Origin: a virus
Taxonomy: Duplodnaviria > Caudoviricetes
Direction: 5' to 3' (one strand)
IMG/VR virus record: IMGVR_UViG_3300030372_000660
Coordinates: 1-29,895 of that record
DNA length: 29,895 nt
Made by a program: the position numbers and the translations under genes. The notes under the pieces are model-generated. The model saw only the letters and a list, made by a program, of their open reading frames with translations, was not told where the DNA came from and made no database searches. Of this stretch, positions 1 through 29,895 are shown piece after piece; position 1 is the stretch's first letter; the number at the start of each line of letters is the position of its first letter.

Positions 1-1026
1 AAAGTAATGAGTGCGGTGCAAGCAAGACTCCATGCCTCATTAAGAAAAGAATTAGATATATTGGTAGGCATTGTTAAAGACTTTACTGAGCCAGCATATC
101 CATATGAAACAGATGAAGAAGAAACAATCAAAGCATCTGACTTCGATGATAGAGTAGATGTATTGCCAGTATCTGATCCTAATGCGGCAACTATGGCACA
201 AAGAATCATGCAGTATCAAGCGGCAATGCAACTTGCTACCACAGCACCACAGATGTATAACTTGCCAGAACTACATAGACAAATGTTAGAAGTATTAGGT
301 ATTAAAGATGTAGAAGATATAGTTCCATTGGATGAAGATGTTAAACCAGTTGATCCTATTAGTGCTGTATCTAATCTTATTAATGGTAAACCAGTTAAAG
401 CGTTTATTACTCAAGACCATGATGCACACATACAGACTGTAGCTTCTGCACAGCAAAATCCAGAAGTGCAACAGCTATTATCTCAATCGCCTAATGCTCC
501 AGCTATACAAGCCGCGGCTTCTGCTTATGTAAATGAACATCTAACTATGAAGTTTAGAAAACAAGTAGAGATGGAAATGGGTATTGAACTACCACCAGAA
601 GGTGAGCCAATACCTGTTGATGTTGAGAAGAGAATATCAGAGCTTGTAGCAGAAGCGGCTAAGAGAGTTACTATGACATCTCAAGCGCAAGCAGAGCAAC
701 AAAGAGTACAACAACAAATGCAAGACCCATTAATTCAAGCCAAGCAACAAGAGGTTGCAATTAAGCAAGCTGAAGTACAAAGAAAAACACAAGAAGGACA
801 AGCTAGAATATTACTTGATGCCGCTAAAGCTAAAGCAAATAAAGAGCTTGAGGAAAAACGAATCTCTTCACAAAGCGAAATAGCAGGTATGAATGTAGGA
901 CAGCGTATTGCTAGTGATCTGCTAGCAAATGATCAGGAAGATAAAAAAGCTGAAAGAGCAGAGTACATGAAAGGTCTTGACATAGGAGTGGATATAGCCA
1001 AAGATATCAGTAAGAATGAAAAATGA
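1..1026 (+). CDS. Portal protein, C-terminal part (5' truncated by window edge)
   Basis: The frame is open from base 1 (AAA GTA ATG). It has a DFDDRVDVLPVSDPN motif, a QDHDAHI motif and a long Gln-rich coiled-coil C-terminus like P22-type portal barrels. It lies first in the head module. Confidence 0.75.
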   Translation, partial: KVMSAVQARLHASLRKELDILVGIVKDFTEPAYPYETDEEETIKASDFDDRVDVLPVSDPNAATMAQRIMQYQAAMQLATTAPQMYNLPELHRQMLEVLGIKDVEDIVPLDEDVKPVDPISAVSNLINGKPVKAFITQDHDAHIQTVASAQQNPEVQQLLSQSPNAPAIQAAASAYVNEHLTMKFRKQVEMEMGIELPPEGEPIPVDVEKRISELVAEAAKRVTMTSQAQAEQQRVQQQMQDPLIQAKQQEVAIKQAEVQRKTQEGQARILLDAAKAKANKELEEKRISSQSEIAGMNVGQRIASDLLANDQEDKKAERAEYMKGLDIGVDIAKDISKNEK

Positions 1027-1219
1027 TATCACACAGCAATCACTATCAGCTTTTTTAAAAATGAAGCTAAGAGATTTGATGAATCAACACGCTGATCATA
1101 TAGCAACTGGAGCTTGTAAAGATTATAGCGATTATCAAAAAATGGCTGGAGTTATCGAGGGATTAGCACTCGCAGAAAGAGAAGTGTTAGATTGGGCAGA
1201 AAAACACTTAAAAGAATAA
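1016..1219 (+). CDS. Small hypothetical phage protein
   Basis: 67 aa helical ORF overlapping the portal stop, with a DYxDYQKMxGxIxGL motif of the kind seen between portal and GroES in marine phages. Confidence 0.7.
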   Translation: MKNDITQQSLSAFLKMKLRDLMNQHADHIATGACKDYSDYQKMAGVIEGLALAEREVLDWAEKHLKE

Positions 1220-1248
1220 GGACTCGACCCTAAAGTCGTGCAAAAAAT

Positions 1249-1629
1249 ATGGCAGAAAAAATTAAGAAAGAAGAACCACCTATAGAATTAAATACAAGAA
1301 AGCAACTACCAGAACCCAAAGGTTGGAAGATATTAGTTGCTATGCCTGTAGTCAAAGAAAAGACGAAAGGCGGTATTGTAAAAGCATCATATACAAAAGA
1401 TATCGAGGAATCATCTAACATATGTGGATATGTTATGAAGCTCGGTCCAGATTGTTATAATGACGAAAGAAGATTTCCAAGCGGAGCTTGGTGCAAGAAA
1501 GGCGATTGGGTTGTATTCAGAGCTTACTCTGGCACTCGTATAGAAATGTACGGACAAGAGTTTCGTTTAATTAATGATGATACTGTTGAGGCAGTTGTTG
1601 ATGATCCTACAGGAGTGGTTAGAAAATGA
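1249..1629 (+). CDS. groES: Co-chaperonin GroES (Cpn10)-like
   Basis: Contains PxGWKILV, the mobile loop EKTKGGIV, KKGDWVVF..YSGT and FRLINDDTVEAVV, all Cpn10 hallmarks. Confidence 0.9.
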   Translation: MAEKIKKEEPPIELNTRKQLPEPKGWKILVAMPVVKEKTKGGIVKASYTKDIEESSNICGYVMKLGPDCYNDERRFPSGAWCKKGDWVVFRAYSGTRIEMYGQEFRLINDDTVEAVVDDPTGVVRK

Positions 1630-2675
1630 GCGAGAGTAACGAGCAAGTACAAGCAGAAGATTTGGTAGATAACATTGAGTTAGAATCTGATCATTCTAGA
1701 GAAGATAAGTTCTTCGGTGTAAAAACAGAAATTAGTAAAGAGAAACCAGAAATTGAAGTAGAGGTTGTAGACGATATCCCAGAAGAAGATCGCAGACCAC
1801 CGAAACAAGAAACAAAGGAAGAGCCAGTAGATGATGAAGCTCTAGATAAAGAGATATCAGATTACAGCGAAAGAGCTGGTAAGCGTATAAGTAAAATAAA
1901 ATACGAATATCACGAAGAGCGAAGAGCGAAAGAAGCCGCACAAAGAGAAAGCAACGAAGCAGTAAATAGATTAAAAACCATGATGGCTGAGAATGAAAGA
2001 CTAAAAGCCATTGTAGATCAAGGCGGAGAAGCTCTCAATAAGCAAGCACTAAACAATGCACAATGGGCAAAACAAAATGCTCAAGCACAGTTTAAAAAAG
2101 CTTATGATGAAGGTGATGCAGACCAAATGGCACAAGCACAGGAATTACTTTCCAGAGCAACACTTGCTGAACAACAAGCATCTAAATATGCAGAAACAAT
2201 ACAGCAACAAATAGTAGAACAGACACCACAACAAGCACAAGTACAGCAACAAAATTTTGATCCAGATATGGAAGCTTGGTCAAAAGATAATCCTTGGTTT
2301 ATGAATAATTCTAATCCAAGACATAAAACAATGACTGCTTTTGCTTTATCTATAGATGCAGAATTAAACTATGAAGGTATAAAACCTGAAAGTGATCCAA
2401 AAAAATATTACTCTGAAGTAGATAAAAGAATGAGAGTAAAGTACCCAGATTTCTTTGGTGCTTCTAATACCCAACAGGAAGTTCAAGTAGAACAACCAAT
2501 ACAAGTAGAAGAGACACCAAAACGACAAGCATCTAATGTTGTCGCACCAGCAACTAGGTCTACTGGTAAAAAACCTAGATCAATACGACTGACTCAGACA
2601 CAAGTTAATATAGCTAGACAACTTAACATAACACCTGAACAGTACGCACACGAACTCTTACAACAGGAGAGCTAA
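1626..2675 (+). CDS. Putative capsid scaffolding protein
   Basis: Acidic N-terminus, long coiled coil, WxxxNPWF motif and C-terminal LTxxQxxIARQLNITPEQYA. Located upstream of the capsid genes. Confidence 0.7.
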   Translation: MSESNEQVQAEDLVDNIELESDHSREDKFFGVKTEISKEKPEIEVEVVDDIPEEDRRPPKQETKEEPVDDEALDKEISDYSERAGKRISKIKYEYHEERRAKEAAQRESNEAVNRLKTMMAENERLKAIVDQGGEALNKQALNNAQWAKQNAQAQFKKAYDEGDADQMAQAQELLSRATLAEQQASKYAETIQQQIVEQTPQQAQVQQQNFDPDMEAWSKDNPWFMNNSNPRHKTMTAFALSIDAELNYEGIKPESDPKKYYSEVDKRMRVKYPDFFGASNTQQEVQVEQPIQVEETPKRQASNVVAPATRSTGKKPRSIRLTQTQVNIARQLNITPEQYAHELLQQES

Positions 2676-2676
2676 T

Positions 2677-3198
2677 ATGTCAGATATTGACAACAAAAAA
2701 ACATTGGAATCAAAATCTGATGTATCACAATCAGAAGCACAAGAGCGCAACCCAAGAGGGATAGACAGCCGAGAAGCTGAACAAAGAGTAGAAAGTTGGG
2801 ATAACCCATCAAATCTACCTAATCCGACCCCACAACAAGGATGGGTTTTTAGATATATAAGAACAGCTTTATTAGGTAAAACTGATAATCCTAATGTATC
2901 TAGAAAATTTCGTGAAGGATGGGAACCATGTCGTTTAGAAGATCATCCAGAACTACAAATCCATATGATGGACTATGACTCGGAGTGGGCAAAGAAAGGG
3001 AATATAGAAATTGGTGGACAGTTATTATGTAAGATGCCTAAAAAAAGAGCGGAAGCTCGGACTGAACATTTTAGTAAAATGGCTCAGAATCAGATGGAAT
3101 CTGTAGACAACGCATATTTTAAAGATCAAGACTCTAGAATGGCTACAAAGCAAGTTTATGAAAGAAAATCTAGAACTTCTTTTGGCAGAGATTCTTAG
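2677..3198 (+). CDS. Conserved head-module hypothetical protein
   Basis: 173 aa with GWVFRYIR, REGWEP and IGGQLLCKMP motifs, lying between scaffold and capsid genes. Confidence 0.65.
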   Translation: MSDIDNKKTLESKSDVSQSEAQERNPRGIDSREAEQRVESWDNPSNLPNPTPQQGWVFRYIRTALLGKTDNPNVSRKFREGWEPCRLEDHPELQIHMMDYDSEWAKKGNIEIGGQLLCKMPKKRAEARTEHFSKMAQNQMESVDNAYFKDQDSRMATKQVYERKSRTSFGRDS

Positions 3199-3232
3199 AG
3201 AATTTTAATTATTTTTTAAGAGGTAAAAAATT

Positions 3233-3820
3233 ATGGCTACTAGTGCAACTCCACATGGAGCTGTACCTGTTGGGTCATTGGTATCTGCGGCTTTTAATAG
3301 CAAAGTTACTCATTACAAAATCAAAAATAATTTTGGCACTTCAATATTCTTTGGAGATTTTGTTAAATGGGGTGATGACAACCCTAATACAACTATACAA
3401 AAAGATACAGGCACAACTGCTTGTACTCCTATAGGTGTATTTATGGGATGTGCATATACTGATCCAAATACAGGTCAATTTACTACGAATCAATTTTATC
3501 CGGCATCAACTGCCGCAGATGATATTGTTGCGTATGTAGCAAGCGATCCATTTTTAATTATGCAAATGCAATGTGATGGTGCGGCTGACCAAGATGATCT
3601 TGGTAAGAACTGTGCTGTCGTGCAAACAGCAGGATCAACTTCAATAGGAAGAAGTAAAAATGCAGTCGATATATCTACTGTAGCAACAACTAACACACTA
3701 CCACTCAAGATCGTTGACTTTGTTGATGGTCCAGATAGTGCTGTTGGTGATAGCTTCACAGATGTATTAGTTATGTTTAATGTAGGGCATCAGTTGTTAA
3801 ATACAACTGGAGTCGGATAA
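3233..3820 (+). CDS. Putative capsid decoration / minor capsid protein
   Basis: 195 aa beta-rich protein (IFFGDFV, GVFMGCAYTDP) directly before the major capsid gene, with RBS AGAGGT. Confidence 0.6.
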   Translation: MATSATPHGAVPVGSLVSAAFNSKVTHYKIKNNFGTSIFFGDFVKWGDDNPNTTIQKDTGTTACTPIGVFMGCAYTDPNTGQFTTNQFYPASTAADDIVAYVASDPFLIMQMQCDGAADQDDLGKNCAVVQTAGSTSIGRSKNAVDISTVATTNTLPLKIVDFVDGPDSAVGDSFTDVLVMFNVGHQLLNTTGVG

Positions 3821-3839
3821 TCAAAAGGGGAATAGTTAA

Positions 3840-4778
3840 ATGGCTATATCAAGAGCGCAACAACTTAAACAACTCCTTCCGGGTCTAAATGCCTTGTTTG
3901 GAGATGAGTATTCAACTCACGAAAACCAACACGAAGAAATCTACACAACTGAAAATTCTGATAGATCATTTGAAGAAGAACTCAAGTTGTCTGGATTTGG
4001 TGCGGCTCCAGTAAAAGATGAAGGTGCGGCTATCAGTTATGATACTGCTCAAGAATCTTTTGTGGCTCGCTACACTCACGAAACTATTGCAATGGGATAT
4101 GCGATTACAGAAGAGGCTATGGAAGATAATCTTTATGTATCTGTCTCAGCTCGCTACACCAAGGCTTTGGCTCGTGCAATGTCATACACTAAGCAGGTTA
4201 AAGCAGTATTCCCACTTAACAATGGATTTACTAACAGTTTCCAAGGCGGTGATGGTGTAAACCTATTCACAGCAGATGGCGATGGAGTAACTGGTGGTGA
4301 CGGACATCCATTAGTAAGTGGTGGTAAAAACTCTAACAGACCTTCTACTGCGGCTGACTTGAATGAAACATCTTTAGAAGATGCTGTAATTCAGATCGGC
4401 AAGTGGACTGATGAAAGAGGACTAAAGATTGCGGCACGACCAAGAAAATTGATCGTACCTAGTGATCTACAGTTTACTGCTACACGCTTATTGCAAAGTG
4501 AGTACAGAGTAGGAACTGCTGACAACGATATCAATGCTATTAGAAGCAATGGTGTGATTCCAGAAGGTTTCTCAGTTAACAATTACTTAACTGATACTAA
4601 TGCTTTCTTTATCATTACTGATGTACCTGATGGTATGAAACACTTTGTCAGATCACCTATGGCTACAAGCATGGATGGAGACTTCGATACAGGTAATGTT
4701 CGCTATAAAGCTCGTGAGCGTTACTCGTTTGGGGTAAGTGATCCACTCGGTGTTTTCGGTTCACCCGGAAGCTCGTAA
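3840..4778 (+). CDS. Major capsid protein (HK97 fold, Mu gpT-like family)
   Basis: Motifs MAISRAQ..KQLLPGLNALFG, SDRSFEEE, ARYTHETIA, ITEEAMEDNLY and DFDTGNVRYKARERYSFG. Size and position fit, and a terminator follows. Confidence 0.9.
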   Translation: MAISRAQQLKQLLPGLNALFGDEYSTHENQHEEIYTTENSDRSFEEELKLSGFGAAPVKDEGAAISYDTAQESFVARYTHETIAMGYAITEEAMEDNLYVSVSARYTKALARAMSYTKQVKAVFPLNNGFTNSFQGGDGVNLFTADGDGVTGGDGHPLVSGGKNSNRPSTAADLNETSLEDAVIQIGKWTDERGLKIAARPRKLIVPSDLQFTATRLLQSEYRVGTADNDINAIRSNGVIPEGFSVNNYLTDTNAFFIITDVPDGMKHFVRSPMATSMDGDFDTGNVRYKARERYSFGVSDPLGVFGSPGSS

Positions 4779-4786
4779 GTAGTATC

Positions 4787-4864
4787 GAGAGTCCTAGTTA
4801 CATCACACACCTATATAAAAACACCTTAAGCAAAAGTGGTTGTTAATTAGGACTCTCTTTTTTT
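4787..4864 (+). terminator. Long-loop intrinsic terminator after the capsid gene
   Basis: GAGAGTCCTA (4787-4796) is the perfect reverse complement of TAGGACTCTC (4848-4857) and is followed by T7 (4858-4864). Confidence 0.65.
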
Positions 4865-4920
4865 CTAGGGATTAATTTTCTTTATCGACTGCCCTAGCAG
4901 ACAGCCAAGACGATAAAGTA
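4865..4920 (+). ncRNA. Structured RNA with pseudoknot potential, probably a Mu-gpT-DE-type downstream element
   Basis: CTAGGG (4865-4870) pairs with CCCTAG (4892-4897), and CTTTATCG (4880-4887) pairs with CGATAAAG (4911-4918); the two helices cross. Its position 3' of a gpT-like capsid gene matches the described Mu-gpT-DE motif (recalled, not searched). Confidence 0.6.
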
Positions 4921-4943
4921 TTACCCAATGGAGGGTATGTAAA

Positions 4944-5531
4944 ATGGCGAATACAACATTTAAAGGACCAGTAAGGTCCGAAGCAGGTTTTGAGCAAATC
5001 TCAAAAAATTCAACAACTGGTGCAATTACCACAACTTTAGATATTGATGCTAGTGGTAATATTGCAACTACTGGTACAATCAATGGAGATAAAAATGTAG
5101 CTGATATAACAACTGCTACTTTTACTGTTACTGAAGCTCAGTCAGGTTCTATATTTACTTTGAACAGAGCTGGAGGAATAGTAGTAACTCTCCCAACAGC
5201 CTCCTCTGGCTTACACTACAAATTCATTGTAGGTACTACTTTTACAGGAACATTTAGTCTTGATTCTTCTACTGCAAACGAAGGATATAGTGATGCTTCA
5301 AATCTTTTGATTTTTGATAAAGATGCACCCGGAACAGTTAGTGCAAAACAATTTTATGCTGACGGATCAGATGATGACAAAATTGTAATGGATGCAGATA
5401 CAAAGGGTAGATTTATTGGCGGTGTCATTGATGTTGTCGGTATATCAGCAGTAGGTGGTTCATTTACTAAATGCTGGATAGCTACTGGTCGTGTATATGG
5501 TGATGGCTCTCTAGCTACTCCGTTTGTGTAG
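4944..5531 (+). CDS. Putative virion structural protein (head fibre/decoration-like)
   Basis: MANTTFKGPVRS N-terminus, VTLPTAxxGLHYKF motif, Thr/Gly-rich beta composition. Confidence 0.55.
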   Translation: MANTTFKGPVRSEAGFEQISKNSTTGAITTTLDIDASGNIATTGTINGDKNVADITTATFTVTEAQSGSIFTLNRAGGIVVTLPTASSGLHYKFIVGTTFTGTFSLDSSTANEGYSDASNLLIFDKDAPGTVSAKQFYADGSDDDKIVMDADTKGRFIGGVIDVVGISAVGGSFTKCWIATGRVYGDGSLATPFV

Positions 5532-5542
5532 GAGAATAAATC

Positions 5543-5950
5543 ATGGCTGATGCAGTAACTTCACAAACAATACATGATGGTGAAAGAAACTGTGTTATGA
5601 AGTTTACCAATGTTAGTGATGGCACAGGCGAATCCGCAGTTGCTAAAGTAGATGTATCTGCTTTAAAAGCTAATGCGGCAGGAGTCTCTTGTTCTGAAGT
5701 TAGAGTAACAAGATTAAGTCATGCTATTGTCGGTATGTCAGTACAACTATTTTTAGATGCTACATCAAATGTTCTTTTGATGGAGCTTGCAGAAAGTAGT
5801 AATGGACATCTTGACTTTAAAGACATTGGTGGACTACCAAATAATGCAGGAAGTGGAAAGACTGGAGACATTCTTTTTACTACGAAGGGTCATTCCTCTG
5901 GTGATACTTATTCTATCACCTTAGAAATGGTAAAAGTTTATTCAGACTAA
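5543..5950 (+). CDS. Hypothetical virion-associated protein
   Basis: 135 aa, RBS AGGAG, MADAVTSQT start and GDILFTT motif, located in the structural module. Confidence 0.6.
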   Translation: MADAVTSQTIHDGERNCVMKFTNVSDGTGESAVAKVDVSALKANAAGVSCSEVRVTRLSHAIVGMSVQLFLDATSNVLLMELAESSNGHLDFKDIGGLPNNAGSGKTGDILFTTKGHSSGDTYSITLEMVKVYSD

Positions 5951-5961
5951 TAGGAACGAGT

Positions 5962-6255
5962 ATGGCTAATAATTATGTTATTTCTGAAACTGGTGAGTTT
6001 CCAGCACAATACAAAGTATTACATTTAGGAGAAGATGGTATCTATAGACCTATTTTTGGTCCTGATCCTGATCTCGAAGATGCACAGCGTAAATGTGCTG
6101 AGATGAATGGTGAACGAGCTAAAAATGATAAAGGTCATTTTATAGCAGATGATCCATCTACACCTGATGTCAATGAAGCTTATGTTGGCGGTAAGAAACC
6201 AGCTAAGAAAAAGACTAAAAAGAAAGTAGCTAAGAAAAAAGCTAAAAAGAAATAA
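5962..6255 (+). CDS. Hypothetical protein with Lys-rich tail
   Basis: RAxNxKGHFIADDPSTPDVNEA motif followed by a histone-H1-like KKPAKKKTKKKVAKKKAKKK tail. Confidence 0.65.
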   Translation: MANNYVISETGEFPAQYKVLHLGEDGIYRPIFGPDPDLEDAQRKCAEMNGERAKNDKGHFIADDPSTPDVNEAYVGGKKPAKKKTKKKVAKKKAKKK

Positions 6256-6276
6256 TACTAGTCATTATATATATTT

Positions 6277-6312
6277 ATAGTACCCTACATTAGTGGGGTG
6301 CTATTTATATTA
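6277..6312 (+). terminator. Stem-loop, probable intrinsic terminator
   Basis: ATAGTACCCTAC (6277-6288) pairs with GTGGGGTGCTAT (6293-6304) using G-U pairs, with loop ATTA and T/A-rich flanks. Confidence 0.6.
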
Positions 6313-6341
6313 ATTTATTAATTAACTAAGAGGATATTGAA

Positions 6342-6545
6342 ATGCCGGGTGGACTCAATAAGAAAAAAAGAATGGATATGTATATGGGCGGTGGTGTAAT
6401 GAGAAAGAAAGCACCAATGAGCATGATGTTTCGTGATGGTGGTAAAACCATGAATATGGATAAAACACCTATGTTCAAAGACCAAGTACAGAAAATGTAT
6501 GGTGGCGGTATGACTCATGGCACGGGCAAAAAGAAAAAAGGCTAA
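6342..6545 (+). CDS. Small basic Met/Gly-rich protein
   Basis: RBS GAGGA; three [YFM]xxGG motifs; Lys-rich. Confidence 0.6.
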   Translation: MPGGLNKKKRMDMYMGGGVMRKKAPMSMMFRDGGKTMNMDKTPMFKDQVQKMYGGGMTHGTGKKKKG

Positions 6546-6825
6546 AAATATACCCAGAACTACTAAGGGTAAAGGTGCAAATTTTAGACCTACTAAATCT
6601 GGCGCAGGCATGACTAAAAAGGGAGTTGCGGCTTATAGAAAAGCAAATCCCGGTTCTAAACTAAAGACTGCTGTTACTGGTAAAGTAAAGAAAGGCAGTA
6701 AAGCGGCAAAGAGAAGAAAGTCATACTGTGCTAGATCATTAGGTCAATTAAAAAGAAGCTCCGCTAAAACGAGAAATGATCCTAATTCAAGGATAAGGCA
6801 AGCTCGTAGGCGGTGGAAATGTTAA
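6517..6825 (+). CDS. Small, highly basic conserved phage protein
   Basis: Motifs GAGMTKKGVAAYRKANPGSKL, RRKSYCARS and RRRWKC. Confidence 0.7.
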   Translation: MARAKRKKAKNIPRTTKGKGANFRPTKSGAGMTKKGVAAYRKANPGSKLKTAVTGKVKKGSKAAKRRKSYCARSLGQLKRSSAKTRNDPNSRIRQARRRWKC

Positions 6826-6834
6826 GGAAATTCA

Positions 6835-7530
6835 ATGGCTACTAGTGGAACAACTGCATTTAATTTAGATATAGGAGATATTCTTGAAGAAGCCTATGAT
6901 CTCTGTGGACTAGAGATGCGTACAGGATATGACTATAAGTCTGCTAAAAGAGCATTGAACTTAGTATTTCTTGAATGGCAAAACAAAGGATTAAACCTTT
7001 GGACTTTAGATCAAGCAAGTATAAGTGTTACTGCTGGAACTAATACTTATGATTTGCAATCTTCAGCTTTAGATGTAGTTGATGCTTTTGTTAGAACAGA
7101 TGCTGGAGATATAGATAAACAAATGGATCAGAGACTGAAAAGAATATCTAGAACACAATATAATCATCAGTCAAAAAAATTAACTAGATCAAAACCTACT
7201 CAGTTTTTTGTAGATAAAAATACTGGAACTAATTCTATTGTATTGTGGGCAACTCCAGATGATGCTCAAGCATATAGTATTGTTTATGATTATGTAAAAA
7301 GAATAGAGGATGTAGGTATAACAGCCGCAAATAATGCTGATGTACCTGCTAGATATCTACCTTGTTTAACTTACGCATTGGCTTTTAATTTAGCTTGTAA
7401 ATCTCAAAACGCACAACCAAGAGTGCCTATGATAAAAGCAAGATATGATGAGCTTTGGAAAGATGTTAGTGAGGCTGATAGAGAAAAAGCAAATGTTAAG
7501 TTTGTTCCTAATCTATCTTATATGAACTAG
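6835..7530 (+). CDS. Putative head-tail adaptor / tail tubular protein
   Basis: MATSGTTAFNLD start, ALNLVFLEWQNKGLNLW, KPTQFFV and PARYLPCL motifs, in the neck-gene position. Confidence 0.6.
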   Translation: MATSGTTAFNLDIGDILEEAYDLCGLEMRTGYDYKSAKRALNLVFLEWQNKGLNLWTLDQASISVTAGTNTYDLQSSALDVVDAFVRTDAGDIDKQMDQRLKRISRTQYNHQSKKLTRSKPTQFFVDKNTGTNSIVLWATPDDAQAYSIVYDYVKRIEDVGITAANNADVPARYLPCLTYALAFNLACKSQNAQPRVPMIKARYDELWKDVSEADREKANVKFVPNLSYMN

Positions 7531-7531
7531 T

Positions 7532-7873
7532 ATGTCTTACGCAGTAGGAAAAAGAGCATTAGGTATTTGTGATAGATGTGGTTTTACTTATAAACTAAAA
7601 GAACTTTTTTTTGAGGTAAGAGATAGAACTAGAAATGGATTGAGAGTTTGTAAGTATTGTCTTGATGAAGATCACCCACAACTAAGAATAGGTGAAGTCG
7701 AAACTAATGATTTGCAATCTCTATTTAAGCCAAGACCAGACACAGGTGAAAAAGAATCTACAAGATATTCTGCTTTTAATCCTATAGGTGGAGGTCTTGC
7801 ACAGTTTGGATCAAGCACAATGAATTTAAAAATGACTGGTGAAATAGGTAAATTAGAAGTGAGTACAAGCTAA
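7532..7873 (+). CDS. Hypothetical protein with Zn-finger-like CxxC pairs
   Basis: CDRCG and CKYC motifs, HPQL and PRPD. Confidence 0.6.
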   Translation: MSYAVGKRALGICDRCGFTYKLKELFFEVRDRTRNGLRVCKYCLDEDHPQLRIGEVETNDLQSLFKPRPDTGEKESTRYSAFNPIGGGLAQFGSSTMNLKMTGEIGKLEVSTS

Positions 7874-8514
7874 TGGCATGGACATTTACAACTTTAAAAA
7901 CAGCAATACAAGATTATACTAATAATACTGAAACTACATTTGTTAACAACTTAGATGAATTTATAGTAGGTGCAGAAGATAGAATACAAAAACTGGTTGA
8001 ACTACCAATTTTTAGAAAGAATGTTACTGCAACTTTAACTGGTGATAATCAATATTTGACAATGCCTACTGATTTTCTAGCACCATATTCACTAGCTGTA
8101 GATAATAATGGATATGAGTATTTAAATTTTAAAGATGTATCTTTTATAAGGACATCTTTTCCTGTAGCTACTACAACAGGTGTTCCTAAATATTATGCTA
8201 TTTTTGATGAAAATAGTTTTATAGTAGCACCAACACCAAGTTCTGGATTTACAGTAGAGCTACACTATAGATACAAACCTACATCTATAACTACTGCTAG
8301 TAGTGGCACTAGTTGGCTAGGAACAAATGCACATGATTGTTTGTTATATGCTTGTCTAGTTGAGGCTTATACCTTTATGAAAGGTGAAGCTGATATTATA
8401 AAAAACTATGATGATAGATTTATGCAAGCTATTGATAGACTAAAAGTGTTGGGTGAAGGAAGAAATACAAACGATTATTTAAGAACAGGAACACCAAGAA
8501 AAGTAGTTAACTAA
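7873..8514 (+). CDS. Putative adaptor / tail tubular protein A-like
   Basis: PTDFL, GVPKYYA, VAPTP, VELHY and LLYACLVEA motifs, typical of phage adaptor proteins. Confidence 0.6.
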   Translation: MAWTFTTLKTAIQDYTNNTETTFVNNLDEFIVGAEDRIQKLVELPIFRKNVTATLTGDNQYLTMPTDFLAPYSLAVDNNGYEYLNFKDVSFIRTSFPVATTTGVPKYYAIFDENSFIVAPTPSSGFTVELHYRYKPTSITTASSGTSWLGTNAHDCLLYACLVEAYTFMKGEADIIKNYDDRFMQAIDRLKVLGEGRNTNDYLRTGTPRKVVN

Positions 8515-9251
8515 TGCTTCAAAAACCATTAGAAGAGTTAGAAGGTAAAAGTATTGCCCTAGTTGCAATGGGTCAGAGTCAAATAGACTTTCATCTATCT
8601 CAAGTACATAGCTATAAGTTCGATGAAGTATGGGCAGTAAATGCAATGATTGGTGTTTTAAAACAAGTAGATAGAGCTTTTATTCTCGATCCAATGAGTA
8701 GATTTTTGGATACAGAAGATGCAGGCAATATGACATCGATGATGAGAGATATGTTGCCTAAAGTTAATTATCCAATATATTCTTGTGATATTGATAGTAG
8801 AGTTCCTGCTGTTCAGGAATATCCACTAGAACAAATTGCGAACTATGCAGGTAGTGCATACTTCAATAATACAATAGCTTATGCAATAGCTTTTGCTATA
8901 TGGTCCAAAGTAGGTCGATTATCAATATTTGGAGTCGATTTTACTTATAAATCAAATATGCACTTTGCAGAAGCAGGAAGAGGATGTGTAGAGTTTTGGA
9001 TAGCAAATTGTATAAATAGAGGTATAAAGGTAGCAGTAGCACCTAGATCATCTCTTTTAGATACAGATGTTGAGCTAACACAAAAACTATATGGATATCA
9101 TAGATTAGATGATCCTGTAGTTACATATCAAGATGAATCAGGTATAAAGGCTTGCAAATGGTCGCAAGTCGAAAAAGAAGAAAAAAAACCTGTAGGCATG
9201 ATAGGCAGAGAAGATATAGAATTAGAGCCTGTCGAACCAGAAAAATACTAA
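8514..9251 (+). CDS. Glycosyltransferase-like protein (sialyltransferase / Maf-DUF115-like fold)
   Basis: IALVAMGxS, VWAVN and NTIAYAIAFA...LSIFGVDF match the GxGxS / N / I.l.G.D pattern of CstII/Maf-like folds. Confidence 0.5.
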   Translation: MLQKPLEELEGKSIALVAMGQSQIDFHLSQVHSYKFDEVWAVNAMIGVLKQVDRAFILDPMSRFLDTEDAGNMTSMMRDMLPKVNYPIYSCDIDSRVPAVQEYPLEQIANYAGSAYFNNTIAYAIAFAIWSKVGRLSIFGVDFTYKSNMHFAEAGRGCVEFWIANCINRGIKVAVAPRSSLLDTDVELTQKLYGYHRLDDPVVTYQDESGIKACKWSQVEKEEKKPVGMIGREDIELEPVEPEKY

Positions 9252-9260
9252 CTGGAGAGT

Positions 9261-9554
9261 TTGGTGAACACAGATAAGTTCGAGATATCAATAGGTGATT
9301 TAGGAGTAAAAACAACTAACTATAGAGGACACTCTGTAGAAGAAGTTGCAGATATGGCTGTTTCAAGACTTGTTTCTATAAGCGATACAGCACCACATCA
9401 AATCAAAGCGCAGGCACACGCTTTTAAAAATCAATGCCACACAGTAATTACCTATTACATGAATGAAGCTATCAAGAATCATATGTGTACTATAGGTAAT
9501 CAATTAGAAAAACAAGGTCATACAGACCTAGCCAATATCATTAGGAGATTATAA
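9261..9554 (+). CDS. Hypothetical protein
   Basis: 97 aa; RBS GGAGAG suggests a GTG start at 9264; motifs RGHSVEE and IKAQAHAFK. Confidence 0.65.
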   Translation: MVNTDKFEISIGDLGVKTTNYRGHSVEEVADMAVSRLVSISDTAPHQIKAQAHAFKNQCHTVITYYMNEAIKNHMCTIGNQLEKQGHTDLANIIRRL

Positions 9555-9556
9555 CT

Positions 9557-9988
9557 ATGGCTATCACCCAAGCTATGTGTACCTCATTTAAGAAAGAACT
9601 ACTTGAGGGTGTTCACAATTTTAAGAACTCAGGCGGTAATACATTTCGTTTAGCTTTATATGACAGTTCAGCAACAATGTCAGCCGCAACAACAGCCTAC
9701 ACTACTTCAGATGAAGTAAGTGGAACTAACTATACAGCTAAAGGTAACACTTTAACTCGTGTTGACCCTACAACATCAGGAACTACAGCTTTTACAGATT
9801 TTGCTGATCTAACATTTGGTACAGCTACAGTAACAGCGAGAGGTTGCATGATATACAATGACTCAGCTTCTGGCGATCCAGCAGTAGCAGTTTTTGATTT
9901 TGGCGGAAATAAAACCTCTACAGCAGGTAGTTTTACAATTACATTTCCAGCCGCAGATGCTTCTAACGCAGTAATAAGAATAGCGTAA
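9557..9988 (+). CDS. Conserved virion structural (tail/fibre-associated) protein
   Basis: MAITQAMCTSFKxELL, FRLALY, TARGCMIYN and FDFGG..S..G.FTI.FP motifs. Confidence 0.7.
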   Translation: MAITQAMCTSFKKELLEGVHNFKNSGGNTFRLALYDSSATMSAATTAYTTSDEVSGTNYTAKGNTLTRVDPTTSGTTAFTDFADLTFGTATVTARGCMIYNDSASGDPAVAVFDFGGNKTSTAGSFTITFPAADASNAVIRIA

Positions 9989-9991
9989 GAA

Positions 9992-10801
9992 ATGTCAACT
10001 GAAGGCTGGGGTCGAGGCACATGGGGTGAAGGTCCGTGGGGTCAACCATCTCAACAGAATATATCTTTTTCTATTACAGGTGTAGGAAGTACAGGTGCTG
10101 TAGGTACTTGTGTTGCTTCAATACCTAAATCAGTAGATGTAACAGGATTTTCTGCAACAGGTAATCTAGGTGCTATAGCATCAGTTGTTGGTAATTCTAA
10201 TGTTACTGAAGCAGGAGTAGCAGGAACTACAGCATTAGGAACAATAACAGCATCTATACCAGTAACAGTAACAGAAACAGGTGTATCTGCTACAAGTGCA
10301 TTAGGTTCTATTGCATCAGTAATAGGTACTTCTAATGTAATAGAAACAGGAGTGGAAGGCACAGGAGCAGTAAATACTCTAGTTGCTTCTAACCCTATAA
10401 CATTTTCTATTACTGGTACAACATCTACAGGTGGAGTGGGTACTACAACAGCCGCAGGTGTAGCAATAACAGGAGTATCTGGAATTGCATCTACAACTTT
10501 CTTGGGTGATGAACAAGTTGTAATACCTATAACACAAGCTATTACAGGTGTAGCAGGTACTGGTAATATAGGAGAGGAACTTGTAACAGGTGAAGGTTTT
10601 GTAGTAGAAACAGGAGAAGTTGGTACTGGTTCAGTTGGTTCTGTAACTATATCCGCAGGAGCAACAGCACCAGTAACTAGTGTTATTGCTACTGGAGCAG
10701 TAACAAGTTTAATCGTATGGGGTGAAGTAGATGATGCTCAAACTCCAAATTATCAATCAGTAAACGACAGTCAAACTGTCGATTGGCAAGAGGTAGCATA
10801 G
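9992..10801 (+). CDS. Gly/Thr/Val-rich repetitive virion fibre-like protein
   Basis: N-terminal GWGRGTWGEGPWG followed by imperfect repeats of about 25-27 aa (xTGVxxTGAVG). Confidence 0.6.
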   Translation: MSTEGWGRGTWGEGPWGQPSQQNISFSITGVGSTGAVGTCVASIPKSVDVTGFSATGNLGAIASVVGNSNVTEAGVAGTTALGTITASIPVTVTETGVSATSALGSIASVIGTSNVIETGVEGTGAVNTLVASNPITFSITGTTSTGGVGTTTAAGVAITGVSGIASTTFLGDEQVVIPITQAITGVAGTGNIGEELVTGEGFVVETGEVGTGSVGSVTISAGATAPVTSVIATGAVTSLIVWGEVDDAQTPNYQSVNDSQTVDWQEVA

Positions 10802-10804
10802 AAA

Positions 10805-11743
10805 ATGGCAACTTATATAAATGACTTAAGACTAAAAGAAATATCTACAGGTGACGAGTCTGGAACATGGGGTACGAGTACGAACTCTAATTTAGAGCTT
10901 ATTGCGGAAGCATTTGGTTATGGTACAGAAGCTATAACTACTAACGCAGATACACATACTTCAACTATTGCAGATGGTGCAAGTGATCCAGTAAGAAGTA
11001 TGTATGTTAAGTATACAGGAGCTTTAGACTCTGATTGTACTATAACAATAGCACCAAATAATCTTTCAAAAGTTTGGATGATAGAAAATGCCACAACTGA
11101 TTCAGGAAGTTCTGGACCTTATAATATAATTATATCTCAAGGTTCTGGAGCTAATGTAACAATACCTAACTCAGCAGTTAAAGTAATATTTACTGATGGT
11201 GCTGGTTCAGGTGCGGCAGTAACTGATGCTTTTACAGATTTAGATGTAGGAAACACTTTAAAAATATCAGGCACAACTCCGACATTGACTATAGGAGATG
11301 CTGGTGCAGAGGATACCAAAATAGTCTTTGACGGCAATGCGCAAGACTTTTATGTTGGTCTTGACGATAGTGCTGATGACTTAGTTATTGGTAAGGGATC
11401 GGCAGTAGGTACAACACCAGCTTTATCTATAGATGAAAATATGAACGCTACTTTTGCTGATGGTACTTCTGATGTAGATATAGCATCACATGATGGCTCT
11501 AATGGTTTGAAACTAGGTGGTACTCTTGTGACAAGTACAGCCGCAGAACTTAATGTAATGGATGGTGGCACAGCCGCTAGTTCAGTAACACTTGCAGATG
11601 CCGATAGAGTTGTAATTAATGATGGCGGTACAATGAAACAAATAGCAATGACTACTCTTGATGCAGATAGGTTTACAATAACTACAACTGCACCTACTGA
11701 TGGAACAGGCAAAAGAACTGGTCATGTCTTTTATGTCGTATAA
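10805..11743 (+). CDS. Putative tail fibre / fibre-base protein
   Basis: TGDESGTWGTSTNxNL N-terminal anchor, TAAELN and DADRVVINDGGTMKQ fibre motifs, and a C-terminal TAP...GHVFY. Confidence 0.65.
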   Translation: MATYINDLRLKEISTGDESGTWGTSTNSNLELIAEAFGYGTEAITTNADTHTSTIADGASDPVRSMYVKYTGALDSDCTITIAPNNLSKVWMIENATTDSGSSGPYNIIISQGSGANVTIPNSAVKVIFTDGAGSGAAVTDAFTDLDVGNTLKISGTTPTLTIGDAGAEDTKIVFDGNAQDFYVGLDDSADDLVIGKGSAVGTTPALSIDENMNATFADGTSDVDIASHDGSNGLKLGGTLVTSTAAELNVMDGGTAASSVTLADADRVVINDGGTMKQIAMTTLDADRFTITTTAPTDGTGKRTGHVFYVV

Positions 11744-11759
11744 AAACAAAGAATAAAGA

Positions 11760-12683
11760 ATGGCTATTAAGATATGGGATGGTGACTCTTTAGAAACACC
11801 CAATCCAATAATAATAAAAGTAACCAATGGAAATCATAGGTTCGTAAATTTTGCTGTTGTAGTAGAAACAGATGGTTCATTGACTACATTTTATAATGCT
11901 ATTCATGCTACATCTTCAAATACAACAACAACTTTTAGTACAAGTAAATCGACAACAACAACTTTTGCAACAACAGTTTCTACTAGTAATAGTACAACAA
12001 CTACTTTTAATACGACTGCTTCTACAACAAGAACAACTGCTACAACTTTATCGACTACTACTACTTTTAGCACTAGCAAATCAACTACTACTACTTTTGG
12101 TACATCTAAAAGTACAACAACTAGTTATAATACAAATACAAGTGTGACTACAAATACAAATAGAAGCACATCTAAATCGACTACTACTACTTTTAATACA
12201 TCTTTTAATACAACTTTTACTACTGGTTTTGCAGATGAAAGCACTCAATTTGTTACAACTACTACATTAAGTACAACAAGAAGTACCTCAAAAAGCACAA
12301 CTACAACTTTTAATACAAGTTTCAATACAACTTTTTTGAGAAGCACTTCTACATCCAGAACCACAACAACTAATTTTAATACGACTTTATCTACTACAAC
12401 GACATTTAATACTAGTACAACAACATTAACTTCATTTAATACTACGACTACATTCGATACTGAAATATCTACTAGTAGAACTACGACTACAACTAATAGT
12501 ACAACTTTCAATACTACGACAACTACTACTACAACTTTTAATACTACAAAAACTACTGCAACTACAATTTTTGAAAGAACAACAGCAACAGGAAATACAG
12601 GAACTTTATTTCAAACACAAGTAGCATCTGCTAATGCACACAATGCTAGATATTGGGATGGAGATTCTTGGGAAGAGGATTAA
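11760..12683 (+). CDS. Thr-rich fibre-like protein A (predicted long beta-hairpin)
   Basis: 48-aa N cap and 34-aa C cap shared with 14475..15287; the core is built of STSKSTTTTF-like decads. Confidence 0.8.
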   Translation: MAIKIWDGDSLETPNPIIIKVTNGNHRFVNFAVVVETDGSLTTFYNAIHATSSNTTTTFSTSKSTTTTFATTVSTSNSTTTTFNTTASTTRTTATTLSTTTTFSTSKSTTTTFGTSKSTTTSYNTNTSVTTNTNRSTSKSTTTTFNTSFNTTFTTGFADESTQFVTTTTLSTTRSTSKSTTTTFNTSFNTTFLRSTSTSRTTTTNFNTTLSTTTTFNTSTTTLTSFNTTTTFDTEISTSRTTTTTNSTTFNTTTTTTTTFNTTKTTATTIFERTTATGNTGTLFQTQVASANAHNARYWDGDSWEED

Positions 12684-12698
12684 TAAGGAGAGTAAATA

Positions 12699-12854
12699 AT
12701 GGATATTCAGGGAGAGTTGAATAATCTTAAAGAAGCACACAAAACAAGTGAAAGAAGAACAGAAGAAACATTATCTATAATAATTGAGCATTTCAAAGAA
12801 ATGGAAGAAAGAATGGAAGCTCTAGAAGAAAAGGTAAAAGATAATGACTCTTGA
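12699..12854 (+). CDS. Small coiled-coil protein, 51 aa (absent from the ORF track)
   Basis: RBS AAGGAG at 12685-12690; translates as MDIQGELNNLKEAHKTSERRTEETLSIIIEHFKEMEERMEALEEKVKDNDS; overlaps the next start. Confidence 0.75.
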   Translation: MDIQGELNNLKEAHKTSERRTEETLSIIIEHFKEMEERMEALEEKVKDNDS

Positions 12855-13743
12855 AACATTAGCCTTTAATGATGTTCTAAATGATGATACAGCACATTTT
12901 TTTAAATCAGGAAATATAAGAAGATCATCTAAAAATAAAAGATTAAGTAAGTTACATCAGCTATTACCGGAAAAAGGTAATCATGAGACAAACCTAGAGT
13001 ATGACATTTGGTACGACTTTAAGAACGAACCTAAAATAAGAGGTTATGTCTACACAGATGTAATGACAAAATTTATTTATTTGAAACCAGCTTCTAGTAT
13101 GTTTTGTGAGTCAGTTATTAAAGAAGCTATAAAACAAGACATAACAGAAGAGGGTGAAGCAATATTCCAAGATATTCTAGATACTCCTAATGATAAATAT
13201 AAGTTAAGTAAATCTGATGCAGAATATCCTTATGTAATATTTCTTCCCGGAACTAACATATTGTTTGATGTTATAGACGAAGAAAGAATAAAAAATGCAG
13301 TTGAAAAAGATGGTGCTAAATTAAAACTACATCCCTTAACATCACCATTCGCTGTATCTTACCTAAAAGATCAATATGGAAAAGAAAATTTAATAGATAG
13401 AAAATTATCAGGGCATGATGTTTTAAAGAAATCTAAAATAGTAGGAACATTCAGTAATTCAGAGATGGGATTAGTTGCATTAGCACAAGGTAGCAAAGTA
13501 AATATCTTTGATAAAAGAAATATAGTAGGAAAAACATATACACCTATTTATAATGTATTGTGGAGAGAGAAAGAAGCTAATATAGAAGAACTAAAAAGAT
13601 TACTGTCTTGTGACTTCTGTGGTTTAGTTTCGTACTTATCAAAAAACCCAGAACAAAAAATAAAAAACTTCTGGGATTTTTTTAAGGATGTGATTCATGT
13701 TAAACCTAAAAAACCTAAAAGTCTTAATACTGGAAAAAAATAA
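12844..13743 (+). CDS. KpsS/KpsC-like (GT-B) glycosyltransferase-like protein
   Basis: LKLHP and VGTFSNSEMGLVALAQGSKV resemble the K.HP and T.NS..G.EAL..GK.V motifs of capsule biosynthesis (CMP-sugar) transferases. Confidence 0.55.
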   Translation: MTLETLAFNDVLNDDTAHFFKSGNIRRSSKNKRLSKLHQLLPEKGNHETNLEYDIWYDFKNEPKIRGYVYTDVMTKFIYLKPASSMFCESVIKEAIKQDITEEGEAIFQDILDTPNDKYKLSKSDAEYPYVIFLPGTNILFDVIDEERIKNAVEKDGAKLKLHPLTSPFAVSYLKDQYGKENLIDRKLSGHDVLKKSKIVGTFSNSEMGLVALAQGSKVNIFDKRNIVGKTYTPIYNVLWREKEANIEELKRLLSCDFCGLVSYLSKNPEQKIKNFWDFFKDVIHVKPKKPKSLNTGKK

Positions 13744-14431
13744 TCTTTTAAAGCTAACAACTAATTCATTAGATCAGAATAATCCAGAGATAAAATACAA
13801 GGTAATAACTAAAGATAAAGTATCTAATAGTATTATTGGAACTGCATTATCAAATATTAAAGAAACTACACTTGTTATAAAAAGTGGTTTAGTTTTAAAT
13901 TTAACTAATAAAGATTTACCAGCAAAAAGAAAGTTAAATAAATATGATATTTGTGTAAGTAGACAAGCTGTATTCATAGACCATGATAGAATAAAAGTAC
14001 ACTATCCTTATGTTAAGGGTAAGTTGCATAAAAAGATATTAGACCTGTCTATATTCTTTATTAATCCCAAAAGATGGGATCAGATTCCTGACAAAGATAC
14101 AGGAATAATTTCAGGCAAAAAGAAATTAATAATGCCTAGATATATGAATCATAAAGATGATGTTTTATTTTCAGAAGAATCTACTGCGGCTATTGATGCT
14201 TTGCACTACGGAGTATTAGGAGAACAGGCTTCTGTATATAATTATGTAAATGCTATTGAGAAAAATGAAATAAATGTTTTAGAAACTTATGCTTATTGTT
14301 TTGATAAATTGCTTCCTTATATAAAAGGTTTACCTAAGAAAGAAAAAGATCGTGTTAAATATTTAGGAAACAAAACAAAAATTAGAATATCAAACACTAG
14401 AGAAAAACTACATGAGTTAAGGAATCTTTAA
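13697..14431 (+). CDS. Divergent GT-A (GT8-like) protein
   Basis: SIFFINPKRW resembles the GT8 GvmliN...W motif; also MPRYMN and LHY. The expected DxD is replaced (LVIKSG). Confidence 0.35.
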   Translation: MLNLKNLKVLILEKNNLLKLTTNSLDQNNPEIKYKVITKDKVSNSIIGTALSNIKETTLVIKSGLVLNLTNKDLPAKRKLNKYDICVSRQAVFIDHDRIKVHYPYVKGKLHKKILDLSIFFINPKRWDQIPDKDTGIISGKKKLIMPRYMNHKDDVLFSEESTAAIDALHYGVLGEQASVYNYVNAIEKNEINVLETYAYCFDKLLPYIKGLPKKEKDRVKYLGNKTKIRISNTREKLHELRNL

Positions 14432-14434
14432 TGG

Positions 14435-14467
14435 CTCGTTAACTTTTACAGAAATTAATTAACGAGG
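14435..14467 (+). promoter_or_regulatory. Hairpin overlapping the RBS of Thr-rich protein B
   Basis: CTCGTTAA (14435-14442) pairs with TTAACGAG (14459-14466); the SD GAGG lies at 14464-14467 and the ATG at 14475. Confidence 0.45.
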
Positions 14468-14474
14468 TTTTAGA

Positions 14475-15287
14475 ATGGCAATAAAGATTTGGGATGGTAG
14501 TTCGATTGGAACACCAAATCCTATAATTGTAAAAGTTACTGATGGAAGTTTGCGTTTTGTCAACTTTGCTGTTGTTATAGAAACAGATGGTTCTCTTACA
14601 ACTTTCTACAATGCTATAAAACAAACTACAAGAAACACAACAACCACATTTAGTACAACTAATTCAACGACTACAACTTTTAACACAACTCGTTCTACAA
14701 CAACATCAACATCTACAACTAATAGCACTACGACTACTTTCAATACAAGTAAGTCAACTACTACTACTTTTAATACAACTAGATCGACTACGACTTCGTT
14801 TAACACTACAACAACTTTTGGAACTTCTAGAACGACTTCTTTTACAACTTCGTTCAATACAAGTTTCACAACTACTTTTAGTACAAACCTTCCGGGTAAA
14901 GGAGGAGGTTCTCAGAATACTTCTCGTACTACATCTCAAGGTACTTCTCGAACTACTTCTGTTACGACTTCGTTCAACACTAGTAGATCGACTGCCACAA
15001 GTGTAAGTACGACTACAACTTTTTCAACAAGCAAAAGCACAACTACTACTTTTGGAACAAGTAATAGCACTACGACAACTTTTAACACGACAACTACATT
15101 TGACACTACTGTTGAAACAACTGCTAGTACGACTACTACATTTAATACAACGACTACTACAGCTACAACAATATTTGAAAGAGTTACAGCTACAGGAAAT
15201 ACAGGCTCATTAGTTGCAACAGAAGTAGCTTCTGCTAACGCACATAATTCTAGATATTGGGATGGTGATTCATGGGAGGAAGATTAG
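14475..15287 (+). CDS. Thr-rich fibre-like protein B (paralog of 11760..12683)
   Basis: Same caps (MAIKIWDG...TDGSLTTFYNAI; TTIFER.TATGNTG...RYWDGDSWEED), a shorter core and a central NLPGKGGGSQN loop. Confidence 0.8.
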   Translation: MAIKIWDGSSIGTPNPIIVKVTDGSLRFVNFAVVIETDGSLTTFYNAIKQTTRNTTTTFSTTNSTTTTFNTTRSTTTSTSTTNSTTTTFNTSKSTTTTFNTTRSTTTSFNTTTTFGTSRTTSFTTSFNTSFTTTFSTNLPGKGGGSQNTSRTTSQGTSRTTSVTTSFNTSRSTATSVSTTTTFSTSKSTTTTFGTSNSTTTTFNTTTTFDTTVETTASTTTTFNTTTTTATTIFERVTATGNTGSLVATEVASANAHNSRYWDGDSWEED

Positions 15288-15288
15288 A

Positions 15289-15849
15289 ATGACAATGACT
15301 GTAACGAAAATTAACTATAGTGATATAGACCAAACAATTTTCGAGGAATGTTTTAATAAATCATTACCTTATTTTGATGGAGATAAACCAAACATAATAT
15401 GGGATGAATTTAACTTGACTGTTAGTTCTAGCACAGCAGACAAGCTTGAAGCTATAAGAACTCTATTTAAAGACAGAGAAGGCAAAGATGACTTTGCTAT
15501 TTTTAAATTAGATATAGATGGAAGAATAGTAAATTATGGTTGTGGCAGAAGAGAATTACAAGGCAATAAAATGTTTAACCATGAACTAGACTTGTATAGA
15601 GAAGATGCTGGTGGCAGTCAAGGTTGGTGTTATACTTTAGAGTATCATAAGGTAACAGATGAATTTTATAGAAGTGTTTCTGAAAACTGTGCTGAATCTA
15701 GTGTATGGGTTGTAGAAGGTTCTAATATGGAACAAACATATATTGATTGCGCTAGTTCTGGATGGATTGAATATACTAATCCTATAACTATAGAATACCA
15801 TGACAAAGGATTTAAATATAAAAAACTAGTGGTAACTTTTAAAGGATGA
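15289..15849 (+). CDS. Hypothetical protein (weak GNAT-like pattern)
   Basis: ATG 15289 after GGAGGA is preferred over the track start at 15262. The IFKLDIDGRIVNYG strand pattern is only suggestive. Confidence 0.55.
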   Translation: MTMTVTKINYSDIDQTIFEECFNKSLPYFDGDKPNIIWDEFNLTVSSSTADKLEAIRTLFKDREGKDDFAIFKLDIDGRIVNYGCGRRELQGNKMFNHELDLYREDAGGSQGWCYTLEYHKVTDEFYRSVSENCAESSVWVVEGSNMEQTYIDCASSGWIEYTNPITIEYHDKGFKYKKLVVTFKG

Positions 15850-15879
15850 TTTAAGTTACTATAATGGTGAGGAGAGAGA

Positions 15880-16332
15880 GTGATGGCTAAAAAAATTATA
15901 ATAGATAATATCTATTTGAAAGAAAGTAATATAGAAACACCAAATCAGGTAGAAATTTTTGGCAAAGAAATTGCTGAAGTTAAATGTGACTTGTCTTGTC
16001 AATCTGATTTTAAAAAAATATTTTTTGATGAAAAAGAAACTTATGAAGTTGGTTTGTCTTTTCAGATAGCTTCGAGTTGTAAAGTTGATCAATATAATTT
16101 GCACTTATATACACTTAACTTTATACAATCTGGTCTATTTAGATTAGAAGGTTATAAAAAAGAAGATGAAGTTCTAGAAGTATTAGCTGTAGAAATTCCT
16201 AACATACTATTTCCTTATGCTAGGCTTCATGCAGAATTAATTACCAAAAGCACAGGACTTCATCCAGTCTTGATGCAAGAGATAAACTTTAAAGAAATCT
16301 ATTACAAAGAAATCGGCAAAAAGTACAAATAA
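15880..16332 (+). CDS. secB: SecB-like protein-export chaperone
   Basis: IYLKExxIExPN, YEVxL, QSGLFxL, LAVExPNILFPYAR and GxxPVLMxxINF are characteristic SecB motifs; 150 aa. Confidence 0.85.
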   Translation: MMAKKIIIDNIYLKESNIETPNQVEIFGKEIAEVKCDLSCQSDFKKIFFDEKETYEVGLSFQIASSCKVDQYNLHLYTLNFIQSGLFRLEGYKKEDEVLEVLAVEIPNILFPYARLHAELITKSTGLHPVLMQEINFKEIYYKEIGKKYK

Positions 16333-17030
16333 TGTTTACTTTTGAAGAGCTAATAGAACCTTTACCTTTAGATGATTTTTACAATATTTATTACAAAAAA
16401 AGATCGTGTGTAATAAAAGGTAATGATTTTAGAAAAGATTTATTTTCTAAGATAATTACTTGGCAAAAGTTTTCTAGATATATAAACAATGATAGAGCTG
16501 TTTCTGGTTTACAAGCTATCTTGCCTGATGGAAGAAAGCTGTGCATGGAAAAATTAAATTTATATAAATCTAAAAAACCTGCATGGTGTAAAAAAGATTA
16601 TTATGAAAAGAAGTTTTTGCATGATATATGGAATAATCATGGCTCAATAATTTTAACTAAAGCATCTTTACTTACTCCTGAGATATCTAGTATTGCAGGA
16701 GCTATTGAGGAACATTTTGGTGGCGCGGCTGATGCACATTTTTATTGTAGCTATAGTGAAAAATCTAATTCATTTAAAGAACACGCAGATTTAGATGATA
16801 ATTTTTTAGTTCATGCTAATGGAAGTGTTAGATGGACTGTATATAATTCTTTAGAAAATAAAGAAGATGATATAACAGAACATGATCTAACAGTAGGTGA
16901 TTTACTTTATATACCGAAAGGTTTGAAACATAAAGCTATACCTTTATCAAAAAGAATATCTATATCCGTACCATTGAATCAAGGTATAACAGCAAAGCCA
17001 TTGGATAGAACAGTTTATGACTTTTCTTAA
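16332..17030 (+). CDS. JmjC / cupin_4 2OG-Fe(II) oxygenase (RoxA/YcfD-like)
   Basis: HxD (HAD..DNF..H..GxxxW) and LxxGDLLYIPKGxxH supply the facial triad. Confidence 0.85.
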   Translation: MFTFEELIEPLPLDDFYNIYYKKRSCVIKGNDFRKDLFSKIITWQKFSRYINNDRAVSGLQAILPDGRKLCMEKLNLYKSKKPAWCKKDYYEKKFLHDIWNNHGSIILTKASLLTPEISSIAGAIEEHFGGAADAHFYCSYSEKSNSFKEHADLDDNFLVHANGSVRWTVYNSLENKEDDITEHDLTVGDLLYIPKGLKHKAIPLSKRISISVPLNQGITAKPLDRTVYDFS

Positions 17031-17991
17031 TCCTGCTTCAATAGCACTTGTAGGAGCTTCTACAAAGACTCTTAAAGAAGCTATATCTCAAAACAAGTAT
17101 TGGGGTGCGGCTTTAAGAGATTCGCTCTTAGAAAGCTTTACAGGAGATATTCCTTTATATCTTATTACTAAACATGATTCATATGATGATTTACCAGCAT
17201 CTCCTGATTTAGCAATAGTTGCAGTACCAAACATTATTGAAGAAGTAACTAAGATTGTAAATAAAGGTACAGATAAGATTATAGTTATCAATACTTTAGA
17301 TGCCTTTACAGAAAGAAAGTTATATAAAATTGTAAAAAACAAAGCAACAATTCTTGGTCCTAATTGTTTAGGTGTTCATTGTGATGCTTATTCTACTTTT
17401 CTTTTAGGAAGAAAAACTACTGGAGATATAGGTTTAGTTACACAAAGTGGAGGTGTTGGTGAAGCACTATTAGAAAATGTTCCAAACTTGAGAACAGTAA
17501 TAAGTGTAGGTAGCGCACAACATTATACAATAGAAGATGCAATACAATCATTGAGGGAAGAACCTAATATAAAAAGAATTGCATTGTATTCAGAAAGTTA
17601 TATACCAGAAGATGAAGATATAATTACTCTAATGCCTAAATATAATGAGGCAAGTGTTAAAGCTGTTTATGATCATACAGGTTTGACTCTAGAAAAAAAT
17701 AATGCAATCAATAACTTAAATGATTTTATAAAAGTTTTAAACGAAAAAGTTTTAGTATGTAGTAATTCAGGAGGTTGGCTTTGTTTATATGCTGGTCAAA
17801 ATCCTAATCAAAATATGACATTGATTGACACATCTGCTTGTGGCAATCCTTTGTCTAAAGCTATAGAAATGCAAGAAGGATACACTAGAGCTATTATATT
17901 TTTTAATAAATATGATGACTATCCAGAAGAACGATTAGATGCAAGCAAGCTTTCTATACCTTACGAAATAATAAAAAGTAGTGATTTATAA
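17017..17991 (+). CDS. CoA-binding protein, acyl-CoA synthetase (NDP-forming) alpha-subunit-like
   Basis: PxSIALVGAS, PDLAIVAVP, ILGPNCLG, GDIGLVTQSGG, HTG (phospho-His loop) and NSGG motifs; no ATP-grasp domain. Confidence 0.8.
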   Translation: MTFLNPASIALVGASTKTLKEAISQNKYWGAALRDSLLESFTGDIPLYLITKHDSYDDLPASPDLAIVAVPNIIEEVTKIVNKGTDKIIVINTLDAFTERKLYKIVKNKATILGPNCLGVHCDAYSTFLLGRKTTGDIGLVTQSGGVGEALLENVPNLRTVISVGSAQHYTIEDAIQSLREEPNIKRIALYSESYIPEDEDIITLMPKYNEASVKAVYDHTGLTLEKNNAINNLNDFIKVLNEKVLVCSNSGGWLCLYAGQNPNQNMTLIDTSACGNPLSKAIEMQEGYTRAIIFFNKYDDYPEERLDASKLSIPYEIIKSSDL

Positions 17992-18023
17992 ATTAAAAGT
18001 TTTAAAAAAAATAGGGGAAATAT

Positions 18024-18188
18024 ATGATTGAATTTATAGGTTGGGTAGCAATAGTAGTAATGGTAGCATCAATAATAGTAGCAGTTACACCTACACCAAA
18101 AGACAATGAGCTGGTAGGTAAAGCGTACAAATGCCTAGAAGTATTGGCACTTAACATATGGAAAGCAAAGGACAATGAGAAAAAATAG
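18024..18188 (+). CDS. Small membrane protein, 54 aa (absent from the ORF track), holin-like candidate
   Basis: RBS AGGGG; translates as MIEFIGWVAIVVMVASIIVAVTPTPKDNELVGKAYKCLEVLALNIWKAKDNEKK, with one TM helix and a TPTPKD motif. Confidence 0.7.
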   Translation: MIEFIGWVAIVVMVASIIVAVTPTPKDNELVGKAYKCLEVLALNIWKAKDNEKK

Positions 18189-18405
18189 ACATTCATGTAT
18201 GAGAGCTGGTAGAAAGACTAGGACTAAAAAGAAATCTAAGTCTAGAGTTAATGAAGCTGGTAACTACACGCAACCCGGAAAAAGAAAAAGAATATTTAAT
18301 AGAATTAAAGCAGGTTCTAAGGGTGGCAGACCCGGACAATGGAGTGCTAGAAAAGCACAGATGTTAGCAAAAGCATATAAAAAAGCAGGTGGAGGTTACA
18401 AGTAA
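18175..18405 (+). CDS. Small basic conserved phage protein (start may be 18199)
   Basis: VNEAGNYT.P, KGG.PGQWSARKAQ and GGGYK motifs. Confidence 0.7.
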   Translation: MRKNRHSCMRAGRKTRTKKKSKSRVNEAGNYTQPGKRKRIFNRIKAGSKGGRPGQWSARKAQMLAKAYKKAGGGYK

Positions 18406-18647
18406 TGCAAATGAAAAAGAGAATGACTTATAAAAAAGGTAAGAAAACAACAAAGAAAGCAACAAAGAAAAAAGTTATGATCAAAGGTGCAGATGTATCT
18501 GCTTTAACAGCTAGACAGCAAGCAACCATGAAAAAACACTCTGTCCATCACACAGGCAAGCACATGAAAATGATGACTGCTATGATGAAAAGAGGTAAAA
18601 CATTTACTCAAGCTCATAAAGATACTCAGAAAAAAGTAGGAAGTTAA
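18405..18647 (+). CDS. Small basic Lys/Met/His-rich protein
   Basis: TAATG-coupled; KKHSVHHTGKHM..M..GKTFTQAH motif. Confidence 0.65.
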   Translation: MQMKKRMTYKKGKKTTKKATKKKVMIKGADVSALTARQQATMKKHSVHHTGKHMKMMTAMMKRGKTFTQAHKDTQKKVGS

Positions 18648-18889
18648 TGCCTTTAAAAAAATCACAGAGGTCGCTAAAAGCTTGGACTAAACAGAAATGG
18701 ACCACACCAAGCGGAAAAAAATCTTCAGAAACTGGTGAAGTATATGCTCCTAAAGCACAAATCAACAGATTAAAATCTACTTCTAAAGGAAGAAGTAAAT
18801 TAGCTAGAGCTAATAGAAAAAAAAGAGAAGCAACAAGAAAAGGTAAACAACACGCAAAACATGGATTACATAAAGGGAAAAAAAGATAA
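18647..18889 (+). CDS. Small basic conserved phage protein
   Basis: TAATG-coupled; LKKSQRSLKAWTKQKW..SGK.S..TGE.Y.P motif. Confidence 0.7.
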   Translation: MPLKKSQRSLKAWTKQKWTTPSGKKSSETGEVYAPKAQINRLKSTSKGRSKLARANRKKREATRKGKQHAKHGLHKGKKR

Positions 18890-19311
18890 TGTATGAATAC
18901 AGTTGTAAAGTAGATAGAGTTGTAGATGGTGATACAGTTGATGTCATACTAGATTTAGGTTTTGATATTTTGTATAGAACTAGAGTTCGTTTATATGGCA
19001 TTGACACTCCAGAGTCTAGAACTAGAGATTTGGATGAAAAAGCAAGAGGTAAGCTCGCAAAAAAATATTTACAAGATGCTATAGATGCTGGCGATCAAGT
19101 AGTTATACAAACAAAACTTAAAGACTCGAAAGGTAAGTTTGGAAGAGTATTAGGCGATGTTGTTGTAGATGGAAAGAATATTAACCAGTCTATGATTCTT
19201 GATAACATGGCTGTTGCTTATCATGGTCAAAGCAAAGAAGATATAGAACTAGGGCATTTAGCTAACAGAGAACTTCTCATAGAGGCTGGTTTACATACAC
19301 CAGTAGAATAG
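18889..19311 (+). CDS. Thermonuclease (staphylococcal nuclease family)
   Basis: RVVDGDT, RVRLYGIDTPE and GKFGRVL motifs; no signal peptide. Confidence 0.9.
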   Translation: MYEYSCKVDRVVDGDTVDVILDLGFDILYRTRVRLYGIDTPESRTRDLDEKARGKLAKKYLQDAIDAGDQVVIQTKLKDSKGKFGRVLGDVVVDGKNINQSMILDNMAVAYHGQSKEDIELGHLANRELLIEAGLHTPVE

Positions 19312-19661
19312 TGAATGAAGCAATAGAGTTTATCAATCAAGTAGGATTTCCCATAGCAAGTGCATTGGGTTTAGGTATATTTATATGGAAACTAATAAAT
19401 AGAATTATTGATGGCATGGAACAAAAGATTGATGTAGTTGACGAAAAAGTAGATGCCAGTCTAAATGCTATGGAAGAAAGACTAAGCACCAAACTAGATG
19501 CTCAACATGGGATTATAGTGGCTCTCATAGATCGTGTTAGAGCTTTAGATAATCAAACTATCAGACAAGATGTGTTATTGAAAACATTACTTGGCGCACC
19601 AAACTTAATAGAAATTGATAAAATAGCAAAGGCAGATAGAGATGACCAACGCAAAGATTAG
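19311..19661 (+). CDS. Single-TM coiled-coil membrane protein (holin-like candidate)
   Basis: GTG start; INQVGFPIA...FIWK TM segment followed by a coiled coil. Confidence 0.55.
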   Translation: MNEAIEFINQVGFPIASALGLGIFIWKLINRIIDGMEQKIDVVDEKVDASLNAMEERLSTKLDAQHGIIVALIDRVRALDNQTIRQDVLLKTLLGAPNLIEIDKIAKADRDDQRKD

Positions 19662-20082
19662 TTTATTGATTTTATTTGCAAGCAATTTACTAGCAGACGA
19701 AATATCATTTAAATTTAAAAGTCCTAGCTTTTCTGGTTTTAATACTTCTTCACATTACTTAACTATCGAGAATCAAGAAAATACTAGAAAGCAATCTATT
19801 GAAGATGAAATAGAAGCATACAAAGATGAGTTAGCTAGAGATGCTGAAAATACTACACTTGCTAGATTTATCCGTAACTTAGAAAGCAGAATTTATGCAC
19901 AGCTATCAAGACAAATGGTAGAACAACTATTTGGTGAAGAAAAATCTACAGAAGGTAAACTGACCTTAGAAGGTAATACTATTGAGTACAAGGTGGAGAA
20001 TGAACTTATCACTCTTACAATCATTGATGAACTTGGTGGACAGACGATTATTTCTGTTCCTATCGGTGAGTTTACTTTCTAG
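19642..20082 (+). CDS. csgF: Curli assembly component CsgF-like
   Basis: Sec signal peptide, then FKFKSPSFSG (CsgF F.F.NP.FGG), F..NLESRIYAQLS and LFGE; adjacent to csgG. Confidence 0.8.
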   Translation: MTNAKISLLILFASNLLADEISFKFKSPSFSGFNTSSHYLTIENQENTRKQSIEDEIEAYKDELARDAENTTLARFIRNLESRIYAQLSRQMVEQLFGEEKSTEGKLTLEGNTIEYKVENELITLTIIDELGGQTIISVPIGEFTF

Positions 20083-20842
20083 TTGTGCTTCACATAATTT
20101 ATTAGAAGGTAATGGTATACCTTATGTAGTAATCAAAAGTTCTTCAATAATGGATTTACAAAATGAAGAACTCTTAAATCTAAAACCAGCAAAGAGAAAA
20201 CCAGTAATAGCTATATATCCTAATAGCTTTAGAGATCACACAGGACAAAGAAAATCTAATGGTTCGTTTGCATTATTTAGTACAGCTATAACACAAGCTC
20301 CAGAGGCTTACTTAATAAGAGCCTTGAAACACGCATCTAATGGTCAATTCTTTTCTGTAGCAGAAAGAGTTGGATTAGCAGATTTAACAAAAGAAAGACA
20401 ACTTATTAGAAGTACAAGAGAATCTTTTGAAGAAGATTCAAGAGTAAAACCACTATTGCTTGCAGGACTCTTGATGCAAGGTGGCGTATTAAGTATAGAC
20501 ACTAATGTAAGAAGTGGCGGTGCAGGAGCAAGATATTTAGGCATTGGAAGCTCAAAAGAATATAGAGAAGATTTAATAACCATATCTTTAAGATTAGTGT
20601 CTGTATCTACAGGTGAAGTTCTTATTGAAGTCTTGACAACTAAAAGTATATTATCTGTTGGTTTGTCACAGGATATATTTAGATTTCTAGATGAATCTAC
20701 AAGGTTGATTGAAGTAGAAGGGGGAGTTTCGGCAAATGAAAGTACATCTATTGCTTTACAAAAAGCTATAGAAGATAGCGTACTTGAAATTATTAAAATC
20801 GGAATAGATAAAAAATATTGGGTATATAAAAATGAACTTTAA
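20027..20842 (+). CDS. csgG: Curli secretion channel CsgG-like lipoprotein
   Basis: ATG 20027 gives a 19-aa signal with lipobox LSS-C. Motifs FRDxTGQRK, FSTAITQ, ERxGLxDLTKERQLIR and LRLVSVSTGEVL. Confidence 0.9.
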   Translation: MNLVDRRLFLFLSVSLLSSCASHNLLEGNGIPYVVIKSSSIMDLQNEELLNLKPAKRKPVIAIYPNSFRDHTGQRKSNGSFALFSTAITQAPEAYLIRALKHASNGQFFSVAERVGLADLTKERQLIRSTRESFEEDSRVKPLLLAGLLMQGGVLSIDTNVRSGGAGARYLGIGSSKEYREDLITISLRLVSVSTGEVLIEVLTTKSILSVGLSQDIFRFLDESTRLIEVEGGVSANESTSIALQKAIEDSVLEIIKIGIDKKYWVYKNEL

Positions 20843-21557
20843 TAAAATTACAGCACTTGTTATTTTGACTTTACTTGTTTATGCAATAGGTACTAATGCT
20901 GATGACAACGAAATCTATGTAGATCAAATTGGTGCAACAGCCAACATAGACTTAGAGCAACTAGGTTCTGGAAACATTATAGGTGGATTACAGTCAGCAC
21001 ATGGAAGTATGACTCCATTTGATCTCGATGGCGCAACTATGACATTAGATGTGAACCAAATAGGTAATAATAACAAGATGTTAGGCGATATTAATGCAGA
21101 TACATTTACAGGATTGTTTGATTTTGATGGTGATACAAATACTTATACAATACAAATCGATCCAACAAATACAAACTCAGCAGACAATAGTAATGTAAAT
21201 GTAAATGTGGATGGTAGTACGAATACGATGACATTAGACTTGGCTACTAATGCTTTAGCTAGCGGTGCTGATGTCGATACGATAGTTCAAGGAGATTCAA
21301 ATACTGTTCATGTTGATTTAGATATAGATTCAGCAACTAATTATATTGATCTGGATGGTGATTCTAATACAGTAGACTACAATGGTGACGGATACGCATC
21401 CGGCTACTTCAAGCTAGAACATGATGGTAATACGAGGAGTTTTGATATTGATCAACAATCTACGCAAGACAATGACTGGTTACGCATTATTTCTTCAGGT
21501 AATGCTGGGTCTGTGTGCGTACAGCAAGATGACTCCGGTACTAGCACAAGTTGTTGA
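20832..21557 (+). CDS. Curlin-like (CsgA/CsgB-type) secreted beta-solenoid protein
   Basis: Signal peptide; repeats such as NEIYVDQIG, IDLEQLGSGN, LDVNQIGNNN, VQGDSN and LDGDSN; acidic; C-terminal Cys pair. Confidence 0.65.
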   Translation: MNFNKITALVILTLLVYAIGTNADDNEIYVDQIGATANIDLEQLGSGNIIGGLQSAHGSMTPFDLDGATMTLDVNQIGNNNKMLGDINADTFTGLFDFDGDTNTYTIQIDPTNTNSADNSNVNVNVDGSTNTMTLDLATNALASGADVDTIVQGDSNTVHVDLDIDSATNYIDLDGDSNTVDYNGDGYASGYFKLEHDGNTRSFDIDQQSTQDNDWLRIISSGNAGSVCVQQDDSGTSTSC

Positions 21558-22581
21558 TATAGGAAACATTACAGAACTAAATGGAATTACTAGAGTTGTA
21601 AGAGATAAACCATACGAAAGTGTTATAGACTTTTCTTTGAACTCTATGGATCGCCTAGAAACAGCACAAGGTAGAATGGGTGTAACTTTTCAGGATGATA
21701 CTACTATAAGGCTTACTGAACATAGTAATGTGATAATTGACGAGTTTGTTTACGATCCTAATCAAACTCAAAACTCAGCAATGGCTTTAAATTTTATCAA
21801 GGGAACTGGTCGGTTCATATCCAGTAAGACTAAAAAGCGTGTACCTAAAGATAAGATTAAGATACGAACAAATAGTGCTACAGTAGGAATAAGGGGGACA
21901 GACTTCACAATAACTGTATCTGAAACAGGTGAAGCATTGATTATACTTTTACCTGATGAGTTTGGTGAAAGTTCAGGAGAGATAGTAGTAACAACAGCGT
22001 TGGGTCAAGTAGTTCTAAATAAACCATATCAAGCTACTACAGTATATAACCTAGAAAGTATGCCTACTGATCCTATTACTTTAGATATTGATTTGAATAT
22101 GATTGACAATATGTTGATTGTTAATCCACCAGATAGAGTTGAAGAAGAGTCAGAAGAAGGTTCATCAGCAGGAGATAATATACTTGATGTAGATTTTCTT
22201 GAGTTTGATGAACTAGAACAGGATGCTCTAGCAGAAGATGATTTAGAGTATACAGAGCTTGATATAGATTATTTAGCGGCAGATTTTCTTCAAGACTTGC
22301 TAGACATAATACAAGAAGTAGACGAACTGTCTAAAGCAGATAAAGCTCTAGAGGGTGAAGGTATTAGGGGAACTGCTATTGGTTATGATTCTAATACGCA
22401 AATATCTAGTTTTGTTACAGATTCAGATGTGAAGCTAATTAGACAGGTAGAAGATAAGTTAGAAGTAAAAGTATCTAGAGAGGGTTCTTATAGCATAAGG
22501 ATTGATCAAGAGGGGAAGGTCAATAGTGTTACTGTCAATGGTGGAAGTAGTTCAATTATAAATATTAAGCAAGGTAGTTAA
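21472..22581 (+). CDS. FecR-domain protein, exported (start uncertain; track start 21421)
   Basis: FecR signature D.L.T..G...F.D.T...L.E.S, I.T..ATVGIRGTDF and GEI.V; acidic DFLEFDEL linker; hydrophobic leader from ATG 21472. Confidence 0.75.
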   Translation: MTGYALFLQVMLGLCAYSKMTPVLAQVVDIGNITELNGITRVVRDKPYESVIDFSLNSMDRLETAQGRMGVTFQDDTTIRLTEHSNVIIDEFVYDPNQTQNSAMALNFIKGTGRFISSKTKKRVPKDKIKIRTNSATVGIRGTDFTITVSETGEALIILLPDEFGESSGEIVVTTALGQVVLNKPYQATTVYNLESMPTDPITLDIDLNMIDNMLIVNPPDRVEEESEEGSSAGDNILDVDFLEFDELEQDALAEDDLEYTELDIDYLAADFLQDLLDIIQEVDELSKADKALEGEGIRGTAIGYDSNTQISSFVTDSDVKLIRQVEDKLEVKVSREGSYSIRIDQEGKVNSVTVNGGSSSIINIKQGS

Positions 22582-22590
22582 GGAGAGGAC

Positions 22591-23076
22591 ATGAAGTTTA
22601 AATTTGTTAAAAACATTATAGGTGCTGTAGCACCAACAATCGGTACAGCTCTTGGTGGTCCAATGGGTAACATGGCGGCTAACATGGTAGCAGAAGCATT
22701 AGGTTGTGAGCCAACACCAAAGAAGATAGAACAAGCAGTACAAGCGGCTACACCAGAACAATTAGCAGAACTTAAAAAGATTGATGCAGACTTTGAAGTT
22801 AAGATGAAAGAGTTAGAAGTTGATCTATATGCCCTTCAAACAAAAGACATACAAGATGCTAGAGGTAAGTTTTCTAAAGACTGGACATCTAGAATGATAG
22901 GTTTACTTGTTGTTGGTGGCTTTATGGGTTATATCTTTTTAATCACGCTCCAGCCTCCAGAGCAGAACAGCGAGGCATTGATCAACTTAGTCCTCGGCTA
23001 TCTTGGAGGTCTTGCAAGTGCTATCATATCATTTTACTTTGGTGCATCTAATTCTACTAAGGATAAAGACGAATGA
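22591..23076 (+). CDS. Holin-like membrane protein
   Basis: VAPTIGTALGGP N-terminus, D..DAR, two C-terminal TM helices ending FYFGAS; overlaps the endolysin start (ATGA). Confidence 0.7.
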   Translation: MKFKFVKNIIGAVAPTIGTALGGPMGNMAANMVAEALGCEPTPKKIEQAVQAATPEQLAELKKIDADFEVKMKELEVDLYALQTKDIQDARGKFSKDWTSRMIGLLVVGGFMGYIFLITLQPPEQNSEALINLVLGYLGGLASAIISFYFGASNSTKDKDE

Positions 23077-23516
23077 AGATATCTGATGAAGGTCTATCAC
23101 TTATAAAACATTTTGAGGGATGTGAGTTAAAAGCATATCGCTGTGCCGCGAATGTTTTAACGATTGGCTATGGATCAACTAAAGGTGTAACAGAAGATAT
23201 GGAAATCACTCAGGAAGAAGCAGAATCGCTGTTACAGGAAGAAATGCACGAATATGAGGGTTATATTAACGATATGGTCAAAGTGCCTTTAGAACAGCAT
23301 CAGTTTGACTCAATGGTATCATGGGTATTCAATTTGGGTAGCGGTAACTTATCTTCTTCTACTTTATTGAAAAAACTCAATAATTCAGAGTATGATGAAG
23401 TTCCTGAACAAATTAAAAGATGGAACAAAGCAGGTGGTAAAGTATTAGAAGGTTTGGTGAGGAGGAGAGAGGCGGAGGCTTTACTTTTTTCAGGTAAATC
23501 ATGGAATGAGGTTTAA
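23073..23516 (+). CDS. Endolysin, GH24 lysozyme
   Basis: LIKHFEGC...AY.C....TIGYG.T catalytic motif, FNLG.G, STLLKKLN and GLVRRR.AE. Confidence 0.95.
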   Translation: MKISDEGLSLIKHFEGCELKAYRCAANVLTIGYGSTKGVTEDMEITQEEAESLLQEEMHEYEGYINDMVKVPLEQHQFDSMVSWVFNLGSGNLSSSTLLKKLNNSEYDEVPEQIKRWNKAGGKVLEGLVRRREAEALLFSGKSWNEV

Positions 23517-23518
23517 GT

Positions 23519-25387
23519 ATGCCTTTAGTAAAATATGTTTTTAGACCCGGAATCAATAAAGAAGGTACAAACTACAGTAATGAGAATGGTTGGTTTGATG
23601 CTGACAAAGTTAGATTTAGGAAGGGAAAGCCAGAAAGAATAGGTGGATGGGAAAAAAATAGTCCTAATTCTTTTTTTGGAACATCTAGAAAATTACACAC
23701 ATACAGTAATGTAACAGGCTCTATATTTACTGTAGTAGGAACACATCAAAAACTTTATATAAAAGAAGGACTTACCTTCCATGATGTAACTCCTATAAGA
23801 AATGTAAATACTAATAGTATTACTTTTGCCGCCACTAATGGATCATCAACGATAGTAGCCACAGATAGTGGTCATGGTGCTAAAGCTGGTGACTTTGTAA
23901 CTTTTGCACAAGCTGTTAGTTTAGGTGGTCTTATAACTGCTGATGTATTAAATCAAGAATATCAAATAGTTAGTATACGAAGTAGTAATGAATTTACATT
24001 TACTGCTAAAGATACAAGTGGATCGACAGTCACAGCTAATAGTAGTGATACTGGTAATGGAGGTTCTGGTGTTGATGGAACTTATCAGATAAATTCTGGT
24101 TTAGACTTTTATGTAAAATCTACAGGTTGGGGTGTAGATGGTTGGGGTTCAGGAGCTTGGGGTTCTTCTACTCCTTTGTCAGCAGTAAATCAATTAAGAT
24201 TATGGTCTATAGATAATTTTGGTAATGATGCAGTTGCTTGCATTAGAGGTGGAGGCATATTTTATTGGGATGAATCTAGTGGCACATCAACAAGAGCAAC
24301 AAATATTTCATCAGTAGCAGGTGCTAGTAATACACCTACTGTTGCTTTGCAGGTATTAGTATCTAATGTAGATCGTCATGTCATAGCTTTTGGTTGCAAT
24401 CCAATAGGTAGTTCTACACTTGATCCTTTGTTAGTAAGATTCTCTGATACAGAAAGTGCGGCAGATTGGACTCCAACAGCAACAAACCAAGCTGGCGGTG
24501 TTCAGCTATCACAAGGATCGCAAATAGTAAGCGCAATACAAACAAGACAAGAAATAATAATTTTTACAGATGCTGGATTAATTTCTATGAGATTTGTTGG
24601 ATCACCTTTTGTTTATTCTTTTACAGAGGTAGCAGAAGGTTTTTCTTTGATTGGTCCAAACGCTAGTATAAATGCAGATAACAAAGTTTATTTTATGGAT
24701 CGTGGTGGATTTTATGTTTACTCAGGTGCAGTACAAAGATTGCCATGTACTGTTTTAGATCATGTTTTATCTGATTTAAATCTAGATCAAGCTCATAAAA
24801 TTCATGCAGGAATCAATGCTAATGCTAATGAAATAATATGGTTCTACCCTTCTGGTGATAGCACAGAATTAGATAAATATGTAATTTATAACTTTTTAGA
24901 AAAAGTATGGTCTATAGGAACAACTACAGATAATTTTGTAAGAACAGCATGGCAAGATGGAAACTTACTAGATTTTCCTATAGCACCTAGTAAGAATAGT
25001 GCTTCTGTAAATGAAAACTATATATATGATCACGAAAAAGGTCATGGTGATGATGGGTCAAACTTTACAGCTTTTATAGAGTCTAGTGATTTTGACTTAC
25101 AACCAGATGGAGAAAGGTATCTACATATACAAAAGTTTATACCTGATGTTGAATTTAGAAATCAAACAACTATCAACGATACTGTTTCGTTCATATTAAA
25201 AGGTAGAGATTATCCTTTACAAGATTTATCTACCTTGACAACAATGGACATTACTCCTAGCTCAACATTTGTTAACACAAGAGCTAGAAGTAGACAATGT
25301 GCATTAAGAGTATCAAATTCTTCAAGTAATTTTGGTTGGAGATTAGGTGATGTAAGAATGGAGATAAGACCAGACGGAAGGAGATAA
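23519..25387 (+). CDS. Tail tubular / DNA-stabilisation protein (P22 gp10 / tubular-B-like)
   Basis: 622 aa beta-rich protein; RFR.G.PE.IGGW, LVRFSD.E, W.P..TN.AG and C-terminal WRLG..R....PDGRR motifs. Confidence 0.65.
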   Translation: MPLVKYVFRPGINKEGTNYSNENGWFDADKVRFRKGKPERIGGWEKNSPNSFFGTSRKLHTYSNVTGSIFTVVGTHQKLYIKEGLTFHDVTPIRNVNTNSITFAATNGSSTIVATDSGHGAKAGDFVTFAQAVSLGGLITADVLNQEYQIVSIRSSNEFTFTAKDTSGSTVTANSSDTGNGGSGVDGTYQINSGLDFYVKSTGWGVDGWGSGAWGSSTPLSAVNQLRLWSIDNFGNDAVACIRGGGIFYWDESSGTSTRATNISSVAGASNTPTVALQVLVSNVDRHVIAFGCNPIGSSTLDPLLVRFSDTESAADWTPTATNQAGGVQLSQGSQIVSAIQTRQEIIIFTDAGLISMRFVGSPFVYSFTEVAEGFSLIGPNASINADNKVYFMDRGGFYVYSGAVQRLPCTVLDHVLSDLNLDQAHKIHAGINANANEIIWFYPSGDSTELDKYVIYNFLEKVWSIGTTTDNFVRTAWQDGNLLDFPIAPSKNSASVNENYIYDHEKGHGDDGSNFTAFIESSDFDLQPDGERYLHIQKFIPDVEFRNQTTINDTVSFILKGRDYPLQDLSTLTTMDITPSSTFVNTRARSRQCALRVSNSSSNFGWRLGDVRMEIRPDGRR

Positions 25388-25388
25388 T

Positions 25389-25808
25389 ATGCCAAATTCA
25401 AGGAATAAAGGTGCGGCTTTTGAAAGACTGATAGCAACAAATATGTCAGAAGAACTAGGATTGAATATAAAACTAAAAAGAATACTAGAACAAACTAGAG
25501 AAAAACATTTACCAGATTTAATTTTTGGTGACTGGTATTTAGAGTGCAAGCGATATGCTAGTGGTAAAGAACCTGCAACTGCATGGTGGCAACAAGTAGT
25601 AGATGCTTCTAAGGACAAGGGAACACCTACATTAATATATAAATTTGATAGGCAACCTATAAAAGTTAGGATACCATTACACTCAGTAAATAATAATTTA
25701 CCAGTAAATAATCTTATTACTTGCGATATATTTTTTGATGACTTTATTTACTTGATTAAATCGTTATACCCAGAACACATAGAAGAATATAACAGGAGGG
25801 CGGCATGA
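25389..25808 (+). CDS. PD-(D/E)XK nuclease (Holliday-junction-resolvase-like)
   Basis: SRNKGAAFER, PDL, LECKR and WWQQ motifs. Confidence 0.8.
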   Translation: MPNSRNKGAAFERLIATNMSEELGLNIKLKRILEQTREKHLPDLIFGDWYLECKRYASGKEPATAWWQQVVDASKDKGTPTLIYKFDRQPIKVRIPLHSVNNNLPVNNLITCDIFFDDFIYLIKSLYPEHIEEYNRRAA

Positions 25809-26011
25809 CTACAGAAGTAAAAACAGTTAGCTTGCCTATTCCTTCTCAAGAATACGATCCTATTGATCAAGAAATAACCAGAAGATTAATTGAACAAACA
25901 GTAGAAAATCTTTCTACTCAGTTAAAAAGTATAGAAAAAATAGATAGCAATCAGTTAAGTAATGCTATCAGAAAGAAACAATTCTTATTAATGGGTGTAA
26001 AACATGGCTGA
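25805..26011 (+). CDS. Hypothetical protein
   Basis: 68 aa, LP.P..EYD motif followed by a helix; RBS GGAGG. Confidence 0.6.
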   Translation: MTTEVKTVSLPIPSQEYDPIDQEITRRLIEQTVENLSTQLKSIEKIDSNQLSNAIRKKQFLLMGVKHG

Positions 26012-26342
26012 TGTACTAAAGGTACTAGGACAACTAGACCCAGCCGCAACCACCACTACAGTTTTATATACAGTTCCAGACATGACACAGACTACTATTA
26101 GTTCTATTGTTGCCGCGAATAGAACTGGTTCTGCTATTACATTTAGATTAAGTGTTCATGTAAATAATGCTGGAGCTGATGATAAACAATTTCTTTTTTA
26201 TGACAAAACAGTATCAGCAAATGATTCTTTCTCTATTGTGATTGGCATAACTTTAGGTCAAGGGGATGTATTGAAAGTACACACGAGTGCAGTAGATATG
26301 AGTTTTAATGTTTTTGGATGCGAAAGCACAGAGGTTAGATAA
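26004..26342 (+). CDS. Hypothetical virion protein
   Basis: KVLGQ..P..TT...LYTVP and GITL..GD.L motifs, beta-sandwich-like. Confidence 0.6.
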   Translation: MADVLKVLGQLDPAATTTTVLYTVPDMTQTTISSIVAANRTGSAITFRLSVHVNNAGADDKQFLFYDKTVSANDSFSIVIGITLGQGDVLKVHTSAVDMSFNVFGCESTEVR

Positions 26343-26344
26343 TA

Positions 26345-29300
26345 ATGGCACAATATAAAATACAACAGGGTGATACATTATCAGCGTTAGCAAGAAGGTA
26401 TGGCACATCAGTAGATGCGTTGATGCAAATGAATCCTCAAATTCAAGATAGAGATTTAATTTACTACGATAGGATGATGACAGTTCCCGGAGCTGATACA
26501 CCTCCTGTTGTAAGTCCTGTAGATAATGCACCTTCTACATCTTCATCTAGTCGTTATTTAAGCGGAGATATGTTTAGTCCAGAAACACTTGGTACTGCTG
26601 ACTCTTCAAATATGGATACTAGTGGCTCTTCAAATATGTTTGCTGATGCTTTTGGTACTGTAAAAGATTACATCAATGCTGAAAAACCATTTACTGGAGA
26701 GGAATATGCTAAATCTATAATAGAAGATCGACAAAAATTAATTGCTGATAATTATGGTACTAGCGGACAACCTACAATGGGTAATCTTTTTTCATCATTA
26801 GCTTCAGATGATGCAGTTGAATATGCTAAATCTCAAATGGTTGATCAAGATAAACTAGATGAAATATTAAGCGCACAACCTACAATGAGTGAAATTTTTT
26901 CACCAATAAAAGAATCAGTAGTCAAATCTGCAAATGATGCTGGACAAGCAGTAAGTGAAATAATTCAACAAGCACCAGATACTATTAAAGGAGCATTGTC
27001 TAGTTTTGCAAACAATGAAGTTGCGGCAATACTTGGAGGATTAAATAAAGCAGATAGATTTATCAAAGATGGTGATTTAAGTTTCTTAATGAAAAAATAT
27101 TCAGACTCTATTACAGATAAAGCTAAAGAAGGTTCAGAAAGTTTTGCTAAAAACATTGGTATTATAAGAAAAGATTTTATAGATAATCTTTCTGATTTTG
27201 CACAAGACAATAACTTAGATATGCAAAGTCTTGTAGAAGCTATCGATGTAGATGCTTTGTATGATGCAACTGGCATTAGAAACAGAAGAAAAGAAAGAGA
27301 AATAAGATTAGCAGAACAGAGAAGATTAGAATTAGAAAGACAAAGAAGAATGGCAGTAAACCAAAGAACTAGTGGTGTTCCTATTAGTTCATATGCAAAA
27401 GGTGGTCTAGCAGAACAAGCAAGAAATGTAGCGGCACAAGGTAGATTTGGAGATAGTATGCTACTTCATGTTAATCCAGCAGAAGTCGCTGGACTTTCAC
27501 AAGTTATGCCATTGACAGTCAATCCAGAAACAGGACAGCCAGAAGCCTTCTTGCCATTCTTGTTACCAATACTAGGAAGTATAGGTGGATCAGCATTAGC
27601 AGGATCAAGTCTATTAGCAGGTACAGCATTAGCTGGAAAAGCGGCTCTTTTAGGAGCAGTAGGTTCTGGTCTTGGAACATATGCGGCAACAGGTGATGCG
27701 AAGAAAGGATTGATGTCTGGTCTTATGGGATATGGTTTAGGTACAGCATTAGGTGCTGGAGCAAAAGCGGCAAATGCGGCAACAGGTGCAAAAGATGCGG
27801 CAGTTGCATCAGCTAATGCAACTCTTCCTGCTGGTGTAATGGGTCCACCAGTACCACCACCACCAGTAGTAGGTCCACCAGCACCTGTAGGAGCTAGTGG
27901 TAGTATATTTTCTAATGTTAAAGATATAGCATCAGCACCCAAAGAAGGACTAGGTGGATTCTTTACTCAAATGAGTAAACCATCTTCGTTTCTTCCAACT
28001 TATGTAGGTGCGGCAGGTTATGGGTTACAAAACTCTCAAGAAGATTTTCAACGATCTATGGAAGCTTTAAGAACACAAGATGAAGATGAATACAATCGTA
28101 TCTTAGCTGAACATCCTGAGTATGTTCCAATGTTGCAAAATCAAACTTTTCAAAGAGGGGGAAGGACAAAAGAGCAGTTAAAAAAAGAATTTAAACCTAC
28201 AGCCGCTATAGAAGCTAGAGAAATAGACCCATTCTTTATGCCGGGATTTCAAGCTGAAAGAGCTTATTTAAGAAATGTTAATCCTAGTTCTGGACAAATA
28301 ATTAGTGGTCAATCTGGTTATGCTTTTGGTACAGAAAGCGCAGATGCACCAATGTCTGCACCATTTGATCCAACACAAACAACAGGTTATCAATCATTTT
28401 ATAATGCACCTGTTACTCCATATGTATTAGACCCTTTTCAAAAACAAACATTTGAAAGAGGACCAGCACCTATAATGCCTGATCCTGTTCCTGTACCTTT
28501 AACTGAAACAGTTGCTGATGCACAGCCTAATGTACCTATATTTGTTCCTCCTGTAGAGGAAACAAGAGTTGAACCATTTAACCCTGCTAGTCTTATTAGT
28601 CCAGATAGTTTAAATGAAGTAGCTAATATGTTTACATCAGGAATGTCTAGAGAAGCAAGAGAAGAACGAGATACAGGAGTACCAACAGATATCATGGATA
28701 TGATTGCTCCACCGATGTCTACATCTACACCTATAATGTCAACTAATGAACCTATGATGATGGATACTTCTGGTTTATCAAGAGAAGAAATAGAATCAGG
28801 CGCATTTGATCCTTCTATGATGGCAACTCCTGCACCATTGCCTGCATCATTTTTTGATTACCTTCCTCCTCAACCTGTAACAACTGATACATCAGGTGGA
28901 TTTGGTGGACGAATGAGAAGTATAGGAGGGAGAGGTGGAGGAAGAAGAAGAAAAGCAGAAGGTGGTAAAACATATCCCAATGAAGGTTTAGAGGCTTTAG
29001 CTAAAAGTGGTGAAAAAGGTAAAGAAGCTGTAGAAGCAATGGGATATCAAGAAGGTGGCTTAACACAAGAAGCTATGTCTGATCCTGTTACACAAGAGGT
29101 TGTGAGATATATATCTGGGGAATCAGGTAATGATCAAATTGTAAGTCAATTTGTAAATAAATATGGAAATGAAGCATTTATGCAACTTAGAGAAATGATA
29201 TTACAACAGATGTCTGGAGGACAATCACAAACAGAAGGACTAATATCTGGTGCAAATATGGGAGGTATGACAGATGATTTACCTATGACTATTAGTGGTG

Positions 29301-29488
29301 ATCCAGCCGCAGTATCTCAAGGCGAATATATTGTACCTGCTGATGTAGTTTCAGGTTTAGGAGATGGAGATACTAACTCAGGTGCAAGAGTATTAGACGA
29401 TATGTTAGACAATGTTAGGCTAGCAAGAACAGGGACTACTAAACAAGCACCAAAATTATCTAGTACAGGAGCATTGATGCCAGCATGA
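26345..29488 (+). CDS. Large internal virion / DNA ejection-type protein with N-terminal LysM
   Basis: LysM (YKIQQGDTLSALARRYGTSVDAL..MNP.I...LI), GRFGDSMLLHVNP.E and NPETG.PEAF, a Gly/Ala hydrophobic stretch, and C-terminal S.GEYIVPADVVS.LGDG....GA..L. Confidence 0.65.
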   Translation: MAQYKIQQGDTLSALARRYGTSVDALMQMNPQIQDRDLIYYDRMMTVPGADTPPVVSPVDNAPSTSSSSRYLSGDMFSPETLGTADSSNMDTSGSSNMFADAFGTVKDYINAEKPFTGEEYAKSIIEDRQKLIADNYGTSGQPTMGNLFSSLASDDAVEYAKSQMVDQDKLDEILSAQPTMSEIFSPIKESVVKSANDAGQAVSEIIQQAPDTIKGALSSFANNEVAAILGGLNKADRFIKDGDLSFLMKKYSDSITDKAKEGSESFAKNIGIIRKDFIDNLSDFAQDNNLDMQSLVEAIDVDALYDATGIRNRRKEREIRLAEQRRLELERQRRMAVNQRTSGVPISSYAKGGLAEQARNVAAQGRFGDSMLLHVNPAEVAGLSQVMPLTVNPETGQPEAFLPFLLPILGSIGGSALAGSSLLAGTALAGKAALLGAVGSGLGTYAATGDAKKGLMSGLMGYGLGTALGAGAKAANAATGAKDAAVASANATLPAGVMGPPVPPPPVVGPPAPVGASGSIFSNVKDIASAPKEGLGGFFTQMSKPSSFLPTYVGAAGYGLQNSQEDFQRSMEALRTQDEDEYNRILAEHPEYVPMLQNQTFQRGGRTKEQLKKEFKPTAAIEAREIDPFFMPGFQAERAYLRNVNPSSGQIISGQSGYAFGTESADAPMSAPFDPTQTTGYQSFYNAPVTPYVLDPFQKQTFERGPAPIMPDPVPVPLTETVADAQPNVPIFVPPVEETRVEPFNPASLISPDSLNEVANMFTSGMSREAREERDTGVPTDIMDMIAPPMSTSTPIMSTNEPMMMDTSGLSREEIESGAFDPSMMATPAPLPASFFDYLPPQPVTTDTSGGFGGRMRSIGGRGGGRRRKAEGGKTYPNEGLEALAKSGEKGKEAVEAMGYQEGGLTQEAMSDPVTQEVVRYISGESGNDQIVSQFVNKYGNEAFMQLREMILQQMSGGQSQTEGLISGANMGGMTDDLPMTISGDPAAVSQGEYIVPADVVSGLGDGDTNSGARVLDDMLDNVRLARTGTTKQAPKLSSTGALMPA

Positions 29489-29895
29489 ATCAACCAGCAA
29501 CTAAGTTAGATACATACAAGTTTTCTGCAATACTTCCTGATGATGTATTTAAAATATGGAAAGATATAAAAAAATATTTGGAAAGATCATGCAAGCGATC
29601 TAATGGCAGACACACAGCAGATACTATTTATAAACAAATACTTACAGGTGAAGCTAATCTTTGGATAGCTTTTGAAGAAAATAAAAATGTAATAAAAGGA
29701 TGTGTAATTACTACATTTATATACTATCCAACAGGATTAAAAATGTTACATATATCTCAGCTAGCAGGTAAGAATATGGAAGATTGGATAGAATCTGGTA
29801 GACCAATATTAAATAGTTGGGCAAAAGACAATCAATGTGATGGCATAGAAGCAATGGGTAGAAAGGGATTTGCTCATTGGTCAACAAAGAAGGAC
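29485..29895 (+). CDS. Hypothetical GNAT-fold-like phage protein (3' truncated, absent from the track)
   Basis: ATGA-coupled; open to the window end: MNQPATKLDTYKFS...LWIAF...GCVIT...LAGKNMEDW...WAKDNQCDGIEAMGRKG. Confidence 0.65.
   Translation, partial: MNQPATKLDTYKFSAILPDDVFKIWKDIKKYLERSCKRSNGRHTADTIYKQILTGEANLWIAFEENKNVIKGCVITTFIYYPTGLKMLHISQLAGKNMEDWIESGRPILNSWAKDNQCDGIEAMGRKGFAHWSTKKD

What the first reader, a model, noticed from the sequence alone, without database searches (positions are those of the whole stretch)
11760..15287. Two Thr-rich proteins whose halves match in antiparallel register: predicted giant beta-hairpin ribbons
Seen in sequence (counted by hand): protein A is 48-aa cap + 107-aa arm + 12-aa loop (GFADESTQFVTT, nt 12225-12260) + 106-aa arm + 34-aa cap. 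Protein B is 48 + 89 + 11 (NLPGKGGGSQN, nt 14886-14918) + 88 + 34. Numbering outward from the loop, the rare bulky residues of the two arms coincide with no gaps. In A: 3 F/L, 7 F/R, 11 F/K, 17 K/F, 21 R/F, 27 V/R, 33 Y/R, 39 K/F, 43 F/L, 49 K/F, 59 L/F, 65 R/F, 73 F/R, 83 V/F, 93 K/F, 97 F/K. In B: 3 F/R, 7 F/Q, 11 F/R, 15 F/V, 19 R/F, 23 F/R, 29 F/V, 35 R/F, 39 F/K, 45 K/F, 49 F/N, 55 N/F, 65 R/V, 75 N/F. A few Phe face Thr. All listed pairs fall at odd positions, so on one face, leaving a Thr/Ser/Asn face. The paralogs differ by exactly 18 residues in each arm. Inference: these are not disordered mucin-like tracts but long antiparallel hairpins zipped by cross-strand Phe-Lys/Arg (cation-pi) pairs, about 35 and 29 nm long at 0.33 nm per residue. 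The two caps would meet at the base and a variable loop would form the tip. I know of no described phage fibre with this design.
Basis: partly seen in the sequence, partly recalled or inferred. Interest (0 to 1): 0.92.

Follow-up and report, generated by a model that had tools for sequence, protein, structure and literature searches.

The report
Self-zipping giant hairpin phage fibres
Two threonine-rich proteins of a marine phage have halves that match residue by residue when one is read backwards, and relatives up to five times longer keep the match, so each chain likely zips back on itself into one very long, thin hairpin that probably serves as a host-sensing stalk on the tail fibre.

Summary
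Observation confirmed. All 30 listed pairs are present, and the proposed register is the best antiparallel one in both proteins. In 118 of 122 full-length relatives (214-1,578 aa) the best register sits at an offset fixed by the two caps; 29 of 29 anchorable further relatives agree. Pairing is code-like: aromatic faces Arg/Lys/His/Gln, Thr faces Thr, and Lys-Thr occurs once against 185 expected. The DNA is not palindromic. AlphaFold pairs only the base of the arms.

New context: the upstream fibre gene ends in a conserved tag (96 of 118). Many relatives carry a variable ~88-residue knob at the tip. A possible glycosyltransferase gene follows. Mirror-coded hairpins with other caps precede that gene in cultured phages (Vibrio KVP40 gene 0254, Caulobacter Lullwater gene 041), which makes the idea testable.

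The closest known structure is the T4 gp37 needle, which is trimeric and iron-bound. This scan has reported the same design before on other DNA. I found it in no paper.

The parts
10805..11743 (+). Tail-fibre-like gene (312 aa) directly upstream of A; inferred docking partner
   Evidence: tblastn to genes annotated as putative tail/tail fibre in CRP-901, CRP-902 and HTVC023P; weak PHROG hits of unknown function
11678..11740 (+). C-terminal tag of the fibre (Thr-x-Ala-Pro ... Gly-His-x-Trp/Phe-Tyr-Val), shared by otherwise unrelated upstream proteins
   Evidence: present upstream of 96 of 118 relatives with enough flank; different fibre bodies end in it
11760..12683 (+). Gene A, 307 aa, mirror-coded Thr-rich protein
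11760..11903 (+). A N-terminal cap, three short beta-hairpin-like repeats (clearest in the long clade)
   Evidence: alignments; the AlphaFold model of the 80%-identical cap of B has pLDDT 81-87
11904..12224 (+). A outgoing arm, 107 aa
12225..12260 (+). A tip loop (acidic Asp-Glu type)
   Evidence: the same loop type sits at the centre in 21 of 22 relatives
12261..12578 (+). A returning arm, 106 aa
12579..12680 (+). A C-terminal cap, 34 aa
12699..12854 (+). Small (51 aa) charged, coiled-coil-like ORF; small charged ORFs lie at the same place in KVP40 (0255) and DLP6
   Evidence: read from the sequence; no PHROG hit
12844..13743 (+). Conserved companion gene, 299 aa; possible Capsule_synth-like glycosyltransferase (a lead only)
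   Evidence: beside 57 of 65 representatives; Atlas feature hit 0.95 to a cluster with PF05159 on 13% of members; Pfam E = 0.098 for one relative; no PDB match
13697..14431 (+). Second conserved companion gene, 244 aa, unassigned; looks GT-A-like by eye only
   Evidence: beside 55 of 65 representatives; no meaningful Pfam, NCBIfam or PDB match
14475..15287 (+). Gene B, 270 aa, paralogue with a Gly-Lys-Gly turn; cap 14475-14618, arm 14619-14885, loop 14886-14918, arm 14919-15182, cap 15183-15284
15880..16332 (+). SecB-like chaperone gene, found near 13 of 65 representatives; may keep the beta-rich chain soluble (speculation)
   Evidence: Pfam PF02556, E 1.7e-21

Best explanation
Each gene encodes a Thr-rich protein whose two halves match residue by residue in antiparallel register (aromatic opposite Arg/Lys/His/Gln, Thr opposite Thr), so the chain likely folds back into one long two-stranded beta-hairpin that would act as a thin stalk, predicted to dock by its N-terminal cap on the tip of the tail fibre and likely to present a variable host-binding loop or knob at its far end. 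Shown: the register, the pairing code, matched length changes, gene context and the variable tip. Predicted: paired strands at the base (AlphaFold). Inferred: the sparse aromatic-cation pairs on one face stabilise the ribbon and act as a bar code that stops a repetitive Thr chain from slipping out of register; length is tuned by matched indels (about 29-35 nm here, up to about 240 nm in relatives at 0.33 nm per residue); the three-repeat cap lets one chain sit on a trimeric fibre end; the companion genes glycosylate the Thr/Ser/Asn face. My odds: antiparallel pairing of the arms about 0.9, virion appendage about 0.8, monomer on a fibre tip about 0.55, glycosylation about 0.4.
For: Cap-fixed register best in 118 of 122 relatives and in 29 of 29 anchorable further ones. 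Pair table from 65 representatives: Phe-Arg 821 vs 158 expected, His-Tyr 127 vs 14, Gly-Trp 39 vs 1.6, Lys-Thr 1 vs 185, Phe-Thr 92 vs 924; 1,678 of 1,874 Lys/Arg on that face pair with an aromatic; the other face shows only weak preferences. Own arm scores 0.84 vs 0.21 for swapped arms. Two-sided class changes 29 vs 0.28 expected. About 630 gap-free pairs in a 1,354-aa member. AlphaFold strands 48-81 and 203-240 centre on the predicted register sum of 286. Fibre tag upstream in 96 of 118; the same tag-plus-cap pair occurs with a non-Thr body in phage ZF40. Hypervariable tip knob of about 88 aa. Lullwater and BL199 hairpins directly follow an annotated tail fibre gene.
Against: AlphaFold is not confident for most of the arms (pLDDT below 50 at 76-130 and 152-208), and its full-length rows were chosen for register consistency (22 of 53), so it is not an independent test. 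A two-sequence run gave pLDDT 30. About eight members have unequal arms. The own arm was strictly best in only 25 of 34 short and 20 of 31 long representatives, and 11 of 65 missed p < 0.01 in the strict shuffle; 54 class changes were one-sided. Gene B has no fibre tag upstream. In KVP40 the gene lies among hypothetical and nucleotide-metabolism genes, not beside an annotated fibre. The companion gene also occurs without a Thr-rich neighbour in 11 of 74 loci and in DLP6. There is no virion proteomics or EM.
Confidence: 0.6

Rival explanations
1. The hairpins are real, but three of them intertwine into a six-stranded needle like the T4 gp37 tip, with the aromatic-cation layers replacing the iron sites.
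For: Same fold-back topology as gp37 (passages of PMC6957217; PMC9659904). A lone two-stranded ribbon has no core, and all bulky residues lie on one face.
Against: The cap has three internal repeats, which suggests a pseudo-threefold monomer. No collar-domain match by Pfam or fold search. Arg is the commonest bulky partner, which is awkward for a buried core (inference).
Confidence: 0.2
2. The hairpin is real but is not a host-binding tip of the tail fibre: it is a head or neck whisker, a drag or decoy filament, or mainly a carrier for glycans.
For: The KVP40-type genes have another cap and lie away from annotated tail genes. Gene B lacks the upstream tag. The link to the companion gene holds across podoviruses, T7-like and T4-like phages.
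Against: Fibre tag upstream in 96 of 118; direct adjacency to tail fibre genes in Caulobacter phages; hypervariable tip on a conserved stalk.
Confidence: 0.11
3. The arms pair between chains: two copies form a domain-swapped antiparallel duplex of double length with a cap at each end, or A pairs with B.
For: Sequence covariation cannot tell intra- from intermolecular pairing. Earlier scan notes describe two-gene duplexes with this code (not checked by me).
Against: The centre is a Gly/Lys/Asp/Pro turn or a compact knob in nearly all members. A-B cross scores are 0.10 and 0.22 against 0.73 and 0.64 for self, and no A x B offset stands out.
Confidence: 0.06
4. These are disordered mucin-like linkers, and the mirror pattern is a by-product of repeat periodicity or DNA-level inversion.
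For: 73-74% Thr/Ser/Asn in the arms; low AlphaFold and Atlas confidence; a database annotates two Vibrio-phage examples as cell wall mannoprotein.
Against: Register fixed by the caps over a 7-fold length range; 0-1 Pro per protein core; partners are complementary, not identical; only 34-40% DNA reverse-complement match and no long inverted repeat about the loop.
Confidence: 0.03

Closest known systems
Needle (D10-D11) of the T4 long tail fibre tip, gp37, and its lambda Stf relatives
   Same: The chain runs out and back: residues 811-881 and 1010-1026 form the base, and the receptor-binding head is at the turn (passages of PMC6957217 and PMC9659904).
   Different: gp37 is a six-stranded trimer held by seven His-bound irons and is part of the fibre chain. 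Here a separate gene has Thr arms of about 60 to 735 residues, set by an aromatic-cation code, with no His-iron motif in A or B and no sequence or fold match.
Separate adhesins capping a trimeric fibre
   Same: Separate gene right after the fibre, a small attachment cap, variable distal loops.
   Different: By recall gp38 has a helical cap and a polyglycine sandwich; this cap is all-beta in the model and the body is a Thr ribbon.
Beta-hairpin 'tentacles' of intramolecular and Alteromonas A5 tail-fibre chaperones
   Same: A long polar beta-hairpin of variable length in a gene next to the fibre (passages of PMC10579305).
   Different: The longest is about 88 angstrom and projects from an alpha-helical trimer; no helix is modelled here and the arms are several to nearly thirty times longer.
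Mucin-like Ser/Thr-rich glycoprotein linkers
   Same: Thr/Ser richness, variable length, possible glycosylation by neighbouring enzymes.
   Different: Almost no Pro, strict two-face alternation and long-range antiparallel complementarity.

Membership tests
T4 gp37-type needle | Fold-back chain, both ends at the base, tip in the middle | tested here: met
   register and central loop; base strands in the model
T4 gp37-type needle | His-bound iron sites along the needle | tested here: not met
   A has one His at the arm base, B none in the arms; where relatives have His it faces Tyr (127 vs 14 expected)
T4 gp37-type needle | Collar-fold base domain | tested here: inconclusive
   no Pfam hit; no match with E <= 0.001 in PDB or BFVD, best VIA Z 4.5, on a half-confident model
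T4 gp37-type needle | Homotrimer, six strands | not tested
gp38-type fibre-capping adhesin (features recalled) | Separate gene directly after the fibre gene | tested here: met
   A and 96 of 118 relatives follow the tagged gene; not true for B
gp38-type fibre-capping adhesin (features recalled) | Monomer bound to the trimer tip | not tested
   complex prediction not available
gp38-type fibre-capping adhesin (features recalled) | Helical cap and polyglycine sandwich | tested here: not met
   no helix in the model; Gly is 8 of 307 and 14 of 270 residues
Tentacle chaperones (IMC/A5 gp9) | Alpha-helical body bearing the hairpin | tested here: not met
   caps modelled as strands only
Mucin-like disordered linker | Pro-rich, no long-range residue pairing | tested here: not met
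   0-1 Pro in the core; long-range register
Mucin-like disordered linker | O-glycosylation | not testable with these tools
   only a weak lead for the neighbouring gene
Beta-solenoid / curlin-type repeat | Fixed repeat length with like-on-like parallel stacking | tested here: not met
   bulky spacing is irregular (4, 6 or 10); in the antiparallel register like pairs are avoided (Phe-Phe 8 vs 86, Arg-Arg 4 vs 61)
Capsule_synth (PF05159) glycosyltransferase, for gene 12844-13743 | Profile match above the curated cut-off | tested here: inconclusive
   best E = 0.098, below cut-off; Atlas 0.95 to a cluster with 13% PF05159

The most novel reading that the evidence does not exclude
Phages use a protein analogue of a nucleic-acid stem-loop: one chain zips into a free-standing two-stranded beta-ribbon of 170 to about 1,600 residues (up to about 240 nm, several capsid diameters), held in register by an aromatic-cation versus Thr-Thr code. 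It plugs onto different virion sites through interchangeable caps, carries exchangeable tip knobs, and is glycosylated by a dedicated phage enzyme pair. The module is spread across marine podoviruses, T7-like and T4-like phages.
Probability: 0.4. Interest if true: 0.95.

Novelty: categorically new. Interest (0 to 1): 0.88.

Why it matters
It would be a natural, length-programmable beta-ribbon in which pairing over hundreds of residues is written in a simple residue code. That speaks directly to how strand register is specified and how long an isolated hairpin can be. It reassigns proteins now dismissed as disordered, mucin-like or hypothetical in marine HTVC023P-like phages, and suggests a way for short-tailed phages in dilute seawater to extend their reach. 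The short members here (214-310 aa) and the cultured examples (168-217 aa) make it testable by ordinary biochemistry and phage genetics.

Tried and rejected
DNA palindrome or mirror repeat as the cause: rejected. A-B heteroduplex: no support. AlphaFold on two sequences: uninformative; the Atlas model was also poor (pLDDT 0.22). Fold searches found nothing significant; the top rows were long hairpins of pore or collar barrels at Z <= 4.5, which shows neither a match nor novelty. PDB sequence searches with the cap, tag, knob and both companion alignments found nothing credible. The word-index search gave 1 relative. The 50%-cluster search gave 5 cap fragments and 5 unexamined weak hits. The bacterial/archaeal genome scan gave only weak motif hits (E 3e-6 or weaker), which I did not inspect. 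HTVC023P and HTVC027P showed no mirror-coded Thr-rich ORF in the regions read. Tip Cys pairs were tested as direct cross-strand partners and are not in exact register. Ten literature searches found no description; one search was swamped by yeast papers. Ice-binding by the Thr face was considered and not tested.
Full report
Setting. The window is the structural region of a phage: GroES, major capsid, two SU10-type adaptors, lysozyme, CsgF/CsgG-like genes. Its capsid is 62% identical to pelagiphages HTVC023P/027P and 68% to MinM2. A preprint describes HTVC023P-type phages as podoviruses and gives pelagiphage capsids of 55-69 nm (10.1101/2019.12.14.876532, passages read). The host of this phage is not established.

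Observation. The proposed register is the best antiparallel one: A 11 Phe/Tyr-Lys/Arg pairs against 4 next, B 7 against 4. For all bulky pairs, B leads by only 11 to 10. Word shuffles reached the score 0 of 2,000 times for each protein; stricter block shuffles 0 and 10 of 1,000. There is no long inverted repeat about the loop and only 34-40% base complementarity in the implied register (no null computed), so the symmetry is a property of the protein.

Relatives. Cap-based scans gave 122 distinct full-length proteins of 214-1,578 aa, including A and B, that passed my cap patterns. Many are close relatives; partial ORFs and some divergent or variant ones (e.g. L047, L048, L052, L084, L085, L087, L088, L150) were dropped by the pattern. 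Of 175 registers scanned per protein, the best lay at a fixed offset from the two caps in 118 of 122: 7 in 59, 8 in 55, 6 in 4, each offset tracking a cap subtype. A second set, mostly found through the neighbouring gene rather than the caps, gave offset 7 in 29 of 29 anchorable proteins (33 examined, 4 lacked my anchor motif; one, L300, repeats L149). With the loop defined by motif alone (88 of 122), arm lengths correlate at r = 0.9986 among 32 short representatives.

Exceptions. Six unequal-arm members (L102, L014, L094, L106, L087, L084) differ from a longer sibling by 0-3 bases plus one in-frame deletion; five of those siblings were shown to be symmetric, the one for L087 and L084 (L085). 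They are assembly collapses or recent losses; I did not test which. L140 (change near the loop) and L058 (57-nt loss, 99 mismatches) are less easily dismissed. A Cys/His-rich subclade needs 9-19 single-residue bulges per protein, and L174 needs 20 unpaired residues; 11 of 31 long representatives zip with none (scoring scheme my own).

The code. In 65 representatives, the face carrying bulky residues shows Phe-Arg 821 (158 expected), Tyr-Arg 515 (100), Phe-Gln 269 (41), Phe-Lys 213 (37), His-Tyr 127 (14), Gly-Trp 39 (1.6) and Thr-Thr 3,760 (2,406), against Lys-Thr 1 (185), Arg-Arg 4 (61) and Phe-Phe 8 (86). The other face is about 80% Thr/Ser/Asn/Ala with weak preferences. The face and register were chosen with the aromatic-basic score, and kin share pairs, so these counts are inflated. 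Arm swaps score 0.21 against 0.84 for self, although the own arm was strictly best in only 45 of 65. Among 42 same-length sibling pairs, 29 positions changed class on both sides (0.28 expected) and 54 on one side; some two-sided cases are local motif shifts. Same-face partners at constant i+j is the geometry of an antiparallel strand pair (established knowledge); that these pairs are cation-pi contacts is inference.

Structure. AlphaFold on a 74-row alignment gave confident caps (block means 81-87 for the N-cap, 68-84 at the C-end) and strands 48-81 and 203-240, centred on the predicted sum of 286; the distal arms are below 50. I saw the strand ranges, not the coordinates. The 22 full-length rows were picked for register consistency, so this is weak support. 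No fold match was significant. Several BFVD rows cover about 44 residues at about 2 angstrom rmsd with E near or above 1, a hint that the cap is a common small phage module.

Context and function. The gene upstream ends in a conserved tag of about 21 residues in 96 of 118 cases. Of the 22 misses, 18 are B-type genes (at least 9 are second copies in the same locus), and 3 of the other 4 show the tag under a looser pattern. Unrelated fibre bodies and a 74-aa adaptor carry it. Phage ZF40 has the tag followed by a similar three-repeat cap on a non-Thr body. I infer a generic tag-and-cap docking module, with one pseudo-threefold cap on a trimer; this could not be modelled. Many relatives replace the short turn with a knob of about 88 aa that has a few fixed aromatics and variable loops, with no known match, as expected of a receptor-binding tip. 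Two companion genes follow in 57 and 55 of 65 representatives. Conversely, 63 of 74 evaluable loci of the first companion have a Thr-rich ORF upstream and 11 do not (78 loci from the best 80 of 318 matches, partly redundant). Its glycosyltransferase reading is a lead only.

Cultured examples. Following the companion gene led to mirror-coded proteins with different caps: KVP40 gene 0254 (AAQ64323.1; 9 pairs against 5 next; 0 of 5,000 shuffles) and Lullwater gene 041 (ATI16348.1; 11 against 9; 1 of 5,000; directly after the tail fibre gene). BL199, QD01, VS1, 6E35.1a, D479 and F86 show similar ladders (no shuffles run). Cr30 has only a weak 116-aa candidate, DLP6 none, and the Quill ORF is truncated. 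That is 8 clear cases among the 11 records I read, of 45 with the companion gene.

Comparison and novelty. The nearest known structure is the T4 gp37 needle: a fold-back chain with a receptor head, but a six-stranded, iron-bound trimer (passages of PMC6957217 and PMC9659904). It may work alike; it is not a member, since the iron motif is absent. Chaperone tentacles reach about 88 angstrom (passages of PMC10579305). gp38 features are recalled. All other papers were seen as search listings only, and no supplements were read. Ten searches found no description of this design; the library lacks most subscription journals. Earlier notes of this scan report the same code in 11 findings on other DNA, as single chains and as two-gene duplexes. 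They are not independent support. I had noted the gp37 comparison before reading them, but took the two paper ids from them.

Verdict. The role as a monomeric, fibre-docked, host-sensing stalk is my best mechanism (0.6). Interest 0.88.

Noticed in passing
window 19642-22581: CsgF-, CsgG-, curlin-like and FecR genes form a curli-secretion-like cassette in this podovirus.
   Followed up: no
window 15880-17991: SecB-like, JmjC and CoA-ligase-like genes travel with a subset of the short hairpin genes (13, 9 and 7 of 65 representatives).
   Followed up: partly
window 9992-10801: A 269-aa Gly/Thr/Val repeat protein with a Trp-Gly N-terminal motif lies upstream of the fibre; no family hit.
   Followed up: no
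L062:2647-6105, L063:3811-6105: Two complementary repeats (an 18-residue Cys-bearing unit and a 19-residue His-bearing unit) pair His with Tyr, need a bulge per unit, and swap arms between relatives; the Cys mostly face Thr, role unknown.
   Followed up: partly
L336:1409-1951, L337:1340-1945: In Vibrio phages D479 and F86 the hairpin ORF is missing from the annotation, which lists small fragments there instead.
   Followed up: yes
L337, L338, L141, L142 tip loops: A Cys pair five residues apart flanks the turn, perhaps a disulphide, but not in exact cross-strand register.
   Followed up: partly
L294:1-5853: A 5'-cut fragment of 1,951 aa shows that the family exceeds the longest complete member.
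   Followed up: no
L282-L290, L292, L293: The companion gene has no Thr-rich neighbour in the flank; in the six loci inspected it lies near a terminase-small-subunit-like gene.
   Followed up: partly
L030:3675-6120, L277:1494-5877: Family members split across frames; assembly error or real break not determined.
   Followed up: no
L250:3-1650: Phage DLP6 has an unannotated 550-aa open frame ending in a Hint-like domain (by eye) where the hairpin would be.
   Followed up: no
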